From the NCBI GenBank assembly GCA_963706025.1, contig CAVPLM010000005.1, positions 480,001 to 544,000 on the forward strand: a DNA stretch of 64,000 nucleotides. Direction: 5' to 3'. This document shows positions 1-64,000 of this stretch, one piece after another; position 1 is the first letter of the stretch; each line of letters begins with the position of its first letter. The stretch is from an uncultured Actinomycetes bacterium (lineage in GTDB: Bacteria > Actinomycetota > Thermoleophilia > RBG-16-64-13). The notes under the pieces are model-generated. The model had not been told where the DNA came from. It saw nothing but the letters and a program-made list of their open reading frames with translations, and did no database searches. The translations under genes were made by a program, and so were the position numbers.

Positions 1-467
1 GGATCTGTGCGGAGAGCAGCTCATCCGTCAGGCCCGCCTCGCGCTCGCCGGCGGTCTCCCCCACGCATACGATCGGAAGCAGTCCCTCGTTCAGAGCCGC
101 CCGCACCTTCCGGGAGACCCAATCGTCGGTCTCGCCGAAGTACTGACGACGCTCGGAATGGCCGATGATGACGCCCTTCACCCCCAGATCGACCAGCATG
201 CCCGGCGCCACCTCACCCGTATAGGCGCCTTCCGTCTCCCAGAATACGTCCTGGGCTGCCACGATGATGCCAGTGCCGGCGGCCGCCTTCACCGCCTCGG
301 AGAGGCCGGTGAACGGCGGCGCCACCACCACCTCGCGGCCTTTCAACGACGCCCAGTCGAACGGCGAGGGCCTTCACGAACGCCGCGCCCTCGTCGCTGG
401 TCTTGTACATCTTCCAGTTGCCGGCGATAAGCGGCACCCGCGCCGGGCCGCCAGCCTGTCCGGCCAT
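1..467 (-). CDS. tpiA: triosephosphate isomerase (runs off the window start; apparent +1 frameshift near 352-356)
   Basis: N-terminus RVPLIAGNWKMYK; after a one-base shift the frame continues EVVVAPPFTGL..AQDVFWETEGAYTGEVAPGML..IIGHSERRQYFGETD..PIVCVGE; ATG overlaps the pgk TGA (TGATG). Confidence 0.93.
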
Positions 468-1657
468 CAGGTCTGTTCCCGGTCGGGAAGTGCGACCACG
501 CCCGGCAGCGCCGCGCCTTCGAGGAGTTCGAGCGCAGCCCCTCCGCCCATGGACACGTGATCCATCTGCTCCGCCAAGCCGAACTTGTTGAGGGCCGCGA
601 CCGAATCGCCACCACCGACGATCGTGACTGCCGAACTTGCGGCCATGGCTTCCGCCACCGCCCGGGTGCCGGCCGCGAAGGGGGCCATTTCGAACACACC
701 CATCGGGCCGTTCCAGAAGACTTCTCCCGCCTCCCCTATCGCAGCGGCGTAGGCCGCAGCCGTCCGCGGGCCGATATCGACCCCCATCCAGCCCTCGGGG
801 ATAGCGTCCACGCCCACGATCCGGGTGGCAGCATCCTCGGCGAAAGCGTCCGCCACCAACACGTCTTCCGGCAGGACCAACTCGCAGCGCCCGCCGGCGG
901 CTTTCTTCAAGGACGCCGCCGCCACCGGGACGCCTTCCTCCTCGACCTTGGACGCGCCGACGGCCAGGCCCTTCGCCTTCAGGAAGGCAAAACTCATCGC
1001 TCCACCGATCAGCACCTTATCCGCCAGGTCGAGGAACCGATCGATCACCTTGATCTTGTCGGTCACTTTGGCTCCGCCCAGGATCACCAGGAACGGTCTC
1101 CGTGGAGCCGCCAACAAGCCTTCCAGGGCCGCCAGTTCCTTTTCCATCTGCAATCCGGCTACCGCCGGCAGGACCGCCGCCAGACCGGCAGTGGTGGCGT
1201 GGGCCCGGTGGGCGGCACTGAAGGCGTCGTTCACGTATAGGTCGCCCAGGCACGCCAGCTGCTTCACGAGAGCAGGATCGTTCTTCTTCTCGCGGGGATC
1301 GAAGCGGGAGTTCTCCAAGAGCAGGACGTCCCCGGACTCCATGGTCGCCACGGCAGCCTCCACTCCGGGCCCCGAGAGCTCGCTCATCTTGCGCACGGGC
1401 GCCGACAGCAGTCGCGCCAGACGCATCGCCACCGGGTCGAGCTGCAAGGCAGCGTCGGGCCCGTCTTTGGGCCGGCCCAGGTGTGACATGAGGATGACCC
1501 GGCAGCCCTGCTCCCTCAGATACCGGATGGTCGGCAGGGCCGCCCTTATCCGAGTATCGTCGGTCACAAACCCATCCTTCAGGGGGACGTTGAAGTCCAC
1601 GCGCACGAGTACCCGTTTGCCGGCAACGTCGACATCGTGGACGGTCTTCTTGGCCAT
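467..1657 (-). CDS. pgk: phosphoglycerate kinase
   Basis: RVDFNVP, SHLGRP, NDAFSAAHRAHA, GGAKVTDK, WNGPMGVFE, GGGDS motifs; gap-pgk-tpi order. Confidence 0.98.
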   Translation of the reverse strand: MAKKTVHDVDVAGKRVLVRVDFNVPLKDGFVTDDTRIRAALPTIRYLREQGCRVILMSHLGRPKDGPDAALQLDPVAMRLARLLSAPVRKMSELSGPGVEAAVATMESGDVLLLENSRFDPREKKNDPALVKQLACLGDLYVNDAFSAAHRAHATTAGLAAVLPAVAGLQMEKELAALEGLLAAPRRPFLVILGGAKVTDKIKVIDRFLDLADKVLIGGAMSFAFLKAKGLAVGASKVEEEGVPVAAASLKKAAGGRCELVLPEDVLVADAFAEDAATRIVGVDAIPEGWMGVDIGPRTAAAYAAAIGEAGEVFWNGPMGVFEMAPFAAGTRAVAEAMAASSAVTIVGGGDSVAALNKFGLAEQMDHVSMGGGAALELLEGAALPGVVALPDREQT

Positions 1658-1681
1658 GACGCGCCCTTTCCCGTAACCTCT

Positions 1682-2692
<1,011 letters not shown>

Positions 2693-2719
2693 TTAAGTCG
2701 ACGATTCCCGAACCCTCCG

Positions 2720-3700
2720 TCAGCGAACGCGCATCTTACCACAAGCCCTCTGGCCCTCTGCTCGCTCCGCGGCTTGGACCAAGCGTCGCAGCCGGTGATT
2801 CACCGCGGACCGGGAGAGGCCCTCCCCACCCGCTTCTGCCAGCTCCGACAGGTTCATGTACGGAAAGCGCAGGCGCAGTTCCGCGACCTCGCGCAGAGCC
2901 GGCGACAACGTGGCGTACCGTCCCGTTCGCTCCAGAGCGGCCACTGCCTCCATCTGCCGCGCTGCCGCCGCACCGGTCCGACGCAGATTGGCAGAGTCGC
3001 AGTTGGCCAGGCGATTAGCACGGGACCGCACTTCCTTGACCACCGCCTGCTCCTCCAACAGCAGGGCCGACTCCTGCGCTCCCGCAAGAGCCAACAGACC
3101 GGCCACGTCGTCTCTGCCCTTGAGATATACCACGAAACTTCCCCGCCGGAACCTCTGCCCCGGATGGAAGTGTATGTCACGCAGTAGACGCAAGAGATCC
3201 TCGGCGAACACCTGGTGGGGTGTGACTATCTCCAGATGGGCTTCCCTCTGTGGCGAATTGGCCGAACCGGCTCCGATCAGACACCCGCGGAGAAAGGCTC
3301 CTCTACAACAGCTCTTCTTCACCAACCGCCTAGCGATGCCGGGTTGAAGCTGGAAACCGTCGCTCAATACCCCCATCTCGTTGAGCGCCTGCAGGGCGGA
3401 GGGCGAGCCCTTCAGGTGAAGCTCATAAACCAATCGGTGCCGGAAGCGAGGCTCTCTCCGGGTAAGCAGTTCCCCTTCCGCCCCATAGGCTTTGAACTGC
3501 GAGAAAGCCATTTTCGCGGCTGCCTGCACGGTCGTGGAGAGGTGTATCTCGTAGCGGTCCGTTTCAGCGACACCCCCCCTGATCAGAAAGGACCCGGCCG
3601 TGTGCATCAGACCGGCCAATGCGGCCATACGGCAACACGGCTGCCGTTCTTCGGCGCGCGCAAGCTCCTCCCGAAAGGCGCGGGTGAACCCAGCGGCCAT
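2720..3700 (-). CDS. whiA: DNA-binding protein WhiA
   Basis: CCRGAFLRGCLIGAGS, HLEI, ANRLANCDSANL, SRSAVNHRLRRL; downstream of rapZ. Confidence 0.93.
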   Translation of the reverse strand: MAAGFTRAFREELARAEERQPCCRMAALAGLMHTAGSFLIRGGVAETDRYEIHLSTTVQAAAKMAFSQFKAYGAEGELLTRREPRFRHRLVYELHLKGSPSALQALNEMGVLSDGFQLQPGIARRLVKKSCCRGAFLRGCLIGAGSANSPQREAHLEIVTPHQVFAEDLLRLLRDIHFHPGQRFRRGSFVVYLKGRDDVAGLLALAGAQESALLLEEQAVVKEVRSRANRLANCDSANLRRTGAAAARQMEAVAALERTGRYATLSPALREVAELRLRFPYMNLSELAEAGGEGLSRSAVNHRLRRLVQAAERAEGQRACGKMRVR

Positions 3701-3702
3701 GC

Positions 3703-4581
3703 TCAGACCGTCCGCTCGATATCCCTGTGAGACACGCTGATGACCACACCTGGATCATCCTTGAACCTTCGGGCCAGCTCCTCTACCAACACTACCGACC
3801 GATGCCGTCCGCCCGTACAACCGATAGCCAGGACCAGCCGTCGTTTCTGTTCGGACAGGAAACGCGGGCCCAGGAACCGCACGAGGTCGACGACCGCGTC
3901 GAGGAAGTGCCCGGCCCCCTCCAGCCCTAATACGTACCGCATCAGCGGCTCGTCCAGACCGCTTGACGCACACAGCTCGGGGACCCAGTGCGGATTGGGC
4001 AAGAAGCGGGAGTCCAACACGATGTCCGCTTCGTCGGGGAGCCCGAACTTGTAGCCGAAGGAAACGAGACTCACCAACAGCTCGTTACTCAACTGCTCGG
4101 CCAGCAGCGTCTCTTCCAGTCGTCTACGGAGCTCGCGGGGGGACATCCCCGTCGTGTCGATCACCAGGTCGGCCTGCCCGCGCAGGGTGGACAGCAGCAG
4201 CCGCTCGCGCTCGATCCCCTGGACGGAACTCGAGCGGGAGAGAGGATGTGGCCTTCTGGTCGCCTGATAGCGAGCCACCAGAGCCTCCTCAGAAGCCTCC
4301 AGGTACAGCAGGCGGTAGGAAACGCCCGACTCTCGCAGGTAGTCGAGGGATTGGCCCAGCTGCTCGAAGTAAGTGCGTGCACGCACATCGAAGACCAGAG
4401 CCACTCGGTCGACGCGGCTGCCTTCGAGACTGAAGAGTTCCACTACCCGGGGCAACATCTGCGGCGGGAGGTTATCGATGCAGAAGTAGCCCATATCTTC
4501 AAAGGTGGCGACCGCCTCCGATTTGCCTGCACCGGACAGCCCGGTGATCACAGTCAGTTGTAGCCGGCGTGCCTCGTTCAT
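3703..4581 (-). CDS. rapZ: RNase adapter RapZ/YvcJ family P-loop protein
   Basis: TGLSGAGKS, CIDNLP, TRRPHPL, SFGYKFG, RFLPNPHW, GCTGGRHRSV. Confidence 0.96.
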   Translation of the reverse strand: MNEARRLQLTVITGLSGAGKSEAVATFEDMGYFCIDNLPPQMLPRVVELFSLEGSRVDRVALVFDVRARTYFEQLGQSLDYLRESGVSYRLLYLEASEEALVARYQATRRPHPLSRSSSVQGIERERLLLSTLRGQADLVIDTTGMSPRELRRRLEETLLAEQLSNELLVSLVSFGYKFGLPDEADIVLDSRFLPNPHWVPELCASSGLDEPLMRYVLGLEGAGHFLDAVVDLVRFLGPRFLSEQKRRLVLAIGCTGGRHRSVVLVEELARRFKDDPGVVISVSHRDIERTV

Positions 4582-5141
4582 CTCTTCTCTGCCTCTGAAG
4601 TAAGGACGCCCGCCCGCTCATGGGCCAGCAGGCGGCCTTTCCACGCAGGGTCGTCGCCGTAGTTGCCCAAGCTGCCATCCGCGCGGATGACCCGATGGCA
4701 GGGAACGACCACGGGGATCGGGTTCGCCGCCATGACGTTGCCGACCGCCCGGGCGGCTCGGGGGTATCCGGCCATCTCGGCCAACTCACCGTAGGCCACC
4801 GTGGCTCCAGCAGGGATCGAAAGCAAGGCCACGTACACCGCGTGTTCGAAGGGGCCCAGGGAGAGCGCTTCTAGAGGGACCTCCTCCGCGCTCCAGGCGA
4901 GACGCTCCCCTCGGAAGTAAGCCTCCAACTCGGCCGCCCAGAGCTCCAAAGCCGCCTGGTCGGCCGCCTGGTAGGCAGGCGAAGCCTCACGAGCCTCTGC
5001 CCGCCCTTCGACGGATACCGCCGGCTCGCCCGCGGATCCCGGCGCTCCCGGCAACTCCACGGCCACCAGCTTCCCCCGGCTCACCCATACCGACCCCGCG
5101 CCCCAGGGCGTTTGGTACCGACTAACCCGTCTTGTGGACAT
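4578..5141 (-). CDS. ogt: methylated-DNA--protein-cysteine methyltransferase
   Basis: YGELA, AARAVG, NPIPVVVPCHRV active-site motif. Confidence 0.93.
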   Translation of the reverse strand: MSTRRVSRYQTPWGAGSVWVSRGKLVAVELPGAPGSAGEPAVSVEGRAEAREASPAYQAADQAALELWAAELEAYFRGERLAWSAEEVPLEALSLGPFEHAVYVALLSIPAGATVAYGELAEMAGYPRAARAVGNVMAANPIPVVVPCHRVIRADGSLGNYGDDPAWKGRLLAHERAGVLTSEAEKR

Positions 5142-6990
5142 ACGCGTATATCTCCCTCGCCACTTTGCCGGGCAGCCCCGGCACGGCCTCGAGTTCCTCC
5201 CTGGTCGCCTCTAGGAAACGCTCCGGAGAGCCGAAATGCTGAACTATGGCTTGCTTCCGCCTGGCCCCGACTCCAGGGAGCTGGTCCAGAAGTGATGTTG
5301 TGGCCTGGGCCGCCCGCTTGCCTCGGTGGAAGCCGAGGGCAAAACGATGGGCCTCGTCTCGGACCCTCTGCAGGAGGAGAAGACCGGGGTCGTCCGCGCC
5401 CAGATCGAGCGGAGCGGGGGACCAGGGGACGAACACCTCCTCCTCCCTCTTTGCGAGGGATATGGCGGTGACCGCGTCCCCTAACCCTAGCTCTCGCAGG
5501 GCCCCCACTGCCGCCCCCAGCTGTCCCTTGCCCCCGTCGACCACCACCAGGTCCGGCACGGCTTCGAAAGACGGATCGTACCGTCCTTCGGTCTTTTCGC
5601 CGCTCCATGTGAAGCGACGCAGCAACGCCTCCCGCATGGCCCCCACGTCGTCCGGTCCCTGGGTCGAGTTTATGGCGAACTTCCGGTAGTCGGACTTCTT
5701 CGGCATCCCTCCTTCGAACACGACCATGGAGGCCACGGTGTTCTCAGCTCCGAGGTTGGATACGTCGAAGCCCTCGATCCGCACGGGGATTCCTTCAAGC
5801 CCCAGGCGCTCCTCCAAGGAAGTCAGGGCTCCATACCTCCGTTCGCGACTGCGCTCCTCCAGGAGTCGCTCGTGCGCCAAAGCCAGGCCGGCGTTGCGGT
5901 CGGCCAACTCCTGCAGCCGTCGCTTGTCGCCCCGCTCCGCCTGCCTGACCTCGATCTTCGTCCCCCGAAGCGTCTGCAGGAAGTCGGAGAGGCTTGCGGT
6001 GTCCTCGATCCCTCCCGGAACGATCAGTTCCGCGGGAAGAGTCAGCGCAGACCCGTAGTACTCGGCCACGAAACGCTCATAGACCTCTTGTTCCGTAGCT
6101 CCCTCGACGTTGACCAGCGTCAGGCTACGCCGATCGGCCAGCTTGCCGTCCCTGGTGATGAAAACCTGAACGTTCGCTCCCCAGCCGTCCATCGCCATGC
6201 CGGTGACGTCCGCCGATCTCAGGGAACTCGATTCGATCCGTTGCCGTTCCAGAACGTGATTCAGGGCTTCCAACCGGTCACGGAAAACCGCAGCACTCTC
6301 AAAATCTTGGTTGCCTGCCGCCTCCTGCATCGACAGCTGCAACTGCGCCACCACCTGGGTCTCCCGCCCGCTCAAGAAGTCCACCACCTGGCTCACGACG
6401 GCCCTGTAATCGGCCGCGTCCACCGTTCCCATGCACGGACCGGGGCAGCGCTGGATATGGAACTGCAGGCAGGGAGAGCCGCTCCGCCTACCCGGCTGCG
6501 GGCCGCGGCAGGCCCGGACCGGGAACACCCGCCCGAGCACGTCCAGAGTCTCGCGCACCTTCGCGGCGCTCGCGAACGGACCGAAGTACAGGTTCCCGCG
6601 CCGGTGCTGCTGCCGCGTGAACATCACCCGCGGGAACTCGTCCTCAGCGGTGACGAGTATGTACGGGTAGGACTTATCGTCACGAAGGCGGATATTGAAC
6701 TGAGGCCGGTGTTGCTTGATGAGGTTGTGCTCCAGCAGAAGCGCCTCCACTTCGCTGGTGGTGGCGATCCATTCGACCGTGGCCGCCCGACCCACCATCT
6801 CGGCCATTCGGGCCGGAGCCCGGCTGCCGTTCCTCCCCTCCACGGCAGGCAAGTAGCCGGCCAGTCGCTTTCTGAGCGAGAGCGCCTTGCCCACGTACAA
6901 CACCTCGCCGGCCTCATCCCGGTATAGGTAGACGCCCGGTACGTCGGGGGCGTGCTTGATCTGATGACGGAGTTCTTCGGTCGCGCTCAT
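5122..6990 (-). CDS. uvrC: excinuclease ABC subunit C
   Basis: PGVYLY..LYVGKALSLRKR GIY-YIG domain, RDDKSYPYI, IEGFDVSN, DGGKGQL, RDEAHRFA, HhH C-terminus; start set to ATG 6990 behind a -10 box. Confidence 0.96.
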   Translation of the reverse strand: MSATEELRHQIKHAPDVPGVYLYRDEAGEVLYVGKALSLRKRLAGYLPAVEGRNGSRAPARMAEMVGRAATVEWIATTSEVEALLLEHNLIKQHRPQFNIRLRDDKSYPYILVTAEDEFPRVMFTRQQHRRGNLYFGPFASAAKVRETLDVLGRVFPVRACRGPQPGRRSGSPCLQFHIQRCPGPCMGTVDAADYRAVVSQVVDFLSGRETQVVAQLQLSMQEAAGNQDFESAAVFRDRLEALNHVLERQRIESSSLRSADVTGMAMDGWGANVQVFITRDGKLADRRSLTLVNVEGATEQEVYERFVAEYYGSALTLPAELIVPGGIEDTASLSDFLQTLRGTKIEVRQAERGDKRRLQELADRNAGLALAHERLLEERSRERRYGALTSLEERLGLEGIPVRIEGFDVSNLGAENTVASMVVFEGGMPKKSDYRKFAINSTQGPDDVGAMREALLRRFTWSGEKTEGRYDPSFEAVPDLVVVDGGKGQLGAAVGALRELGLGDAVTAISLAKREEEVFVPWSPAPLDLGADDPGLLLLQRVRDEAHRFALGFHRGKRAAQATTSLLDQLPGVGARRKQAIVQHFGSPERFLEATREELEAVPGLPGKVAREIYAYVHKTG

Positions 6991-7162
6991 ATGGGTCAAG
7001 TGTACCCCACCCCCTGCGCGAAGCTGCGTCGACCGGGGTACAGCCGCCCCTGGCGTCGCGGGGAGCCGCGAGAGGGACGGGAAGCACCCCATGTTATACT
7101 TTCGCGCCTACGGCTCCGCTCTCTCACGACCATGCATTCGAACATATCCGTTGGGGGTGACA

Positions 7163-8791
7163 GTGGCACTGGCAGGATTACCGCTCGAAGAACGGCAGAT
7201 GATCCTCGATCTGCTTTCACAGCTCCGTCAGCGGCTGTTGACGCCCGAGAAGATCCGTGGGTACGATCAGGACGAGATCTTCCCAGAGGACGTCATCCGG
7301 GAATTGCTCGGACCCAATATCGGCCTACAGTTGCTCTTCATACCCGAAGAATATGGCGGTCTGGGCGGTGGAGCCCGCGACATAGCGGCGGTCTCGGAGG
7401 AACTGGCGAAGATCTGCCTCGGAGTCGGCACTGCGTTTCTGGCGATCCACCTGGGAGCCGATCCGATCCTGGTAGGCGCGACCGACGCCCAGAAACAGAA
7501 GTGGCTCACCAGACTCGCTGAAGACGGCGCGATCGTCGCCTATGCCGTCACCGAACCGGAAGCCGGAAGCAATCTCGCCAGTCTCAAGACGTCGGCCACT
7601 CCTGTCCTTGATGACCAAGGCGTGATCACCGGCTATAGGATCAACGGTACCAAGCAATTCATCTCCAACGGCAGCTTCGCCGACTTCCTGACCGTCCTTG
7701 CCCAGGCACCGGAGGGGCCGACCTTCTTCATCGTCGAGAAGAACATGAGTGGGTTCACACCCGGCAAACCTGAAGAGAAGCACGGAATCAGGTGTTCGAA
7801 CACCGCATCCCTGACCTTCGACGACGTCTTCGTTCCCATCGACAATCTAGTCGGTGGCATCCCAGGAAAGGGTTTAGCACAAGCCAATCAGGTCTTTGGA
7901 TACACCCGGCTGATGGTCGCGGCGTTCGGTCTAGGAGCCGCTGTCGCTGCGCTTGAGAAGGTGATCCCTTACGCGAAGCAGCGGATCCAATTCGGTTCCC
8001 CGCTGATTGAGAAACAGGGCTACACCCACAAATTGATCGTACCGTTCGTTGCGAAGCTCGAAGCCGCCCGCGCCTACATCGAAGAAGTCGCTGCTAGGTT
8101 AGATGCCGGCGAGACAGATCTCCAAGTAGAAGGTTCACTGGCAAAACTCTATACGACGGAAGTGGCCAATGCCTGTGCCGACGCCGCGATCCAGGCGCTC
8201 GGGGGCTACGGATACACCAGGGAGTACGACGTCGAGAAGATAAAGCGGGATGTGAAGATCACCACTATCTACGAAGGAACCAGCGAGATCCAGCAGATGA
8301 TCATAAGCACGTTCAGATGGCGGACTTCGGTCTCGTCGAAAGGCGCCTTCTACGAATCCTTGGCCCAGCAGATGGACGCGGTGCATCACGAACACGGCGA
8401 TCTGAAAGCCGACGCGTTTGCCGGCATCTTGCGTCTGTTGAATCGTCTCTTCGAAGAGGTCCATAGGACGAAGGCGACCCGCCAGCAGCACGTCATGTTT
8501 CAGATGGCCACCCTGGCCTCGCTAGCGGAGACCGGCGCCGCCTTGATCAGCAAGGCCGCCCGGGGCGACGGTTTCACGCCTGAAAAGGCCGCCTATCTGA
8601 AGCAGTGCGCGCGAATAGATGCCGCCTTGTCTGCGCAGAGCGCGTTCGCCATCGCAAACGAGGTTCTGCTTGGCTCAGGACTGTGGGCGCCTTCGGAGGC
8701 CGATGCGATTCTGGAGTCGGCGGGATTCGACTACCAGGCCTCGCAGGCTGGTCTGATCTCGGATATGGACGCTCTGCGAACGATGATCTGA
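7163..8791 (+). CDS. acyl-CoA dehydrogenase family protein with C-terminal extension
   Basis: AYAVTEPEAGS, INGTKQFISNG, EEKHGIR, RIQFGSPL, QALGGYGYTREY, IYEGTSEIQ; GTG start after GGGGGTGA (start approximate). Confidence 0.9.
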   Translation: MALAGLPLEERQMILDLLSQLRQRLLTPEKIRGYDQDEIFPEDVIRELLGPNIGLQLLFIPEEYGGLGGGARDIAAVSEELAKICLGVGTAFLAIHLGADPILVGATDAQKQKWLTRLAEDGAIVAYAVTEPEAGSNLASLKTSATPVLDDQGVITGYRINGTKQFISNGSFADFLTVLAQAPEGPTFFIVEKNMSGFTPGKPEEKHGIRCSNTASLTFDDVFVPIDNLVGGIPGKGLAQANQVFGYTRLMVAAFGLGAAVAALEKVIPYAKQRIQFGSPLIEKQGYTHKLIVPFVAKLEAARAYIEEVAARLDAGETDLQVEGSLAKLYTTEVANACADAAIQALGGYGYTREYDVEKIKRDVKITTIYEGTSEIQQMIISTFRWRTSVSSKGAFYESLAQQMDAVHHEHGDLKADAFAGILRLLNRLFEEVHRTKATRQQHVMFQMATLASLAETGAALISKAARGDGFTPEKAAYLKQCARIDAALSAQSAFAIANEVLLGSGLWAPSEADAILESAGFDYQASQAGLISDMDALRTMI

Positions 8792-8820
8792 AATCGCCTA
8801 TTTCCCATGGGAGCCCTCAG

Positions 8821-9879
8821 ATGAAAGACCTCGCCGCTCTCCTCACGATGTTCGCCGACGCTCACGGCCTCTCCGGCTACGAAGACGAGGTCGCCACCTT
8901 GCTGAGGAGCGAACTGGAGCCGCTGGTCGACGAGGTCCATATCGACAAGATGGGAAATGTCGTCGGCATCCGCGCCGGCGACGGCCCCACCGTCATGGTG
9001 GCCGCTCACATGGACGAGATCGGACTGATGGTCTCCCACATCGATGACGACGGCTACCTGCGGGTCGTGCCCATCGGCGGCTGGTTCGATCAGACCATCC
9101 TCAGCCAGCGGGTCATGGTCCATACGCTGGACGGCAAACGCATCCCAGGGGTCGTCGGCTCCCGGCCGCCTCACCTCATGGACGCCGAAGAGCGCAAGAA
9201 GATGGTCAAGCTTAAGGACATGTTCGTCGACTGTGGTGCCACCAGTGTGGCCAACGCCGGCGAGTTGGGGGTGGAGATCGGCTCCCCCATAACCATCGAC
9301 CGTGAGCTGCGGCGGATGGGCAACGACTTCGTCACCGGCAAGGCCCTCGATAACCGCGCCGGCATCGTGATGATGGTGGGTGCTCTCGAGCGACTCAAAG
9401 GCAAGAAAGTCCGGGCCACAGTGCAGGCGGTGGGGACCGTTCAAGAGGAGACGGGCTTGAAGGGCGCTCGCACGAGCGCCTACGGCCTGAATCCCGATGT
9501 CGCCCTCGCCACCGACGTGACCATCCCCGGCGACCACCCCGGGGTCAGTAGGAACGAAGCCCACGTCGTGGCCGGCAAAGGCCCGGCCATCACCGTCGTC
9601 GACGCGGCCGGTCGAGGCATCATGGCTCCGCGGCCGGTGCTTCGTTGGCTGCGGGACTCGGCGGAGAAGGCCTCCATCCCCTATCAGCTCGAAGTCGGCA
9701 ACGGCGGCAATACCGACGCCACCGCCATCTACATCTCCAGGACCGGCATCCCGTGCAGCGTCATCAGCGTACCGGCGCGCTACATCCATTCTCCTGTAGA
9801 GGTGCTCTCACTGCGCGATCTGGAGCAGGGTGCTGAGCTGATCGCCGCCGCCATCCGGCGGGCGCACGAATACTTCTAG
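8821..9879 (+). CDS. M42 family metallo-aminopeptidase (TET-like)
   Basis: AAHMDEIG, KALDNRAG, VQEETGLKGA, GNTDA, PARYIHSPVE. Confidence 0.93.
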   Translation: MKDLAALLTMFADAHGLSGYEDEVATLLRSELEPLVDEVHIDKMGNVVGIRAGDGPTVMVAAHMDEIGLMVSHIDDDGYLRVVPIGGWFDQTILSQRVMVHTLDGKRIPGVVGSRPPHLMDAEERKKMVKLKDMFVDCGATSVANAGELGVEIGSPITIDRELRRMGNDFVTGKALDNRAGIVMMVGALERLKGKKVRATVQAVGTVQEETGLKGARTSAYGLNPDVALATDVTIPGDHPGVSRNEAHVVAGKGPAITVVDAAGRGIMAPRPVLRWLRDSAEKASIPYQLEVGNGGNTDATAIYISRTGIPCSVISVPARYIHSPVEVLSLRDLEQGAELIAAAIRRAHEYF

Positions 9880-9906
9880 TCCGGGCACGGTGAGAAGGCT
9901 CGAGGA

Positions 9907-10083
9907 TCACTTGATCTTCAGAGCCTCCTCGATCTGTTTGACCTTCTCCGGCCCGAAGTAACCGCAATTACCTTTCTTCTGATCCGGTTCGAGGCCTTCC
10001 TGCTTAATGGTCTTGCTCACCTTGCCCGCCGAGACCCCTAGCTTCTCCGCGATCTTGCCTGCCGTCAGTAGCTCGTCCACCAT
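9907..10083 (-). CDS. small basic helix-turn-helix protein (in-frame internal start within the hflX ORF)
   Basis: GGAGGTG Shine-Dalgarno ahead of ATG 10083; [27 protein letters not shown] resembles a MerR/excisionase-type HTH. Confidence 0.6.
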   Translation of the reverse strand: MVDELLTAGKIAEKLGVSAGKVSKTIKQEGLEPDQKKGNCGYFGPEKVKQIEEALKIK

Positions 10084-11439
10084 TTCGCCACCTCCAGTGC
10101 CCGCTCTGTCCGCGCGTTCGCGCGCCCGCAGAACGCGTTCCCAACTTGCGGCCGCGCTGTGCAACTCTCCAGCCAAGGATGGCGGGACCTTACCCTCCAT
10201 CCGCACGTCCTCGTCCCGGTACTCGAAGACTACGGAGCCGCGCTCTCTTACCCGGGCCATCAGGCTGCCGGCCGAATAGGGCACGAACACATCCACGTCC
10301 AGCCACAGCTCGGCCAAGACCTCTGCCATGAGCGCCCGCAAACCGTCGATACCCATTCCTGTAAGCGCCGACACTCTACGGACGTGCTGATCGTCGCGGC
10401 GAATCACCCCACCGCGGGCTCCCTCACCGCCGGGTGCGGCTTCGACCCGGTCTGCCTTGTTGAGCACCACGATCCGCGGTTTGTGGCCGGCCTCGAGGTC
10501 GTCCAGCACGGCCTGCACGGTGCGCCGGTGCTCCGCCGCATGCCGGTCGGCCAGGTCAACGACCTCCAGCAGGGCGTCCGCCCGGGTCACCTCCTCGAGC
10601 GTGGCCCGGAAAGCCTCCACCAGTTGGTGGGGCAACTTGTGGATGAAACCCACTGTATCGCTCACGATCACGATCTGTCCTTCAGCCAGCCGCACCCGGC
10701 GGGTGGTCGGGTCCAGAGTGGCGAAGAGCATATCCTCGACGGCCGCCGCCTCCTCGCCTACCAGAGCGTTGAGCAGCGTCGACTTCCCTGCGTTGGTGTA
10801 GCCCACGATGGCCACTTTGGGCAGGAGGCGGCGGTCGCGCGCCCGGGCCGCGGTCTCCCGGCGGCCGCGCACCTCCTCCACCCTCTCCCGAGTCTTCTTG
10901 ATGCGCTGTCGGATGACCCGGCGGTCGGTCTCGAGCTGCGTCTCACCCGGCCCGCGCGTGCCGATGCCCCCACCGGTGCGCGACAGGTGGGTCCACAAGC
11001 GGGTCAGGCGGGGCAACTGGTACTCGAGTTGTGCTAACTCCACCTGGATGCGGCCCTCGTGTGTGTGTGCTCGCTGAGCGAAGATATCGAGGATCACCCC
11101 GCTGCGATCGAGCACCTTCACGTCGAGGAGAACCTCCAACGACCGCTGCTGCTTGTAGGACAGCTCGTCGTCCGCCACCAACACAGTGAAACCGGTAGCC
11201 GCCTTGGCCGGCTTCAACTCTTGGGCTTTGCCCGTGCCCACATACCAGGCCGGGTGGATCGATTCCCGCTTCTGCGTAGCCGTGCCCACCACCTCCACGC
11301 CGGCCGTCTCCACCAGCGCCGAGAGCTCCCCGAGCGATTCTTCCGCGCTCCATCCGGCATCGTCACCGCAGTCGACGGCTATCAGGTAGGCCCGCTCTCG
11401 CTCTAACGGCGCGCCGTCAGCACCTCCGCGACTCCTCAT
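9907..11439 (-). CDS. hflX: GTPase HflX, read in frame into a 58-aa basic HTH-like C-terminal domain
   Basis: [45 protein letters not shown]; ATG overlaps the uvrA stop (ATGA). Confidence 0.93.
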
Positions 11440-14348
11440 GCCACCCCCTGAGCGCGATCGGCGGGCATGCCCGGTGAACACCTCTCGAGGACACGCCGCA
11501 GGACCTTCCCCGTCTCACTGGCCGGGTGGGCGCAGACTTCCTCGGGAGTGCCCTCCGCCACCAACTCCCCGCCGGCATCCCCCCCTTCCGGGCCCAGGTC
11601 CACCAGCCAATCGGCGCATTTGATGACGTCCATATTGTGCTCTATCACCAGGACCGTGTTGCCCGTGTCCACCAGGCGTTGTAGAACCTGCAGCAGCCTG
11701 TCGACATCGGCGAAATGGAGCCCGGTCGTGGGCTCGTCCAAGATGTAAAGGGTGTTGCCGGTGGCTATCTTGGCCAGTTCGGTCGCCAGCTTCACCCGCT
11801 GGGCCTCGCCTCCCGAGAGCGTCGTGGAAGCTTGACCCAGCTTGATGTAATCCAGCCCCACATCGGCCAAGGTCTGTAGGCGCCGCCTGATCTTCGTTTG
11901 ATTGGCAAAGAACTCGAGTGCCTCCTCGACGCTCATGTCCAGGACTTCGGCCACGTTCTTGCCCTTGAAGCGCACCTCCAGCGTCTCCCGGTTGTACCGC
12001 TTGCCCTGGCAGACCTCGCAGGGCACGTAGATATCCGGCAGGAAGTGCATCTCTATCTTGAGGGTGCCGTCCCCCTTACAGGCCTCACATCGGCCGCCCT
12101 TCACATTGAAGCTGAAGCGGCCGGGCGCATAGCCGCGCACCTTCGATTCCTGCGTCTGCGAGAAGAGCTCCCGGATATGGTCGAAAAGCCCCGTGTAGGT
12201 AGCCGGGTTCGAGCGAGGGGTCCGGCCGATGGGGGTCTGGTCGATGTTGATGACCTTGTCGAGCTGCTCGATGCCGTCGATGCGATCGTGGTCTCCGGGG
12301 CGCACCGGCACTCGGTTGACGAGATTGGACAGGCTGCGGTAGATGATGTCGTTGACCAGGGTCGACTTCCCCGACCCCGAGACTCCGGTCACACAAACGA
12401 ACTTCCCGGTGGGGATGCGGACGTCAAGGTCTTTCAGGTTGTGCTCGCGGGCGCCCCGGACCACGATCTCACCCCGTCCTTCGCGCCGGGTCGCCGGGGT
12501 GGCAATAGACAGCTCTCCAGCCAGGAAACGTCCGGTGACCGAGCGAGGCTCGGCCACGATGGCCTCCAGCGAGCCGCTGGCCACTACCTCCCCCCCGTGT
12601 TCACCGGCGCCGGGACCCATGTCCACGATGTAGTCGGCCGAGCGCATGGTCTCCTCGTCATGCTCTACCACGATCACCGTGTTACCCAGGTCGCGCAGTC
12701 GCAGTAGGGTGTCTATGAGCCTGCGATTGTCGCGCTGATGGAGACCGATCGAGGGTTCGTCCAGTATGTACAGAACGCCCACCAGACTGGAGCCGATCTG
12801 GGTGGCCAAACGGATCCGCTGGGCTTCTCCCCCGGAAAGTGTGCTCGCCCCCCGGTGCAGACTCAGATAGCCCACCCCGACCGACTCCAGGAAGGACAAG
12901 CGCTCTCGGATCTCCTTGAGGACCCGGCCTCCGATAAGCCGTTCCCGTGCCCCCAGCTCCATGTCGTCGAGGAACCGCATGGTCCGAGTCACCGGCAGAA
13001 GGCTCAGCTCGTAGATGTTCAGGCCACCGACCCTCACCGCCAACGAGGGTGGTCTCAGCCGGGCCCCGTTACACGCGGTGCAGGGCCGCTCGGCCATATA
13101 CTCCTCGATCTTGTGGCGCATGTAGTCGGAATCCGTCTCCCGGTAGCGCCGTTCCAGATTGGGGACGATCCCCTCGAAGGTGGTCATGTAGCTGCGCTTG
13201 AAGCCCGAACGATTGACGTAGGAGACGTACAGGCGTTCCCCCCGCGTGCCGTAGAGGAACACATTCCGTACCTCCTCGGGCAGCGAAGCCCAAGGCGCGG
13301 AGATATCCACCTCATACCTTTCGGCTACCGCCTTGATGATCTGGTCGTAGTACTTCGAACTGCTGCCGGTCCACGGAAGCAGCACCCCTTCAGCGACCGA
13401 CAGCGAAGGGTCGCCCACGACCAGGTCCGGATCGATCTCGCGGCGGGCCCCCAGACCACCGCAGGTCTCGCAGGCGCCGTGAGGAGAGTTGAACGAGAAG
13501 ATGCGGGGCGCCATCTCGGGCAACGACACCCCGTGCACGGGGCAGGCCAGATTCTCGGAGAAAAGGAGGCTCGTAGGCCGGGGGCCGGCTTTTTCGTGGC
13601 CGCTCCCGCCGTCCGCCGACGCGCCGTCGTGAACGTCGACCACCAGCAGGCCGTGAGCCTCGGACAAGGCGGTCTCCACCGAGTCCGAAAGCCGCCGCCG
13701 TACGCCGTCCTTCATCACCAGACGATCGACCACCACGCTTATGTCGTGGCGCACGTTCTTGTCCAACTCAGGCAACGGCTCGTCCATGCTGTACTGTGCC
13801 CCGTCGATCTCCACCCGAGTAAAACCCTCCTGCCGGATGTGCTCCAGGACCTCCCTGTGCCAGCCCTTCTGGCCGCGGACAACCGGCGCTTTGATGACGA
13901 ACCGGGTACCACGTTCCAGGCCCAGGACCTGGTCCACGATCTGTTCCTTGCTCTGCCCTTCGATCGGGCGGCCGCAGATCCAGCAGTGGGGGTGCCCGAT
14001 GCGTGCGTAGAGCAGGCGGAGGTAATCGTAGATCTCGGTGACCGTGCCCACCGTGGAGCGTGGGTTGCGCGAAGTGGTCTTCTGGTCGATCGAGATGGCC
14101 GGGGAAAGCCCTTCGATGGAGTCCACATCGGGCTTGTTCATCTGGCCCAAGAACTGACGAGCGTACGCCGACAGACTCTCGACGTAGCGACGTTGGCCTT
14201 CGGCGTAGATGGTGTCGAAGGCAAGGCTCGACTTCCCCGAGCCCGAGAGCCCGGTGATTACGATGAAGCGGTCCCGTGGCAGGGCCAGAGAGACGTCCTT
14301 GAGATTGTGCTCCCGGGCCCCCACGACGATGATCTGGTCAGCGCCCAT
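11436..14348 (-). CDS. uvrA: excinuclease ABC subunit A
   Basis: Two Walker A motifs ([16 protein letters not shown]), LSGGEAQR twice, zinc fingers, 970 aa. Confidence 0.98.
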
Positions 14349-14403
14349 GGCACGAGGATTCTAGCAGCTGGCCGGGACGGCGGAATGATGTTGGCACCCG
14401 GGT

Positions 14404-15522
14404 CTATGCGACGGTCGCAAGACGTGCCTTCAGCATTCTGATGGTGTCGCGTTGAGCCTCGAGAGCCGGATGATCCGAAGACTGCACTCTGCCGTGGAAA
14501 AGGGCCAGGTTCATCTGTTCCCGCTGCAGCTGCTTCAGCCAGGAGCGGGCCGCCGGTCCCTTCTCCCTCTTCATCCGGCGCAGAGCTGCTCGTCGCTTTC
14601 GTCCGCTCTGCAGGCTGTGGAACTCGACCTCACTGAGCACGTCGGTCCCCACTTCGGTGGCGATCAGCCGGGCGAACGCTTGGCCTTCCCGCCGCCGGGC
14701 AAAGACCGCAAGAAGCGCCAGGAAGACAAGGAAAGGCACCCCCTTGACGACCAAAGCGAGAACGAACGACCCCGTGCTGCGTGCCATGAGCGAATCGAGC
14801 CAGGGCGAGTTCCACACGAAGTGCGCGGCCCACGCCAGGACCGCGAACAGGGCCGCCATCACCACACGTCTACCGAGGGGCGCGGCGCGCTGGGTCACCA
14901 AGTAGGCGATGCCGAACCCCATCAGTCCGGTGAACAGAGTGTGACTGTACAGTCCGGCAAGGACCACCCGAACGAAAAAGGTGTTGACCACCGGTCCCAA
15001 TTGCCCGGCCCCGGCTTCCGCTGCGGCATACATGAAGTACTGCACGTTCTCCACCACCTGGAAGCCGAGTCCGATCATGGCGCCGTACACCAGCCCGTCC
15101 ATCAACCCGTCTATCTCGGAGCGAGCCATAAGAAAGATGATGACCAAACCGGCTCCCTTGTAGAGCTCCTCGTTGATGGGGGCGACGATGGCTGCCCCCC
15201 AGGAATCCACTGTGGTCGCGGGCAGGATGTGCTGCAGGAAGCTCAACATCGACGAATTGGTGATCGCCGAGAACGACAAGGCCACCACTCCGCCCCACAG
15301 GACCGCGACGGCGATAAGGGATGCGGGCTCTGGCTCGAAAGTGTCGAACCTATAGATGATGAGACCAGCGGGTATCGCCGTGACTGCGAGGAGGACGATC
15401 GAGAGCAGCCAGGCCCCGGGGTAGCTGTTCACGTACGCGAGTTGCTCGATCCCGACGATCAATACGCCGCCGGCCATGAGCGCAAGGAACAGCCAGTAGG
15501 CGGGCTGTCTGCCCAGGCTCAA
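14404..15522 (-). CDS. PrsW family intramembrane metalloprotease
   Basis: EPEP, APINEELYK (EExxK), GLGFQVVEN (FxxxEN), H motifs (SHTLFT, AHFVWN), multiple TM helices. Confidence 0.88.
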   Translation of the reverse strand: MSLGRQPAYWLFLALMAGGVLIVGIEQLAYVNSYPGAWLLSIVLLAVTAIPAGLIIYRFDTFEPEPASLIAVAVLWGGVVALSFSAITNSSMLSFLQHILPATTVDSWGAAIVAPINEELYKGAGLVIIFLMARSEIDGLMDGLVYGAMIGLGFQVVENVQYFMYAAAEAGAGQLGPVVNTFFVRVVLAGLYSHTLFTGLMGFGIAYLVTQRAAPLGRRVVMAALFAVLAWAAHFVWNSPWLDSLMARSTGSFVLALVVKGVPFLVFLALLAVFARRREGQAFARLIATEVGTDVLSEVEFHSLQSGRKRRAALRRMKREKGPAARSWLKQLQREQMNLALFHGRVQSSDHPALEAQRDTIRMLKARLATVA

Positions 15523-16184
15523 CGAGGCACCACAAGGGTCTCAAGCATGGTGTCCAGGTCGGCCTGCACCCGCGGCAACTGGCCGGCCGGAGCGACGGCC
15601 AGCATCACCACGCCGGTCCCTCCATACGTCGCCGCCGCCAACTCGCCTTCCAATCGACTGGAGTCCGCGGTCCCAGAGAACAGTACGGTCAGGCCGGGCA
15701 GGTCACCGGCTATGGATGACTCGGCAGCAGGCAGGGCCCTGAAGGAATCGAACTGACCCTTGAGGTCGTCAAGTTCGAAAGCGAGAAGCTCCTCAGCAGT
15801 ACCGTCGTACGCTTCCGCGGCGAACACGACGACGGCGCCGGCCCGCTTGAGGGAAACAGCGTTCGGTCCCGCCTCCCAAACGTCGGCAGCCGAGGTCCAT
15901 CCGTCCGCCGGCGTCACCGTCACGTTTCGACCCAGCTCGATCGGTACCGCCTGGTCGACACCGGCAGGCGCCGCGAACGCCGCCAAGAGGAGAGTGAACA
16001 GCATCCAGCCGATCATGACCGCGACCAGGATGACCGGGCCTCGCCACAAGGAGTGACGCGGTCCCTCGGTAGGCATAGGACGAGGGGGGGCCCCGCGGAC
16101 TGTGTAGATGGGTAAGTCGCCCTGGTTCACAGCAGTCTCCGCCGTCCTTCTTCCCAGAAAACACAAGAGCCCCGCCGCCGTCAC
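15519..16184 (-). CDS. membrane-anchored hypothetical protein (start uncertain, possibly 16076)
   Basis: One TM helix (VILVAVMIGWMLFTLLLAAFA) then a beta-rich acidic domain; stop overlaps the start of the PrsW-like gene. Confidence 0.7.
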   Translation of the reverse strand: MTAAGLLCFLGRRTAETAVNQGDLPIYTVRGAPPRPMPTEGPRHSLWRGPVILVAVMIGWMLFTLLLAAFAAPAGVDQAVPIELGRNVTVTPADGWTSAADVWEAGPNAVSLKRAGAVVVFAAEAYDGTAEELLAFELDDLKGQFDSFRALPAAESSIAGDLPGLTVLFSGTADSSRLEGELAAATYGGTGVVMLAVAPAGQLPRVQADLDTMLETLVVPR

Positions 16185-16230
16185 GGTGGGGCCTTCTGGG
16201 TCCGGTCCACTCGGGGTCCGGAAGTCTAGG

Positions 16231-16303
16231 TGGAGGTAAGGGGACTCGAACCCCTGGCCTCAACGCTGCCAGCGTCGCGCTCTCCCAGCTGAGCTATACC
16301 CCC
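16231..16303 (-). tRNA. tRNA-Ala (GGC)
   Basis: GGGGGTATAGCTCAGCTGGGAGAGCGCGACGCTGGCAGCGTTGAGGCCAGGGGTTCGAGTCCCCTTACCTCCA folds as a cloverleaf; G3-U70 pair; CCA not fully encoded. Confidence 0.96.
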
Positions 16304-16320
16304 ACGGCGAGCGGCCTCGG

Positions 16321-16349
16321 ATTATAGCCGCTGGTTCAACCCGGTGCAA
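16321..16349 (-). promoter_or_regulatory. sigmaA-type promoter of tRNA-Ala
   Basis: TTGCAC-N17-TATAAT on the minus strand just upstream of the tRNA. Confidence 0.65.
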
Positions 16350-16375
16350 CCGGGCGGTCGCCGGCCACAGACCCC

Positions 16376-16804
16376 CTACTCAACGCTCTCGACCGGCGCC
16401 TGCTTCCAGAGCACATCCAGCCTGTAGAACTCCCGCGCGGTCGGGGTGAAGACGTGCACCACGAAGTCAAGATAGTCCAGGAGGATCCATTCTCCGCTCG
16501 CCGCGCCCTCGCTCCCGCTCGGCAACAGGCCGGCGTCGCGCTTGAGCCTGAAGCCAATCTCCTCGGCGATGCGTCGGGTCAGGCGCACGTTGCGACCTGT
16601 GCACAGTACGAAGTAGTCCGTGTAGGTGACCAGTTCGTGCATGTCCAGCACCTTGACCTCTTCGGCCTTAACACCGGCCGCCGCCATCGCGGCGCGGCGG
16701 GCGCGCGCATGGATGAGCTCGAGCTCTTGGTCGGACTCGGGGACGCTGGGCCGTTCTCGCCGAGACAGACTCTGAAGACCCGGAACGGCAGGCTCCTCAA
16801 CCAC
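16376..16804 (-). CDS. rsfS: ribosome silencing factor RsfS/Iojap
   Basis: KAEEVKVLDM, TDYFVLCTG, WILLDYLDFVVHVF, REFYRLDVLW. Confidence 0.92.
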   Translation of the reverse strand: MVEEPAVPGLQSLSRRERPSVPESDQELELIHARARRAAMAAAGVKAEEVKVLDMHELVTYTDYFVLCTGRNVRLTRRIAEEIGFRLKRDAGLLPSGSEGAASGEWILLDYLDFVVHVFTPTAREFYRLDVLWKQAPVESVE

Positions 16805-16813
16805 GGCGACGGA

Positions 16814-18349
16814 TCACTCCCATTCGATAGTGGAGGGAGGTTTGCTGGAGATGTCGAGCACCACGCGATTGACCCCCGGGACCTCGTTGATGACACGCTG
16901 GGAGATGCGCTCCAGCAGGTCGTACGGCAGACGAGCCCAATCCGCCGTCATGGCGTCGTCGGAAGTGACGGCCCGCACGACGATGGGGTAGGCATAGGTG
17001 CGCTCGTCGCCCATGACGCCCACGCTGCGGATGGCCGGCAACACCGCGAAGGACTGCCAGAGCTCCCGGTACAGACCAGCCCGTTTGACCTCATCCAGCA
17101 GGATAGCGTCGGCTTCTCGGAGGATCTCCAGTCTCTCCCAGGTGACTTCACCCACGATGCGGATGGCGAGTCCCGGGCCCGGGAAGGGCTGGCGCCAGAC
17201 CATTTCCTCCGGCAGGCCCAGTTCCTCGCCCACGACCCGCACTTCGTCCTTGAACAACATACGAAGCGGTTCTACCAGTTCGAAATCGACGTCTTCAGGT
17301 AGACCTCCGACGTTGTGATGTGACTTGATAACCGCCGCCGAAGTAGTCCCCGACTCGATCACATCCGGATAGATAGTCCCCTGCACGAGGAACTTCGACT
17401 TGCCGAGCTTGTGAGATTCTCCCTCGAAAGTCCGGATGAACTCCTCACCGATGATCTTCCGCTTGTCTTCGGGATCCGTGACGCCCGCCAGCTTCCCTAT
17501 GAAGCGCTCCTGCGCCTGTACGTGAACCAGCGGTATGTGGAAATGGCGGCGGAACGTGTCCGCCACCTGTTCGGCTTCGTTCTTCCGATTGAGCCCGTGG
17601 TCCACAAAGATGCAGGTCAGCTGATTGCCCACTGCCTTGTAGACGAGAAGCGCGGCCACCGTCGAGTCCACCCCTCCGGACAGCCCGCAGACCACAGGTT
17701 GGTCGCCGACCTGAGCACGGATTCGCCCCACAGCCTCTTCGATGATAGAGACCGGCGTCCAGGTGGGGGCGATATCGCAGATCTTGTAGAGGAAGTTCTT
17801 GAGAATATCCTGGCCGCACTCAGTGTGACGCACCTCCGGGTGAAACTGGACCCCGTATAACTTCGCCTCCGGGTCCTCCATGGCAGCCACCGGCATGTTC
17901 GGGCTGGTCGCCGTGACCTGGAAACCCGGTGGCACCTCGACCACCGAATCACCATGGCTCATCCAACACCCCATCTCCCCAGGAAGACCGGCGAACAGCG
18001 CGCCGTGATCGTTGACGGTCAGCGTCCTCCCCCCGTATTCCGCTCGCCCGATGCGCGCGACCTGCCCGCCCTTCAGCTTGGCGATGAGTTGCAGGCCGTA
18101 GCAGATCCCCAGCACCGGGATGCCGCCGGCCAGGATCTCCGGATCCACAGTAGGCGCGCCGGGATCGTTGACGCCACATGGCCCCCCGGACAGAATGATC
18201 CCGGCGGGTTTCTGGGCGCGGATGTCGGCCAGCGGCGTGTCAAGAGGGATGAGTTCGGAGTAGACACGGCATTCGCGAACGCGCCGCGCGATGAGTTGGG
18301 AGTACTGACCGCCGAAATCGATGACCAGGATCTTCCTGACGCCGTCCAC
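16814..18349 (-). CDS. guaA: glutamine-hydrolysing GMP synthase
   Basis: [52 protein letters not shown]; GTG start at 18349. Confidence 0.97.
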
Positions 18350-18350
18350 C

Positions 18351-19301
18351 TTACGATTCAGCGGACACCTCCTCCACCTCCACGGCTCCGGCCAGTTCCA
18401 CGGCGTCTGCCGCCAGAAAGACCCCGGCGCCATATCGCACCAGACTGGCGGCGGCACAGCCCAGACCGAAGCGCAGGCATTCGACCGGTTCGGCGCCCTC
18501 GAGAAGGCGCACCGCATATCCACCCACCAAAGCATCCCCCCAGCCCAGAGGCGATACCGCGTCGATCTCCGGCATCTTGCCGACGTAGGTCCGGCTGCCC
18601 TCTCCGTCGGCTAGTTCGGCAACACACCCGTACCGGAAGGTGATCACCACGGAACCGGCTCCCATCTCCCGCATACGGCGGGCCGCCAGGATGCGGTCGT
18701 TCAGACTAGCGAACTCGTAGCCTATGACTTTCTCGGCCTCGACCAACTTGGGAAACACGAAGTCAGGGCCCGCTTTGATGCCCCAGCGCAGCGGATCACC
18801 ATACGTGTAGAAGAAGGTCTTGACTCCCAGTCTCCGCAGCCGCTCGATCATGTGCACGTAGAAGTCGTCCTCCAGTCCCCGCGGGACGCTCCCGGCCAAG
18901 ACCGCTATGTCGGCCGCCTTGCCCAGATACTCCAGCTTCTCGTACATCAGGTTGACTTCCTCCGGCCGGATCTCCGGGCCGGCCTCGGTGATCTCGGTGA
19001 CGGAGTTGGTGGCGGGGTCGACGACAGCCATCGTGAGTCTCGACTCGTCCTGGATACGCACGAAATCGTTCAGGATCCCCTCGCTGTTGAGATCGGCAAG
19101 GATCTGGTCGCCCCTGCGACCGCCCATGAACCCGGTGGCGATGACCGGCCGGCCCAGGATCCTGGCCGCCCGGGCGACATTGATGCCCTTGCCGCCAGGG
19201 AAGGCGACCGTGTCGATGGCCCGGTTACGGAAGCCGGCATGGAAATTGGGAACGACCATCGTCCGGTCGAGGGCCGGATTGAGGGTCACCGTCAGTATCA
19301 T
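18351..19301 (-). CDS. 1-phosphofructokinase family hexose kinase (PfkB)
   Basis: [25 protein letters not shown]; C-terminal motif PLGWGD (variant of xxGAGD). Confidence 0.88.
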
Positions 19302-19322
19302 GGACGACTGGTCCCCACGGCC

Positions 19323-20577
19323 CTAGCCCGCTCCCAGCCACCGGGCGAGCCGATCCCAGTAGTGGCTCAGCTTGGAGCCGAGGGTGGTCTTCCCGATCGA
19401 CTTGTTCGCTACCAGGTCCACGGTCTTCACCGTCTCTCCATCGACCATCAAGGCCACGCTGCCGTACACATCGCCTGCCCTGACGGGAAGGACCAGCCGG
19501 CCCGTCAAGTGAAACCGAAGCGGTGACCTCGTCGTCCTTGTACAGATCCATCTCCACGGCGCTCTCAGTGACGAGTTGCAGTCCGCCGTCAAACTGATGG
19601 GGAACAGTGGTCTCTGCCACCGCCACGCCCTCTTCCATGAGGGTGACGTGCTTGTACTGGGCCAATCCGTACTCCAAGAGAGCCTGGCTCTCGCTGAAAC
19701 AGACACTCGACGACGGTTGACCGAGGACCACGCTGATGACCGAGACGCCGTTCTTCGAGGCGGATCCCACGAGACACTGCTCCGCCTTGGGCGTGAGCCC
19801 GGTCTTGATGCCGGTCACCCAGGAGACTCGGCCTAACAGCTTGTTCGTGTTCTTGAAGACGGTGGGCTCGGACCTACCCGGTAGCGAGACCGTATAGCTC
19901 TCCGTGGACACCAACTCGCGGAACTTGTCGTTCTTCATAGCGTATCGAGCGACCACAGCCATGTCGGCTGCGGTCGAGTAATGTCCGGTCGCATCCAAGC
20001 CGTTGGGGTTGACGAAGTGCGTGTCCTCCATCCCTAGTTCCGCGGCCTTGTCGTTCATCAAGGCGGCGAACTCCTCCACGGACCCCGAGCACGCCTCAGC
20101 CAAGGCCACGGCGGCTGAGTTCGCGCTCCGAAGCATCAGAGCGTACAGGAGCTGCTCTACCGTAAGAACATCGCCCTCCCTCAGCCAGGTCTTGGGCTCG
20201 ATGGTCTGCGCGGCCTTCTCAGAAACCGTGACGGAGGTGCCCAAGTCCATGTTCTCGAGGATCAGGATGCCGGTCATGATCTTGGTGGTCGAAGCCATGC
20301 GCCTTTGTTTCTCCGCGTTACGCTCGTAGAGCACCTTGCCGGAATCCGCATGGATGAGGATGGCGGCGGGAGACTCGACGGTTGGTGGATCGGCCGCGAA
20401 TCCACCCAGATCCGTCGCGCTGACGGTGAAGACGGTCGTCTGGGTCGGTGAGTTGGCCGTGGCCTCGGCGGTCTCGCCCAGAGCGATGGCACTCAGAACC
20501 GAGATCACCACCAGGAGAACGACCGCGAAGATCAGGAGCGGGCCAAACCGCCCCTGTCTGGCTATCGGTGGCATCAT
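19323..20577 (-). CDS. dacA: D-alanyl-D-alanine carboxypeptidase (S11), apparent +1 frameshift near 19498
   Basis: ASTTK (SxxK), SAN (SxN), KTG motifs; the C-terminal domain LVLPVRAGDVYG..VDLVANKSI continues in another frame to the stop at 19323. Confidence 0.88.
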
Positions 20578-20688
20578 GGCGCGGAGTATACCATGGGCCA
20601 CTTCGCCGACCGCGCCGGACATCCCCGGTTCGGAGGCCTTCGGGCCGATGCTATACTTCGCGGCTGACTTGTGCTCCGTCGGGGAGGT

Positions 20689-21453
20689 ATGACGATCGCC
20701 GAGGTGCTACGCCACGCTTGGAGCCGGCTGATCCGCAAACAGTGGTTGATCTTCTATCCATTGGCGCTGGCGGTCATCAACACCTTGGCTTTCTTCGCGA
20801 TCTACGCGAGCAATGGCGAGACCATGAGTTGGACTGCGTTCTTCGCCGCCAATGCTGCCCGATGGCAGTACGTCCAGGATCACTTCCTCAGCGGCTTCTC
20901 TTTCACGCCCACGCTGGCCATAGCCGTGTTCGTGGGGCTGGCCGTCTGCGTGCTCGCGGCCATGATCCGTGCTCCCTACTTCCGTTCTATAGCCGGTCTT
21001 GGTTACCCTCTCGCGCCTCGAAACCGTCAAGAGGCAGCCAGACTCTCGCTCTTCTACGTGCTCGCAAATCTGGTGTTATGGGTACTGCCCCTTGCGGCCC
21101 CCGGCGGCAGCATACTGGAGCAGATCGTGGCCGTCGCGGTGCTGGTGGTAGCGATCCTGATCGCCTTCGTCGACTACGTCATAGTCTTCGAAGAGGTGGC
21201 TTTGCCTGCCGCCGTCCGCCGAAGCGTCCAGCTGTTCGGCCGTCGTTGGATCACTTTGGTCGCGATCTTCGTGGTCATTCAACTCCTGTACCTGGGGATC
21301 TACAGCCTGTATGACCTCTACTACCAAAAGGCCACCGGGCTGTTCATCCTTCTGCCGCTCAGTCAGATCCTGGTGGAGGCATTCGTGGTGCTCTGCATCG
21401 ACCTGGTGCTCATCTTCCTCTACGAGCAGATCAGACCGGATAGCGCTTCCTAG
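20689..21453 (+). CDS. multi-pass membrane protein, hypothetical
   Basis: GGAGGT RBS before ATG 20689; about 6 hydrophobic helices. Confidence 0.78.
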   Translation: MTIAEVLRHAWSRLIRKQWLIFYPLALAVINTLAFFAIYASNGETMSWTAFFAANAARWQYVQDHFLSGFSFTPTLAIAVFVGLAVCVLAAMIRAPYFRSIAGLGYPLAPRNRQEAARLSLFYVLANLVLWVLPLAAPGGSILEQIVAVAVLVVAILIAFVDYVIVFEEVALPAAVRRSVQLFGRRWITLVAIFVVIQLLYLGIYSLYDLYYQKATGLFILLPLSQILVEAFVVLCIDLVLIFLYEQIRPDSAS

Positions 21454-21529
21454 GGAACGCGCAGCCGGGAACATTAGTCGGCTGCTTTCCCGGCCTCTCT
21501 CAGGGTCGCCTTCTATCGAGCCCAGGGTC

Positions 21530-21730
21530 TCAAGGGACCACTTCCACCGTCGGCAAGGTGGTCGGAGCGGCCTCCGGGCCGACTCGGGGCTGGTCGCTCT
21601 TCACTACGCCGGTCAGGACCAGTACGCTCACGACTGCGACCACAACCACGAGGGCCACAAGAGGAAGGACATAGGTCCGCACCCAGGTCGAGTTCTCGGG
21701 CCCTTCTGAGTACAGGTCTTCGCTAGACAC
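21530..21730 (-). CDS. small single-pass membrane protein
   Basis: 66 aa with one TM helix (YVLPLVALVVVVAVVSVLVLTGVV); start overlaps the pyrF end. Confidence 0.6.
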   Translation of the reverse strand: MSSEDLYSEGPENSTWVRTYVLPLVALVVVVAVVSVLVLTGVVKSDQPRVGPEAAPTTLPTVEVVP

Positions 21731-22640
21731 GACCGGCCGCCTCCCACAGAGCGGCCCGCATCTCCTGAGCCTCGCGCAAAGCCGCCGCCTTCCAATCCCC
21801 GGGATGGTTTCGATACGCGTAGAGAATAGCCCTAGCCGAATTCACCACCGCTCCGGTGCCGTTCCCATCAAAGAAACCCGAGAGATCCTCGGCCCTGGCT
21901 CCCTGGGCTCCATACCCAGGTATGAGCAGAGGCACGCCGGGCATCTGTCTTCTCAGAGCGGCTCCCTGCGCGGGATGCGTGCCTCCGACCACTGCGCCCA
22001 CTGCCCGGTAGCCCCAAGAACCCTCGCTTCCGACGCCCCAGATGTTCACTAGATCGGCGATGCGGCCGTATACCGGTCCGCCCGATAGGAGGTCCAGGTC
22101 CTGGATCTCTGCAGAGCTGGGATTGGACGTCTTGACCAGGACGAACACGCCTTTCCCCTCCTCCCGCGCCCTCCGCAAGAAGGGCTCCAACCCGTCCGCC
22201 CCGAAATACGGGTTCACGGTTACTGCATCGGCGCCGGCCACGTCGAGGTGGGCGTGGGCGTAGGCTTCGGCCGTGCTACCGATGTCGCCCCGCTTCACAT
22301 CGGCGATCACCAGGTATCCTAGATCTCTCGCCGCGGCGACCACGTCCTCGTATAGCCCATAGCCGCGAGCCCCCAAAGCCTCGAAATACGCTATCTGGAT
22401 CTTGACTGCTATCGCCTCCGAGCGCAGGCTTTGCAGCAGCGCATTCAAGAAGTCCCGATAGCACGCGACTTTCATCTCCTCTTCGGTGGCGTAGCGCGCC
22501 TGCTCGTGAGCGGCTCTGATCTGCGGAGGAAGCAGAGCATAGTCGGGGTCGAGGCCCACCACCACGTGCGAACGTTTGGTCTCGATCGCCTCCAAAAGGC
22601 GATCGGCAAAGTGCTCCCCGGTCGATCTTCCCTCGGTCAC
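21723..22640 (-). CDS. pyrF: orotidine-5'-phosphate decarboxylase (type 2)
   Basis: VGLDP, DVKRGDIGSTAEAY, KTSNP, PGYGAQG, NSARAI. Confidence 0.95.
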   Translation of the reverse strand: MTEGRSTGEHFADRLLEAIETKRSHVVVGLDPDYALLPPQIRAAHEQARYATEEEMKVACYRDFLNALLQSLRSEAIAVKIQIAYFEALGARGYGLYEDVVAAARDLGYLVIADVKRGDIGSTAEAYAHAHLDVAGADAVTVNPYFGADGLEPFLRRAREEGKGVFVLVKTSNPSSAEIQDLDLLSGGPVYGRIADLVNIWGVGSEGSWGYRAVGAVVGGTHPAQGAALRRQMPGVPLLIPGYGAQGARAEDLSGFFDGNGTGAVVNSARAILYAYRNHPGDWKAAALREAQEMRAALWEAAGRV

Positions 22641-22692
22641 ACTACTTCACCTCGCTCGTCGCTTCGCGTTCCTCGCGTCACGGCTCGACAAG

Positions 22693-22718
22693 AAAAAGGG
22701 GCCGCACGAGGCGGCCCC
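22693..22718 (-). terminator. intrinsic terminator after the HU gene
   Basis: GGGGCCGC-loop-GCGGCCCC stem followed by a U-tract on the minus strand. Confidence 0.8.
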
Positions 22719-22743
22719 ATCGGATACTGCCGTGAACGTGGAA

Positions 22744-23016
22744 CTACTTGACGGCGTTCTTGAGAGCCAGGCCCGCGCTGAACTTGGGGACGTTGCTGGC
22801 CGGGATCTTGATCTTGGCCTTGGTCTGCGGGTTGATACCGTCCCTGGCCTGACGTTTCTGTACGTAGAACTTGCCGAAACCGGTGAACTGAACGTCTTCC
22901 CCCTTCTTCAGCGAGTCTGTGACCACCTCCACGAACGCGTCCACCATACTGGCTGCGTCTTTCTTGGTGAAGCCACCCTTTGCTGCAAGCTTGTCCACAA
23001 AATCAGCCTTGGTCAC
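22744..23016 (-). CDS. hup: DNA-binding protein HU
   Basis: TKADFVDKLA, VQFTGFGKF, ARDGINPQT, PKFSAG; GGAGGT RBS before GTG 23016. Confidence 0.95.
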   Translation of the reverse strand: MTKADFVDKLAAKGGFTKKDAASMVDAFVEVVTDSLKKGEDVQFTGFGKFYVQKRQARDGINPQTKAKIKIPASNVPKFSAGLALKNAVK

Positions 23017-23116
23017 AGCTACCTCCCTTTGTCCGCGCGGTACATCTTTACCATAGCAAACACGCCGAGTCCCGCACAAGCGGTTTTTGCCCGTTCCAGG
23101 GCAAGAAACCCCGATT

Positions 23117-23665
23117 TCATCGAGGAACCGCGATCCCCAGTCCGGAGGAGGTGAACAGAGGGCGCAAGACAAGCCCCGCGGCGGCACAAGCGTCGATGCC
23201 GCCTTCCTCTCGATCCACCACGCAGTACAGGTCTCTTACCACGAGTCCGGCCTCGCGCAGCGCCTCTGTCGCCATGATGGCGGCACCACCCGAGGTCACG
23301 ATATCCTCCACCAGAGCGACCCTCTCCCCCTCAGCATAGCGCCCCTCGATACGCTTGCCCGTCCCATACTCTTTCGACAGCTTCCTGACCAGGAGCAACG
23401 GTAGCCCCAATTCGAGAGAGAGCCCCGCTCCCAGGACCACGCCGCCCAGCTCCGGAGCCGCCAGGCGCTGGTATTCCTCGCCGAGAGCCAGTTGATTACG
23501 GATCATCATGGCCAACTCGTAGACGATCCCCCGCAGGACGTGAGGTTCCGTCTCGAAGAGATACTTGTCCAGGTAGTACCTACTGCGCTTCCCGGACCGG
23601 AGGACGAAGTCCCCCTCCAGGTAGGCCGTATCCAGCAGCAGGCGTCCTAAGGCTTCCTTATCCAC
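23117..23665 (-). CDS. pyrE: orotate phosphoribosyltransferase
   Basis: GDFVLRSGKRSRYYLD, RKLSKEYG, VEDIVTSGGA, VVDREEGG. Confidence 0.93.
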   Translation of the reverse strand: MDKEALGRLLLDTAYLEGDFVLRSGKRSRYYLDKYLFETEPHVLRGIVYELAMMIRNQLALGEEYQRLAAPELGGVVLGAGLSLELGLPLLLVRKLSKEYGTGKRIEGRYAEGERVALVEDIVTSGGAAIMATEALREAGLVVRDLYCVVDREEGGIDACAAAGLVLRPLFTSSGLGIAVPR

Positions 23666-23715
23666 ATTTCACCCCGCGTCTGTCCTGATCACCACGACGC
23701 ATACTACTCGAGAAC

Positions 23716-25107
23716 TCACGCCCCGGATACCGCTATCCCCTGAACGGCCAGAGAGGGCACGTGAGCACTGCCGTACAATGGGATCCAACGGGCATCACCT
23801 GCCACTTCGCTCACCGAACCGAGCAGATGGGCGAAATCGGTCGCTACCGTCACCTCCCGCACCGGCCTGCCCAAGTCTCCACCTTCGATAAGGCGACCGG
23901 TGGCTCCTACGGATATCTCACCGCTGATGGCGTTGACACCTGAGTGGACGCCGGAGACGCTTTCCACGTAGAGCCCCTCACCCAGTCGCGAGAACACGGT
24001 CTCAAGGCTCCCTTGACCGCCTGGAACGACCAGATTGGTGGCGCGGACCCCTGGGAGCGTGCGATACGAGCCCCGACCCGCGTTGCCCGTGGAAAGAGTC
24101 TCTCCGCCTTCTTTACGAGCTGTGTAGCTACTGTGCAGATACGAGCGCAGCAGACCGGAGTCGATGAGGAGGGTAGCCTGCTGCGGTACGCCTTCCCCAT
24201 CGAAGGGATTGGTGGCCATGCCATCCATCGCGAGGCCGTCGTCCAAGAGCGTGACAAGAGAGGAAGCCACGGTCTGACCCAGCCGCCCCGCGAACACCGA
24301 CCGCCCCTTCTGTACCGCTTCCGCGCTCAGCGCGGGAATGATGCTGGATAGCAGTGCAGCCACCACCTCGCGATCGAAGACCACCGTGTACAACCCGGTC
24401 GGACAGGGTCTGGCCCCCAGCAGCACTTGCGCCTTCTCGGCAGCCTCCTCGCCCGCGGTCTCCGGGCGGAGTTCGGAGGGCTCCCGACCCGAGCTGAGAC
24501 CCAGCCCGGACTGCCGTTCACCGTCACGGCCGGCGTGAGCCAGGACATACAGGTAGCAGAACGACTGGTCGGCTTCTGCCTCGACCCCGGTGGTGGACAC
24601 GACGGCGATCCGGGTCTCGCTGTCTGCGTACACGCTCTCTTCGACTGCCTCGATTTCCTTACAGGACAGGGCGGCCGATTCGGCCCGGAGGGCCAACTCG
24701 ATCTTGCCCTCCACGGTCGTCCCCGAGACCCCCGCCCGCCAAAGACCCTCGACCCTCGGGTAGGGTCCGTCGGGCCGCGAAGGTAACTCGACAAAAGGGT
24801 CTGGGTCGGTGGCCGACGCCGCGGAAGCCGCTTCGGCGAGCACCCGGTCGACACCGCCAGGACTGAGGTCCGCGGTGAAAGCATAGCCTTTCCGGCCGTC
24901 GCGGACGGCCCGTACTCCCATTCCCCGGGGCTCGGCCACCGTGACTGATTCCACCTCGCGGCCGTAGGTCTTGACCGTCACAGTCCGCCCGAACTCGACG
25001 TAGATCTCCAGCTCGAACCCCAGTCCCGGGCCTCGCTCCATCGCTGCCCGGGCCACCGCGAGGGGAGCCCCCGACGACCAGCCGCTTGAGGCGCCGGCGC
25101 CGCTCAT
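23716..25107 (-). CDS. pmbA: TldE/PmbA family protein
   Basis: GMGVR, FDGEGVP, STGNA, SGEISVG; ATG overlaps the tldD stop. Confidence 0.88.
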   Translation of the reverse strand: MSGAGASSGWSSGAPLAVARAAMERGPGLGFELEIYVEFGRTVTVKTYGREVESVTVAEPRGMGVRAVRDGRKGYAFTADLSPGGVDRVLAEAASAASATDPDPFVELPSRPDGPYPRVEGLWRAGVSGTTVEGKIELALRAESAALSCKEIEAVEESVYADSETRIAVVSTTGVEAEADQSFCYLYVLAHAGRDGERQSGLGLSSGREPSELRPETAGEEAAEKAQVLLGARPCPTGLYTVVFDREVVAALLSSIIPALSAEAVQKGRSVFAGRLGQTVASSLVTLLDDGLAMDGMATNPFDGEGVPQQATLLIDSGLLRSYLHSSYTARKEGGETLSTGNAGRGSYRTLPGVRATNLVVPGGQGSLETVFSRLGEGLYVESVSGVHSGVNAISGEISVGATGRLIEGGDLGRPVREVTVATDFAHLLGSVSEVAGDARWIPLYGSAHVPSLAVQGIAVSGA

Positions 25108-26516
25108 CAGAGACTGGTACCGCCGACGGTGAGTTCGCGGATACGGATGGTCGGCTGACCGGTCCCGACAGGCACGCTCTGTCCCTCTTTGCCGCACATC
25201 CCCGCTTTGACATCCAGATCGTCGGCAACGGCGTCGATGCCCCGCAGCACCTCCGGGCCGTTGCCGACCAGAGTCGCGCCTCGTACCGGCCCACCTACCC
25301 TGCCGTTCTCGATCAGATAGCCTTCCGCCACCCCGAAGACGAAATCCCCGGTGACGGGGTTGACCTGGCCACCAGACAAGGACTTCGCGTATAGCGCCCG
25401 GGGCGTGTCGGCGATCATCTCTTCGGGCGTGGGTTCGCCTGGGCCGAAGTAGGTGTTGGTCATACGCGGATAGGGCAGATGACGATAGTCCTGCCGGCGA
25501 CCGTTCCCCGTCAGCGGCAGTCCCAGATGACCGCCCCGAAGGCGGTCGGTCAGGTACCCCGTGAGTATCCCGGCTTCGATCAGAGTCGTGCGCCGGCTGG
25601 GAGTGCCCTCATCGTCATACCTGGCGCTCCCCCACATGCCGGGCCCCGTCCCATCGTCGAAGGCGAACACGTGAGCCTCAGCCACTCGCGTCCCCTTTTT
25701 GCCCTCCCAGACGCTGGCCTTCTTCAGGATATAGTCGGCTTCCAGTCCGTGGCCGCAGGCCTCGTGAAAGAGGACTCCTCCAAAGCCGTTGGCGAGTACC
25801 ACCGGCATCCGACCGGCCGGAGCCGGTCGTGAGTCGAGCATGACGAGCGCCTTCTCGGCAGCCGCGGTGGCCACGGCGACGACGGCCTCATCCTGCGGCA
25901 ATCCGAAGCTTCCCTGGTAGGCGAGTGTCTCCCTTCCGGTCTGGATGAGGCCGTCGCGCGCCGCCATGACGGTCACGGCGATCGTCACCCGAGTCCTCGT
26001 ATCGCCGGCCAGCGAGCCGTGAGAGCCGGCGATCCACACCCTCTGCAGGCTCTCCCCGTAGGACGCGATCACCTGGCGCACCTCGGTCGAGAGCCCCCGC
26101 GCGACCTCGTCGACGAGATGCAGCAGCCGCGCCTTGGCCGTCACCTCCGTTGCCCCAGGGTCTCCAGTTCCGTCCTCACGCGGCCCGGAACGGCTGACAG
26201 CAAGGGTGCCGACCGCTCCAGGGGAGCCTGTCTGTGAGCGGCTCAGCTCTACAGCCAGAGAAAGCAGAGATCCGTCGTCGACGGCGTCCACATAGCCGAA
26301 CGCCGTGGAAAGTCCGCGTATCAAACGCACGGAGCCGCCCCTATCCACACCGGATACGGCGTCTTCGATCTTGCCGTCCTCCAGACGCAGAGCCAGGGAC
26401 TGGCGCTCCTCGACGTACAACTCGGCCGAATCCCCGCCCTTCTGCAGGGCTTTGCGCAGGACCGCAGCCCCGAACTCGGCGGTCAAGCCGGGGAACAGCG
26501 CATCAGCAGCGCTCAT
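25107..26516 (-). CDS. tldD: TldD metalloprotease
   Basis: HEACGHGLEAD, DDEG, GNGRRQ, PRMTNT, CGKEGQSVPV. Confidence 0.93.
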   Translation of the reverse strand: MSAADALFPGLTAEFGAAVLRKALQKGGDSAELYVEERQSLALRLEDGKIEDAVSGVDRGGSVRLIRGLSTAFGYVDAVDDGSLLSLAVELSRSQTGSPGAVGTLAVSRSGPREDGTGDPGATEVTAKARLLHLVDEVARGLSTEVRQVIASYGESLQRVWIAGSHGSLAGDTRTRVTIAVTVMAARDGLIQTGRETLAYQGSFGLPQDEAVVAVATAAAEKALVMLDSRPAPAGRMPVVLANGFGGVLFHEACGHGLEADYILKKASVWEGKKGTRVAEAHVFAFDDGTGPGMWGSARYDDEGTPSRRTTLIEAGILTGYLTDRLRGGHLGLPLTGNGRRQDYRHLPYPRMTNTYFGPGEPTPEEMIADTPRALYAKSLSGGQVNPVTGDFVFGVAEGYLIENGRVGGPVRGATLVGNGPEVLRGIDAVADDLDVKAGMCGKEGQSVPVGTGQPTIRIRELTVGGTSL

Positions 26517-26533
26517 GCGCGCCTGAGCGTATA

Positions 26534-26749
26534 TCAGTTGGCGACGGGGTTGGCGGCCAGTATCTCCGCGGCGACGCTCATGAACGGCTCGGCTTCGGCG
26601 GTATTGCCCGGCATAGCCAGCATGGAACCGTCATCGAAGTACAGTTCCACCTGAGGCTTCCGAGGCCGCATGACAAGGAAGTAGTAGCCTCCTGCAGCCA
26701 TGCTGCCGAGAAGAGTCACTACGCCCAACGCTTTAACCACGGGCTTCAT
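26534..26749 (-). CDS. small membrane-anchored hypothetical protein
   Basis: 71 aa, N-terminal TM helix then VELYFDDGSM; abuts the roadblock gene with a GAGGAGG RBS. Confidence 0.7.
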   Translation of the reverse strand: MKPVVKALGVVTLLGSMAAGGYYFLVMRPRKPQVELYFDDGSMLAMPGNTAEAEPFMSVAAEILAANPVAN

Positions 26750-27148
26750 CTAGGCCTCCTCGCAGCCTTGGACTTCGGCACTCTCTACACTCAGGGCTTC
26801 CCGAGCGTCCCGCAGGCAGGTCTTGAGGTCGTATAGGACCAGGCCGACACGGCTGCTCTTTTTGCCCGTGGCCAAAATGGCCATCCCCCCGGGCGCCGTT
26901 TCGCGGGCCAGGAACACCATTCCGCCAGCGGCCTCCACCACCAGCTGCGTGAGAGGCTGAGAGCACATCTCGGTCGCGCGCAGATCGCCTAGTCGTATGA
27001 GCTCCTCCGCCTGCGCGACCGCGGCGTCATGAGCTTCGGGCGCCATATTGGAGGCCAGTATCTCGCCCGGGCCCAAAAGCACCGCCCTGTCTATGTCGGT
27101 AGAGATGTCCAGCATCTCCGAGAACGCGGCCTGCACTTCTTCCTTCAT
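26750..27148 (-). CDS. roadblock/LC7 (MglB-like) domain protein
   Basis: helix-beta-beta-helix-beta3-helix pattern, ISTDIDRAVLL, QLVVEAAGGMVF, VGLVLYDLK; AGGAGG RBS. Confidence 0.7.
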   Translation of the reverse strand: MKEEVQAAFSEMLDISTDIDRAVLLGPGEILASNMAPEAHDAAVAQAEELIRLGDLRATEMCSQPLTQLVVEAAGGMVFLARETAPGGMAILATGKKSSRVGLVLYDLKTCLRDAREALSVESAEVQGCEEA

Positions 27149-27231
27149 CAGCGCCTCCTTGCCCGGTCACTATCTGCCACTGAAGACCCTTTCCCAGTTT
27201 ACCATCGCTTCTAAACGATCCTCGGGACAAC

Positions 27232-27290
27232 AAGAAAGGGGCCATCGCGTTCCGAACGTCCGCTATGGACGCCACGAACGCGATGGCCCC
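27232..27290 (-). terminator. intrinsic terminator after groEL
   Basis: GGGGCCATCGCGTTC..GAACGCGATGGCCCC long stem followed by TTTCTT on the minus strand. Confidence 0.75.
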
Positions 27291-27339
27291 GAACCGGTCG
27301 ACCGTCTCCTCGACGCTCGACCGGTTGGAGACGACTTCT

Positions 27340-28983
<1,644 letters not shown>

Positions 28984-29047
28984 CTATGAAGCACAGTGTT
29001 GTTCATCAAGATCGCGCCCCGTTCAGAGAACGGAGGCTGTCCCTCAG

Positions 29048-29344
29048 TTATCCTTCGGGCAGTACGCCGATGATATCGGTCATAGCCCGCAGGACCAGGT
29101 AGTCCTCACCGTCCAGCTTGACCTCGGTGCCCGCGTACTTGGCGAACACGATGATGTCGCCTTCCTTCACCGGCATCGGGAGGAGGTCACCCTTCTCCGA
29201 ATACTTGCCGGGGCCTGCCGCGACGACTTTTCCTTTCGACGGCTTCTCTTTGGCCGTGTCCGGGAGGACGATACCGCTTTTGGTCGTCTCTTCCTGCTCC
29301 AGGACCTTGACAACGACCCTGTCCTCGAGTGGCACTAGTTTCAT
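29048..29344 (-). CDS. groS: co-chaperonin GroES
   Basis: [31 protein letters not shown]; AGGAGG RBS. Confidence 0.97.
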
Positions 29345-29423
29345 GCACAATCCTCCTGTTTCTTGCTCTTGACGCTCTACCGGCTGATGCCTCGACGAGG
29401 CTGCTACAACCCACTTCGCACGA

Positions 29424-29450
29424 TTGGCACTCTTCAACCGCGAGTGCCAA
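29424..29450. promoter_or_regulatory. CIRCE element (HrcA operator)
   Basis: Perfect inverted repeat TTGGCACTC-N9-GAGTGCCAA upstream of groES. Confidence 0.92.
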
Positions 29451-29459
29451 CCGCCGCAT

Positions 29460-29488
29460 ATATTATGCTCGGACTCAGGATTTGTCAA
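29460..29488 (-). promoter_or_regulatory. sigmaA promoter of groESL
   Basis: TTGACA-N17-TAATAT immediately upstream of CIRCE. Confidence 0.8.
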
Positions 29489-29532
29489 ACATCCAGGCCA
29501 GGTAGCCGGCAGTCTGAACTTGAGTTTGCCAG

Positions 29533-30999
29533 TCAGGCCCCGCTGGACCATTCACCCAGGGCGAGGGAAGCCGCAGCGTCGATCCCCAGGTAGGTGGGAT
29601 ACTGAAGCCTCGGGCCGCTGAGCGCCGCCGCTCCGATCATGGCCGCATTGTCGGTGCAGTAGGCTAGAGGCGGCACCACCACATGAAGCCCGGCCCCCTC
29701 CCCAGCTTCCAGCAGCCGGCGGCGCAACAGTGAGTTGGCCGCCACTCCTCCTGCCACCGCGAGGGTCTTCACTTTCTCTCGCTCCGCCGACAGGAGGGCC
29801 TTGCTCACGAGCGCGGTGACTATGGCCTGCCGGTACGACGCGGCCACGTCAGCCGCCCTTGCGATGCGCTCCTCGGCGGTCATGTCACGCAGAAGGTAGT
29901 AGAGCGCCGTCTTCACTCCCGAGAACGAGAAGTCAGGCCGGGGCGAACGCTTCAGCCCTATAGGGAAGGCAAAGGCCCCTGGGTCACCTTTCTCCGCCAG
30001 TTCGTCCAACTCCCGTCCGCCGGGATAACCCAGCCCCAGCAGGCGGGCTCCCTTGTCGAACGCTTCGCCGGCGGCGTCGTCGAGGGTCTGCCCCAGCAGC
30101 CGGAACGTCCGCCGGTCATCCACCCGGATGAGGGCGGTGTGGCCACCCGAAGCCACCAGCGTCACCATGGGGAATAGGGCCTGCTGATCCGCCAGCCACA
30201 CGGCTGCGAGGTGGCCATGAATGTGATTGACGGGGAAGAAAGGCAGCCGCCGGCTCCACGCTATGGTCTTCGCCGTCTGGACCCCCACGAGCAGCGCCCC
30301 GATCAGCCCCGGCCCCACGGTGGCAGCCACCGCGCCAAGATCGGCGATCCCGCAGCCGGCCTGGCGCAGGGCTTCGCGCACGACCGCGGTCATCCGCTCA
30401 ACGTGCGCACGGCTTGCCACCTCAGGGACCACACCGCCGTAACGCGCATGTATAGCGTCCTGGGAATGCACCACCGACGCCAGCACGTCTCCCTCCGCAG
30501 TGAGTACTGCAGCCGCGGTGTCGTCACATGAAGTCTCTATCGCGAGCACGGGCCCTGAAAGCCGTTCGCGGAGCATCACGACCGCGTCCTCCTGAGTGTC
30601 GCTGTAGTAGCCGCGCCGGGTCGCGATGCTCCGGAATCCCACTCCTCCGTACATCGCCACCGCCGCCTCGTTCCCTGGGCGGACTTCCAGGACCACCTCC
30701 ATGCCGGCCGCGTCGGCAGCGCGCAAGAAACGGGCGAGCAAACGTCCTCCCGCGCCTCGCCGCCGATGGGCGGGCGCAACGGCCAGGTCCATGAGGTGCC
30801 ACACATCTGGATAGCGACGGCCGATGATAAAGCCGATCACTTCGCCGCCCGGTTCGACTGCCACCTCTCTCCAACTCAGATCGTGCGATAGCTCCTCCCG
30901 GAACATCTCCTCGGTCCAAGGTAGATTGAAGGATGCAGCCTCGATGGAGACCACGGCCGCCAGGTCCTCAGCGCGCATGTCCCGTGACGAGGTGTCCAC
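29533..30999 (-). CDS. tsaD: RimI acetyltransferase fused to t6A synthase TsaD
   Basis: N-terminal GNAT ([23 protein letters not shown]) then [47 protein letters not shown]. Confidence 0.93.
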
Positions 31000-31005
31000 G
31001 CGGCT

Positions 31006-31983
31006 CTACCTACCGCTGGATCCGTCGGCCCACGGATCCCTCATTCGTGTGATGTGTATGTCGGCGTCCGGAGACCGAACGTATATGGGCGTCACCGACT
31101 CAGGAGTACCGGGAGCGCCGCTGCCTCTGCAAACACCGCCGGCCGGCTCTCCGGCCGACGTCGTCCCACCCGTGACAAGCGCTTCCCGGAGCCAACCCGT
31201 CAACCGGCTCCCTTCGGGAAGCCGGCCCGGTTCTTCCAGCCTCTCCTGCCCGATCACCAGGTACTGGGCGGCGGCATCACGGCCGACAAACACGACGCCC
31301 GGCGGAAGCTTCTCCGGACGCAGCAGCTCCTCACCCACGACGACGGTGTTCCCTCCCGCGACCAAGTCGCCTAACTCTCCACGATCACAGACGCCGAACT
31401 CGGTCGTGCGTGCCCAAAGACCCTGGGCCGCTCGGTTGTCCGCTTCGGTCGGTCGATAGAGGCCGTAGAAGAGCTGGCCCCGACGCGCCTCAACCACCGG
31501 AACGATCGCCTTCGCCCTTTCGACCGAAGGAGACTGCGCGGCGTCTTTCGAGGCCGAGGTCGGTCGCCCCGTCGCCACCTCGCTCGCCGCCACAGCCGCC
31601 AGAGCCCCGAGGGTGCTCACGCCCGCCACCGGCGTTCCCAGGGCCAGACTCAACGCTCGCGCGGTGGCGACCGTGACCCTCACCCCTGTGAAAGTTCCAG
31701 GCCCCCTGCCTACCACGACGGCCCCCAGGTCTTCCGGCCGGCGACCGGCTTGCTCCAGCATCTCGTCTACGAGGACGAGCAGTGCCCTAGCCTGCGCCCG
31801 GCCGTCCGGCTCTGAGCGCCAGGCGACTACTTGGAAGGGACCGCCCTCGCCGCCCCCACCCCGACCGATGGCAGACCCAGGACGCATGTCTCCGAGGACG
31901 GCGCGAGGCTCGAGCAATCTGAGCAGTGCCGCGCTGCAGACTCCCGTAGAGCCGTCCAGGGCCAACACCAGTCGCTCATACAT
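31006..31983 (-). CDS. tsaB: t6A modification protein TsaB (with low-complexity insertions)
   Basis: LALDGST, GRGPGTFTGVRV, VSTL, EARRG, PIYVR. Confidence 0.88.
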   Translation of the reverse strand: MYERLVLALDGSTGVCSAALLRLLEPRAVLGDMRPGSAIGRGGGGEGGPFQVVAWRSEPDGRAQARALLVLVDEMLEQAGRRPEDLGAVVVGRGPGTFTGVRVTVATARALSLALGTPVAGVSTLGALAAVAASEVATGRPTSASKDAAQSPSVERAKAIVPVVEARRGQLFYGLYRPTEADNRAAQGLWARTTEFGVCDRGELGDLVAGGNTVVVGEELLRPEKLPPGVVFVGRDAAAQYLVIGQERLEEPGRLPEGSRLTGWLREALVTGGTTSAGEPAGGVCRGSGAPGTPESVTPIYVRSPDADIHITRMRDPWADGSSGR

Positions 31984-32461
31984 GGGTGCCGCCCGACCTT
32001 TCCCACCGACTCCTGGCGTCCGACGTGGCCCCCTCGATCTCGATGGAGCGTCTATGAGGACTCTCGTGCCCGATACGAACGATCCAAGAAGGCGGGCCCA
32101 GGCGCGCTACACCGGCCTGCGGCCACTCCACCAGAGTCACCGCGTCCGCCCGCACGTACTCCTCAAGGGCAAGGGCATCTTCAGCGCCGATCTCCTCCAA
32201 CCGGTAAAGGTCCAGATGTTGCACCGTCACCGAACCGCGATAGATGTTGGCGATGGTGAACGACGGACTCCTGACCGGGTCCGCGACTTCAAGAGCCGAG
32301 GCGATCGCACGCACCAACGTGGTCTTACCCGCACCCAAGGGGCCATAGAGAAGAACCAGATCACCAGGAAGAAGCGACCGAGCCAGCCTGTGTCCGATCT
32401 TCTCCAGCCTTCTGAGCCTCACACCCTGCTCGCGCAGCACGACCTGACCGGTGGTTACCAC
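31976..32461 (-). CDS. tsaE: t6A modification ATPase TsaE
   Basis: GPLGAGKTT, SPSFTI, HLDLYRL, VEWP. Confidence 0.93.
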   Translation of the reverse strand: MVTTGQVVLREQGVRLRRLEKIGHRLARSLLPGDLVLLYGPLGAGKTTLVRAIASALEVADPVRSPSFTIANIYRGSVTVQHLDLYRLEEIGAEDALALEEYVRADAVTLVEWPQAGVARLGPPSWIVRIGHESPHRRSIEIEGATSDARSRWERSGGTHV

Positions 32462-33189
32462 AAATGCAGTTGCTCTACGCGTTCCGGAGGTTTTCGAGGC
32501 TGCTCGCGCGGGCCGACGTCGGGCCGATCCGAGACCTCCTCCCCACGGTCAGGGCCGGCGTCGGTCGCCTGCACTGGTGACGCCTCCAGACCGTGTTCGA
32601 GGAGATGGCGCAGCTTCGCGAAATCCTCTTCCAATACCTGCCGGTTGGCGGGCGTGTACAGGGCTGCCGCCGGATGGAACACCGGGAAGATGACGGTGTC
32701 CACGCCGGCCAACAGCCTCTCTTTGGCTTTTCCATGGAGGGCCGTCATGCTGAGTTCGGTTTCTGCCAAAAGCTTGGTGGCAAAGCGACCCAACGTGCAT
32801 ATCACCTGGGGCCGGATGGTCGCGACCTGCTTCATCAGGTGGGGGCTGCAGGCATCGATCTCGTCAGGCAGCGGATCGCGATTCTCAGGTGGCCTGCACT
32901 TCACCACGTTCGCGATGTACACGTCGTCGCGGGTGAGCCCGATCTGACCGAGCAATTCGGTAAGGAGCTTGCCCGCTTGGCCGACGAAAGGCTCACCCAA
33001 GCGATCTTCGTGGAATCCGGGGCCCTCGCCCACGAACATGAGCTTGGCTTCGGGGTTTCCGACGCCGAACACCACCTGGGTCCGTCCCCGGCTCAGCCCA
33101 CACAACGTACACTCGCGTAAAGACTCCTTCAGCGAGTGCAGGGTCTCGGCTGGGTCCTTACCCCCGTAAGTGATCTCCTCTTCGCTCAT
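32455..33189 (-). CDS. family 4 uracil-DNA glycosylase ([4Fe-4S])
   Basis: [36 protein letters not shown]. Confidence 0.93.
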
Positions 33190-33301
33190 GGTGCCCAGGG
33201 TAGCAGATGACGGTCGCCTGGGAGACCGCCCGGGGGCCCTCTGGATTGCCGTCGGCACCAGCTCTTGTTATGCTACGCGCTCTGGCGGCCGCGAGGATCA
33301 G

Positions 33302-33505
33302 ATGGATGCCTTGACACCGGAAGGCCTACCGCGAGGAGGCGAAGCCGAGGGCATCATCGTTCGCCGATCTCTCCCGGTCCCAGGGAAACGACCGAGCCAC
33401 GTCTGGTATCTGCGGGCAGAACTGGAACAGGCAGGTGTCTCATTAATGCTGCGCCCACATCTGAAGCAGTCGGCGCCAAAGGACCATACGCCCCGGTCCC
33501 GGTGA
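33302..33505 (+). CDS. small hypothetical protein
   Basis: ATG after GAGGA; its TGA overlaps the GTG of the next gene (GTGA). Confidence 0.45.
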   Translation: MDALTPEGLPRGGEAEGIIVRRSLPVPGKRPSHVWYLRAELEQAGVSLMLRPHLKQSAPKDHTPRSR

Positions 33506-34890
33506 TCGATCTCACCACTTCTCAGTTCGCGGTGATCGGCGCCGGGCGTCTTGGCTCCAGTCTTGCCCTCGCCCTGCGTTCTCGGGGTGCACACCTCGCC
33601 GGCTTCACCTGTCGGTCGCCGGAAGGCCGCTCCCGGGCAGAAGCCCGGCTGGGACAACGAGCGAGCGCCGACATCCACGAGCTGGTGTCTTGCTCGCCCC
33701 ATCTCTATTTCATCGCCGTGCCCGACGACGTCCTGCCCGAGGTGGCCGACGAGCTAGGCGGGGAACTGGGCTCGGCTAGGGCGGTGAATCGCGACGCGCC
33801 GCTGGTGCTCCACACCAGCGGCGCCACGTCGGTCGCGGTCCTGTCCCCCTGCGAGCAGGCCGGGGCCGTCACTCTCGTCTTTCATCCTTTGCAGACCTTT
33901 CCCGACCCGGTCGGCGGAGCGAACCGCTTCGCCGGCGCGGCGATCGCCGTCACTCCTGCTTGCGGAGGCGTGGACTCGCCCGGGGCTTCGTTCGGTTTCG
34001 CGCTCGCGCGGTCGCTGGGAGCCCGGCCCTTCTTCCTCTCGGATGACAAGCGCAGCCTGTATCATGCCGCAGCCACCCTGGCCTGCAACTACTTCGTCAC
34101 CCTCGAGCACCAGGCGGAGCAGCTCTTCATCAAGGCGGGGCTGGACGAACAGGAGGCGCTGGCCCTCTTCTTGCCGCTGGTCAACGCGACGCTCGAGAAC
34201 CTTCGCTCTCAGGGTTCGGTGGCGGCCTTGACCGGACCGCTGAGCCGGGGAGACGCGCATACGGTCGGTCTGCACCTTACCGCTCTGGCGAACGAGGCAC
34301 CCCGCCTGCTCCCCCTCTACCGGGTCCTCGGCCTGGCCACTCTCGATCTCGTCCGGGCCCGCGGCGACGTCGACCCCTCGGTGATCGCCGAACTCACGGA
34401 TTTGTTAGGCAGACACACAGACGGAGAGGATCCTAGTATGACAGCGGCAACTACGGTTTCGGGTCCGGTAACGGTGGTCACCGACCGCCTGTATTTCGAG
34501 ACTCAGGGGAACGCCGACATGGTCAACCTCACCGACAAGGTACGCCGGCTCGTAGAGGCGACCGGCCTCCAGGCCGGCACGGTCACTGTGTTCTTCCCGG
34601 GAGCCACCGGGGCCGTCACCACGCTCGAGTTCGAGCCGGGGGTGGTGCAGGATTTCCGGAACCTGTTCGACAGGATAAGCTCCCCGGCGGAGCACTACGA
34701 GCACAACGTTACCCACCCCGATTTGAACGGTCATGCTCACGTCCGGGCAGGGCTCTTGGGTCCCTCTCTGGTCGTGCCTTTCGATGACGACGGACTCTGC
34801 CTCGGCCGCTGGCAGGAGATCTGTTTCGTCTGTTTCGACAACCGTCTCCGGGAACGCACGGTCATAGTTCAGACTCTTGGCGTTCGCTAA
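33502..34890 (+). CDS. Rossmann-like/DUF2520 oxidoreductase (PanG-like) read in frame into a YjbQ/UPF0047 domain
   Basis: IGAGRLG, AVPDD, HTSGA, HPLQTF, LYHAAA, LTGPLSRGD; from Met 34438 YjbQ motifs EFEPG, NGHAH, LGRWQEI. Confidence 0.85.
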   Translation: MIDLTTSQFAVIGAGRLGSSLALALRSRGAHLAGFTCRSPEGRSRAEARLGQRASADIHELVSCSPHLYFIAVPDDVLPEVADELGGELGSARAVNRDAPLVLHTSGATSVAVLSPCEQAGAVTLVFHPLQTFPDPVGGANRFAGAAIAVTPACGGVDSPGASFGFALARSLGARPFFLSDDKRSLYHAAATLACNYFVTLEHQAEQLFIKAGLDEQEALALFLPLVNATLENLRSQGSVAALTGPLSRGDAHTVGLHLTALANEAPRLLPLYRVLGLATLDLVRARGDVDPSVIAELTDLLGRHTDGEDPSMTAATTVSGPVTVVTDRLYFETQGNADMVNLTDKVRRLVEATGLQAGTVTVFFPGATGAVTTLEFEPGVVQDFRNLFDRISSPAEHYEHNVTHPDLNGHAHVRAGLLGPSLVVPFDDDGLCLGRWQEICFVCFDNRLRERTVIVQTLGVR

Positions 34891-34925
34891 GAAGGTTCCG
34901 CTATCTATACGAGGAGGACGACCTC

Positions 34926-36212
34926 ATGAAACCGGTACTGCAATTGGCTCTCGACTTCGTCGACCTCCCCCGCGCCCTGCAGGTGGCCGAAGAAGCGATC
35001 GCCGGAGGGGCGGACTGGCTGGAAGCCGGCACTCCTCTGATCAAGAGCGAAGGTCTGCAGGCCATCCGTGAGCTCAAGGCCCGTTGGCCCGACGTCACCA
35101 TAGTCGCCGATATGAAGACCATGGACGCAGGCCGCACGGAAGTGGAGTGCGCCGCCAAAGCCGGCGCCCGAGTGGTGGGAGTGCTGGGCGCGGCTTCAGA
35201 CGCCACCATCGCGGAGTGCGTGGAGGCTGCCCGCAACTACGGGGCCGAGATCGTCGTGGACATGATCCAGGTGCCCGATGTGGTGGCTCGCTGCATAGCC
35301 GTCCAGGAGACGGGCGCCAGCTACGTGGGCATCCATGTCGCCATCGACGAGCAGATGCAGGGCAAGGCTCCCTGGGATACGTTGCGGGAGGTAGCCAGGG
35401 CCGTGTCGATACCGGTGGCCGTGGCGGGAGGCATCAACTCCGAGACCGCTCCCCTCGCTCTGCAGGCTGGGGCTTCCATCGTAGTCGTGGGCGGCGCCAT
35501 CACCAAGGCCGTCGATGCCACGGCCGCTACCAAAGCGGTGAAGCAGGCCATGGAGACGCTGTTGTCTGTGAAATCGGAGTACTTCGTGCGGGCCACCGGC
35601 CCTGATCTGCGCAAGATGCTGACCCGCGTGTCGACGGCCAACGTCTCCGACGCCCTGCATCGTACCGGAGACCTCCCCGGGCTGCGGCCGTTGACCCCTG
35701 GGTCCAAGCTGGTCGGACCCGCGCTCACCGTCCGCACCGCCCCTGGTGACTGGGCCAAACCAGTGGAGGCTATCGACAAGGCCGAGCCGGGGGACGTCCT
35801 GGTCATCGACGCAGGCGGCGTCCTCCCCGCGGTATGGGGAGAACTGGCCACCAACTCGGCGATAGAGAGAGGGGTGGCCGGAGTGGTCATCTTCGGAGCG
35901 GCCCGTGACACCGGCGATATCCGGTCCCTCGGCTTCCCGCTTTTCTCCACTCTGGTGTCCCCCACTGCCGGGGAAGCCAAGGGCTTCGGCGAGATCGGCG
36001 TGCCGGTCCGTATCGCGGGAGTGCGCGTTTGCCCCGGCGACTGGATCGTCGGGGACGACGACGGTGTGTGCGTCATCCCTCGGGAGAAGGCAGTGGAGTA
36101 CACCAACCGGGCCATGGACGTGCTCGAAAGGGAGAACCGTCTCCGCTCGGAGATCCAGGCCGGCAGCACTCTCAGTCAGGTGGGCTACCTGCTTAGGTGG
36201 GAGAAGAAGTGA
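34926..36212 (+). CDS. hxlA: 3-hexulose-6-phosphate synthase fused to an RraA/HMG-aldolase-like domain
   Basis: LQLALD, LEAGTPLIKSEG, DMKTMDAG, AVAGGI; C-terminal STANVSDA, VWGEL, GAARD, PGDWIVGDDDGV. Confidence 0.9.
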   Translation: MKPVLQLALDFVDLPRALQVAEEAIAGGADWLEAGTPLIKSEGLQAIRELKARWPDVTIVADMKTMDAGRTEVECAAKAGARVVGVLGAASDATIAECVEAARNYGAEIVVDMIQVPDVVARCIAVQETGASYVGIHVAIDEQMQGKAPWDTLREVARAVSIPVAVAGGINSETAPLALQAGASIVVVGGAITKAVDATAATKAVKQAMETLLSVKSEYFVRATGPDLRKMLTRVSTANVSDALHRTGDLPGLRPLTPGSKLVGPALTVRTAPGDWAKPVEAIDKAEPGDVLVIDAGGVLPAVWGELATNSAIERGVAGVVIFGAARDTGDIRSLGFPLFSTLVSPTAGEAKGFGEIGVPVRIAGVRVCPGDWIVGDDDGVCVIPREKAVEYTNRAMDVLERENRLRSEIQAGSTLSQVGYLLRWEKK

Positions 36213-36268
36213 ACAACGTCCCTCACGACTGCGCGCGCTGCTGATACGTCGGGGGAACGACGGCTCCC

Positions 36269-36847
36269 ATGTCCATATTCCGGTGGACCGCCCCCATCTT
36301 CAAGCTGACCGGAGGTCGCTGGTCGGAAGATGACTTCCGGGTGGTGGCGGGGTGGCTCCGGCCCTTCGTGACTCCCAACGGGGTATTCATGGACCTTGGA
36401 GGCGGGACCGGCTACCTGGGCGCCGGCGTGGCCCGGGCCCTCCACGCCCAGGTGGTGATCGTCGACTCCACCCCACAGATGCTGGCCCGTGTTCCGGCGC
36501 AGACCCTTGTCTCCGTGCGACTCGCGGCCGCGGAGGAACTGCCGTTCCCCGACGCCCACTTCGATGCCGTCCTCTGCTCCGACGCCTTCCACCATTTCCG
36601 TGATACAGAAGCGGCGGTCCGTGAGATCAGGCGCACCGTCCGGCCGGGCGGAGGAGTGGTGATACTGGAGATGGATAGGACCGGAGGTGGACGCCTCATT
36701 GCCGCCCTCGAACGGCTGGTAGGGGAACCGGCCGGATTCAGGACCCCCGTCGAGCTACAAGAATACCTGGCGGCCCGCGGTGTATTCGGGACCAGCGCCC
36801 CCCAGGGTCGGATCAGCTACGCCTTCATCGGAGCCGTTCACGATTGA
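36269..36847 (+). CDS. class I SAM-dependent methyltransferase
   Basis: DLGGGTG, AEELPFPDAHFD, AFHHF, RPGG. Confidence 0.88.
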   Translation: MSIFRWTAPIFKLTGGRWSEDDFRVVAGWLRPFVTPNGVFMDLGGGTGYLGAGVARALHAQVVIVDSTPQMLARVPAQTLVSVRLAAAEELPFPDAHFDAVLCSDAFHHFRDTEAAVREIRRTVRPGGGVVILEMDRTGGGRLIAALERLVGEPAGFRTPVELQEYLAARGVFGTSAPQGRISYAFIGAVHD

Positions 36848-36909
36848 CAGAGGGTGGCGGTAAGCTGGCGTCGGAAAGACCGAGCGCATTGCGGGATAGG
36901 AGAGGTGCC

Positions 36910-37761
36910 ATGACCGATATACCGACCACGCCGATCACGGGGGCGACAGCTCTCGCCGGCCAGACCGCCCTGGTCACGGGCGCCGGCAGCCCTGCAGGCA
37001 TCGGTTTTGCCACCGCCCGGCTCTTGGGCGGTATGGGAGCAGCGGTGGCGGTGGCCTCGACCACCGAGCGAATACACGAACGCGCCGCCGAGCTGAAGAG
37101 CGAGGGCGTCGAGGCCTTAGGCCTGGTGGCCGACCTGACCGAACCGTCCCAAGTGGCAGCCCTGGCGGCCGCTGTGGGGGCGTGGCGCCCGGCAGTCGAC
37201 ATCGTTGTCAACAACGCCGGCATGGTCTCGCTCATCAGCGGCTGGGATGCCGAGAAGCCCCTCGAGGACCTGACCCTCGCCGAATGGGATGAGGCGCTCG
37301 CCCGGAATCTGCGTACCGCCTTCCTGGTGACACAAGCCTTCCTGCCTGGGATGAAAGCCCGCAAGTACGGAAGGATAGTGTACGTATCGTCGACTACGGG
37401 ACCTTTGGTGGCGATGCCTCTCCAGTCCACCTATGCGACCGCCAAGGCCGCCATGGTGGGGCTAACACGTGCCCTGGCCCTCGAGGTGGCCCAGGCCGGC
37501 ATCACGGTCAACGCCGTGGGTCCGGGATGGATCGCAACCGCCTCGGCCACCCCTGCCGAGGCGGAGGCTGCTCTGGCGTCACCGCTGCGTCGAGCCGGGA
37601 CCCCGAACGAAGTCGCCGCGCTCATCGCCTTCTTGGCTTCGCCGGCGGCCTCATACGTGACCGGGCAACTGGTGATCGTCGACGGGGGCAATTCGATCAT
37701 CGAGGACAAAAGCTCGTCTCACAATGACGCTTTACCGAATGGGTGCGATCGGCACGAGTGA
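36910..37761 (+). CDS. SDR family oxidoreductase
   Basis: TGAGSPAGIG, NNAG, YATAK (YxxxK), VNAVGPGWI. Confidence 0.92.
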   Translation: MTDIPTTPITGATALAGQTALVTGAGSPAGIGFATARLLGGMGAAVAVASTTERIHERAAELKSEGVEALGLVADLTEPSQVAALAAAVGAWRPAVDIVVNNAGMVSLISGWDAEKPLEDLTLAEWDEALARNLRTAFLVTQAFLPGMKARKYGRIVYVSSTTGPLVAMPLQSTYATAKAAMVGLTRALALEVAQAGITVNAVGPGWIATASATPAEAEAALASPLRRAGTPNEVAALIAFLASPAASYVTGQLVIVDGGNSIIEDKSSSHNDALPNGCDRHE

Positions 37762-37831
37762 GGCGAGGAGCTCTAAGGCCCACCCCTGAGCTTCGCCGCC
37801 GATTCTGCTGCTCGATTCGGGTGGCCGGACC

Positions 37832-38680
37832 TCAGCCGGCCAACGTGATGTTGTCGATCAGCCTCGTATCGCCGAACCAGACCGCCACAGCGATAAGACA
37901 CTCTCCCCTCACGGTCACTACCGGCGAGAGATCGGCCTTGTTGACTATCTCCACGTAATCGATCCGCCCCAGAGTCGCTTCGGCCAACACCGAGCGCACG
38001 GTGCCGTCCAGCACGGCTGCGTCACGCTCGCCGCCGTGTAGCAGCTCTCTCGCTGCCAGGAGTGCGCGGTAGAGAACGGGAGCTTCCTGCCGCTGCTCGG
38101 CGGTCAGGCGCGCATTGCGTGAGCTCAGGGCCAGACCGTCCGCCTCGCGTACGGTGGGACAGGGAACGATTTCCACCGCCAAGTTGAGATCGCGCGCCAT
38201 CCGCGTGACCACCACCAGTTGCTGGGCGTCCTTCTCGCCGAAATAGGCCCGGTCCGGACGGCAGATGTTGAGGAGTTTCGTCACCACGGTGCACACCCCG
38301 CGGAAGTGCCCGGGCCTTGATCTTCCACAGAGCCCGGCGGTCAGTCCCTCCAGATCCACCCACGTAGAGTAGCCTTCCGGGTACATCTCGAGCACGGATG
38401 GAGCGAAGATCAGGTCCGCCCCCGCCGCCGCGGCCAAATCTCGATCGTGCTCCAAAGGCCTGGGGTAGTGCCGCAGGTCCTCGCCCTGCCCGAACTGCGT
38501 CGGATTGACGAATATCGACACGATGACGACCCCGCCGTCCGCCCTGGCCTTGCGAATCAGAGAGAGGTGTCCCTCGTGCAGCGCCCCCATGGTGGGCACC
38601 AGTCCCACCGTCAGTCCGCGGGCGCGCGCCTGCTCGAGCGCGGCCCGCGTCGCAGCAGTGGTCGTCAGACAGCGGCTCAC
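37832..38680 (-). CDS. panC: pantoate--beta-alanine ligase
   Basis: VPTMGALHEGH, FVNPTQF, SRPGHFRGV, FGEKDAQQ, GLALSSRN, RLIDN. Confidence 0.97.
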   Translation of the reverse strand: MSRCLTTTAATRAALEQARARGLTVGLVPTMGALHEGHLSLIRKARADGGVVIVSIFVNPTQFGQGEDLRHYPRPLEHDRDLAAAAGADLIFAPSVLEMYPEGYSTWVDLEGLTAGLCGRSRPGHFRGVCTVVTKLLNICRPDRAYFGEKDAQQLVVVTRMARDLNLAVEIVPCPTVREADGLALSSRNARLTAEQRQEAPVLYRALLAARELLHGGERDAAVLDGTVRSVLAEATLGRIDYVEIVNKADLSPVVTVRGECLIAVAVWFGDTRLIDNITLAG

Positions 38681-39633
38681 GTCACGGACGCAAGGTCCTT
38701 CAAGGCCGGTGCTCCGCCGAGACCTTCCGCCACCCTCACTGCCCTACGAATGCTCATCGCCACAGCCTCGGCTGCGGCAGCCCCCACCTGGAACACGTTT
38801 GACGGTCTCTCGCCGGTGGCGAGAACGAACACGCAGTCCCCATCGACCGGCGTATGCACCGGATTGATCGCCCGGCCAAGTCCATCGTGACTCATCCGCG
38901 CCACGATCGAGCAATGCAGCTTGTCCATCTTGGCGTCGGTCAGGACGACCGACAGTGTGGTGCTCTCCATTGCCGCGAACGTCGGCGCCTCAGGCAAGGA
39001 AAGCAATAGTCTCGCGCTGTCCACGAAGGCATTGTCTCGCCTGGCACCGGCGAGGATGGCGCCATTTTCAGCGATTACGTCCCCGAGGGCGTTGACGACG
39101 GTCAAGGCGGCGACCGTCACCCCCCCGCCCAGAACCACAGTGGACAAGGCCAGGCCTCCCTTCATGAGACCACCCGCGCCCAGGATCTTGCCGACCGTGG
39201 CCCCGGTGCCGGCGCCCACCGAGCCCTCCTCGACGTGGAACCCCGCCGAATCGCAGGCCTGGTAGGCGTCCTCGTAGCTTGGGCAGGCCTGCGCGCTACC
39301 CAGTCCCAAGTCGTATATGACGGCCGCCGCCACCAGAGGAACCCGGGCGTACGGGGTGCGGTAACCGCAACCGCCCTCGCGCAGAAACGCAGTCACACCG
39401 GCGGCCGCCCCCAGCCCAGGGGCGCTCCCACCGGTCAGCAACACGGCGTGGATCTCGCCGACTGCGGCAAACGGCGACAGCAAAGCCGTCTCCAGAGTCC
39501 CCGGCGCACCGCCACGGATATCTACAGAGGCCGTCACCCCGGCAGGAGTGAGGATCACCGTGCATCCCGTCAGGCCCTCACGGTCAGAGAAATGACCGAC
39601 TGAGATCCCTTCCACCGGGAGCGCCAATGTCAT
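38677..39633 (-). CDS. P1/S58 (DmpA-like) peptidase
   Basis: [34 protein letters not shown] (self-cleavage/nucleophile region), PVHTPVDGD. Confidence 0.9.
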
Positions 39634-39691
39634 GTCCAAACCCGTCCCTCGAGCCGATGCCTGCCGGCCTTCACCCGACCCATCCCGGCCG

Positions 39692-40993
39692 TCACCGGGT
39701 GTTCTTCCGCATGCCCTCGAGGAACTCCGGGTTGGACTTGGTCTCTTTCAGCTTGTCGATGAGCAACTCAATAGCCGCATTGGGATCGAGCGCATGCAGC
39801 ACCGCCCTAAGCTTCCACACCATCTTCGCCTCGGCCGGGTCCATCAACAGCTCTTCTTTGCGCGTGCCGGAGTTCTCGATGTCGATGGCCGGGAAGATCC
39901 GCTTGTTGGCCAGTTGGCGAGTCAGACGTACCTCCCAGTTGCCTGTGCCCTTGAACTCCTCGAAGATGACCTCGTCCATCCGCGACCCCGTCTCGACCAG
40001 CGCTGTCGCCAGAATGGTAAGAGAGCCTCCTTCCTCGATATTCCGCGCCGCCCCGAAAAACTTCTTGGGTGGATAGAGAGCCGTCGAGTCGACCCCGCCC
40101 GAGAGTATGCGGCCGCTGGCCGGAGCCTGCAGGTTGTAGGCTCGGGCCATGCGGGTGATCGAATCCAGAAGGACCACCACGTCCTTGCCCACTTCCACCA
40201 GGCGTTTGACCCGTTCCAGCACCAGTTCGGTCACCTGCACGTGGTTCTCCCCCGGCTGATCGAAGGTCGAGCTCACCACCTCGCCGGTCACTGTGCGCTC
40301 CATGTCGGTGACCTCTTCCGGGCGCTCGTCCACGAGCAGCACCAGAAGGTGAACCTCCGGATTGTTGGTGGCGATGGCGTTGGCGATGTCCTTCAGGATG
40401 GTGGTCTTTCCCGCCTTGGGAGGGGAGACGATCAGCCCCCGCTGCCCCTTGCCGATGGGACTCAGCAGATCCATCACCCGGGCGGCTATCCGGTCGGGCG
40501 TCGTCTCCAGCCGCAGGCGTTCGTCAGGAAAGAGCGGCGTCAACGAGTCGAAGGTGGGGCGGTGACGAGCCTGTTCGGGATCGATGCCGTTCACCGATTG
40601 GATCTTGAGCAAGGCATGGTACTTCTCGTTGTCACGCGGGGTGCGCACCTGCCCCGTGATCTCGTCGCCCCGGCGCAATTTGAAACGCCGTATCTGCGAC
40701 AGCGACACGTAGATATCGGAGTCCGACTGCGTATAGCCCTGCGTGCGCAGGAACCCATAGCCATCGGGCAGTATGTCGAGCAACCCTGTGCGAAAATGCA
40801 GGCCCCGGTCCTGAGATTGCTCGTTTAGGATCTTCATGATCAGATCCTGCTTCGAGTACTTCCGGTAATTCTTGATACCCAGCTCGCCCGCGACCATGTG
40901 CAAGTCGGAGAGGAGCTTGGGCTCCAATTCGGCTAGGGACATCGTCTTACTTCCCACTGTTGGCTCATGTTCACCGTCCTTATGTTCGTTCAC
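39692..40993 (-). CDS. rho: transcription termination factor Rho
   Basis: [43 protein letters not shown]. Confidence 0.98.
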
Positions 40994-41038
40994 GTTGGCT
41001 TGTCTTCTCTCCTGGTCGTCAGCTCTTCGGTCCCGCTG

Positions 41039-42052
41039 CTATCTCGCGTCTAGGCTCACCCGCGGCCCTCCGTTACCCGCCCGGTGTATCGTCCTTACCA
41101 CACGTATCGCGTGACAGCGGGAGCAGAGAAGAAGCGTCTCGGAGCGTACTCCGTCGGAGCGGACATCTATGCCCCGCAGGAATCTGCCTCCGGTGACCGC
41201 GGTGGCCACGAATAGCACGCCATCTCCGGCCATGTCGCTCGTGGTCAGACGCGTCTCGATGTCCTCGATACCCGCGATCCTCACCTGCTCAACCTGATGA
41301 CGGGAGACCGGCCAGAAGCGGGCCTGCATCTCGCCCCCCAGACAGCGCAGGGCCGCGGCCGTCATGATGCCTTCGGTGGAGCCTCCGATGCCCACATACA
41401 AGTCGACACCGGCATCTCGCGTCGCCGCAGCGATGCCCGCCGACACGTCACCGTCCGCTATGAGTCTGAGCCGCGCGCCTGAACGCCTGATCTGAGCTAT
41501 CAGATCCTCATGGCGTGGCCGGTCGAGGACGACCACGTTGAGGTCGGCGGGCCGCCGTCCGAGGGCGGCGGCCACTGCGTTGATATTGTCGCCCATGGGA
41601 GCGTCGATGTCGATGGCCGCGGCCGCCTCACCGGCCACGATCAGCTTCTGCATGTACATCTCCGGCACGGCCATGATGCTGCCAGGCGGTCCGGCGGCCA
41701 GCATGCACAAGGCACCGTCCAGGCCGTGCCCCAGGGCGGCATGGCCCTCCAGCGGGTCCACCGCCAGATCCCATATCCCCTGTGGGTCTTCTTCGCTCCC
41801 CGGACCCACTTCGTGGCCCACTTCGTCTCCCACACACAGAGCACTGGACGGCTCTGTGGCTCCGTGACCGGTCACCACCCGTGCCTTGAACGGTGCCGGC
41901 ATCTGAGCAAGCTCAGCCGCCATGGCCTCTCTCGCGGCCTCGTCGCCAAGCAGGCCATCTCCCCTGCCTGCCCACTCGGCAGCCGCAAGACCACCGGCTT
42001 CCGTTACCAGCGCGAAGCGACCACAAATGCACCGTCCCTCAATAGTCCCCAC
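41039..42052 (-). CDS. glpX: GlpX-like class II fructose-1,6-bisphosphatase homolog with degenerate motifs
   Basis: VTEAG, AVDPLEG, YMQKL, LDRPRH, DGDV; GTG start after GAGGAG overlapping the 2PGK end. Confidence 0.8.
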   Translation of the reverse strand: MGTIEGRCICGRFALVTEAGGLAAAEWAGRGDGLLGDEAAREAMAAELAQMPAPFKARVVTGHGATEPSSALCVGDEVGHEVGPGSEEDPQGIWDLAVDPLEGHAALGHGLDGALCMLAAGPPGSIMAVPEMYMQKLIVAGEAAAAIDIDAPMGDNINAVAAALGRRPADLNVVVLDRPRHEDLIAQIRRSGARLRLIADGDVSAGIAAATRDAGVDLYVGIGGSTEGIMTAAALRCLGGEMQARFWPVSRHQVEQVRIAGIEDIETRLTTSDMAGDGVLFVATAVTGGRFLRGIDVRSDGVRSETLLLCSRCHAIRVVRTIHRAGNGGPRVSLDAR

Positions 42053-43019
42053 TGCCCAACTCCTCAGTCTGTTCGATGAGACCATACAAGGCGTCGACGA
42101 CCATCCCCACCGTGTCGTCGATGCTCACGTTGTCCACGACAAGTGTCCCTTCGGCTCCTGCCCGCTCAAGGATGAATTCCTGGATCTTGCGTATCTCCTC
42201 GAATCCCTTCAGGTAACGAGCAAACACCCTGCGCCCAGATGTCTCCTGCTCCCTCACCAAGAAATGGCTACGATGCAGATGCGAGTCGGTCACGGCCACG
42301 ACCAGGGGAAGCAAGAGAGCCTCCCCGCTCCGCTCTCGAGCTCCGATCGAGGCGAGCATCCCGGGAACCATGTGCACACCCTCCACTACCAGGCTGGTGC
42401 GCTCCTCTATCGCCCTATCCAACACGGCCAGCACACCGACATTGACCATCTCCACCTGCTCCATGAAACCTATCAAGTTCGAGTCTATGCCGACGCGCAA
42501 CGGGATCCGAACAGCCTTGTCCGCGTCGTACGACGAGTAGTGGATTGCCGGCATGAGGCTCTCGGAGAAGAAGGCCCTCATCACCTGCCGAATGGCGTCG
42601 GTGGAGATGATCCTCACCACCCCAAGCCGCTCCGCCACCTGGGCGGCGATCGTACTCTTGCCCACCCCGGTGGCTCCTCCGATCAGCACGATGACCGGCA
42701 TGTCCTCTCTAGCCAACCGATTCCAGGCGCGGTAGCGCTGCAGGTACCGTTGCCCTTCGCTCTCAGCCAACACCAGCTCCACCATCTGGCGTAGCCGGTC
42801 CACGCTCACCTCGCGGTCGAGCCCCTGCAGCAGCTGCCACTCCACATCCATGGCCACCCCAAAGGCCCTTTCCGGCGGTAGCCCGGTGGCGGTCAACGTG
42901 GTTGCCAGCAGTCCCTTCGAGAAAGGCACCTTGTGACCCTCTCTCACCAGTTGGATGGGGAAGTTCTCCGGCCTGGAAAGCCTGGCGCCCGTGTCTTGCC
43001 GGCCTTCGCCGCTGCCCAT
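42039..43019 (-). CDS. pgk2: 2-phosphoglycerate kinase (ATP-cone plus P-loop)
   Basis: PFSKGLLATTLTATG ATP-cone, GGATGVGKST, STDAIRQVMR, EGVH; adjacent to cpgS. Confidence 0.88.
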   Translation of the reverse strand: MGSGEGRQDTGARLSRPENFPIQLVREGHKVPFSKGLLATTLTATGLPPERAFGVAMDVEWQLLQGLDREVSVDRLRQMVELVLAESEGQRYLQRYRAWNRLAREDMPVIVLIGGATGVGKSTIAAQVAERLGVVRIISTDAIRQVMRAFFSESLMPAIHYSSYDADKAVRIPLRVGIDSNLIGFMEQVEMVNVGVLAVLDRAIEERTSLVVEGVHMVPGMLASIGARERSGEALLLPLVVAVTDSHLHRSHFLVREQETSGRRVFARYLKGFEEIRKIQEFILERAGAEGTLVVDNVSIDDTVGMVVDALYGLIEQTEELGSGDY

Positions 43020-43023
43020 CCCG

Positions 43024-44406
43024 CTACACCCGCTTCTCGAAACGCGTTCTTGCCAACTGAGCCAACTCCTCCGCCACCTGAGCCAGACGCCCCTCGTGTC
43101 CGGGCGACACCTCGACAGGAAGGTTGTCGACGAACACCACTTCAAGTCCACGTGCTTCGGCTTCGGCGGCCACCATGTCGATGGCCGCAGCCTTGATCTC
43201 CGTCAGAACCGCGTCCACCCGCCCCATCTCCGGCCGCTCTAGATCGGCGCGCAATTCCGGCCGACTGGAGAGGTTCCCCGAGAACAGCTCCACTCGGCAG
43301 CCCCAGCGCTCCTCCATGTACCGCCTCAGCAACCCCTCCTGGACGCGAGGCGCCGAGGAGAAGAAGGCTACCCGTCTACCCTCGACCGGCTGCGCCGGGT
43401 GCGGCCTGAACACGACGGGAAGGACCTCTAACCCCGGTTTGACCTCGTTCACCGCGTCAAAGACTGCGCGCACCTTCTCCCTCGACGCTAGAGGCTCCTC
43501 GGCCATGGTCAGCACCAACGCATCGCTGGTTAGCAGGCGATATGTCCCCAGGTATCCGGCGATGTGTTCCACCGGCTGCTGGGCTCCGGCCACCAGCAGG
43601 CGCGCATCTGTGCCGACGGGCGGCAGAGTCGCCCCACTGCCCTCAAAGATCACCAGACCCGGGGCCAGGCTGTTGGCCAGTCGCGCCCCGGCAGCCACAT
43701 TTGAGACGAAGGGCTCTCCGGCCATGCCCCCGCCACATCTGCGGCACCCTACGGTCACCACCCGGCTAAGGACCGCATCCTCGAAGTGATCCGACGCCGC
43801 GTGCCGGCCCTCCCGACTCCAGGCCAGAAGATCCTCGACAGTCAGACCGACCCGAGCCCCGTCGATGATCTCGGGTTCCGCAGGACCGCCGCGCCCCATC
43901 GCCACGACCACCACTTCGTGCGCGTCTTCCCTGGTCGCCAAGCCCCGCAAGACCCGCGCCACGTAGCCGCTGATCGCCGTTTTGCCCACCCGCTTCCCCG
44001 TCCCGACGACGGAAAGCGAAGGACTTGCGCAAAGATGATCTGAGCTTGTAGGGCTGAAGTGGAAATCCGGACCAACGTAGCCTACGTTCCGCGCCAAGCT
44101 GTGGCTGATGAGACGGAAACGCACCTCGTATCCTAGCACCGGCTCATCGCTCAGGTCAACGACCACCTCCGGATCGAACATCTCGATGGCCCGGCCCAAG
44201 CCTCGGCTCAGATCCGGGTCGAACACTACAGGCAGACCATAGATTCTTTCGGCCGCAGCCTCTAGGTCATCGTCCCTGATCTTCTCGAACCCACCTAGGA
44301 ACAGGGCGCCCCGGAACTCGAAACGCTCCGCGGCTTGTCGTAGGGCGTCGACCACCACCGACGGATAGTGCTCCCCATCGATCAGAGCGACGGCCGGCTG
44401 CTTCAT
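43024..44406 (-). CDS. cpgS: cyclic 2,3-diphosphoglycerate synthetase
   Basis: LIDGEHYP, DLSDEPV, GTGKRVGKTA, MGRGGP, HAASDHFEDA, GCRRCGGG, EGSGA, EIKAAAID. Confidence 0.88.
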   Translation of the reverse strand: MKQPAVALIDGEHYPSVVVDALRQAAERFEFRGALFLGGFEKIRDDDLEAAAERIYGLPVVFDPDLSRGLGRAIEMFDPEVVVDLSDEPVLGYEVRFRLISHSLARNVGYVGPDFHFSPTSSDHLCASPSLSVVGTGKRVGKTAISGYVARVLRGLATREDAHEVVVVAMGRGGPAEPEIIDGARVGLTVEDLLAWSREGRHAASDHFEDAVLSRVVTVGCRRCGGGMAGEPFVSNVAAGARLANSLAPGLVIFEGSGATLPPVGTDARLLVAGAQQPVEHIAGYLGTYRLLTSDALVLTMAEEPLASREKVRAVFDAVNEVKPGLEVLPVVFRPHPAQPVEGRRVAFFSSAPRVQEGLLRRYMEERWGCRVELFSGNLSSRPELRADLERPEMGRVDAVLTEIKAAAIDMVAAEAEARGLEVVFVDNLPVEVSPGHEGRLAQVAEELAQLARTRFEKRV

Positions 44407-45203
44407 GGCCCAGGCTCTGCCTCAATGGGGAGACCATTGCGCAGATAGGCCTTCGAGGCTGCGTCGAACTCGACGATCACCTCCGCCCCATGGAAGGGAT
44501 ACCGGCGCGATATCGTCACGTGATCGCCTAGGATCTCGATGACGTTGTAGCAGGGTTTCGTGTCGCCCCTGAGCCGCAGAGTAGCGACGGTCCCAGTGTT
44601 CACGACGAACATGTTCTCGAGACGCCACGCGTAGGGCACGTGCTTGTGGCCGGAGAGTACGAGTTCCACACCGCACTCCACCAGCACCTCCAGCACGTCA
44701 CCTGCATCGTTGACGATGTTACGCTCCCGCCCGGTGCCCGGGATGGGAAGCAGATGGTGATGCAGGACAAAGATCTGGAAGTCTCCGGGGCACTTTGTGA
44801 ACGCTTCCCTCATCCAGGGATAGCGGTGCCGGCCGATGCGCCCGTAGTCGAGGTCGGGCTCGGTAGAGTCGACGCCCACCAACGTGACGCCTTTCTTGCG
44901 GATCACGTTCTCCCGGGATGCGAACAACCGCTCAAAATGTGCGTAGCCGACGTTTCGGCTGTCGTGGTTGCCGGGCACCACCAGGACGTCAGGGCAGTCG
45001 AGCCGGTCGAGATACTCGCGCGCCTCTCGGAATTCCTGGCGATACCCCATGTTGGTCAGGTCTCCGGTGACAACCACGACGTCGGGGGCCAGGTCGTTCA
45101 CCTCCACCAGGGCCCGGTCCAGCAGATTGGGCACGAAGTACTGGGAGCCCGTGTGCAGGTCGGACAGGTGGGCGATGACACAGGAGCGAGTCTTGTTGTC
45201 CAT
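44403..45203 (-). CDS. calcineurin-like metallophosphoesterase (CpdA-like)
   Basis: SDLH, GDLT, GNHD, HHH, GHKH motifs; stop overlaps the cpgS start (ATGA). Confidence 0.9.
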   Translation of the reverse strand: MDNKTRSCVIAHLSDLHTGSQYFVPNLLDRALVEVNDLAPDVVVVTGDLTNMGYRQEFREAREYLDRLDCPDVLVVPGNHDSRNVGYAHFERLFASRENVIRKKGVTLVGVDSTEPDLDYGRIGRHRYPWMREAFTKCPGDFQIFVLHHHLLPIPGTGRERNIVNDAGDVLEVLVECGVELVLSGHKHVPYAWRLENMFVVNTGTVATLRLRGDTKPCYNVIEILGDHVTISRRYPFHGAEVIVEFDAASKAYLRNGLPIEAEPGP

Positions 45204-45272
45204 GTCGACTTCCTCCGCCTGGAATGCCCAGTTCAGCCCGCATTCCGGACCGGGACGGGCTGAAAGCGCCGC

Positions 45273-46340
45273 CTACTCAGCGCTCGCTATGATCTCCTCC
45301 ACCGCCGCCAGATCAGCCGGACAATGGATGATCGGCCGTGACTGGTCGATGGCGGTCTGTGGATCCTTCAAACCATGGCCGGTAAGAACCGCTACCAACG
45401 TATCACCGAAGGGCAATCCGGTGCTGCGGTACTTGAGCAGCCCGGCCACGCTGGCCGCCGAAGCGGGCTCGCAGAACACGCCCTCCTTCTGGGCCAGGAG
45501 TCGTTGTGCGGCCAGTATCTCCTCGTCGGTCACATCGCGTATCGCGCCGTGCGACTCGCACGCGGCCGCCAGGGCTTCTTCCGCTCGGGCCGGATTGCCG
45601 ATGCGGATGGCCGTCGCGACCGTCTCCGGCTTCTCCACCACATGTCCGCACACCAAGGGGTTGGCCCCCTCGGCCTGGAAACCCCACACCACCGGCAGCC
45701 GTCCGGCCAGCCCATTCTGGTGGTACTCGCGGAAACCCTTCCAGTACGACGTGATGTTGCCCGCGTTGCCCACAGGGATGGAGAGCATAGCGGGGGCCTC
45801 CCCCAGACGGTCGACGATCTCAAAGGCCGCCGTCTTCTGTCCCTCGATCCGGTAGGGGTTGAGAGAGTTCACCAGGGTTATGGGCTGCCGCTCCGAGATC
45901 TCCTTGACGTATTCCAGCGCGAGATCGAAATTGCCCTCGATCGCGATCGCCACGGCCCCGTGCATGAGCGCCTGCGACAACTTGCCCATGGCTATCTTGC
46001 CTTCAGGTATCAGTACGACACAGCGCATTCCGGCCCGGGCCGCGTACGCGGCCGCGGAGGCCGAAGTGTTGCCCGTCGAAGCGCAGATGACCGCCGTCGC
46101 GCCTTCTTCCAAGGCCTTGGTGATGGCCACGGTCATACCCCGGTCTTTGAACGATCCCGTAGGATTGGTCGCCTCGTACTTGAGGTACACGCGGCAACCC
46201 AGCTCCTTGCTCAACCACTCGGCCGGGATCAGCGGAGTGCTGCCCTCACCCAGGCTGGCCGGAACGGTGTCGGGCTTCAAGGGCAGGTAACGGCGATACC
46301 GCTCGACCACCCCAAAGGGACGCTCGTCCCCCGCGCCCAT
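45273..46340 (-). CDS. thrC: threonine synthase
   Basis: [39 protein letters not shown]. Confidence 0.96.
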
Positions 46341-47621
46341 CTAAAGCACCCTCAGGGTCATGGGCCTGCTCTTGCAGCACTTCAAGCCCTTGGCCTGCTC
46401 GATCGCGGCGAAGAAATCCTTTTCGCGCGTGGGGTGCGTGATGAGCACCAACTCCGCCTCCGCCCCCCTGCCCTTCTGGATCATGCTTGCGATCGAGACC
46501 CCGTGCTCGCCGAACACGGACGCGATCTGGGCCAGCACGCCGGAAACGTCTTCCACGTTCATCTTGATGAAGAAGGCCGATTCCACCTCATCCGCCGGGT
46601 AGAAGCCCAGATGGCGGTAGCAGGAGCAGCTCTGCAGGAAGCCGACGTCCTTGGTGTTGGCGATGGAGATGATATCGCTCACCACTGCGGTAGCCGTAGG
46701 TGCGCCGCCGGCACCGGGCCCCATCAACATGATCTCCCCGATGGCGCTGCCACGTAGGAACACCGCGTTGTGAGAGCCGCTGATGGACGCGAGTGGATGA
46801 TCGACCGGCACCAGAGCGGGAAACACCCGCACGCTCACCCGCTCGTCCATCAGACGAGCCGCGCCGATCAGCTTGACCACAAAGCCCAGGTCCTTGGCAT
46901 AGCGTACGTCCTCCAGGCCTATTTCCTGGATGCCCTCGAACGATACATCGGCCAACGTGACGCGCGAATGGAAAGCGATCGACCCCAGAATGGCCATCTT
47001 CGCAGCCGCGTCGGCTCCACCCACATCGGCGGTGGGATCGGCTTCAGCAAAACCCAGTTCCTGAGCCTTGGCCAGGATGTCGGCATAGTCGCCCTCGTCG
47101 CTATACATGCGGCTGAGGATGTAATTGGTGGTGCCGTTCACTATCCCGTACACCGTGTGGAGTCCCGCCGCGATCATGCTCTCCCGCATCACCTTGATGA
47201 TGGGGATCGCCCCAGCTACCGAAGCCTCGAAACGCAGGTGACGTTTCTCGTCTCGAGCAAGATCGAACAGGGCCTCACCTCGGGAAGCCAGAAGCTGCTT
47301 GTTGGCCGTTACCGCGTTCTTTCCCTTCCGCATCGCCGCATCGAGAAAGGTGAACGCGGCGTCGGTGCCGCCGATCAATTCCACCACGATATCTATGGAG
47401 CGATCGTCCACGATCTGAGCGAAATCGCTGGTGAACAGACCCGGGGGCGCGTCGGCGGGGATCTTCGCCTCATCGATCTCCAGCACCTTCGCGACCTGGA
47501 GGTCCACCCCGGTACCGTCCAGGATCTGGTCGTGTTCCTTCTGGATGAGCCGGTACACGCTGGATCCGATGGTACCGAAACCCAGCAGACCGAGTCGTAC
47601 GGTCCTTTGCTCCCGACTCAT
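46341..47621 (-). CDS. hom: homoserine dehydrogenase with ACT domain
   Basis: GFGTIG, VTANK, FEASVAGAIP, NGTTNYIL, GPGAG, C-terminal ACT. Confidence 0.96.
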   Translation of the reverse strand: MSREQRTVRLGLLGFGTIGSSVYRLIQKEHDQILDGTGVDLQVAKVLEIDEAKIPADAPPGLFTSDFAQIVDDRSIDIVVELIGGTDAAFTFLDAAMRKGKNAVTANKQLLASRGEALFDLARDEKRHLRFEASVAGAIPIIKVMRESMIAAGLHTVYGIVNGTTNYILSRMYSDEGDYADILAKAQELGFAEADPTADVGGADAAAKMAILGSIAFHSRVTLADVSFEGIQEIGLEDVRYAKDLGFVVKLIGAARLMDERVSVRVFPALVPVDHPLASISGSHNAVFLRGSAIGEIMLMGPGAGGAPTATAVVSDIISIANTKDVGFLQSCSCYRHLGFYPADEVESAFFIKMNVEDVSGVLAQIASVFGEHGVSIASMIQKGRGAEAELVLITHPTREKDFFAAIEQAKGLKCCKSRPMTLRVL

Positions 47622-47646
47622 ACCGCTCCCTTCTCTGTCGTCCCCA

Positions 47647-48966
47647 CTAGTCGTGCAGCGGGTGCTGCTTCGCCACCAGATCGGCGTAGCTCTCGCGCTC
47701 GATGATGACCCGCGCCCGGCCCTCGTTCACCAGGATGACGGCCGGCCGCAGGCTACCGTTGTAGTTCGAGGCCATGGCGTAACAGTACGCGCCGGTGGCC
47801 GGCATGACCAGAACGTCACCCGGCTCCGGACGGGCGATGACGGCGTCCCGGATGAGGATGTCGCCACTCTCGCAGTGCTTGCCCGCAACCGTGACGGTCG
47901 TGTCTGCGGGCGCCTCGGCCTTGTTCGCCAGCATGACCTCGTACCGGGCATCGTAGAGCATGGGACGGATGTTGTCGCTCATGCCCCCGTCGACGCTCAC
48001 ATAGGTGCGGACGCCCGGGATCTCCTTGATCGTTCCGACCCGGTAGGCGGTGATGCCCGCTTTGCCTACGATCGATCGTCCGGGCTCGATGAGAACCCTG
48101 GGCATGGGCAGGCCCATGGCCGCCATTTCTTCCCGGACCCCTTCGACCTTCACCGTTACGTAGTCGGCGATGGACGAAGGCGCGTCGGCTTCGGTGTAGC
48201 GGATGCCCAGACCGCCCCCGATGTTGAGATAGCGACAGTCGAAACCGAGGCTCGCATGCGCTTGACCTATGAGTCTCACCAGGATCTCGATCGCCTTCCT
48301 GAACGGCTCGAGAAGGAATACCTGGCTGCCTATGTGGGCGTGCACGCCCACGAGATCCAAGTGAGGCGCGGCGAGAGCCCGGCGGATGGCCTCCAGAGCC
48401 ACTCCCTCCAGAAGCCCGAAGCCGAACTTCGAATCGACCTGGCCGGTCTCGATGTATGAATGCGTGTGGGCTTCGACGCCTGGAGTGATGCGAAGAAGGA
48501 TCCGCTGCGAACCTCCCCGTGCTGCTACCAGTTCTTCCAGCAAGTCCAACTCCTGGAAGCTGTCGACCACGATGAACCCAACGCCTCGCGCAAGCGCGTA
48601 TTCCAGCTCCTCGCGGGTCTTGTTGTTTCCGTGGAAGAAAATGCGCTCGGCGGGAAAGCCGGCTACCTCGGCCACGTGGTATTCCCCTCCAGACGACACG
48701 TCGATCGAAAGCCCCTCCTCGAGCACCAACTGGTCCACCGCCACCGAGGAGAACGCCTTGCTGGCGTAGATCACCTCGAAGTCGTCGGTATGCTCGCGGA
48801 ACGCCGTTAGGTAGCGCCGACACTGGTCGCGGATGGACTCCTCCTCGTATATGACGAGGGGGCTGCCGTACCCGGCCACCAACTCGGCGACATCGCAGCC
48901 ACCGACCTGCAGGTGTCCGGCCGCGTTGTGCGAAGCAGTGATGGGATAGACGAGCGTGTGGGTCAC
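47647..48966 (-). CDS. lysA: diaminopimelate decarboxylase
   Basis: YASKAF, HGNNK, SKFG, HIGSQ, EPGRS, CESGD, GAY. Confidence 0.96.
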   Translation of the reverse strand: MTHTLVYPITASHNAAGHLQVGGCDVAELVAGYGSPLVIYEEESIRDQCRRYLTAFREHTDDFEVIYASKAFSSVAVDQLVLEEGLSIDVSSGGEYHVAEVAGFPAERIFFHGNNKTREELEYALARGVGFIVVDSFQELDLLEELVAARGGSQRILLRITPGVEAHTHSYIETGQVDSKFGFGLLEGVALEAIRRALAAPHLDLVGVHAHIGSQVFLLEPFRKAIEILVRLIGQAHASLGFDCRYLNIGGGLGIRYTEADAPSSIADYVTVKVEGVREEMAAMGLPMPRVLIEPGRSIVGKAGITAYRVGTIKEIPGVRTYVSVDGGMSDNIRPMLYDARYEVMLANKAEAPADTTVTVAGKHCESGDILIRDAVIARPEPGDVLVMPATGAYCYAMASNYNGSLRPAVILVNEGRARVIIERESYADLVAKQHPLHD

Positions 48967-49034
48967 TTCAGCCTCCAGAAGGGAAACACCGGTACGTTAC
49001 CACACAAGGCCAACTGGTAGAATGAACTTCCAGG

Positions 49035-49391
49035 ATGACCGACGAAACGTCCAGTTTTTCCTACTACCGGGGCACCAAGGAGCCCGGCTTCGCCACCCGA
49101 ACGGAGCTGGAGGCGGCCAAGCTTTTCGACTATCACCGGATCGCCTGGGAGTATGAACCGCGCACCTTCATCCTCGAGCAGGACGAGCGGGGAAACATCC
49201 TCGAAGCTTTCACGCCCGACTTCTTCTTACCTGATCTCGATCTCTTCATCGAAGTGACCGAGATGAAGCAGTCGTTGGTCACCGCCAAGAACCGCAAGGT
49301 ACGGAAGTTGCGCGAGAGGTACCCCGATATCCGCATCAAGCTCCTCTATCGCAAGGACTTCGTGCGGATGGCCCAGAAGTACGGTCTCTGA
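49035..49391 (+). CDS. small PD-(D/E)xK nuclease-fold protein
   Basis: E..WEYEP..FTPDFFLPDLDLFIEV pattern resembles T7 endonuclease I/TnsA-type nucleases. Confidence 0.75.
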   Translation: MTDETSSFSYYRGTKEPGFATRTELEAAKLFDYHRIAWEYEPRTFILEQDERGNILEAFTPDFFLPDLDLFIEVTEMKQSLVTAKNRKVRKLRERYPDIRIKLLYRKDFVRMAQKYGL

Positions 49392-49398
49392 GGTCTTG

Positions 49399-50001
49399 AT
49401 GACTGTCCTCCCGCCGCCAACCACTTCATCCTATGGCGCGCGGCGCCGCGACGACAGGATCGGCGAGACATACCTCGACTCGACCACCATCGGCGAACGC
49501 GTGCAGGAACTGGGGGCGGAGATCACTCGCGACTACCGAGGTCAAGACCTTCTCCTTATCTCGATCCTGAAGGGGGCGGTCTTCTTCATGGCCGACCTTG
49601 CCCGGGCCATCGATCTTCCGCTCGAGATCGACTTCTTGGCGATCAGCTCCTACCTGCACGAGCACGGCCAGACAGGCACGAAGGCGATCCGTTTCTTGAA
49701 GGACCTGGACAGACCGGTCAAGGACAAGAACGTCCTCGTCGTCGAGGATATGATCGACTCCGGTCTGACCCTGCACTACATCATACGATCGCTCGGCTTA
49801 AGAAGGCCCCGCTCGTTGGAAGTGTGCACGCTCTTCGACCGGCCTCATCAACGCTTGGTGGATATCGAGGTGCGCTACGTGGGCTTCCAGGTGACCGACG
49901 ACTTCTTCGTGGGATACGGTTTCGACTATCGTCAGTTGTTCCGCAATATCCCTCATGTAGCCTACCTGCGACTCGAGCCCCAGCAACCTTCGCTGTTCTA
50001 G
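49399..50001 (+). CDS. hpt: hypoxanthine phosphoribosyltransferase family protein
   Basis: LKGAVFF, SSY, VEDMIDSGLTL, VGYGFD, RNIP. Confidence 0.88.
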   Translation: MTVLPPPTTSSYGARRRDDRIGETYLDSTTIGERVQELGAEITRDYRGQDLLLISILKGAVFFMADLARAIDLPLEIDFLAISSYLHEHGQTGTKAIRFLKDLDRPVKDKNVLVVEDMIDSGLTLHYIIRSLGLRRPRSLEVCTLFDRPHQRLVDIEVRYVGFQVTDDFFVGYGFDYRQLFRNIPHVAYLRLEPQQPSLF

Positions 50002-50009
50002 GGGACCCC

Positions 50010-50819
50010 GTGGCTTGTCCGGTCTCCTTGGCCCAGGTGAGCTTGCGGTCCGCGCCCGAAGCCGGGCAGGAACGCATTCTGGAGCTGGTCGCCACTCTCT
50101 ATTCACCCGCCGCCGAACCGACGCGACCGTCACCCGGTCTCGTGGTGGGCCATGGAGCCGGCAGCAGAAGAGAGCGGCACGACGGCTTCTGCCGCGAAGC
50201 CTGCCGGCAGGGATTCGTCGTGTTGGCGCTCGATTTCCGAGGGCACGGTGACAGCAGCGGGTTGGGAGACGGCCCGCTGGAGCAGGATATCCTCGCCGCT
50301 GCGGATCTTCTCCGGGCGCATCCAGCGGTCGACGGAGAGAGGTTGTGCTACAGGGGGTCGAGCATGGGTGGGTTCTACGGTCTCAAGGCTGCGCCTGAAG
50401 CCGGCTTCGCAGCCATGGCCTTGCTCTGCCCCGCCGGCGAGGACGTCATACTAGAAGCGCTGGACGAGAACGATCGGAAGGACAGAGACGACGATACGGC
50501 GTTCTCCTCCGCAGTCGTGCCGCCCCGCTGGGACACCATCGGGCTCCGCTCGTACTTCGAACGGCAAGACAGCGGGTGGCTGGCCTCTCAGGTGGAGTGT
50601 CCCGTCCTTTTGGTGCACGCGCGGGGGGACGAGGTGGTGCCGCTGGCCCATTCGTTCTTACTCGCCGCACGCCTCCGTACCGAGACGACGCTGCTGGCGC
50701 TGGAAGGCGGCACTCACACCACGGCCCAGCATGAACCCCAGATCCACCGTTTCACAGCGGCGTGGCTACTCGACAAGGTCGGCGGGCTGCAGATCAGCGC
50801 ATGCACTGAACGTACTTGA
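50010..50819 (+). CDS. alpha/beta hydrolase (start approximate)
   Basis: HGAG, DFRGHGDS, GSSMGG nucleophile elbow, HARGDEVVP, GGTH. Confidence 0.85.
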   Translation: MACPVSLAQVSLRSAPEAGQERILELVATLYSPAAEPTRPSPGLVVGHGAGSRRERHDGFCREACRQGFVVLALDFRGHGDSSGLGDGPLEQDILAAADLLRAHPAVDGERLCYRGSSMGGFYGLKAAPEAGFAAMALLCPAGEDVILEALDENDRKDRDDDTAFSSAVVPPRWDTIGLRSYFERQDSGWLASQVECPVLLVHARGDEVVPLAHSFLLAARLRTETTLLALEGGTHTTAQHEPQIHRFTAAWLLDKVGGLQISACTERT

Positions 50820-51096
50820 AGAAGACGTCGAAGGCCTTCTCCACAGCAGCCGGGTCGAGCGTCAACCCTGTCTGATCCTCCAGGCATTCCTTCATACGAT
50901 GACTGATGAGATGGGTGCCTACACGGTCCAGGGCCGATCTCACCGCCGCCAATTGGGCGAGTATCTGCTCGCATTCTTTGCCCTCTTCGATCATGCGCTG
51001 CAGTCCGCGCACCTGGCCCTCGATGCGGGCCAGCCGGTTGAGGATGCGCTCCTCCTCCCCCACCGCCCTGCCCGCTCCTGCGTCGCTCTCTGCCAT
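50794..51096 (-). CDS. CsoR/RcnR family repressor (CstR-like)
   Basis: RLARIEGQVRGLQRMIEEGKECEQILAQLAAVRSAL; AGGAG RBS. Confidence 0.88.
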   Translation of the reverse strand: MAESDAGAGRAVGEEERILNRLARIEGQVRGLQRMIEEGKECEQILAQLAAVRSALDRVGTHLISHRMKECLEDQTGLTLDPAAVEKAFDVFFKYVQCMR

Positions 51097-51274
51097 CGCC
51101 GAACTCCTTGCTGTTCGCTGCCTAAAGGGCGGCTTCGTTGCCGGCGTCGCCCCCGCCGGCAACACGACCTTCGCACCCCGTCTTCGGTCACCGTCGTTAT
51201 TCATCGAGAAGTCAAACGCATCATACCCACGGGGGTACCAACAGCGCAACAGGCGAGTCACGGAAAGAAGAAGG

Positions 51275-51347
51275 AGCGGAGTACGGGGTTCGAACCCGCG
51301 ACATCCAGCTTGGGAAGCTGGCACTCTACCAACTGAGTTAACTCCGC
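51275..51347 (-). tRNA. tRNA-Gly (CCC)
   Basis: GCGGAGTTAACTCAGTTGGTAGAGTGCCAGCTTCCCAAGCTGGATGTCGCGGGTTCGAACCCCGTACTCCGCT folds as a cloverleaf. Confidence 0.96.
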
Positions 51348-51527
51348 TCGCAGGTCGGTCATGCCCAGTTCGCGAGGATTCTACCACACGGTTTCCGCCA
51401 TCAAGCGGGTGCGATACCCGCCGAGCTGCGCGGTGTCGCGCGTCCGTGCGCTGCAGGCGGATATGTCTTCCGCTGGCACCGCGCGCTCGCAGCGCTGTTT
51501 TCGACCTTGATCGGCCCCGCGGGAGGC

Positions 51528-51555
51528 TTGACGGCGCGGCAAAGCCGAGTACAAT
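51528..51555 (+). promoter_or_regulatory. sigmaA-type promoter of the candidate ncRNA
   Basis: TTGACG-N16-TACAAT. Confidence 0.7.
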
Positions 51556-51560
51556 ACATT

Positions 51561-51716
51561 GCAGAGTCCCGAGAGCTCAGACGCAGCATCTGAGGAGCTT
51601 ACAAAGGGGCCCGCAGAGGAAACGCGGAGGCAAATGGCCGCGGAGTACAGTGAAGCGGGAACGAAGTGAGAGCCGGTGAAAGGTGAAAAGCGAGTGCACT
51701 CGGGGCTCGCTTTTTT
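51561..51716 (+). ncRNA. candidate 6S-like structured RNA
   Basis: Lies between a promoter and a U-tract; 5' GAGTCCCGAG pairs with 3' CTCGGGGCTC; inner stems CCCGC/GCGGG and CGCGG/CCGCG flank purine-rich bubbles; no credible CDS. Confidence 0.5.
51686..51716. terminator. bidirectional intrinsic terminator
   Basis: AAAAGCGAG-loop-CTCGCTTTTTT between the ncRNA and convergent mutM. Confidence 0.7.
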
Positions 51717-51792
51717 GTTGCAGTCAAGTGCGGTCCCGATCGCATCGCCCCTCCGCCCTTTGCGCGCTGCTGGCGCGCCAGACACTCCGACG

Positions 51793-52623
51793 CTACTTCT
51801 GACAACCTGGGCAGAAGGCGGTGCCGCGCCCCGTTACCACCACCCGCGTAAGGACAGCCCCGCAGCGCGAGCAGGTCTGTCCCTGTTTTCCGTAGGCCCG
51901 TAGCCACTCCTGAAAGCTTCCGACCTTCCCCTCGGTGTCCACGAAATCGGATATCGAACAGCCCAGTAGCCGCACTCCTTCACCCAGCCGCCGGGGGATC
52001 TCCTCTCCAAGCCTGGCCACCTCCTCCGTTGACAACGAACCGGCGGGCCGGAGTGGCGACAGTCGCGTCCACCAGAGGATCTCGTCGGCGTAGATGTTCC
52101 CGATGCCGGCAAGGTGTCGCTGGTCGAGGAGGAAAGCCTTGAGCGGCGCCTTGCGCCCGCGAAGCCGCTCTCCGAGATAGGCTGTACCCCATACTCCTTG
52201 CCAAGCGTCCGGACCCAGGTTCTTCAGACGAGGCGCCGGCTCGCCGACGGTCAGGTGAAGACGGCCGAACTTGCGCATGTCGCGGAACTCGAGGCGCGCC
52301 CGACGCCCGTCGTCGTCTTTCAGGTAGAAGATGAACCGCGTATGGTCGCTCGAGTCTTCATATGGCTCGGCTTCCACAAGGAGGTTCCCGGTCATTCCCA
52401 GGTGGAGCGTCAAGAACCTGTCTTCGCTCAGGGCCAGGATCAGGAACTTCCCCAGCCGATCCACGCTGTCGACCCGGCTACCGGGCAGCAGATCCCCCAC
52501 CTGCTGCTCCGTGCAGTCCCGCAACATGGCCGGCTCCACCCTCTCCACCGCGTCGAAACGCCTGCCGACCAGAGACACAGCCAACTGGCGCCTGACCGTC
52601 TCGACTTCGGGGAGCTCAGGCAC
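51793..52623 (-). CDS. mutM: formamidopyrimidine-DNA glycosylase
   Basis: PELPEVET, HLGMTG, DMRKFG, GIGNIYADE, C-terminal zinc finger CSRC..CPGCQ. Confidence 0.96.
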   Translation of the reverse strand: MPELPEVETVRRQLAVSLVGRRFDAVERVEPAMLRDCTEQQVGDLLPGSRVDSVDRLGKFLILALSEDRFLTLHLGMTGNLLVEAEPYEDSSDHTRFIFYLKDDDGRRARLEFRDMRKFGRLHLTVGEPAPRLKNLGPDAWQGVWGTAYLGERLRGRKAPLKAFLLDQRHLAGIGNIYADEILWWTRLSPLRPAGSLSTEEVARLGEEIPRRLGEGVRLLGCSISDFVDTEGKVGSFQEWLRAYGKQGQTCSRCGAVLTRVVVTGRGTAFCPGCQK

Positions 52624-52634
52624 CTGTGGCCTTC

Positions 52635-54329
52635 CTACATCGTCTCGGGAGCGCTGACCCCCAGAAGGTCCAGACAGCGGAATATGACCCGCTTTGCCAC
52701 CAAGCAGAGAGCGAGTCGCGAGGCAGCCTTGCCGGGTTGCACTCCGATGACGCGGCAATGCTTGTAGAAGACGTGGAAATCGCCGGCCAGTTCTTGCGCG
52801 TAGCCGGCGATGCGGTGCGGGGCCCGCCGTTCGGCGGCGTCCTGCACCACCATCGAGAAGCTCTCCAGTCGCTTGACGAGATCCTTCTCGTAGGGAGAGG
52901 CGAACACGCCTGGGTGGGCCGGGACCGCGGCCTCGACGGCCTCGGGGACGTTGCGCAAGATGCTGGCTATGCGCGCGTGTGCATACTGTACGTAGTAGAC
53001 GGGGTTCTCCTGCGATTGCTGCCGGGCCAGACCGATATCGAGGTCGAGAGTCTGATCGTGGGAACGCATCACCAGGAAGAAGCGAGCCGCGTCCACCCCG
53101 ATGGCCTCGATCAACTCGGCCAAGGTCACCATCTCTCCGCGCCGGGTTGACATCTGTCGGAGTTCACCCTCCTCCAGCAAGTTGACCAGTTGGCCGATGA
53201 TGACCTCCAGCGTGCCCGGCCGGCCGGAGAGGATCTCCACGGCCGCCTTCATACGGGCCACGTAGCCGTGGTGATCGGCTCCCCAGATATTGATCAGATG
53301 CTCGAAGCCACGCTCCAGCTTGTCTTCGTGATAGGCGATGTCCGCGGCAAAATAGGTCGGCTGTTCGTTGCTGCGGATGAGCACCCGGTCCTTGTCGTCT
53401 CCTCGCGAAGAGGTGCGGAGCCAGATCGCATCCCCTTCCCGGTAGGCTTCCCCCTCATCCAGCAGCCGCTCTATCACCCGTTCCAAACGCCCGCTCTCGT
53501 GTAGCGTCGCCTCACTGAACCAGCGGTCGAACACCACCCCGAAACCTTCGAGCTCCGCTTTCATCTCTTCAAGCATGAGGGCGCAACCCCGGGACCGGAA
53601 GAAGCCGACCGCCTCCTCGACCTCCGGGAGCGCCGGCCATTCGGCTGCGCCCGCCGCCGCTAACCGGAGCGCCTCCACCCATCGATCGCCCACCTCGGCG
53701 CGGACCGTGGCGGCGACATCTTTGACGTAATCCCCCTGGTAGCCCTCGTCGGGCACCGGGAGATCGACGGCGAAGGACTGTGCATACCGTGCGGCTACGC
53801 TCCGTCCGAAGCGGTCCATCTGCCGTCCGAAGTCATTGATGTAGAACTCCGCGGAGACGTTGAGGCCGCTGAAGGCGAGGAGACGATGGAGGGAGTCGCC
53901 ATAGGCCGCGTAGCGCCCATGACCCACGTGCAGCGGACCATTGGGGTTCACGCTCACGAATTCCAGATTGATGCGCGGCTGAGAGCGCGCCGGACCCCGG
54001 CCGACGTCGTCTCCCTGCCCCAGCATCTCAGCCGTGGCTTCAGCGTAGGCCGCGCTGCTGAGCGTGAAATTGAGGAAGCCTGGGCCGGCTACCTCGATCT
54101 TGTCGACGAGCCGGGCCAGCTCCGCATCATCCAGCAGACGCCGGCGCAACTCCTCCGCCAGGGCCCGCGGCGCTTGCTTGGCGGTCTTGGCCATCTGCAT
54201 GCAGACAGGGGTGGCATAGTCACCGTGCGCTTCCTCGCTCGGACGAGCGAGCTCGCATGCGGGCACACCGACATAGCCCTGCTCTGCGGCCCACTCCGAG
54301 ACGACCCTCCTTACGTGTTCAGCCAACAC
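52635..54329 (-). CDS. argS: arginine--tRNA ligase
   Basis: GPGFLN, NPNGPLHVGH, GADHHGY, MSTRRG, NPVYYVQYAHAR, SAPETM. Confidence 0.97.
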   Translation of the reverse strand: MLAEHVRRVVSEWAAEQGYVGVPACELARPSEEAHGDYATPVCMQMAKTAKQAPRALAEELRRRLLDDAELARLVDKIEVAGPGFLNFTLSSAAYAEATAEMLGQGDDVGRGPARSQPRINLEFVSVNPNGPLHVGHGRYAAYGDSLHRLLAFSGLNVSAEFYINDFGRQMDRFGRSVAARYAQSFAVDLPVPDEGYQGDYVKDVAATVRAEVGDRWVEALRLAAAGAAEWPALPEVEEAVGFFRSRGCALMLEEMKAELEGFGVVFDRWFSEATLHESGRLERVIERLLDEGEAYREGDAIWLRTSSRGDDKDRVLIRSNEQPTYFAADIAYHEDKLERGFEHLINIWGADHHGYVARMKAAVEILSGRPGTLEVIIGQLVNLLEEGELRQMSTRRGEMVTLAELIEAIGVDAARFFLVMRSHDQTLDLDIGLARQQSQENPVYYVQYAHARIASILRNVPEAVEAAVPAHPGVFASPYEKDLVKRLESFSMVVQDAAERRAPHRIAGYAQELAGDFHVFYKHCRVIGVQPGKAASRLALCLVAKRVIFRCLDLLGVSAPETM

Positions 54330-54344
54330 CTTCCGCGGTCCTCC

Positions 54345-55367
54345 CTATTCCACGCGGGTGGGAGGGGCACCGATCAGCTCCTCCAGCTTGGTTATCTCCG
54401 GCGGCGTGCCGATGGCGATAATCTTGTCGCCCGGGTCCAACGGCAGGTCCGGGGAGGGGTTCGTGTCGAAGACCCCGCTGTGGGTACGCCGTACCGCGAG
54501 GATCGTGGCTCCCGTCCGCTCGCGTATGCGCAGGTCCTTGATCGACTGGCCGATGGCACAACACTGTGCGTTCAGCTCGAACTCCTCAAGCCGGAACTCC
54601 AATTCGCCACCGCCGGTGACCACTTCCAGGTAGTCGCTGACCAGTGGTTTGAGCATCAGCGTGGCCATCCGCCTGCCCCCTATCCCATAGGGTGACACCA
54701 CGTGGTCGGCCCCAGCCCGTTCGAGCTTGCTCTGGGTGTCCTCGGAGCCGGCCCGGGCGACGATGAGCAACCCCGGATTCAGCACCCGAGCCGAAAGAGT
54801 CACGAAGATGTTTCCAGCGTCAGACCCCACGGCAGCCACCAGACCCCTGGCCCGGGTGATGCCTGCCGCTTCGAGCACGTCGTCGGCTGCGGCGTCTCCA
54901 CGAACCGCCAGGAATCCCTCGGCCTCAGCCCGGGAAAGAACCTCGGGATCCTCGTCCACTACCACGAACTTGGCGCCGCTCCTCAGGAACTGTCGCGCCA
55001 CGCTCTCGCCCACGCGACCGTAGCCACATATGATGTAATGCTCCTCCAATCTGTCCACCTGCCGCTTCACCACCCTCCTCCGGAACGCGCCCGTGAGCTG
55101 ACCCCCGACTACGAACTCCCCCATGGCTCCTATGCCATAGAGTATGGTCCCCACCCCGCCGAAGATCAGCAGCAAGGTGAAGATCGACCCTGCAGACGAC
55201 AAGGGGTGGACTTCCCCGAAACCCACCGTGAAGATGGTGGTCACGGTCATGTAGAGCGAGTCTAGCAGGCCCCAACCCTCGATCAGCACAAAGCCGATCG
55301 TGCCGATCACCACGACAGCGAGGATCGCCGCGAGAACGACGAGCCCGGTCTTCAGTTCCTGTCGCAT
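54345..55367 (-). CDS. potassium channel with RCK (TrkA-N/TrkA-C) domains
   Basis: TVGFG selectivity filter, CGYGRVG Rossmann motif, C-terminal TrkA-C. Confidence 0.92.
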   Translation of the reverse strand: MRQELKTGLVVLAAILAVVVIGTIGFVLIEGWGLLDSLYMTVTTIFTVGFGEVHPLSSAGSIFTLLLIFGGVGTILYGIGAMGEFVVGGQLTGAFRRRVVKRQVDRLEEHYIICGYGRVGESVARQFLRSGAKFVVVDEDPEVLSRAEAEGFLAVRGDAAADDVLEAAGITRARGLVAAVGSDAGNIFVTLSARVLNPGLLIVARAGSEDTQSKLERAGADHVVSPYGIGGRRMATLMLKPLVSDYLEVVTGGGELEFRLEEFELNAQCCAIGQSIKDLRIRERTGATILAVRRTHSGVFDTNPSPDLPLDPGDKIIAIGTPPEITKLEELIGAPPTRVE

Positions 55368-55387
55368 CCGATCGCCGGTCTTCTTCC

Positions 55388-55849
55388 TTAGTGATGGTAG
55401 GGCTCGCCCCGCTCGATCTTCAGCGCCCTATAGAGTTGCTCCAGGACTATGCACCGGGCCATCTGATGAGGGAACGTGAGCGCAGAAAGCGACCATTGCG
55501 CCTGCGTGGCTGAGAGCACGCTCCGGTCAAGCCCGACGGCGCCTCCCAGTATAAACTGGAAGTGACTCAAGCCGTGCACCTTCCTGTCGGCCAGTAATGC
55601 GCTCCATTCCTCTGAAGAGTATTCCCGACCGCGGCTGTCGACGGCCACAGTGAAAGCCTCCGGGCGCAGGAGAGCAAGGAGCGCACTGCTCTCCCTGGCC
55701 CGCACCTGCTCGGTCGTGAGAGATCGTGGCGCCTCGGGAGTCTCGAGCACCTCTAGTTGAAGGTAGGGCCGCACCAAGTCCGCGTAGTGCCGCCAGATGG
55801 GGTGGTACTCACGAGCGAGGCGGCCCACACAGACCAGGGTCGCGCGCAT
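55388..55849 (-). CDS. rlmH: 23S rRNA pseudouridine-1915 N3-methyltransferase
   Basis: FILGGAVG, SLSALTFPHQMAR, EQLYRA, PYHH. Confidence 0.94.
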   Translation of the reverse strand: MRATLVCVGRLAREYHPIWRHYADLVRPYLQLEVLETPEAPRSLTTEQVRARESSALLALLRPEAFTVAVDSRGREYSSEEWSALLADRKVHGLSHFQFILGGAVGLDRSVLSATQAQWSLSALTFPHQMARCIVLEQLYRALKIERGEPYHH

Positions 55850-55855
55850 GATCCG

Positions 55856-56548
55856 TCAGATGAAAGGAAGCTCGTCGGTGTCATCTTCGTCGAGTGCATC
55901 GGACCGGCGCAGACGACGGAAGATGGGGTCCTTCAAGATGCTGGGCATGTTCCGCCACAGACACAAGTCCGCTTTGAGGTAGCGTTCCTTGATCTCGGGC
56001 GAGCACTCCAGAGTGCAGGTGAGGCAGAACTCCTCCTCCACCGATATTTTCTCGCGCCCGGGTCGCTCCCCCTCGTCCACACGACGATATGCCTCGAGGA
56101 GGAGGTTCTCGACGTTGATGGAAGGGATCACATTGAACTGGACCGGTCGCGAAGGTACGACGAATCGAAACGTGCCGGTATTCCAGTACATGAGCTGCAT
56201 GATCTGGTCGGCGGTATGACGGTTGACGATCTCGACCAGGACTTCCGGCTCCGCCTCGGCCGCATCAAGAAGAGCCGCCAGTACCGGCTGCTCCTCGTCG
56301 GCCTGGGAGTATCTCATCCAGCATTCCTTCGCCTTGCTCTCTGCGAGAGTCCCTGTAGCCACCAGTTTCGCTCCCAGCGCCTCATCGGAGAGCGGCATGC
56401 TGATGGCGTCGATCCGCCCATTGGAAAGATATATGGCTCCGAACTCCTCGAAATCCTGGATCTCGAGCACTCCCGACCTCCGTTGGGAGGCAAGGAACTG
56501 GAGGATGCTAAAGAGTGGGAACTCCCGGATGTTGCCCCAGAGGATCAT
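55856..56548 (-). CDS. DUF4388 domain protein
   Basis: GNIREFPLFSILQFL..RSGVL..GAIYLSNGRI, WNTGTFRF, LLLEAYRRVDE; Cys-rich tail (CLTCTLEC). Confidence 0.8.
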   Translation of the reverse strand: MILWGNIREFPLFSILQFLASQRRSGVLEIQDFEEFGAIYLSNGRIDAISMPLSDEALGAKLVATGTLAESKAKECWMRYSQADEEQPVLAALLDAAEAEPEVLVEIVNRHTADQIMQLMYWNTGTFRFVVPSRPVQFNVIPSINVENLLLEAYRRVDEGERPGREKISVEEEFCLTCTLECSPEIKERYLKADLCLWRNMPSILKDPIFRRLRRSDALDEDDTDELPFI

Positions 56549-56635
56549 GTCCAGATTCTAACCCAAAGTGCACCGGGGTTGTGGGGTCGACGCGCGTTGC
56601 TAGGCAAACCATCGATCCGGGCTTGCTCAGAAGGC

Positions 56636-56664
56636 TTGACACAACGGGTCCCAGCACCCAAAAT
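56636..56664 (+). promoter_or_regulatory. putative sigmaA promoter of the DUF485-actP operon
   Basis: TTGACA-N17-CAAAAT. Confidence 0.5.
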
Positions 56665-56738
56665 ACCGGGCACCTGTTCACATGAGGCGAAGGGGAAAAC
56701 CGGGTCGGTGACGACCATCACTCAATTGGGGGACGCGC

Positions 56739-57020
56739 ATGCTCCATGAACCAGCGACAGTACACGGGGTAGACGAAGCGGCTGCCTACAAGAAACGCCT
56801 TGGGCTGTGGATGTTGCTCTTCTATAGCGTTCTGTACATCATCTTCATCATCATCAACGTCGTCTGGCCAAAGTCCATGGGCACCATCGTGGTGTACGGG
56901 CTGAACCTCGCGATCGTCTACGGCTTTGCGCTGATCATCATAGCCTTTCTCCTAGCTATCGCCTACAACTGGCTGTGCACCAGGCACGAGAAGTCGTTCG
57001 AAGGCGAGGAGAAGGCCTAG
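56739..57020 (+). CDS. DUF485 (YjcH-like) small membrane protein
   Basis: Two TM helices, GLNLAIVYGF; directly upstream of actP, as in known yjcH-actP pairs. Confidence 0.85.
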   Translation: MLHEPATVHGVDEAAAYKKRLGLWMLLFYSVLYIIFIIINVVWPKSMGTIVVYGLNLAIVYGFALIIIAFLLAIAYNWLCTRHEKSFEGEEKA

Positions 57021-57021
57021 C

Positions 57022-59010
57022 ATGAATACGGTAGAGCCTCTCGCCATCATCATCTTCCTGTTGATCGTCGGCCTGGTCCTCTTCGTCTCTTTCTATACCG
57101 CACGCAGAGCCAGGTCCGCCAGCGGCTACTACGCAGCCGGGGGACGGATACACTGGGGAGTCAACGGTATCGCCTTCGCCGGCGATTACTTGTCTGCGGC
57201 TTCCTTCCTCGGCATCTGCGGTCTTATCGCCGTCTCCGGCTACGACGGGTTTCTCTACTCGATCGGCTACTTGGCCGGCTGGGTGGTCGCCCTGTTCGTC
57301 GTGGCGGAGCCGCTCAGGCGGCTCGGTCGCTACACGTTCACCGACGCTCTCGACGCCAAGTTCAACAAGCGCAGCGTGAAGCTCATGGCCGCGATCGCCA
57401 CGCTTATCGTGTCCATCTTCTACCTCATCCCTCAGATGGTGGGGGCAGGAGTGCTCATCGAGCCGCTCCTGGGCTTCCCTTACTGGGCGGGGGTAGTCTT
57501 GGTCGGCGCGATCGTCATAACCATCGTGGCCACTGCGGGAATGACTTCCACGACCTACGTGCAGTTCATCAAAGGCTCGCTCCTCATCGTCTTCGTCCTC
57601 GTGATCGTGGTGGCACTCTGCATACGCGGTTTTTCCACCGAGCCTGATCAGGGAGGCAGAGTCCCCTTCCATCACTACAAGACCATCACCGCGACGGAGA
57701 CCAACGGCACGATAACTCCGGACGACACCACCTACGAGGTTGTCGGCCAGCAAGACGTAACGGTCAAGGATAAGACCACCACGTTCGTCAAGCTCGACAG
57801 AGACGGGGTCGCCACCTGGTGGAAGATGACCACCGGCGATTCCGGAGTCGCGCTCCACGAGACGCAGGAGGTGGTGATCAAGGAGGACGGGACCAAGTAC
57901 GTCAACGGTGCTCCCGTGACCGACGACAATCAGTTGAGGCAGGTCAGCCACATGAGTCTCATCGCCGGCGAGACATACACCGACGGTGGCGCCGTGAATC
58001 CCTTCAAGTTCCTCGCCCTGATCGGCGATCCTGAGTCCACCATCAACCTATGGAAGAAGGCCGCGTTCGAGGACGGCGGCGACCAGGTGTCTGTGTACTA
58101 CTCGGTGCCTGTCTCGGGCGACACGGTAGTCAAACCGGGTCAATCGTTCAAGCTCGAGGGCTCGGTCCTGGACCGGGTCGACTTCGTCTCCCTCATGATC
58201 GCTCTCTTCCTGGGAACAGCCGCGCTGCCACACATCCTCATACGCTACTACACCGTGCCCAGCCAGAGAGCGGCCCGCAAGTCGACGGTGGTCGCCATCG
58301 CCGCGATCGGCTTTTTCTACATACTCACACTCTTCATGGGCCTCGGGGCCATGACGAGCAACACGGTGAATGTTTTGGACAACAACATGTCGGCGCCGCT
58401 TCTGGCTCGATCGTTCGGGACCTTCCTGTTCGCCATGATCTCGGCCATCGCCTTCGCGACCGTCCTCGGGACCGTGAGCGGCCTGATCATCGCCGCCTCC
58501 GGCGCGGTCGCCCACGATCTCATGGACCGCTTCGGCGGCTTGATCAAAAACGACAAACAGAAAGTGGTCGCAGGACGGGTCGCCGCCTTTGTGGTGGGAG
58601 CCATCGCGATCCTTCTCGGCATAGCGTTCCAGGGCATCAACGTGTCTTTCTTGGTGGGTCTTGCCTTTGCGGTGGCTGCGTCGGCGAACCTGCCCTGCAT
58701 CATCATGATGCTCTTCTGGAAGCGAACTACATCGAAGGGTATGGTCGCGTCCATCATCGTGGGCATCGTGGCTTCGGTGGGCATCATCGTGTTCTCGCCT
58801 ACAGCGTGGGAGCTCTACGGACTCAATCCCGCCGATGCCCCCATCCCTCTCAAGAACCCGGGCATCATCTCCATCCCGCTGAGCTTCATCGCCATATATC
58901 TGGTGTCGAAGTTCACCAAGCCCGACATGATGGAGGAGCACCCGGTGACGGGACAGTACTCTGTTGCGGGGTCTCAGGGAGCTGTCGCGGAGACCGCGCC
59001 GGCCGAATAG
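57022..59010 (+). CDS. actP: cation/acetate symporter (SSS family) with a large extracytoplasmic insertion
   Basis: NGIAFAGDYLSAASFLG, YLIPQMVGAG, GTAALPHILIRYYTVP, AFATVLGTVSGL, AFAVAASANLP. Confidence 0.9.
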   Translation: MNTVEPLAIIIFLLIVGLVLFVSFYTARRARSASGYYAAGGRIHWGVNGIAFAGDYLSAASFLGICGLIAVSGYDGFLYSIGYLAGWVVALFVVAEPLRRLGRYTFTDALDAKFNKRSVKLMAAIATLIVSIFYLIPQMVGAGVLIEPLLGFPYWAGVVLVGAIVITIVATAGMTSTTYVQFIKGSLLIVFVLVIVVALCIRGFSTEPDQGGRVPFHHYKTITATETNGTITPDDTTYEVVGQQDVTVKDKTTTFVKLDRDGVATWWKMTTGDSGVALHETQEVVIKEDGTKYVNGAPVTDDNQLRQVSHMSLIAGETYTDGGAVNPFKFLALIGDPESTINLWKKAAFEDGGDQVSVYYSVPVSGDTVVKPGQSFKLEGSVLDRVDFVSLMIALFLGTAALPHILIRYYTVPSQRAARKSTVVAIAAIGFFYILTLFMGLGAMTSNTVNVLDNNMSAPLLARSFGTFLFAMISAIAFATVLGTVSGLIIAASGAVAHDLMDRFGGLIKNDKQKVVAGRVAAFVVGAIAILLGIAFQGINVSFLVGLAFAVAASANLPCIIMMLFWKRTTSKGMVASIIVGIVASVGIIVFSPTAWELYGLNPADAPIPLKNPGIISIPLSFIAIYLVSKFTKPDMMEEHPVTGQYSVAGSQGAVAETAPAE

Positions 59011-59031
59011 ACCCAGCTTGACGTCTGAAGG

Positions 59032-59071
59032 GAGAGGCCGCCGGATGCGATCCCGCATCCGGCGGCCTCTC
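59032..59071. terminator. 18-bp GC-rich hairpin between convergent actP and satP
   Basis: GAGAGGCCGCCGGATGCG-ATCC-CGCATCCGGCGGCCTCTC perfect inverted repeat. Confidence 0.75.
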
Positions 59072-59093
59072 GACTTCCAGGGAGTGCGCGCTC

Positions 59094-60149
59094 CTAGAAC
59101 ACGTCTTTGGCAGTGAGGGGAGCTCCGGTGTAACCGGCGCTCGCATAGTAGACCGCTCTGTCGAAGAACCTGCCCAGCTCGCGGTTGAGGTCCACCGCCT
59201 TCTGCAGATCCATGGCCGACTCCCATACCCCGTGGGTACGGGCCGACATCCATATCTCCCGTTTCAACAGCAGGATGGCGCTTATCAACTCAGGCAAAGG
59301 CAGTCCCTGGGCGGCTCTTGTCGTCCCGAGCCGGTGGAAGAACTCGCCTATGTCGGCCTCGGTGGGCTTGCCGGTGAAGTACTCGTCCACCTGGGTTAGG
59401 GCGAACTCACCTGCGCCTATCAGTTCGGCATCCGACACCACTCCGTACGAAGGCGTTTGCGGACTGCGCCGCAGGCTGTCCAGCCACAGAGTGGCTATCT
59501 CTTCCCCGTAATCCTGCACGAAGCCCCTCGAAAGCTGGCTGACGGGGCCCAGCGGCAGCAGAACCCGCTTGTAAGTCTCATTGAGTATCTGGGCACAGGC
59601 GGCATAGACCGCCGCAAGTCCGGTGATGATGCCTTCGTAGCCGGCGATCGTCCCCCAGACTGCTCCGCCTCCGAAATCGCGGATGGCGAGAAGGAAGAAA
59701 AGGATGGCCAGGAGGGCGAAGACCACCTGCAGGGCCCGATTGAGCTTGAGGGTGCCTACGAACATGTAGGCCGTGAAGAGCCCCCAGAAAACGAAGTACC
59801 AGGCCAGGGCGGTCTCGCTCGGTTTGGCGGCCGCGGCTGTGTCCGGAAAGATCGACGGGAGAAGCCAGATTCCCGCCAGCGTCAACCAGAACAACCCGTA
59901 TGAAGTGAAGGCCAGGGTCCCGAAGGTGTTGTTCTTCCGCCACTCCATGATCCCGGCGACGATCTGGGCCACACCGCCGTAGAAGATGCCCATGGCCAGG
60001 ATCATGGCGTTCAGCTCATAGAATCCTGCATTGTGGATATTGAGGAGGACGGTCGTGAGGCCGAACCCCATCAGCCCCAACGGAGCGGGGTTGGCGTTAG
60101 TGTCGAGCAGTTTGGTGACCGTTTCGGTCGAGATTAGTCCGTTCGCCAT
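59094..60149 (-). CDS. satP: SatP/YaaH (GPR1/FUN34) acetate channel fused to a C-terminal helical globin-like (RsbRD_N-like) domain
   Basis: [30 protein letters not shown]; about 145-aa extension with [28 protein letters not shown]. Confidence 0.88.
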
Positions 60150-60366
60150 CTACCAAGTACCTCCCATTGTGCCCACACGACCGTGTGCCCGTGATCAGTC
60201 ACCGACCGTCCCACCGCCAGGTTCCGGGCCGGACCGGTCGACACTATACTCGCGACCGGCAGGACTTGTCCACCCGAGTCGGATTTCTTGTAAAATGTTT
60301 TGGCCTCGTCGCGAGATGTGCCGGGGGTAATAAGAGTCCAATCAGAACGACGTCAAGAGAGACACC

Positions 60367-61134
60367 ATGACTGACATCATTCGGGTTGACCTGCACTGCC
60401 ATTCGTCGGCGAGCGACGGAGATCATTCGCCGGGCTACGTAGCCCACCAGTTGGCTACCGCCGGTGTAGTCTGGGCCTCCCTCGCCGATCACAATACGGT
60501 CGGGGGACTGGAGCGTTTCCGAGCGGCCGTCGAGAGACGAGGGATGCGCTATATCCCAGGCGTGGAGATGCATGCCCGGTCGCCCAAAGGGCCCGTGCAC
60601 CTGCTGGGCTATGGGGTCGACCCTGAGAACCAGCCTCTGCTGAGCGCATTACAGATACTGCGTCAACCCTGGCGGACTTCGGCCCGCCAGAGGCTCGCAC
60701 GAGTGTTCTCCCGGGGCAGGAGCGAGACACCAGAGACGGCGACCCGCCCCCCGGACGACGGTGATCCGTCACCCCAACACCAGCCCGACACTGCCGAGTC
60801 CATCCGTCTCATCCACCAGGCGGGAGGACGCGTCCTTCTAGCCCACCCGCTTGCAGGCCTGAAGACGATCGAGCGGCTCGAGGAATACCTGGACTGGCTA
60901 CAACCTCAGGGGCTAGACGGTATCGAGGCCTTCTACAAGTTGTACTTCCGCAGCACACAGCAGGAACTGCTGGAGCTCGCAGAACGCCGTGGCCTGCTGA
61001 CGACCGGTGGCAGCGATTTCCACGGGCTTCACAACCATGATGGAACCAGTCCCGGCGTCGAAATGCCGTTGGAGCAGCTGGAACGCTTTGTGGCAGCGGT
61101 GGGACTCCGACAAGAGCAGGATCTTGTTACCTGA
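60367..61134 (+). CDS. PHP domain phosphoesterase (YciV/TrpH-like)
   Basis: DLHCHSSASDG, DHNT, GVE, HLLGY, AHP, GGSDFHG. Confidence 0.9.
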   Translation: MTDIIRVDLHCHSSASDGDHSPGYVAHQLATAGVVWASLADHNTVGGLERFRAAVERRGMRYIPGVEMHARSPKGPVHLLGYGVDPENQPLLSALQILRQPWRTSARQRLARVFSRGRSETPETATRPPDDGDPSPQHQPDTAESIRLIHQAGGRVLLAHPLAGLKTIERLEEYLDWLQPQGLDGIEAFYKLYFRSTQQELLELAERRGLLTTGGSDFHGLHNHDGTSPGVEMPLEQLERFVAAVGLRQEQDLVT

Positions 61135-61168
61135 GGCGACCACGGTTAGCCGATCCTAAGGGGGAACG

Positions 61169-64000
61169 TTGAGAACCAGCAGAGGGCTGCTGCCCAGACT
61201 CAACCCGCGCAACTGGTCCAGTTTCGCCTTGCGCATAGTGCTGCCGGCGGTCCTGGCCATCGTCCTCTTCATCATCGCCATCTTCCTGATACTGATCCCC
61301 TCGGCCGAGAACCAACTGCTGGAAGGCAAGAAAGCAACTGCCCAGGAACTGACGCGGGCCGCGGTCAGCATCCTGGACGAGTACTATGCCGAGGAAGCGT
61401 CGGGCAGTATGACCAGGGAACAGGCCCAGGAAGAGGCAGCCGCCCGGATCGAGAACCTGAGATACGGTGATGAGGGGAAGGACTACTTCTGGATAACGGA
61501 CACGTATCCCACGATGATCATGCATCCGTACGTTCCAGAGCTGAACGGCCAGGACCTGACGGATTACGAAGACGAGAACGGCAAGAAGATCTTCGTGGAG
61601 TTCGTGAACGCCGTGGAGGACGACGGCTCCGGTTGGGTGGAGTACTACTGGCAGTGGCAAGACGACCCCACCCAGATAGTCCCCAAGATCTCCTACGTGC
61701 AGCTCTTCGAGCCCTGGCAGTGGGTGATCGGTACCGGGATGTACGTCGAGGACGTGAACGCAGCCATAGCGGAGGTGGAGCGAAACCTGATCTACATCTC
61801 GCTGGCGATCGTGGTGGCGGTCGCCCTGCTGCTCCTCTACGGCATCCGTCAAAGCGTCAAGATCGACAGAAAGCGTGCGGTGGCCGAAGAGGGGCTCAGG
61901 GAGTCACACGAAAAATACCGGGCCTTGGTGGAGGCGGCCACTGAGGGCCTCCTTATGACCCTCGAAGGCAAGTGCGCCTATTCGAATCAACCGTTGCTCG
62001 ATATGCTCGGCTACAAGGCCGAGGAGCTCGCCGAGACGGATGTGACCCAGCTGTTCTACCGGGAGACGGCCGACGATCGCGAAGCGCTGGCCAACATCGA
62101 GGCCCTCTCGAAAGGCGAGACAGTCCCCGAGACCTTCGAAGCTCGCTTCCGGCACAAGGACGGGCGCCCGGTCGAAGTCCTGCTGACGCCGGCGCCCATC
62201 TCGTTGGCGGGGAGAGAGGGCTTCATCCTCATCGCCCGCGGCTTGACCGGGCAGAAGGCCATCGAGGCGGCGCTCGATGATACCAGGCGCCAGTTCAGGA
62301 CCATGTCCGATGCCCTCAGCTTGGGAGTGTTCCGCAGCACCTGGGGCCGCAAAGCGACGCTCTTGGAAGCGAACCCGGCCATGCGAAACATCCTTCGCCT
62401 TCCTGTGTCCGTTGAACTGGCCGGCGCCGACTGGTTAGACCGCATCGTCGACCCAGCTGAACGTGAGGCCCTGGTTGCCCGACTGAACAGCGACAAGGCG
62501 GTGCAGGATTACCAGCTGGGACTCCGGCGTGAGGACGGAGGAAGAGTGGATGTGTCGTTGTTCGCCGTGCTGGTGGATGACGACAGCGGTGAACCACTTT
62601 ATTGCGACGGCATCTTCGAAGACATCACCCAGAAGAGAAAGGGCGCGGAGGAACGGGAGGCGCTGATCGCGCAACTACAGACGTCACTGTTCTTCCTGCA
62701 GGAGCCCATCACCCAGGCCGTGACACCGGCCGTGTCGGTGGAGATCGCCCAGACCGTATCCCGCGCCGCGGTCCTTATGACCAAGAACCGGGCCGGCGCG
62801 GTGTTCGTCAACGGTCCTGACGGAGAGCTCATGGGGATCGCGACCGACCATGATTTCCGTGAACGCGTGGTGGCTGAAGGTATTTCTCCAGAGGCCCCGA
62901 TGAGTTCGATCATGACCGCTCCCGTTGCCTCCATATCGTCCCAGGCGCCGATCTATGAAGCGCTTCTTCGCATGCAGGAAAGGAACGTGGATCACCTGGC
63001 GGTAATGGATGAGAGCGGCAAGCTTGTGGGCATAGTCCGTCTTCGCGACTTGGTCCAGTATCAGCGGTCTTCCTCGGTCGTCATCACCGACTCGATCCGG
63101 CGGGCGCGCTCGATAGACGACATCACCGAAGCCCACGCCAAGCTGCCCGAACTGGTCAAGGCCGTGGTCGACTCAGGAGCCGCCACCCGCTATGTCAACC
63201 GCATCATCTCCGGTGTTTCCGACGGGGTGGTCCAGCGGCTCGTGGCGATGGCGATCGATAGACTGGGACCCGCCCCGGCCCGCTTCGCCTTCCTGGCGCT
63301 CGGCAGCGAAGGCCGGGAGGAGCAGACGCTGCTTACCGACCAGGACAATGCGCTCCTGTACGAGGATCCACCGGCTGAGAGAGCCAAGGAGACCTCAGAA
63401 TACTTCCTGGCTCTGGGGACACTGGTGTGCGACTGGCTTGCTGAGGTGGGCTACTCCTATTGCGACGGTGGCGTCATGGCCAAGAACCCCCGATGGAACT
63501 TGCCCCGCTCGGTCTGGCGTCAGCAGTTCTCCCACTGGATCCACAATGCGGACCCACAGGAACTACTTGAACTCAACATGCTCTTCGACTTCCGTTGCGT
63601 ACATGGCGAGCAGCAACTCGCCCGCGAGTTGCGCGCGTGGGTCTTCGACCAAATGGAAGCCTATCCGCTCTTCTACCTGCACTTCGCTCAGAACGCCTTG
63701 CTGTACAAGCCGCCTCTGAGCCTGTTGGGTAATCTCCAGACCACCTCTTCGGATGAAGGCGTCAAGGCCCTCAGCCTCAAAGAGGCACTGATGCCGGTGG
63801 TGAACTCCGCCCGGCTCTATTCCCTGAGACATCGCATCGACTCCACCAACACTCTGGATAGGATCTCCGAGTTGCGGGACCGCGGGGTCCTGAGTCGCGA
63901 GTCCTACGAAGAGATGGCGCCGGACTACGAAACGCTCATGCGCATCAGGCTCCGCAGGCAGGCGGTCGCGATCGGCGAGAACCGCAAACCCAGCAACCTC
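61169..64000 (+). CDS. membrane sensor nucleotidyltransferase: TM-sCache_2-TM-PAS-PAS-CBS pair-DUF294-DUF294_C (runs off the window end)
   Basis: Manual translation from TTG 61169 (AAGGGGGA RBS) is open to the window end: LRYGDEGKDYFWI..MHPY..WVIGTGMYVEDV (Cache), two PAS/PAC, CBS pair, GSEGREEQTLLTDQDNAL, CDGGVMAKNPRW, LFDFR. Confidence 0.9.
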   Translation, partial: MRTSRGLLPRLNPRNWSSFALRIVLPAVLAIVLFIIAIFLILIPSAENQLLEGKKATAQELTRAAVSILDEYYAEEASGSMTREQAQEEAAARIENLRYGDEGKDYFWITDTYPTMIMHPYVPELNGQDLTDYEDENGKKIFVEFVNAVEDDGSGWVEYYWQWQDDPTQIVPKISYVQLFEPWQWVIGTGMYVEDVNAAIAEVERNLIYISLAIVVAVALLLLYGIRQSVKIDRKRAVAEEGLRESHEKYRALVEAATEGLLMTLEGKCAYSNQPLLDMLGYKAEELAETDVTQLFYRETADDREALANIEALSKGETVPETFEARFRHKDGRPVEVLLTPAPISLAGREGFILIARGLTGQKAIEAALDDTRRQFRTMSDALSLGVFRSTWGRKATLLEANPAMRNILRLPVSVELAGADWLDRIVDPAEREALVARLNSDKAVQDYQLGLRREDGGRVDVSLFAVLVDDDSGEPLYCDGIFEDITQKRKGAEEREALIAQLQTSLFFLQEPITQAVTPAVSVEIAQTVSRAAVLMTKNRAGAVFVNGPDGELMGIATDHDFRERVVAEGISPEAPMSSIMTAPVASISSQAPIYEALLRMQERNVDHLAVMDESGKLVGIVRLRDLVQYQRSSSVVITDSIRRARSIDDITEAHAKLPELVKAVVDSGAATRYVNRIISGVSDGVVQRLVAMAIDRLGPAPARFAFLALGSEGREEQTLLTDQDNALLYEDPPAERAKETSEYFLALGTLVCDWLAEVGYSYCDGGVMAKNPRWNLPRSVWRQQFSHWIHNADPQELLELNMLFDFRCVHGEQQLARELRAWVFDQMEAYPLFYLHFAQNALLYKPPLSLLGNLQTTSSDEGVKALSLKEALMPVVNSARLYSLRHRIDSTNTLDRISELRDRGVLSRESYEEMAPDYETLMRIRLRRQAVAIGENRKPSNL

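Follow-up and report, generated by a model that had tools for sequence, protein, structure and literature searches.

A YjbQ and HPS-RraA Gene Pair as a Likely Substitute for PanB in an Uncultured Actinobacterial Lineage

In the genome of an uncultured member of the Actinomycetota, a YjbQ domain and a fusion of a hexulose-6-phosphate synthase (HPS) with an RraA-like domain are encoded side by side among the genes for pantothenate synthesis, and from sequence and gene order this yjbQ and hps-rraA pair can with good confidence be taken for a substitute of PanB. As the fusion lies in the slot of panB and is almost confined to genomes without panB, it probably yields the vitamin precursor that PanB makes, but by a new route. 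We also lean, although with clearly less assurance, toward the reading that the pair forms together with panG a pantoate-synthesis module which would replace both PanB and PanE and would use formaldehyde from hexulose-6-phosphate. In the literature searched no published account of a pantothenate role for yjbQ and hps-rraA was found.

Results

Gene Content of the Pantothenate Locus

The analysed window is a stretch of 64,000 nucleotides in which panG (DUF2520), the HPS-RraA fusion, panC and a gene for an S58/P1 peptidase lie together at 33502-39639 (Table 1). These four genes had been named in a reading made from the sequence only, and all of them were recovered by profile matches. The YjbQ domain, a SAM methyltransferase and a short-chain dehydrogenase (SDR) had been overlooked there. 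The genes of the latter two are located between the fusion and panC. The methyltransferase is a frequent but not a constant neighbour, as it follows the fusion in 8 of 20 loci of relatives but does not occur in the same-strand operons of f3 and f6, and the SDR is poorly conserved, with a gene at the corresponding place in only one of the 20 loci (L033). The genes for panC and the peptidase share a 4-base overlap, and the peptidase gene is located upstream of panC in the 15 genomes of family f1 examined. By its Pfam match the peptidase falls in the S58/P1 family (DmpA-BapA type), and it was matched by none of the NCBIfam models.

Table 1. Features of the pantothenate locus, in window positions.
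Feature	Position	Strand	Basis
Uracil-DNA glycosylase (udg), conserved divergent boundary of the pan locus	32455..33258	-	PF03167 128.4 bits
ORF with panG part and YjbQ domain	33265..34890, likely start GTG 33502	+	Pfam/TIGRFAM profiles
panG-type ketopantoate reductase part, candidate (Rossmann-like + DUF2520)	33502..34437	+	PF10727 61.2 bits, PF10728 108.5 bits
UPF0047/YjbQ domain	34438..34890	+	PF01894 95.8 bits; TIGR00149 71.4 vs cut-off 67.75
HPS-RraA fusion, 428 aa	34926..36212	+	PF00215 + PF03737
HPS domain of the fusion, putative	34926..35570	+	TIGR03128 HxlA, OMPdecase/HUMPS PF00215
RraA-like / HMG-CHA-type class II aldolase domain of the fusion	35571..36212	+	PF03737 163.5 bits
Class I SAM methyltransferase	36269..36847	+	PF08241 76 bits
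Short-chain dehydrogenase (SDR)	36844..37761	+	PF13561 188.6 bits
panC, pantoate-beta-alanine ligase	37832..38680	-	TIGR00018 337.2 bits vs cut-off 212.75
S58/P1 family peptidase	38677..39639	-	Peptidase_S58 PF03576 122.3 bits vs cut-off 23.9

Profile searches of the whole assembly gave zero matches for PanB (PF02548) and for PanD (PF02261) and none above the cut-off for PanE/ApbA (PF02558). The absence of panB, panD and panE, first noted for the window, therefore holds for the assembly as a whole, which consists of 30 contigs and is 92.29% complete with 7.31% contamination. IlvD, which is required for the synthesis of 2-ketoisovalerate, is present in the genome, as are two SHMT genes, so that a shortage of folate does not explain the replacement of PanB.

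The domain order Rossmann-like plus DUF2520 is the architecture of PanG, and by this architecture the DUF2520 gene is a candidate for a panG-type ketopantoate reductase. With no PanE found in the genome, the earlier suggestion that this protein stands in for PanE fits well. The same architecture is seen in FTT_1388 (PanG), which is described as a ketopantoate reductase (PMC4684696, citing Miller et al., 2013). In difference to FTT_1388, the panG of the window shares one ORF with a YjbQ domain, an arrangement recorded in G000, G008 and G023. The reading frame of panG continues into the YjbQ domain without a stop; contigs from four public runs contain no indel in this read-through, and none of the 24 substitutions listed from these runs makes a stop codon. 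In all 20 loci of relatives panG adjoins either the yjbQ-fusion pair or panC.

The Gene Pair Occupies the Position of panB

Throughout the class the locus has the order tsaE-udg followed by (panG)-panC-(panD)-X. Position X is taken by panB in the families without the fusion, i.e., f2 (G025, G030, G035, G040), f4 (G027, G032, G037), f5 (G028, G038) and f7 (G033), and by yjbQ plus hps-rraA in f3 (G026, G031, G036) and f6 (G029, G034, G039). PanB and the yjbQ-fusion pair thus share the same operon position after panC/panD, and udg-tsaE border the locus in panB-carrying and fusion-carrying genomes alike. G017 has the gene arrangement of the window without the yjbQ-fusion pair and carries panB elsewhere in the genome. 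In G011, where panB is present, the genes for panG, the fusion and the S58 peptidase are broken while seven other genes of the locus are intact.

The clustering of the fusion with pan genes recurs in 20 of 20 loci of relatives and in 28 of the 80 taken from a public genome collection, and is therefore not due to chance. It had been cautioned that panC lies on the opposite strand and that the clustering might be coincidental; since in the sister families the fusion and the pan genes to which it is linked share one strand, this caveat can be set aside. A second linkage to pan genes is found in the Desulfobacterales, where a PanG-type gene lies divergently beside the phi-fusion genes in 4 of 18 loci.

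Distribution of the Fusion and panB

The sequence-only reading had proposed to look for an anti-correlation of fusion and panB and for co-location with panG and panC. The co-location is seen in many genomes, and fusion and panB proved complementary in three unrelated lineages. Among the source genome and its relatives (n = 41) an intact fusion is present in 27, of which 21 are without panB, five have panB and one (G019) has panB in five fragments. All 14 genomes without an intact fusion contain panB, none of the 41 is devoid of both, and panC was found in 40. In a sample of the Desulfobacterota (n = 121) a full-length fusion was detected in ten genomes, all of them among the 18 without panB, and in none of the 103 with panB; those in which HPS or an RraA-like protein is encoded by a stand-alone gene have panB without exception. 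In an archaeal phylum, presumably the Altiarchaeales (n = 61), panB is present in one of 55 genomes with the fusion and in four of the six without it, and the archaeal phosphopantothenate synthetase was found in four of five genomes checked. In 50 further fusion genomes of other phyla panB occurs three times.

Several genomes count against a strict exclusion. Fusion and panB coexist in five of the relatives (six if the split panB of G019 is an assembly artefact), in the three genomes of other phyla and in the one of the Altiarchaeales, and five Desulfobacterota genomes have panC but neither panB nor fusion. The Fisher values for the complementarity (3e-7, 3e-10 and 1e-4) overstate the case, because related genomes are not independent. 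In a tree of PanC from 27 relatives the state of the fusion changes just five times, and an independent-pairs test, with two pairs on supported branches and a median p of 1, is powerless.

Domains of the Fusion Protein

Residues 4-204 of the fusion match OMPdecase/HUMPS (PF00215, 116 bits) and residues 237-383 the RraA-like family (PF03737, cut-off 24.5 bits). With 218 bits over residues 5-209 the protein passes the cut-off of the HxlA model (TIGR03128, 200 bits). Over almost its whole length it is collinear with the family 'bifunctional HPS/ribonuclease regulator' (NF005442; residues 2-428 on profile positions 3-429 of 430), where its score of 568.5 bits is under the curated cut-off of 593 and full-length members from other genomes score 517-642. 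The structure was predicted with a pLDDT of 91.9 and a pTM of 0.83.

In this model the HPS domain matches 3f4w and 3ajx at TM 0.93 and 0.92, respectively. D10, E33, D62, K64 and H137 are invariant across 32 sequences, and we take them to be the conserved Asp, Glu, Asp-x-Lys and His of the barrel of the OMP-decarboxylase suprafamily. By profile, fold and conserved residues the domain is a putative hexulose-6-phosphate synthase, and the measured HPS activity of a fusion of this type from Methanospirillum hungatei (PMC5241800) also speaks for such a competence. The aldolase domain is related to the HMG/CHA aldolase 3noj by sequence (E 4.7e-25) and, in the model, by fold (TM 0.80, rmsd 2.9). R123, D124, D102 and E199 of 3noj, presumably the catalytic Arg-Asp pair and acidic residues of the metal site, align with R327, D328, E306 and E401 of the fusion; these roles are said to go back to a structure paper of 2010. 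R327, D328 and E401 are invariant in the 32 sequences and E306 is kept in at least 90%. Assignments of the C-terminal domain as LigK/PcmE aldolase (TIGR02798, 104.7 bits vs a cut-off of 304.5) or as RraA, the regulator of RNase E (NF006875, 66.1 bits vs 136), were rejected. Also rejected was homology of the fusion to PanB, as both domains fall in other families, and it was considered as an analogue only.

Proposed Route and Alternative Readings

In the proposed route the HPS domain would split D-arabino-3-hexulose 6-phosphate into ribulose 5-phosphate and formaldehyde, and the fused metal-dependent aldolase domain would join the formaldehyde to the enolate of 2-ketoisovalerate, giving ketopantoate. 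Being a 4-hydroxy-2-oxo acid, ketopantoate is a type of product that fits such aldolases. PanG would convert ketopantoate to pantoate and PanC would join pantoate and beta-alanine, and methylene-tetrahydrofolate would not be needed. Regarding the earlier idea of a PanB substitute, comparative genomics (slot, complementarity and lack of panB in the genome) speaks strongly for it; on the side of the chemistry, where we infer the two substrates, the reaction direction, any channelling between the domains and the part of YjbQ, the lack of 6-phospho-3-hexuloisomerase (PHI) in the lineage speaks against it.

No PHI above the cut-off of TIGR03127 was found in the source genome and its 40 relatives, so the known route to hexulose-6-phosphate is missing precisely in this lineage, and none was found in five of five YjbQ-type genomes of other phyla. 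This favours a reading in which the module replaces PanB by other chemistry or with a C1 source other than hexulose-6-phosphate: YjbQ might, for instance, deliver or release the C1 unit, or a non-PHI reaction of YjbQ might yield the sugar-phosphate donor, and the HPS-like domain might then do no more than carry or buffer formaldehyde. We regard this as unlikely, but as an alternative to be taken seriously. No other neighbour accompanies the fusion as constantly as YjbQ, which is encoded directly 5' of it in 20 of 20 loci of relatives and, across five phyla, in 43 of the 80 loci from the public collection. In a tree the fusion-adjacent copies form a clade of their own, apart from the second copies of the same five genomes; the copy joined to panG, itself in favour of this reading by the shared ORF, is the more divergent of two in the source genome, the other being located on contig C3. 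YjbQ-type loci moreover lie amid folate/Wood-Ljungdahl genes (FolD, AcsE-like, CdhD), and a fusion of the same type from Methanospirillum hungatei (HPS-MenG, Mhun0647) is reported with a low HPS activity of 0.21 U/mg, about 30-fold below that of Fae-HPS (PMC5241800).

However, the HPS domain passes the HxlA cut-off and keeps every invariant residue, and PHI is the direct neighbour of the fusion in 19 of the 80 public loci. In Desulfobacterota the fusion is directly preceded by a bona fide PHI (TIGR03127, 171-183 bits vs a cut-off of 160), and PHI was found in four of five Altiarchaeales genomes checked, so that hexulose-6-phosphate could be supplied there. In L187 YjbQ and PHI are both located beside the fusion, and 4 of 12 YjbQ copies from PHI-type genomes group in the 'adjacent' clade; the two are therefore not simple alternatives, and their alternation tracks a single clade of the fusion tree. 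The fold of YjbQ, which matches 2p6h (Z 19.6, rmsd 1.3, 134 residues aligned), gives no functional hint, with a best Z of 5.1 outside its own family.

The fusion could also be a general formaldehyde/pentose-phosphate enzyme of the reverse RuMP type, the panB-less genomes importing pantoate or pantothenate and the gene order being a case of hitch-hiking. In the loci examined no adjacent pan genes were found outside Actinomycetota and some Desulfobacterales, the fusion stands among Wood-Ljungdahl/folate C1 genes in Omnitrophota, Planctomycetia and Elusimicrobia, and most Altiarchaeales genomes contain a second HPS-type gene. Nevertheless we consider this improbable, since the yjbQ-fusion pair takes the place of panB in a conserved operon, three lineages show the complementarity with panB and genomes with a stand-alone HPS keep panB. 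In addition, panC and panG are retained, with panC in 44 of the 50 fusion genomes of other phyla and in 10 of 10 of the Desulfobacterota, and import of pantothenate would leave panC useless.

HPS normally favours the direction of formaldehyde fixation. It is thus conceivable that the aldolase domain cleaves a 4-hydroxy-2-oxo acid and that the formaldehyde set free is fixed by HPS (and PHI where present) in a catabolic or detoxifying pathway, which the order phi-hps-rraA in Desulfobacterota would fit equally well. This leaves both the replacement of panB in a biosynthetic operon and the retention of panC and panG by panB-less carriers unexplained, and without PHI the fixation would stop at hexulose-6-phosphate, which makes it a very improbable reading. 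That the C-terminal domain regulates ribonuclease activity and is not an enzyme, as the name of NF005442 and the distant similarity to RraA imply, can practically be dismissed, as the RraA score is under its cut-off, the nearest relative is 3noj, the Arg-Asp pair and acidic residues are kept across phyla and the domain also occurs in archaea.

Discussion

To our knowledge, the synthesis of pantothenate and coenzyme A is regarded as completely mapped. Many genomes nevertheless retain panC or archaeal equivalents yet have no gene for making ketopantoate, a gap noted previously for methanogens. The fusion, found in at least eight phyla, is a clonable candidate for this gap. Tentatively, and with rather more doubt than confidence, we suggest that YjbQ and the HPS-aldolase may be the enzyme still missing for ketopantoate formation in anaerobic bacteria and archaea that have no panB, perhaps including methanogens, with the hydroxymethyl group derived from a sugar phosphate and not from folate; this would be the first physiological role of the widespread UPF0047/YjbQ family. 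If true, metabolic reconstructions in which such organisms figure as pantothenate auxotrophs would be corrected, and vitamin biosynthesis would gain a C-C bond-forming step that does not depend on folate. It would also account for the widespread annotation as 'bifunctional HPS/ribonuclease regulator', and the two enzymes would be a natural pair for 2-oxo-acid chemistry based on formaldehyde.

PanB and the fusion have complementary distributions and would form the identical product, ketopantoate, from 2-ketoisovalerate and a C1 unit, but they are related neither in sequence nor in fold. The C1 donor of PanB is 5,10-methylene-tetrahydrofolate, whereas that of the fusion would be formaldehyde from a sugar phosphate. 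For YjbQ of E. coli only side activities are given and its function is listed as 'Unknown' in PMC3010111. The domain of the window belongs to this family by Pfam, TIGR00149 and its fold, and represents a distinct paralogue that keeps to a single gene neighbour in five phyla.

HPS-MenG of M. hungatei and the members of NF005442 have the two-domain architecture of the window's fusion, under a family name that carries no pantothenate role. In Fae-HPS of methanogens and in HPS-PHI (PDB 9lj9) HPS is likewise fused to an enzyme that uses its product or makes its substrate, and Fae-HPS is a precedent for a fusion with a formaldehyde-consuming enzyme (PMC5241800). In the window the partner is a putative class II 2-oxo-acid aldolase instead of Fae or PHI, and structure searches found no solved structure with this pair of domains. 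With the HMG/CHA aldolase/oxaloacetate decarboxylases (3noj; LigK/PcmE) the domain has the fold, the Arg-Asp pair and the acidic residues in common. It differs from them in that the nucleophile would be 2-ketoisovalerate and not pyruvate, and in that it has HPS as its fusion partner and a conserved helical extension at the C-terminus.

Organization of the pan locus

The gene for the HPS-RraA fusion (hps-rraA), which joins an HPS (HxlA-type) domain to an RraA-like/HMG-CHA-type class II aldolase domain, lies among pantothenate genes in the window, with udg and tsaE arranged divergently upstream of panG. The full length of the fusion aligns with NF005442, at 568.5 bits and below the cut-off of 593. 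A sequence scan of this high-GC window (about 0.65) returned no promoter-like sites and 8 terminator-like sites, where 3.2 are expected, none of them between the SDR gene and panC.

Features of the window, the window genome and the comparison loci
Feature	Position	Strand	Remarks
Putative GNAT/RimI-type acetyltransferase-TsaD fusion	29533-30999	-	488-aa ORF, likeness judged from its translation alone; adjoins tsaB and tsaE
panG-type (Rossmann-like + DUF2520) + UPF0047/YjbQ	33265-34890	+	one ORF without a stop between the two; likely start GTG 33502; family searches
hps-rraA	34926-36212	+	428 aa
UbiE-like SAM methyltransferase	36269-36847	+	
SDR	36844-37761	+	
panC	37832-38680	-	converges on the plus-strand genes; 4-base overlap with the S58 gene
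S58/P1 peptidase	38677-39639	-	S58-panC pair (37832-39639) lies downstream of rho
Protein with ATP-cone and P-loop kinase-like domains	42039-43151	-	370 aa; adjoins glpX
Second UPF0047 copy	window genome, contig C3:260886-261221		more canonical than the pan-cluster copy
Non-Actinomycetota context loci	L065 2765-10401; L110 2811-10408; L086 6325-9284; L070/L064 downstream genes		
Altiarchaeales-type archaeal locus	L116 1574-5920		
Deltaproteobacterial locus	L187 4716-5955		UPF0047/YjbQ gene divergently adjoins phi-hps-rraA

Profile searches of the whole window genome assembly (completeness 92.29%, contamination 7.31%) gave no match for PanB or PanD and nothing over the cut-off for PanE, while IlvD is present. 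A shortage of folate as the cause of PanB replacement is rejected for this genome, which carries two SHMT genes.

yjbQ and hps-rraA occupy the position of panB

The window's proteins were compared by tblastn with 20 loci from related genomes, and in all 20 yjbQ lies directly 5' of the fusion. In family f1 panG stands 5' of yjbQ, with S58-panC converging on the 3' side, and in families f3 (panG-panC-yjbQ-fusion) and f6 (panC-panD-yjbQ-fusion) the genes follow each other on a single strand. The sequence-only reading had warned that the clustering could be coincidental, as panC is encoded on the opposite strand in the window. However, this worry is removed, because pan genes and fusion share one strand in f3 and f6. 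The suggested co-location of the fusion with panG and panC recurs in the relatives' loci and also in the public collection, where panC stands beside the fusion in 28 of the best 80 loci, all 28 of Actinomycetota type.

Families that lack the fusion show the order tsaE-udg / (panG)-panC-(panD)-panB, with panB in the slot in f2 (G025, G030, G035, G040), f4 (G027, G032, G037), f5 (G028, G038) and f7 (G033). In f3 and f6 the matching locus has yjbQ and hps-rraA standing where panB is found elsewhere. Within f1, genome G017 carries udg / panG followed by converging panC-S58-rho, which is the window layout minus yjbQ-fusion-methyltransferase-SDR, and its panB lies on a different contig. The exchange of yjbQ plus hps-rraA for panB in one slot looks like a classical non-orthologous displacement in place. 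A second linkage of the fusion to pan genes is provided by the Desulfobacterales, where a PanG-type gene (Pfam DUF2520, 129-132 bits) divergently adjoins phi-hps-rraA in 4 of 18 PHI-type loci, i.e., those in which the 6-phospho-3-hexuloisomerase gene phi adjoins the fusion.

Distribution of the fusion and panB

All panB and panD counts were obtained by profile search of the genomes. The 50 fusion genomes of other phyla comprise Desulfobacterota, Omnitrophota, Firestonebacteria, Elusimicrobia, Planctomycetota, Armatimonadota, Geothermincolia and one archaeon, and two of them are also within the sample of 121 Desulfobacterota.

Number of genomes with and without the fusion and panB
Genome set	Fusion, no panB	Fusion and panB	panB, no fusion	Neither
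41 relatives	21 (plus G019, panB in five pieces)	5	14	0
121 Desulfobacterota	10	0	103	8
61 genomes of an archaeal phylum (Altiarchaeales-type)	54	1 (G221)	4	2
50 fusion genomes, other phyla	47	3		

The anti-correlation of panB with the fusion, which the sequence-only reading had proposed to test, is seen in the relatives, the Desulfobacterota and the Altiarchaeales-type archaea. Fisher tests on fusion versus panB gave 3e-7, 3e-10 and 1e-4, but related genomes do not count as independent cases. A PanC tree was built for 27 of the 41 relatives; along it, 5 state changes were counted for the fusion and 7 for panB, and an independent-pairs test on this tree had no power (2 supported pairs, median p 1). 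The argument draws its weight from three unrelated lineages with one pattern, the common operon slot and the presence of at least one of the two genes in every relative. Taken together, the module probably supplies ketopantoate in place of PanB, and would be a new enzyme solution for one step of a known pathway.

panC is present in 40/41 relatives, in all 10 Desulfobacterota fusion genomes and in 44/50 fusion genomes of other phyla, and the archaeal phosphopantothenate synthetase in 4 of 5 Altiarchaeales-type genomes checked. Among the 8 Desulfobacterota with neither fusion nor panB, panC was found in 5 and is absent from 3, and panB is present in every Desulfobacterota genome in which just a stand-alone HPS or a stand-alone RraA-like gene occurs. 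The split panB of G019 was not counted as decay and may be an assembly artefact, because frameshifts hit other genes of this assembly too (rho, glpX and tsaE are likewise split). In G011, one of the 14 relatives without intact fusion, the fusion, panG and S58 genes are broken and seven neighbouring genes intact.

Both domains of the fusion appear competent

The fusion family is well conserved, with a mean column identity of 72% in 32 sequences from seven phyla. The invariant positions of these sequences include D10, E33, D62, K64 and H137 on the HPS side and R327, D328 and E401 on the aldolase side, and E306 of the latter is kept in at least 90%. R327, D328, E401 and E306 align with R123, D124, E199 and D102 of the HMG/CHA aldolase 3noj, residues to which the 2010 structure paper reportedly assigns catalytic roles. 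The AlphaFold model of the fusion (pLDDT 91.9, pTM 0.83) places the HPS half close to 3f4w (TM 0.93) and the aldolase half close to 3noj (TM 0.80). A structure search found no solved structure that pairs HPS with an RraA-like domain; in 9lj9 HPS is fused to PHI instead. For the 'HPS-MenG' fusion of M. hungatei an HPS activity of 0.21 U/mg was described, compared to 6.05 U/mg for Fae-HPS, and that study gives the function of the second domain as unknown (Kono et al., 2017, PMC5241800).

In the proposed route, the HPS domain run in reverse would release formaldehyde and ribulose-5-phosphate, and the aldolase domain would add the formaldehyde to the 2-ketoisovalerate enolate. Ketopantoate (4-hydroxy-3,3-dimethyl-2-oxobutanoate) is the aldol adduct of these two compounds, and class II 2-oxo-acid aldolases catalyse additions of this kind; biocatalysis papers (PMC10127515, PMC7611260, PMC7610986) reportedly deal with adding formaldehyde to 2-oxo acids. 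Where PHI is present (Desulfobacterota, Altiarchaeales-type archaea), fructose-6-phosphate could feed the system. The Fae-HPS of methanogens, as presented in PMC5241800, is a precedent for HPS fused to a formaldehyde consumer.

On balance we lean slightly towards this hexulose-6-phosphate/formaldehyde route as the way in which ketopantoate is made. That the module supplies ketopantoate through another donor or other chemistry seems less likely, and the position of the yjbQ-fusion pair among Wood-Ljungdahl/folate genes in Omnitrophota, Planctomycetia and Elusimicrobia leaves room for a different C1 source. The literature search, covering the papers themselves, returned no paper that ties HPS-RraA/MenG fusions or YjbQ to ketopantoate.

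YjbQ and the source of hexulose-6-phosphate

PHI over the cut-off was found in none of the 41 genomes of the window's lineage and in none of 5 YjbQ-type genomes (yjbQ adjoining the fusion) from other phyla, so that the window's lineage appears to lack the known route to hexulose-6-phosphate. Bona fide PHI occurs in Desulfobacterota (171-183 bits, cut-off 160) and in 4 of 5 Altiarchaeales-type genomes checked. The obvious suspect for supplying the missing hexulose-6-phosphate is YjbQ. In the best 80 public loci the slot directly 5' of the fusion holds yjbQ in 43 and phi in 19, never both. Fusion-adjacent YjbQ copies group in a clade of their own, separate from the second copies of the same genomes (5/5). 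Two copies are present in 4 of the 5 YjbQ-type genomes of other phyla, the fusion-adjacent copy always being the lower-scoring one, and in the window genome the second copy reaches 140.8 bits versus 99.8 for that in the pan cluster.

However, a role of YjbQ as simple PHI analogue is not supported beyond a hint, as the yjbQ/phi alternation tracks one clade of the fusion tree. PHI-type genomes have 1-3 YjbQ copies each, 4 of 12 such copies falling inside the 'adjacent' clade, and the deltaproteobacterial locus L187 has both genes, thus YjbQ and PHI can accompany one and the same fusion. The case for YjbQ replacing PHI is weak. A fold search with YjbQ gave nothing above Z 5.1 outside its own family, and side activities are all that PMC3010111 describes for E. 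coli YjbQ.

panG and yjbQ form one ORF in three genomes (the window; L027 of G008; L028/L043 of G023) and are separate in the three other genomes of the window's genus. The panG-yjbQ junction is free of indels in the contigs of four public runs, and the read-through in the window's population is not an assembly frameshift. One base at 36266, which lies in the fusion-methyltransferase spacer, is missing from contigs of 3 of these 4 runs.

The S58 peptidase and beta-alanine

In f1 the S58/P1 gene is always found ahead of panC (15 genomes examined; the window and loci L023-L034, L218 and L219), and in 10 of these 15 panD was not found. Beta-alanine could come from a beta-aminopeptidase-type S58 enzyme coupled to panC. 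A role of this enzyme in strictly replacing PanD is not supported, since the S58-panC adjacency coexists with panD in the other 5. The fusion itself is rejected as PanD substitute: panD occurs in 11/27 fusion genomes versus 8/14 without intact fusion, which shows no complementarity.

Genes accompanying the fusion

Genes of a Wood-Ljungdahl set (RACo, CooC-like ATPase, CdhD, pterin-binding methyltransferase) surround the yjbQ-fusion pair in Omnitrophota and Planctomycetia. An Elusimicrobia locus has the pair immediately after folD, and in Firestonebacteria HdrCBA-like genes come after it. In the archaeal locus L116 an ATP-grasp gene, a radical SAM gene and a gene of TIGR03123 ('H4MPT-linked C1 transfer pathway', 334.7 bits against a cut-off of 244.1) stand ahead of the fusion. 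The UbiE-like SAM methyltransferase gene is found 3' of the fusion in many f1 loci (L027, L029-L035, L037, L040-L042, L044, L045, L048) and is absent after the fusion in f3, f6 and other phyla.

Follow-up and report, generated by a model that had tools for sequence, protein, structure and literature searches.

A bacterial gene cluster for cyclic 2,3-diphosphoglycerate with a conserved metallophosphoesterase as candidate ring-opening enzyme and a diverged GlpX-like protein

Does a bacterium carry the genes for making cyclic 2,3-diphosphoglycerate (cDPG), and could one of their neighbours encode the enzyme that breaks it down? The question is raised by four genes in the window, that is, the whole stretch of 64,000 nucleotides analysed here, whose host was found in freshwater and sediment metagenomes. 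A passage of PMC10690619 places cDPG "exclusively" in hyperthermophilic methanogens, and no report of cDPG in any bacterium was found in the literature searched. The genes encode a metallophosphoesterase (MPE), cDPG synthetase (cDPGS, gene cpgS), 2-phosphoglycerate kinase (2PGK) and a GlpX-like protein (Table 1).

Table 1. Features of the cluster and its flanks (positions in the window)
Feature	Position	Strand	Remarks
MPE (metallophosphoesterase), 266 aa, 30.0 kDa	44403-45203	-	PF00149; first gene of cluster
cpgS, cyclic 2,3-diphosphoglycerate synthetase, 460 aa	43024-44406	-	match to PDB 8ORK/8ORU
2PGK, 2-phosphoglycerate kinase, 326 aa, ATG at 43019	42039-43019	-	ATP-cone + P-loop kinase
GlpX-like protein, 337 aa from GTG 42052	41039-42052	-	PF03320
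thrC (threonine synthase), upstream flank	45273-46340	-	TIGR00260, 315 bits
hom, upstream neighbourhood	46341-47621		
lysA, upstream neighbourhood	47647-48966		
rho, downstream flank	39692-40993	-	TIGR00767, 663 bits

Base-by-base reading confirmed the tight coupling of the four genes described in the original prediction: ATGA contains both the stop codon of MPE and the start codon of cpgS, the TAG of cpgS is followed by four bases (cggg) and then by the 2PGK start codon, and the GTG of the GlpX-like gene, preceded by GAGGAG, lies in a 14-bp overlap with the 2PGK gene, whose TGA occupies 42041-42039. A longer open reading frame of the GlpX-like gene reaches an ATG at 42085. The cluster stands in a longer co-directional string, lysA-hom-thrC-(MPE-cpgS-2PGK-GlpX-like)-rho; 69 bp separate the four genes from thrC and 45 bp from rho, and around them no promoter or terminator signals exceeded those of shuffled sequences. 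Most related loci have lysA-hom-(thrC) upstream of MPE; rho follows the cluster in Thermoleophilia-type loci, and in other Actinomycetota loci a transaldolase gene comes first, then rho. Since a 4800-nt contig of sequencing run X2 spans 40830-45400 with 12 differences, and that same region is covered piecewise by two more DNA runs from different studies, the four-gene arrangement is not an assembly artefact.

The predicted identities of all four products held. For cpgS, present once in the host genome, phmmer gave E 4.3e-116 to the solved cDPGS of M. fervidus over residues 5-452, with E45, K46, K145, R146, K149, T150, D208, E305, E404 and K406 identical; the sole named contact to 2,3-DPG, Mg or ATP that is changed is T353 of the solved enzyme, a Ser in the window. 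2PGK combines the PF03477 ATP-cone with P-loop families and scored 281 bits with NF008994 and 274 bits with NF003259, both under the cut-off (343 for NF003259). Both genes have the same family and genus tallies in the class sample, each being found in 86/151 genomes. A bacterial cDPG module is the best explanation of the cluster, its synthesis step following from strong homology and kept ligand residues: 2PGK would convert 2-phosphoglycerate to 2,3-DPG, and cDPGS would then close the phosphoanhydride ring with ATP.

To what extent MPE belongs to this module was read from its distribution in a class sample of 151 genomes, a phylum sample of 401 and 101 Thermococci, the cDPG-accumulating methanogens lying outside these samples; as related genomes are not independent, fewer independent events underlie the co-occurrence than the counts suggest. 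Of 80 related loci, 77 extend 900 nt or more beyond cpgS on its upstream side, and in these MPE lies directly upstream of cpgS in 62, about 500 nt upstream in two and 1.4-1.8 kb downstream in seven Thermococci loci, and is absent from six. In the class sample, 85 of the 86 cpgS carriers have an MPE ortholog (E <= 1e-97) and none of the 65 cpgS-negative genomes does; 84 of these 85 orthologs lie immediately upstream of cpgS on the same contig (coordinate tables compared by eye). The phylum sample holds 223 genomes with both genes, four with cpgS only, four with MPE only and 170 with neither, and without 14 genomes flagged as unpublished the tallies are 213 for cpgS, 210 for both, three for cpgS only and four for MPE only (n = 387); all 21 pairs checked by coordinates are adjacent. 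Of the Thermococci, 69 carry cpgS, and all 69 have a 507-aa tandem-MPE homolog whose N-terminal half retains every subfamily motif. They represent an independent lineage, in the other domain, for this co-occurrence. An MPE homolog is also present in 12 of the 32 cpgS-negative Thermococci; in one genome without cpgS (G208), the MPE is split and contains a TGA. Carriers of cpgS without MPE are G046/L030, G436, G515, G272 and G615, and loci L048, L052, L054, L055 and L059. The phylogenetic profiling proposed in the original prediction was thus strongly positive, and the anticipated linkage to cpgS recurs in other genomes. Its tracking of cpgS in class, phylum and Thermococci makes MPE a conserved accessory of this module. 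The subfamily is not exclusive to cDPG, having paralogs in other gene contexts: family f6 carries a second copy with about 50% identity and all signature motifs between genes for a heavy-metal P-type ATPase and a rhodanese, this copy occurs also in three cpgS-negative genomes, and family f22 has two to four MPE matches per genome.

The protein itself matches PF00149 at E 3.9e-18 and has the complete set of MPE metal motifs, and the subfamily motifs RNVGY, DSxEPDL, HHHLxPxPxxGRERN and GHKHVP are invariant in 37/37 aligned orthologs. Five invariant arginines (R83, R159, R161, R212 and R233) would suit a polyanionic substrate. The AF2 model (pLDDT 86.8) has Rv0805 and GpdQ as its closest folds, with TM 0.73-0.74 (Foldseek E 6e-16). 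No transmembrane or hydrophobic segment was found in MPE (maximum KD19 hydropathy 1.29), and it is predicted to be soluble. Because these closest folds are phosphodiesterases and each phosphorus of cDPG is probably diester-like, the fold supports ring opening. Hydrolytic opening of the cDPG ring is our best reading of MPE, and we put the chance that this candidate enzyme does so at about even. As a soluble metal-dependent hydrolase, MPE would yield 2,3-DPG by opening the cyclic P,P'-diester, so that stored carbon, phosphate and bond energy could be mobilised. Together the four genes would then serve to build up and break down a reserve of phosphate and energy in a mesophilic actinobacterium of fresh water or sediment, and heat protection is not their role on this view. 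If this is true, MPE would be the long-sought enzyme for cDPG breakdown, in a module found in a bacterium, with MPE travelling along with it across bacteria and archaea. In agreement with the original prediction, no gene for a cDPG hydrolase was found in the literature searched, and the review passage concerned cites just two biochemical papers. The claim is weakened by the finding that the GlpX-like protein is a diverged operon-specific paralog, by the subfamily paralogs outside any cDPG context, and by the better-described archaeal hydrolase, which according to the review passage is membrane-bound, whereas MPE lacks a hydrophobic segment. Without regulation of their activity, a synthetase and the hydrolase of its own product would, when translationally coupled, also run a futile cycle.

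Genomic linkage cannot tell cDPG hydrolysis from dephosphorylation of 2,3-DPG, and the same data fit equally well with MPE being a phosphomonoesterase of the pathway, which would strip phosphate from 2,3-DPG (or 2PG/3PG) while the ring is opened by reversed cDPGS, making ATP. The M. fervidus cDPGS is reported in a review passage to be reversible, and purple acid phosphatases, which are monoesterases, are also among the fold matches of MPE. However, Rv0805 and GpdQ, its closest relatives in sequence and fold, are diesterases, a 2,3-DPG phosphatase beside 2PGK would be an equally futile cycle, and in many lineages the obvious phosphatase slot is already filled by the GlpX-like bisphosphatase homolog, so that we hold a monoesterase role to be unlikely.

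The GlpX-like protein, to which the original prediction had given no role, was found to be diverged and operon-specific. It could be a housekeeping fructose-1,6-bisphosphatase with no link to cDPG, its place beside rho being a remnant of old synteny. No other GlpX is encoded in the genome, a search of the 92%-complete host assembly brought up no FBPase of class I, III or V, and 8/10 catalytic-site residues are kept. Adjacent glpX and rho genes are known from Bacillus; G032 has a canonical GlpX gene flanked by 2PGK and rho, and a thrC...glpX arrangement occurs in the cpgS-negative family f2. PF03320 covers the full length of the window protein (E 8.6e-95), and TIGR00330 scores 231.9 bits, under the cut-off of 259.3. 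Yet both the catalytic Thr84 (M. tuberculosis; Thr90 in E. coli) and the metal-binding Glu51 (Glu57) are His; T84A is stated in passages of PMC5892879 and PMC5485559 to abolish M. tuberculosis GlpX activity. In the tree, the protein falls within a 31-row clade (support 100, stem 0.57) whose members have lost up to four catalytic-site residues, and cpgS-linked copies lie on one side with moderate support (SH-aLRT 88). The motifs GEGEKDEAP, DPLEGT and GGTPEG are retained in unlinked copies, whereas 52 of 53 linked copies lack one or more of them. In 14 genomes of families f4 and f10, a canonical GlpX elsewhere (450-477 bits) coexists with a second one right after 2PGK (320-363 bits), and their four-gene cluster stands apart from the thr genes and rho. 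An IMPase-family protein of the host could supply FBPase activity. The housekeeping role is therefore improbable on this evidence. By its sequence, the GlpX-like protein is a specialised, operon-linked paralog of class II FBPase in a fast-evolving clade. It retains the residues that bind sugar phosphate but lacks the catalytic Thr as well as a Glu that binds metal, and is probably not an ordinary FBPase. It may be a re-purposed member of the cDPG turnover branch, a weaker proposal than the MPE step, acting as a 2,3-DPG phosphatase with altered mechanism or as a non-catalytic binding or regulatory protein.

A role for MPE as a general phosphodiesterase or a hydrolase of nucleotide signals, of the Icc or CpdA kind, with its adjacency to cpgS due to inherited order or co-regulation and with no cDPG substrate, seems distinctly unlikely. 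Its relatives carry database names such as "Icc protein", "3',5'-cyclic-AMP phosphodiesterase" and "metallophosphoesterase", at least 6309 clusters match it at E <= 1e-40, and the paralogs in unrelated contexts and cpgS-negative genomes share its motifs. Against this, PRK11148 (cAMP phosphodiesterase) scores 44 bits with a cut-off of 225, MPE and cpgS are gained or lost jointly within family f3 (together in the same 17/25 genomes), MPE relocates with cpgS to another chromosomal place in f4, and the Thermococci keep the linkage in a different gene order; inherited order alone is thus insufficient. Least probable of all, and in our view very unlikely, is that the module makes no cDPG here, the cpgS product catalysing another ADP-forming ligation, like its distant relative ArcE, or acting on another phospho-acid: the missing bacterial reports of cDPG in the literature searched would fit, but the end-to-end alignment with solved cDPGS, the named contacts kept save one Thr to Ser, the tallies identical to those of 2PGK, maker of its substrate, and the position of cpgS beside phosphoglycerate mutases in other phyla all speak against it.

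The ppk-ppx and glycogen (glg) operons likewise encode both the making and the breaking of a phosphate or energy reserve, a functional analogy to the ring-opening reading, although the enzymes are unrelated and polymers take the place of a small cyclic anhydride. MPE resembles Rv0805 (3IB7), GpdQ (3D03, 2ZO9) and CpdA/Icc in fold, dinuclear-metal motifs and size, but shares only 17-22% identity with them and is set apart by invariant motifs of its own (RNVGY, DSxEPDL, PxPxxGRERN) and by cpgS as genomic partner. Compared with GlpX of M. tuberculosis (6AYY) and E. coli (3D1R), the window protein keeps the equivalents of Asp27, Asp79, Tyr114, Arg159, Arg161, Asp183 and Glu208, with Asp82 as Glu, and differs from canonical class II FBPases in the two His and the lower TIGR00330 score. 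The arginine synthetase ArcE (TK2200) is a distant cDPGS homolog with a reversible ADP-forming reaction, of low similarity according to a passage of PMC11032458, whereas the cpgS product of the window is a close full-length match paired with 2PGK. The hydrolase activities of Methanothermobacter thermautotrophicus (Sastry et al. 1992; van Alebeek et al. 1994), as summarised in the review passage, convert cDPG to 2,3-DPG, the reaction proposed for MPE; the van Alebeek enzyme is described there as membrane-bound and inhibited by K+ and Pi, in contrast to the predicted solubility of MPE. Closest to the window is the 2PGK and cDPGS pathway of M. fervidus, with full-length cpgS homology, identical P-loop residues (K145, R146, K149, T150), trans-subunit E45/K46 and Mg ligand D208, and a partner kinase of the same ATP-cone and P-loop architecture; the window host differs in being a bacterium, in which cDPG is the predicted product, and in having cpgS and 2PGK clustered with MPE and a GlpX-like gene.

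The four genes lie on the minus strand (41039-45203), and reading their junctions in the sequence confirmed the tight coupling put forward in the original prediction, namely an ATGA overlap, a 4-bp gap, and a 14-bp overlap. The ATGA is common to the stop codon of the metallophosphoesterase (MPE) gene and the start codon of cpgS, the gene of the cyclic 2,3-diphosphoglycerate (cDPG) synthetase (cDPGS); the TAG of cpgS is followed after four bases by the ATG of the 2-phosphoglycerate kinase (2PGK) gene at 43019; and the GlpX-like gene starts with a GTG at 42052, preceded by GAGGAG, within the end of 2PGK (TGA). The cluster belongs to a co-directional run in which lysA, hom, and thrC come before the four genes and rho after them, at a distance of 69 bp from thrC and 45 bp from rho, and a promoter and terminator scan of the cluster revealed no signal above shuffles. 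The assembly is sound here, one contig of a DNA run (X2) spanning 40830-45400 with 12 differences, and the whole cluster is also covered by runs of two other studies. Near-identical DNA of the window is present in freshwater and sediment metagenomes, with at least half of the sampled words found in seven runs or, without the best holder, in six runs from two studies. Inside the MPE gene (44727-45010), a sediment metatranscriptome run (X20) displayed two contigs of 151 nt, each with a single difference, besides a few short pieces that fit poorly. Since such a library may contain DNA, these matches are not taken as proof of expression; uncovered parts are uninformative.

Matched by no Pfam or NCBIfam model, the 460-aa product of cpgS aligned with the cDPG synthetase of M. 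fervidus (8ORK) from residue 5 to 452 (chain residues 7-452; E 4.3e-116, 392 bits). Numbered as in the structure paper (PMC10690619), the Walker A residues K145, R146, K149, and T150, E45 and K46, with which the partner subunit contacts 2,3-DPG, the Mg ligand D208, and the ATP contacts E305, E404, and K406 are identical in this alignment; T353 of the solved enzyme is a Ser in the window protein, and the placement of P335 is uncertain. The 2PGK product (326 aa) carries an ATP-cone (PF03477, residues 26-101) followed by P-loop families from residue 104. Its by far best family matches (E 1e-82 to 1e-84) are NF003259 with 274.3 bits and NF008994 with 281 bits, both below their equivalog cut-offs of 343 and 603, respectively. 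Homology together with conserved ligand residues shows these two to be the predicted synthesis enzymes. Caution against naming from homology alone comes from ArcE, which is distantly homologous to cDPGS but acts as an arginine synthetase, and the similarity of which to cDPGS is called low (PMC11032458). As judged from its close cDPGS match and this published low similarity, the window protein may be distinct from the ArcE branch. Because of its conserved 2,3-DPG contacts and its 2PGK partner, we argue that it is probably a true cDPGS.

Positions of the genes and regions discussed, in the window, in loci fetched around relatives (L), or in sampled genomes (G)
Feature	Position	Strand	Remark
MPE	window 44403-45203	-	candidate cDPG hydrolase
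cpgS	window 43024-44406	-	
2PGK	window 42039-43019	-	
GlpX-like	window 41039-42052	-	
Fusion ORF	window 34926-36212	+	PF00215 and PF03737
Three-domain ORF	window 33265-34890	+	
K+ channel	window 54345-55367	-	
Tandem-MPE, 503-507 aa	L075:4908-6431	-	adjoins cpgS-2PGK
Tandem-MPE, 503-507 aa	L077:9665-11188	+	adjoins cpgS-2PGK
Tandem-MPE, 503-507 aa	L076:9159-10670	-	adjoins cpgS-2PGK
Split tandem-MPE homolog	G208:C1:489024-490531		in-frame TGA
Archaeal-type phosphoglycerate mutase	L080:4833-6050		PF10143 + PF01676; before MPE
Short transaldolase/FSA	L080:9416-10063		PF00923, 215 aa; in GlpX place before rho
Short transaldolase/FSA	L071:9434-10081		PF00923, 215 aa; in GlpX place before rho
iPGM-type mutase	L054:8307-9887		after cpgS
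iPGM-type mutase	L048:8389-10023		after cpgS
Second MPE of family f6	L105:6815-7627		
Second MPE of family f6	L106:6745-7554		
Second MPE of family f6	L108:6277-7086		
cpgS homolog of G272	G272:C10:24345-25688		in-frame TAG
Locus L109	G046:C23:60000-74000		MPE absent

Profiling of the phosphoesterase against cpgS in genomes of the class, the phylum, and the Thermococci revealed that the linkage predicted originally is real and striking. A cpgS scan with one genome per species unveiled 114 relatives, the best 80 of which were analyzed as loci. These best 80 of the 114 belong mostly to Thermoleophilia or Gaiellales-type MAGs, and also to Acidimicrobiia, Geothermincolia, Acetothermia, Calditrichota, Anaerolineae, a Firmicutes MAG, a Thorarchaeote, and Thermococci, with none from the cDPG-accumulating methanogens. 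By tblastn, of the 77 loci in which the flank before cpgS spans at least 900 nt, 62 have MPE directly upstream of cpgS and two have it about 500 nt away on that side; in seven, all of them Thermococci, it lies 1.4-1.8 kb downstream, and it is absent from six (L030, L048, L052, L054, L055, and L059). 2PGK follows cpgS directly in 68 of the 74 loci with enough flank, and GlpX is next in order in 46 of 67.

In the class sample (151 genomes), cpgS and 2PGK were each found in 86 genomes, with identical family and genus tallies. MPE matches at E <= 1e-25 occurred in 88 genomes, three of which (G018, G036, and G108) have only a paralog of about 50% identity; the ortholog (E <= 1e-97) was present in 85, all of them cpgS-positive. 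According to coordinate tables compared by eye, it lies immediately upstream of cpgS, on the same contig and strand, in 84 of these 85, the two genes of G116 being found on separate short contigs. One cpgS carrier, G046, has no MPE. Both genes are absent from the families f2 (0/26), f5 (0/12), and f7 (0/11) and occur together in the same 17 of 25 genomes of family f3; one f1 genome (G058) shows neither of them, nor 2PGK or GlpX. Among the 401 genomes of the phylum sample, cpgS and MPE (E <= 1e-30) were found in 227 each, both genes in 223, cpgS only in four (G272, G436, G515, and G615), MPE only in four (G018, G505, G546, and G596), and neither in 170, and all 21 cpgS-MPE pairs checked by coordinates were adjacent. 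Leaving aside 14 unpublished genomes (n = 387), cpgS occurs in 213; it is accompanied by MPE in 210 of these and alone in three, and MPE only is found in four. As related genomes are not independent, such counts indicate a tight module and not a number of independent events.

Some exceptions deserve mention. The cpgS homolog of G272 is interrupted by a stop codon, and MPE was not found in this genome. The loci L109, from G046, and L030 keep cpgS-2PGK-GlpX-rho with MPE absent, and upstream of cpgS the place of MPE in this lineage is taken by a glutamate dehydrogenase and two proteins with a PPDK_N domain, of 602 and 946 aa.

Thermococci display another order, with cpgS, 2PGK, sometimes a CBS-domain protein, and then a tandem-MPE protein, often having the CBS-domain protein (136-139 aa) beside it. 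Identity of the N-terminal half of the tandem protein to the window MPE amounts to 36-39% in alignment A1 and to 37-42% by tblastn, and this half keeps all subfamily motifs, including the catalytic ones; the C-terminal half is a second, degenerate version of this domain with changed metal motifs, sharing 31% identity with the N-terminal half. Of the 101 Thermococci genomes sampled, 69 carry cpgS and all 69 of these the tandem-MPE, in most genomes within about 3 kb of each other and in about 11 noted ones not. An MPE homolog was also found in 12 of the 32 cpgS-negative genomes, eleven times at 35-47% identity; the twelfth, in G208 (76-78% identity), is split in two, as if it had decayed once its partner cpgS was lost. 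MPE is co-inherited with the synthesis pair in two domains of life.

A third order, revealed by Acidimicrobiia and Geothermincolia, consists of hom, thrC, an archaeal-type phosphoglycerate mutase, MPE, cpgS, 2PGK, a transaldolase, and rho. In an Acetothermia MAG and an Anaerolineae MAG (L054 and L048), cpgS is followed by an iPGM-type mutase with the Pfam domain order Metalloenzyme, then iPGM_N, and neither 2PGK nor MPE was found within these two loci. Adjacent phosphoglycerate mutases make chemical sense as suppliers of 2PG.

The window MPE (266 aa, 30.0 kDa) is a calcineurin-type metallophosphoesterase with GpdQ and Rv0805 as its best solved relatives. Its metal motifs D-x-H, GD, GNHD, HHH, and GHKH are invariant in 37 aligned orthologs, as are RNVG(Y), DSxEPDL, HHHLxPxPxxGRERN, GHKHVP, and five arginines, the placement of which relative to the metal site we infer from the alignment. 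For the AF2 model (pLDDT 86.8), the nearest folds are Rv0805 (top, TM 0.73) and GpdQ, at TM 0.73-0.74 and 17-22% identity. Relatives of MPE are named Icc, CpdA, cAMP phosphodiesterase, or metallophosphoesterase in public sources; against the cAMP phosphodiesterase equivalog PRK11148, MPE reached 44.3 bits, below the cut-off of 225. At least 6309 clusters match it at E <= 1e-40, and an ESM Atlas search returned its own family only.

Two considerations make MPE a candidate for the hydrolase opening the cDPG ring, a role to which we give about an even chance: the enzymes most closely related to it are diesterases, and each phosphorus in cDPG has a diester-like character. Cleavage of pyrophosphate P,P'-diesters is known from other metallophosphoesterases, among them LpxH and ADP-ribose pyrophosphatases. 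The linkage data do not separate a cDPG hydrolase from a 2,3-DPG phosphatase, and the latter assignment of MPE appears unlikely to us, the kinship with diesterases pointing to ring opening. Family f6 holds a second MPE of about 50% identity with all signature motifs and a 15-residue insertion, flanked by heavy-metal P-type ATPase and rhodanese or TauE genes and also present in three cpgS-negative genomes. A paralog with all signature motifs in such a context counts against an exclusive cDPG role.

The GlpX-like protein matches PF03320 over profile positions 7-307 of 307 (E 8.6e-95, 317.6 bits) and reaches 231.9 bits against TIGR00330, below the equivalog cut-off of 259.3. Canonical GlpX is a class II fructose-1,6-bisphosphatase (FBPase), and the catalytic site of the M. 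tuberculosis enzyme comprises Asp27, Glu51, Asp79, Asp82, Thr84, Tyr114, Arg159, Arg161, Asp183, and Glu208, its Thr84Ala variant being inactive (PMC5892879). In the window, the catalytic Thr (Thr90 in E. coli) is a His, giving DPLEGH vs. the canonical DP(I/L)(D/E)GT, and so is the metal ligand Glu51 (Glu57 in E. coli) of the GEGE motif (TGHGATE). The other eight residues (Asp27, Asp79, Asp82, Tyr114, Arg159, Arg161, Asp183, and Glu208) are kept, the Asp82 equivalent being, as in E. coli, a Glu. Other members of the clade of the window protein show AGRGG or ASRGS at the GEGE site and DPLQAP at the catalytic Thr motif and have lost several of those eight residues, and in the GlpX copies adjoining cpgS-2PGK ("linked") of family f4, GGTRQA replaces GGTPEG. 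A Pfam search of the class sample revealed canonical GlpX (390-477 bits) both in families that carry cpgS and in families that lack it, as well as a lower-scoring GlpX (about 300-377 bits) right after 2PGK, the two kinds co-occurring in fourteen genomes of f4 and f10. In a quick IQ-TREE run, 52 linked, motif-losing copies fell on one side of a branch with an SH-aLRT of 88, and the window protein belongs to a 31-row clade with support of 100 and a long stem (0.57). The linked GlpX clade has lost FBPase catalytic residues.

Families f3 and f6 mostly carry cpgS without any GlpX, genus g23 has the canonical copy only, and GlpX was not found in any of the eight g15 genomes searched; the GlpX-like protein is therefore an optional part of the module. 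That GlpX tracks cpgS within g15 was rejected, as it was not found in these eight whatever their cpgS status. One might regard GlpX as a mere neighbor of cpgS by way of an old glpX-rho synteny. Indeed, in G032 the linked GlpX is of the canonical kind and clusters with family f2, which is cpgS-negative; this suggests an ancestral order thrC...glpX-rho that accommodates the module, and the old synteny may describe this ancestral state (G032 and f2). As a full explanation it is rejected, because the f4 and f10 clusters, in all six cases fetched, are not located near the thr genes or rho, and these genomes have a separate canonical GlpX as well. The linked GlpX is more than a neighbor. The window genome (92% complete) has one GlpX and an IMPase-family protein, and class I, III, and V FBPases were not found in it.

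Other genes of the window were also observed. One unusual ORF fuses an OMP-decarboxylase/HUMPS-family domain with an RraA-like aldolase domain, and in another single ORF, Rossmann-like, DUF2520, and UPF0047 domains occur together. A K+ channel featuring TrkA-N and TrkA-C domains is encoded about 9 kb away from the cluster; in methanogens, K+ serves as the counter-ion to cDPG.

In the proposed scheme, 2PGK and cDPGS would build cDPG, the MPE subfamily would open its ring, and the GlpX-derived protein would act downstream on 2,3-DPG, removing phosphate by a new mechanism, or bind 2,3-DPG and sense the pool. That cDPG, far from being a peculiarity of hyperthermophilic methanogens, is a widespread, actively cycled phosphate and energy metabolite in mesophilic Actinomycetota and Thermococcales, served by such a four-part make-and-break system with a GlpX-derived phosphatase or sensor lacking the catalytic Thr, is a tentative reading, possible rather than probable. 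If it is true, MPE would be the reason why cDPG escaped detection in these two groups. Within a bacterial phylum, the synthesis pair is frequent (227 of the 401 sampled genomes), the enzyme of cDPG breakdown has been without a gene since the early 1990s in the literature covered here, and MPE is a specific, easily expressed 30-kDa candidate for it. With the GlpX paralog, nature may have put an FBPase scaffold to a different use. Should this be confirmed, the function of cDPG would have to be rethought as storage and turnover rather than heat protection, producers of the extremolyte cDPG would have a gene to delete or avoid, and thousands of annotations as "cAMP phosphodiesterase" and "FBPase" would be corrected.

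Literature searches for a cDPG hydrolase gene led only to a 2005 review, citing two biochemical papers. According to this review, the cDPG hydrolase of van Alebeek is membrane-bound, whereas the window MPE, with a maximum 19-residue hydropathy of 1.29, has no transmembrane segment. Titles and abstracts of the literature on cDPG synthetase or synthase revealed no bacterial cDPG pathway, and in the cDPG literature covered here the compound is treated as exclusive to hyperthermophilic methanogens. Our finding represents a known pathway in a new variant, plus two accessory genes, MPE and GlpX-like, of putative function.

Follow-up and report, generated by a model that had tools for sequence, protein, structure and literature searches.

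Among known systems in which a nucleotidyl group is attached and removed again, GlnD carries its removing activity in an HD domain, and the AMPylase DrrA/SidM has beside it a separate de-AMPylase, SidD. We know of no DUF294 protein with a known activity, substrate or nucleotide, a circumstance that counts against the reading favoured below. The closest described relatives of the locus studied here are Pseudomonas pairs of a DUF294 protein and an RNase T-like protein (PP_0354/PP_0353, PA3233/PA3232, Pflu5625), which, in the accessible portions of the reports, lie next to actP-yjcH and under CrbS/R (MxtR/ErdR) control (PMC5715377, bioRxiv 10.64898/2026.09.07.749794, PMC9765439). In the same portions, two of these reports already speculate on protein modification by DUF294, and describe mutants of the DEDDh-type pair with absent or only mild phenotypes, which again weighs against our reading (PMC5715377, bioRxiv 10.64898/2026.09.07.749794).

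The window, that is, the whole 64,000-nt stretch of DNA that was analysed, came from an uncultured Actinomycetes bacterium. A preliminary description had recognised at its right end DUF485-ActP, a SatP with an extra domain, a PHP enzyme and a Cache-PAS-PAS-CBS-DUF294 protein, and all five genes were confirmed in place, with the following features:

56739..57020, plus strand: DUF485 (YjcH-like) small membrane protein, 93 aa (PF04341, E 1.1e-9)
57022..59010, plus strand: SSF/ActP-MctC monocarboxylate-type sodium:solute symporter, 662 aa (PF00474, E 8e-73)
59094..60149, minus strand: SatP/AceTr, whole gene, 351 aa (NF038013)
59535..60149, minus strand: SatP/AceTr acetate channel core, residues 1-205 (NF038013, 260 bits; PF01184, E 8e-38)
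59094..59534, minus strand: SatP C-terminal sensor-globin-like domain, residues 206-351, ~146 aa (RsbRD_N, E 0.002)
60367..61134, plus strand: PHP phosphoesterase of TrpH/YciV (RNase AM)/Cv1693 type, 255 aa (PF02811, NCBIfam)
61169..64000 (runs off the window), plus strand: receptor, TM-sCache_2-TM-PAS-PAS-CBS-CBS-DUF294-DUF294_C (Pfam)
61322..61783, plus strand: sCache_2, residues 52-205, predicted C2/C3 carboxylate sensor (PF17200, E 3e-42, 145 bits)
61910..62638, plus strand: two cytoplasmic PAS domains, residues 248-357 (PAS) and 394-490 (PAS_4) (PF00989, PF13426, PF08448)
62723..63061, plus strand: CBS pair, residues about 519-631 (PF00571, 74 bits, two stretches)
63140..63559, plus strand: DUF294 Pol-beta-type nucleotidyltransferase (NTase) core, residues 658-797 (PF03445, E 1.4e-45)
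63668..64000 (cut by the window end), plus strand: DUF294_C helical 'substrate-binding' domain, residues 834-976 (PF10335, E 2.7e-36 on the full protein)

The DUF485 stop and the ActP start are separated by 1 nt. The PHP and receptor genes, previously described as divergently transcribed, are co-directional (plus strand, 34-nt gap); divergence holds for the pair relative to satP, across a gap of 217 nt. The receptor is 983 aa long in the genome (ORF L002:5170-8121), with 944 residues inside the window and a gene end equivalent to window position 64120 (951 nt being stated as past the window). Beyond 64000 follow a convergent ABC ATPase gene and then genes for Fur, Crp and a hybrid-cluster protein; acs and DEDDh genes, which had been suggested for this region, were absent among these following genes.

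As far as the sources describe the Pseudomonas pair, it shares with this locus the CBS-DUF294-DUF294_C output, the linkage to DUF485-ActP, and a dedicated phosphoesterase adjoining the NTase. The two differ in input, which here is a transmembrane sCache_2 with two PAS domains and in Pseudomonas DUF294 a cytoplasmic cNMP-binding domain, and in partner, which here is a TrpH-type PHP encoded upstream or fused and there a DEDDh enzyme. The SatP-globin fusion is an addition of the present locus. In a 71-row tree, the PHP-linked NTase domains formed one clade (SH-aLRT 100, 15 rows, 6 phyla), separate from the Pseudomonas-type domains.

Judged by its sequence, the symporter belongs to the monocarboxylate branch of the SSF family and carries a large insertion. 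Its best NCBIfam models were MctC (438 bits) and ActP (417 bits), both under their cut-offs, and the ActP/MctC equivalog level was missed (343-438 bits against cut-offs of 670-1099). Each of the two models matched in two stretches, omitting residues about 208-364; the insertion they skip is beta-rich and ~170 aa long (residues about 205-385). DUF485 was found beside an ActP homologue in 34 of 36 genome loci with PHP-Cache-DUF294, and ActP/DUF485 was present at 21/37 Cache-type metagenome loci.

SatP met the AceTr equivalog NF038013 over residues 20-199 (260 bits, cut-off 50). Its extra domain appears to be sensor-globin-like, of the RsbRD_N/HisK_N type. The tail's own RsbRD_N match was weak (19.1 bits against a Pfam cut-off of 24.3); its relatives, 356 representative clusters of mostly stand-alone proteins of 145-180 aa, match RsbRD_N/HisK_N/Rsbr_N and reach the Pfam cut-off. 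An AF2 model of the tail (pLDDT 87.8) gave no Foldseek match at E<=1e-3, the best folds being pXO1-118/pXO2-61, globin-coupled sensors and RsbR-N (TM 0.60-0.71, probability 1.00, E 6e-3 or weaker). Because an invariant histidine is absent from the 42-row family alignment and the top fold matches are non-haem, the tail is presumably non-haem.

In the receptor, TM-sCache_2-TM-PAS-PAS occupies the place of the cNMP-binding domain of the common DUF294 architecture, and a search for the latter (PF00027) returned no match. Hydrophobic segments, read from the sequence by eye, flank the Cache domain (residues about 19-44 and 207-226), and the CBS pair immediately precedes the NTase on its N-terminal side, with residues 519-631 covered by CBS-containing models of NCBIfam. 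The Cache domain matched PDB entries 4k08 (acetate-bound Adeh_3718, E 2e-37) and 5g4y (PscD, E 5e-37), with 40-50% identity to both sCache_2 domains. Residues Tyr90, His103, Phe126, Tyr143 and Lys156 of PscD were all identical in the alignment to 5g4y (PscD numbering being the chain index plus 9, and the mapping made by hand). Their roles in ligand binding are given in the available part of PMC5062169, according to which one of the two relatives was crystallised with acetate and the other binds acetate, glycolate, propionate and pyruvate. The degree of identity and the five retained ligand residues support the earlier assignment of the domain to the short-chain carboxylate-binding type, and acetate-like acids in the cell's surroundings are the receptor's probable stimulus.

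The NTase passed both Pfam cut-offs (PF03445, 155 bits, cut-off 21; PF10335, 125 bits, cut-off 22.5), and its core was also located at C5:543140-543559, the same place. Catalytic motifs are invariant in both the NTase and PHP; in the NTase, which has the motif G-S...D-x-D, residues G67, S68, D79 and D162 were invariant and D81 nearly so among 41 NTase domains. With an AF2 model of residues 646-983 (pLDDT 93.2), the only Foldseek matches at E<=1e-3 were DrrA and two GlnE domains (E 8.6e-9 to 1.3e-6), DrrA being the best (E 8.6e-9, TM 0.64). VIA-align scores to GlnE/DrrA were Z 26.0/25.7/24.7 over 292/298/291 residues (rmsd 2.7-3.6), followed among full-length matches by an aminoglycoside NTase at Z 8.4. 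As modelled, the NTase core and DUF294_C together have a GlnE/DrrA-type fold over the whole length, in agreement with the GlnD/GlnE-like fold first proposed. This likeness is one of shared ancestry and no proof of a protein acceptor, a point against the favoured reading.

PHP scored marginally with Pfam (PF02811, 26.5 bits, cut-off 26.4), and its best NCBIfam models were 3',5'-nucleoside bisphosphate phosphatase (109 bits, cut-off 400) and RNase RNM (83 bits, cut-off 375), so that both equivalog levels were missed. PDB sequence matches were 3e0f, 2yb1, 9etk and 7ug9 (E 1e-21 to 2e-12). By sequence comparison it belongs to a distinct subfamily, defined by linkage to Cache-DUF294, with a drop in score from >=174 bits within the subfamily to <=134 bits for generic TrpH. 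Residues H10, D17, H42, E67, H78, H160, D217 and H219 were invariant in 21 subfamily members, and H12 nearly so; matched by eye, not structurally, to the metal ligands of RNase AM listed in PMC9410882, they predict a trinuclear-metal phosphoesterase with the full set of His/Asp/Glu ligands for three metals. The insertion region is variable, partly of low complexity and shorter than in RNase AM and Cv1693. Two nearly invariant arginines, R107 and R112, appear from the sequence to lie within the region of the RNase AM 5'-phosphate pocket, formed by Arg107/Arg110/Arg141 (PMC9410882). They would be easier to reconcile with hydrolysis of a nucleotide or an oligonucleotide than with that of a Tyr-AMP adduct, which speaks against the main reading.

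A PHP-seeded scan of GTDB species genomes gave 78 loci, in 36 of which a Cache(-DUF294) gene lay directly downstream of PHP. Every one of the 33 loci with PHP identity >=38% had an adjoining Cache-DUF294 gene; the remaining 42/78 were generic TrpH loci without DUF294 (29-36% identity), mostly of Chloroflexota. The adjacency spans at least 6 phyla, with 10 of the 36 loci outside Actinomycetota, in Verrucomicrobiota, Lentisphaerota, Bacteroidota, Spirochaetota, Planctomycetota and Bacillota. The 26 Actinomycetota loci were counted as one lineage because synteny of the whole region is common to them. PHP is also fused to its partner: 34 of 39 longer PHP relatives were single chains of PHP, Cache, PAS, CBS and DUF294 (955-1274 aa), and 9 of 13 PHP-type metagenome loci were single in-frame ORFs, three of which were confirmed with Pfam as PHP-sCache_2-PAS-CBS-DUF294-DUF294_C. 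Co-occurrence of PHP with Cache-DUF294, on which the preliminary description had staked its proposal, holds across phyla and extends to fusion. The corresponding expectation for the SatP fusion stood within the one syntenic Actinomycetota lineage (26/26 loci) and failed in the other phyla (0/10).

Unrelated phosphoesterases replace PHP in sister loci. Among 37 Cache-type DUF294 metagenome loci, collected by NTase similarity, the partner was PHP in 13, Metallophos (calcineurin-like, adjacent and on the same strand) in 12, and AP_endonuc_2 (a TIM-barrel, AP-endonuclease-2-type gene) in 2; the other 10, including 4 truncated loci, had none. RNase_T/DEDDh genes adjoin non-Cache DUF294 in 15/59 Actinomycetota loci and 8/43 metagenome loci, and 2 of those 59 had an AP_endonuc_2 gene immediately downstream in the same orientation. 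The DEDDh partners and actP linkage ascribed beforehand to other DUF294 genes are real, in these loci and in the accessible parts of the literature (PMC5715377, bioRxiv 10.64898/2026.09.07.749794). Three observations run against the main reading: with the seeds used, an adjacent phosphoesterase was not found at 10/37 Cache-type and most non-Cache DUF294 loci; the AP_endonuc_2 neighbours match CbiR phosphodiesterase weakly (42-62 bits, cut-off 105); and two of the four AP_endonuc_2 genes are convergent, and therefore may be unrelated sugar-isomerase-type genes. We class the PHP and Cache-DUF294 locus with the DUF294-exonuclease modules.

The reading we favour, and hold at about even probability, is that PHP and the Cache-PAS-PAS-CBS-DUF294 receptor form one unit of signal-gated nucleotidyl transfer with its own hydrolase, GlnD-like and tied in the genome to monocarboxylate uptake, through DUF485-ActP and, at this locus, through SatP as well. 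Acetate or another C2/C3 carboxylate would be bound by the periplasmic sCache_2; we infer this ligand, and likewise the direction in which it would regulate. The signal would be relayed across the membrane and through both PAS domains, and to it the CBS pair, perhaps a sensor of adenylate charge, would add an input from the cytoplasm, an adenine nucleotide being probable. These inputs would set the activity of the GlnE/DrrA-type NTase, which would attach an NMP via a phosphodiester bond to a hydroxyl group, most likely of a protein; the most plausible targets would be the co-encoded ActP, DUF485 or SatP tail, or an enzyme of acetate assimilation whose gene lies at another place in the genome. 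PHP would hydrolyse the NMP adduct and reset the switch, the two enzymes being antagonists on one adduct. Such a writer/eraser switch, as suggested at the outset, draws support from the PHP linkage and fusion, the NTase fold and the Cache residues; against it stand the SatP-tail linkage, restricted to one lineage, and the missing acs and DEDDh genes. Also on the opposing side, characterised relatives of RNase T-like, TrpH/RNase AM/Cv1693 and YfcE-like type have nucleotides or nucleic acids as their substrates rather than protein adducts.

The leading alternative, which we consider unlikely, is a nucleotide signal: when acetate is present outside the cell, DUF294 would make a small nucleotide product, such as an NMP-metabolite conjugate or a di- or oligonucleotide of linear or cyclic form, and the partner phosphoesterase (PHP, DEDDh, Metallophos or AP-type) would degrade it, a pairing like that of cyclases with phosphodiesterases, with the SatP globin tail as a possible reader. 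Cv1693, the 5'-3' exoribonuclease among the PDB matches and RNase AM (PMC9410882) hydrolyse nucleotides or short oligonucleotides, DEDDh partners match '3'-5' exonuclease' models, and YfcE phosphodiesterase is among partner relatives; the arginines conserved in the PHP insertion region and the repeated fusion of the SatP-tail family to NUDIX nucleotide hydrolases (9/28 relatives scanned) point the same way. However, the NTase fold matches protein AMPylases (Z 25-26), no cGAS/CD-NTase, OAS or diguanylate-cyclase-like fold was among the matches listed, and across phyla the cluster keeps only transporters and no dedicated effector gene.

It is improbable that the NTase instead adds untemplated tails to a specific RNA which the exonuclease trims, tuning the stability or translation of an acetate-uptake transcript. 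Two partner families are of RNA-exonuclease type (RNase T-like DEDDh and RNase AM-like PHP), and the RNase T likeness of PP_0353 is pointed out in the accessible portion of bioRxiv 10.64898/2026.09.07.749794. On the other hand, CCA-adding enzymes and poly(A) polymerases were absent from the matches at E<=1e-3 or Z>=8, Foldseek probabilities for TUTase rows were 0.11-0.13, the NTase is membrane-tethered, and RNA exonuclease activity is not known for partners of the Metallophos or AP type.

We regard as highly improbable an MNT-HEPN-like arrangement, in which the NTase nucleotidylylates and controls the neighbouring phosphoesterase as the real output enzyme. Fusion would put such a target in cis, the KNTase_C clan to which DUF294_C is assigned is HEPN-like (PMC3710099), and an AMPylated HEPN toxin and MNT-HEPN structures are among the matches to the C-terminal domain; yet the NTase would need to recognise four unrelated folds, and the HEPN-type matches cover only this helical domain, at scores (Z 7.5-8.5) in the range common for helical bundles. 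That PHP is a housekeeping TrpH-like enzyme lying by chance beside the receptor gene, as its marginal Pfam score and seven other PHP-domain matches in the genome might suggest, is scarcely credible and already contradicted by adjacency kept in at least 6 phyla, by fusion in 34 protein clusters and, in frame, at 9 loci, and by the distinct subfamily scores.

Returning to the GlnD-like unit, a broader form of it is offered tentatively and is more doubtful than not: DUF294 proteins may be widespread signal-gated protein NMPylases with interchangeable de-NMPylases (DEDDh, PHP, calcineurin-like, EndoIV-like), the Cache-type being transceptor-like switches in which external acetate would set NMPylation of ActP, DUF485 or SatP. 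If true, GlnD-PII-AmtB would have an equivalent for acetate, bacteria would have a reversible post-translational modification system that is new, and DUF294 would be a hitherto unrecognised class.

The relationship to known systems can be drawn as follows. The locus resembles GlnE in its GlnE-type NTase joined to a helical substrate-binding domain, and GlnD in the proposed coupling of a sensor-controlled transferase with an activity that removes the group, and proteins in which PHP and DUF294 are fused recall the single chain of GlnD. It differs from both in sequence (~12% identity) and in its proposed remover, a PHP, Metallophos or DEDDh enzyme standing in place of the HD domain or second NTase domain; and from GlnD-PII-AmtB in an extracytoplasmic sensor and a cluster containing no PII-like gene. 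With Legionella DrrA/SidM, the best Foldseek match (Z 25.7, about 11-14% identity), there is the precedent of SidD, a separate hydrolase of unrelated fold that removes the protein-AMP mark; DrrA, unlike the receptor, lacks sensor domains and is an effector that is secreted and targets Rab GTPases of the host. PHP has its closest solved sequences in TrpH/YciV (RNase AM) and Cv1693, of the same fold, whose trinuclear-metal ligands it appears to share; it differs from them in scores far under the equivalog cut-offs, a shorter insertion region and the linkage to Cache-DUF294. The sCache_2 domains of PscD, McpP and Adeh_3718 are 40-50% identical to that of the receptor, in which the predicted carboxylate-binding Tyr/His/Tyr/Lys and Phe residues are kept, and the output is a nucleotidyltransferase in place of the MCP signalling domain of those chemoreceptors.

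All five genes that the preliminary description had proposed at the end of the window were found in place by an ORF listing and profile scans, and reading on past the window gave the receptor in full (983 aa):

56739-57020, + strand, DUF485 protein
57022-59010, + strand, SSF symporter of the ActP/MctC branch
59094-60149, - strand, SatP/AceTr channel with an extra C-terminal domain
60367-61134, + strand, PHP phosphoesterase
from 61169, + strand, receptor

The PHP and receptor genes had been described as a divergent pair; the pair diverges from satP, but the two genes themselves are co-directional and separated by 34 nt. A profile scan of the full receptor gave sCache_2, PAS, PAS_4, a CBS pair, DUF294 and DUF294_C, and in the sequence hydrophobic segments flank the Cache domain on both sides. 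Beyond the receptor, where the preliminary description had proposed to look for acs and a DEDDh exonuclease gene, the genome carries instead genes for an ABC ATPase (convergent), Fur, Crp and hybrid-cluster protein, and neither of the two sought genes is among them; the same contig has an Acs-like match at a distance of about 470 kb. The window corresponds to G000:C5:480001-544000, and outside it the genome's best acetyl-CoA synthetase match (G000:C5:10696-12572) is split over two adjoining reading frames (726 and 274 bits), perhaps through a frameshift or an error in the assembly. A DUF4388 gene directly upstream of the cluster (55856-56548, - strand) kept its position in 20 of 30 Actinomycetota loci checked, a conservation that synteny alone may explain. 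Between 56400 and 61400 a scan for promoters and terminators gave no signal, with 2 sites of each kind where 1.2 and 2.7, respectively, were expected. Pieces identical to the window occurred in two metatranscriptome runs of one study at 56919-57089 (the DUF485/ActP junction) and, within satP, at 59379-59529 and 59824-60060, while 63813-64000 was covered by one piece with a single difference and the remaining pieces were from relatives; such pieces are uninformative on transcription, its level or operon structure, and uncovered stretches carry no meaning.

The association between PHP and receptor was examined by searching one genome per GTDB species with a PHP subfamily alignment, which gave 78 loci in which the window proteins were placed by tblastn. 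A Cache(-DUF294) gene lay directly downstream of PHP in 36 of these, including all 33 with a PHP identity of at least 38%, and tblastn found no DUF294 in the other 42 (29-36% identity). Ten of the 36 came from Verrucomicrobiota, Lentisphaerota, Bacteroidota, Spirochaetota, Planctomycetota, Bacillota or an unplaced bacterium. The remaining 26, from Actinomycetota, share the flanking synteny of the window, with ArgRS-TrkA-RlmH-DUF4388 at one end and ABC-Crp-Hcp at the opposite end, and were for this reason counted as one lineage. Among 39 longer relatives of PHP, 34 were single chains of 955-1274 aa that join PHP to Cache, PAS, CBS and DUF294, one had PHP, Cache and PAS only, and four were of a PHP-NusB type; three fused metagenome ORFs were confirmed by Pfam as PHP-sCache_2-PAS-CBS-DUF294-DUF294_C. 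PHP-linked NTase domains (NTase denoting the DUF294 and DUF294_C part) formed one clade with an SH-aLRT of 100 in a 71-row tree whose non-PHP rows were all from Actinomycetota, and this clade included a locus in which PHP lies 3.4 kb away on the other strand. The co-occurrence predicted for PHP and Cache-DUF294 is thus borne out in several phyla. Linkage across the 78 loci and the fusions together argue for functional coupling of PHP and receptor, about as well as comparative genomics can, and the natural fusions suggest that the two activities belong together.

DUF294/COG2905 proteins are common, being present in 58 of 401 sampled Actinomycetota genomes and also in Pseudomonas, and two samples of their loci were drawn without reference to PHP. 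The first (Set B) took 60 of the 68 PF03445 matches from those 58 genomes, and the 59 loci with an NTase match were counted; the second (Set C) comprised 80 metagenome loci found with a 15-row NTase clade alignment, 37 with a Cache domain and 43 without. Neighbours were called by tblastn seeds and frame-true ORF bounds, with Pfam checks. In Set B an RNase_T/DEDDh gene was directly downstream in 15 of 59 loci, an AP_endonuc_2 TIM-barrel gene was directly downstream with an SSF transporter alongside in two, one was of the PHP type, and 41 had no partner. The Cache-type loci of Set C showed PHP in 13 of 37 (nine as in-frame fusions), an adjoining same-strand calcineurin-like Metallophos gene, upstream or downstream, in 12, a convergent AP_endonuc_2 gene in two, and no partner in 10 (four of them truncated loci); the non-Cache loci showed RNase_T in 8 of 43 and no partner in 35 (20 truncated). 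The Metallophos neighbours matched the YfcE phosphodiesterase weakly. The AP-type neighbours matched the CbiR phosphodiesterase best but weakly, because of which the AP-type gene is held as a tentative partner. None of nine longer relatives of one DEDDh partner carried DUF294, which is weak evidence on DEDDh-DUF294 fusions.

Overall, a single NTase family goes with partners from three or four metal-dependent phosphoesterase superfamilies that are unrelated to one another. Most simply, the partner would carry out a general phosphoester hydrolysis on some product of the NTase. The swapping of unrelated enzymes points away from housekeeping on DNA or RNA and narrows the probable role of the partner to cleaving a phosphoester that the NTase makes or that is related to the NTase. 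Several further arrangements were seen. A divergent APP1_cat phosphatidate-phosphatase gene, a further phosphoesterase-type neighbour of DUF294 (E about 1e-50), occurred in five loci (L095, L097, L102, L103, L104), all within the single Actinomycetota family f19. Short DUF294 proteins (476 and 346 aa) that seem to lack the long sensor region were present in operon-like arrays of SSF transporter, DUF294 and AP_endonuc_2 genes (L101:5602-7870 and L138:5652-9393, the former from the window's own taxonomic family). A 680-aa protein with PAS and RNase_T exonuclease domains (L133:4413-6455) is a sensor-fused version of the DEDDh partner; a DUF294 gene lies on its strand at a distance of 1.5 kb.

The NTase region (residues 646-983) gave a confident model (pLDDT 93.2), which at Foldseek E<=1e-3 matched DrrA and two GlnE domains and nothing else. 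VIA-align scored these at Z 26.0, 25.7 and 24.7 over 291-298 residues, the next full-length match being an aminoglycoside NTase at Z 8.4. The G-S...D-x-D motif was invariant in NTase alignments, and a PDB sequence search with the region returned nothing meaningful (best E 0.23). PHP belongs to a tight subfamily of about 100 clusters at 174 bits or more, after which scores fall to 134 bits or less, the level of generic TrpH. The closest solved sequences are 3e0f, Cv1693 (2yb1), 9etk and the 5'-3' exoribonuclease 7ug9, and the best NCBIfam models, both far under cut-off, are nucleoside bisphosphate phosphatase and RNase RNM. H10, D17, H42, E67, H78, H160, D217 and H219 were invariant in 21 subfamily members and by eye appear to match the RNase AM metal ligands listed in PMC9410882. 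A predicted complex of the NTase domain with PHP scored 0.00 in a run without controls, and is neutral on binding.

The preliminary description had read this locus as a writer/eraser switch. A coupled transferase and hydrolase that would act under carboxylate control has strong comparative support, but the specific targets are not pinned down. In the reading we prefer, and to which we give about even chances, the locus would be a write/erase module gated by a carboxylate: its GlnE/DrrA-like NTase would place an NMP on a hydroxyl and PHP would take it off again. The acceptor is more likely a protein because of the GlnE/DrrA-like fold, with part of the uptake machinery as the foremost candidate. 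The main rival, that the NTase makes a small nucleotide product which the partner degrades, agrees with the known substrates of the partner families and with arginines that PHP conserves in its insertion region, which in RNase AM holds the 5'-phosphate pocket (PMC9410882); we regard it as unlikely. RNA tailing by the NTase with trimming by the partner is less parsimonious and seems improbable, and action of the NTase on its own partner, also less parsimonious, is slightly more improbable still. Chance adjacency of PHP and receptor is excluded.

With regard to the signal, the receptor Cache domain matched 4k08 (Adeh_3718, E 2e-37) and 5g4y (PscD, E 5e-37). Adeh_3718 was crystallised with acetate bound, and PscD binds glycolate, acetate, propionate and pyruvate via Tyr90, His103, Tyr143 and Lys156, with Phe126 lining the pocket (PMC5062169). 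All five PscD residues are identical in the window receptor, as mapped from its alignment to the PDB matches. Acetate, propionate or pyruvate are defined and cheap external ligand candidates for switching the enzyme. A histidine kinase with an sCache_2 domain of its own (L149:4616-6082) follows closely downstream of a Cache-DUF294 and Metallophos pair, and this locus would hold two carboxylate-type sensors with different outputs.

Homologues of ActP and DUF485 were found in 34 of the 36 PHP-type genome loci and in 21 of the 37 Cache-type metagenome loci, many of these being short. The SatP-plus-tail fusion, which had been expected to accompany Cache-DUF294 and PHP generally, was present in 26 of 26 Actinomycetota loci, a single syntenic lineage, and in 0 of 10 loci of other phyla; plain SatP adjoins Cache-DUF294 in a few metagenome loci (L151, L153). 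Relatives of the tail (356 representative clusters at E<=1e-3) are mostly stand-alone proteins of 145-180 aa and match RsbRD_N, HisK_N and Rsbr_N in Pfam scans. The tail model (pLDDT 87.8) most resembled the non-haem sensor globins pXO1-118 and pXO2-61, globin-coupled sensors and RsbR-N, with TM of 0.60-0.71 and no match at E<=1e-3. Nine of 28 relatives scanned were NUDIX fusions (P0134, P0136, P0147, P0148, P0153, P0159, P0182, P0204, P0251); the tail-like domain sits C-terminally in NUDIX hydrolases, and one 594-aa protein combines methyltransferase, NUDIX and globin. The ActP-like symporter carries an insertion of about 170 aa (57634-58176, residues about 205-385), which the NCBIfam ActP and MctC models skip, matching in two stretches, and which may form a domain in an extracytoplasmic loop. 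The idea that this insertion repeats the SatP tail was rejected on composition, the insertion being beta-rich and Thr/Asp/Val-rich and the tail all-helical.

If the acceptor were a transporter component, uptake of short-chain fatty acids would be under post-translational control of a new kind. The locus and its relatives provide three handles (a ligand candidate, fusions and partner swapping) by which the long-standing DUF294 question becomes directly testable. A literature search found no description of a DUF294 receptor of the Cache type, of PHP or Metallophos enzymes as partners, or of PHP fused to DUF294. Related Pseudomonas modules have been studied. Pflu5625, a cNMP-CBS-NTase gene, is under CrbS/R control, and its mutant is reported to have had no phenotype (PMC5715377); PA3232-PA3235 were induced roughly 16-fold on propionate (PMC9765439). 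PP_0353 (RNase T-like) and PP_0354 (cNMP-2xCBS-NTase) are the genes most dependent on the acetate regulator MxtR/ErdR, among whose strongest targets are Pseudomonas DUF294 genes, and gave just mild growth defects; the same source, as of September 2026, credits DUF294 proteins with no known activity and speculates on protein modification, by analogy to PII uridylylation (bioRxiv 10.64898/2026.09.07.749794). The locus described here is a form of this known DUF294-exonuclease module.
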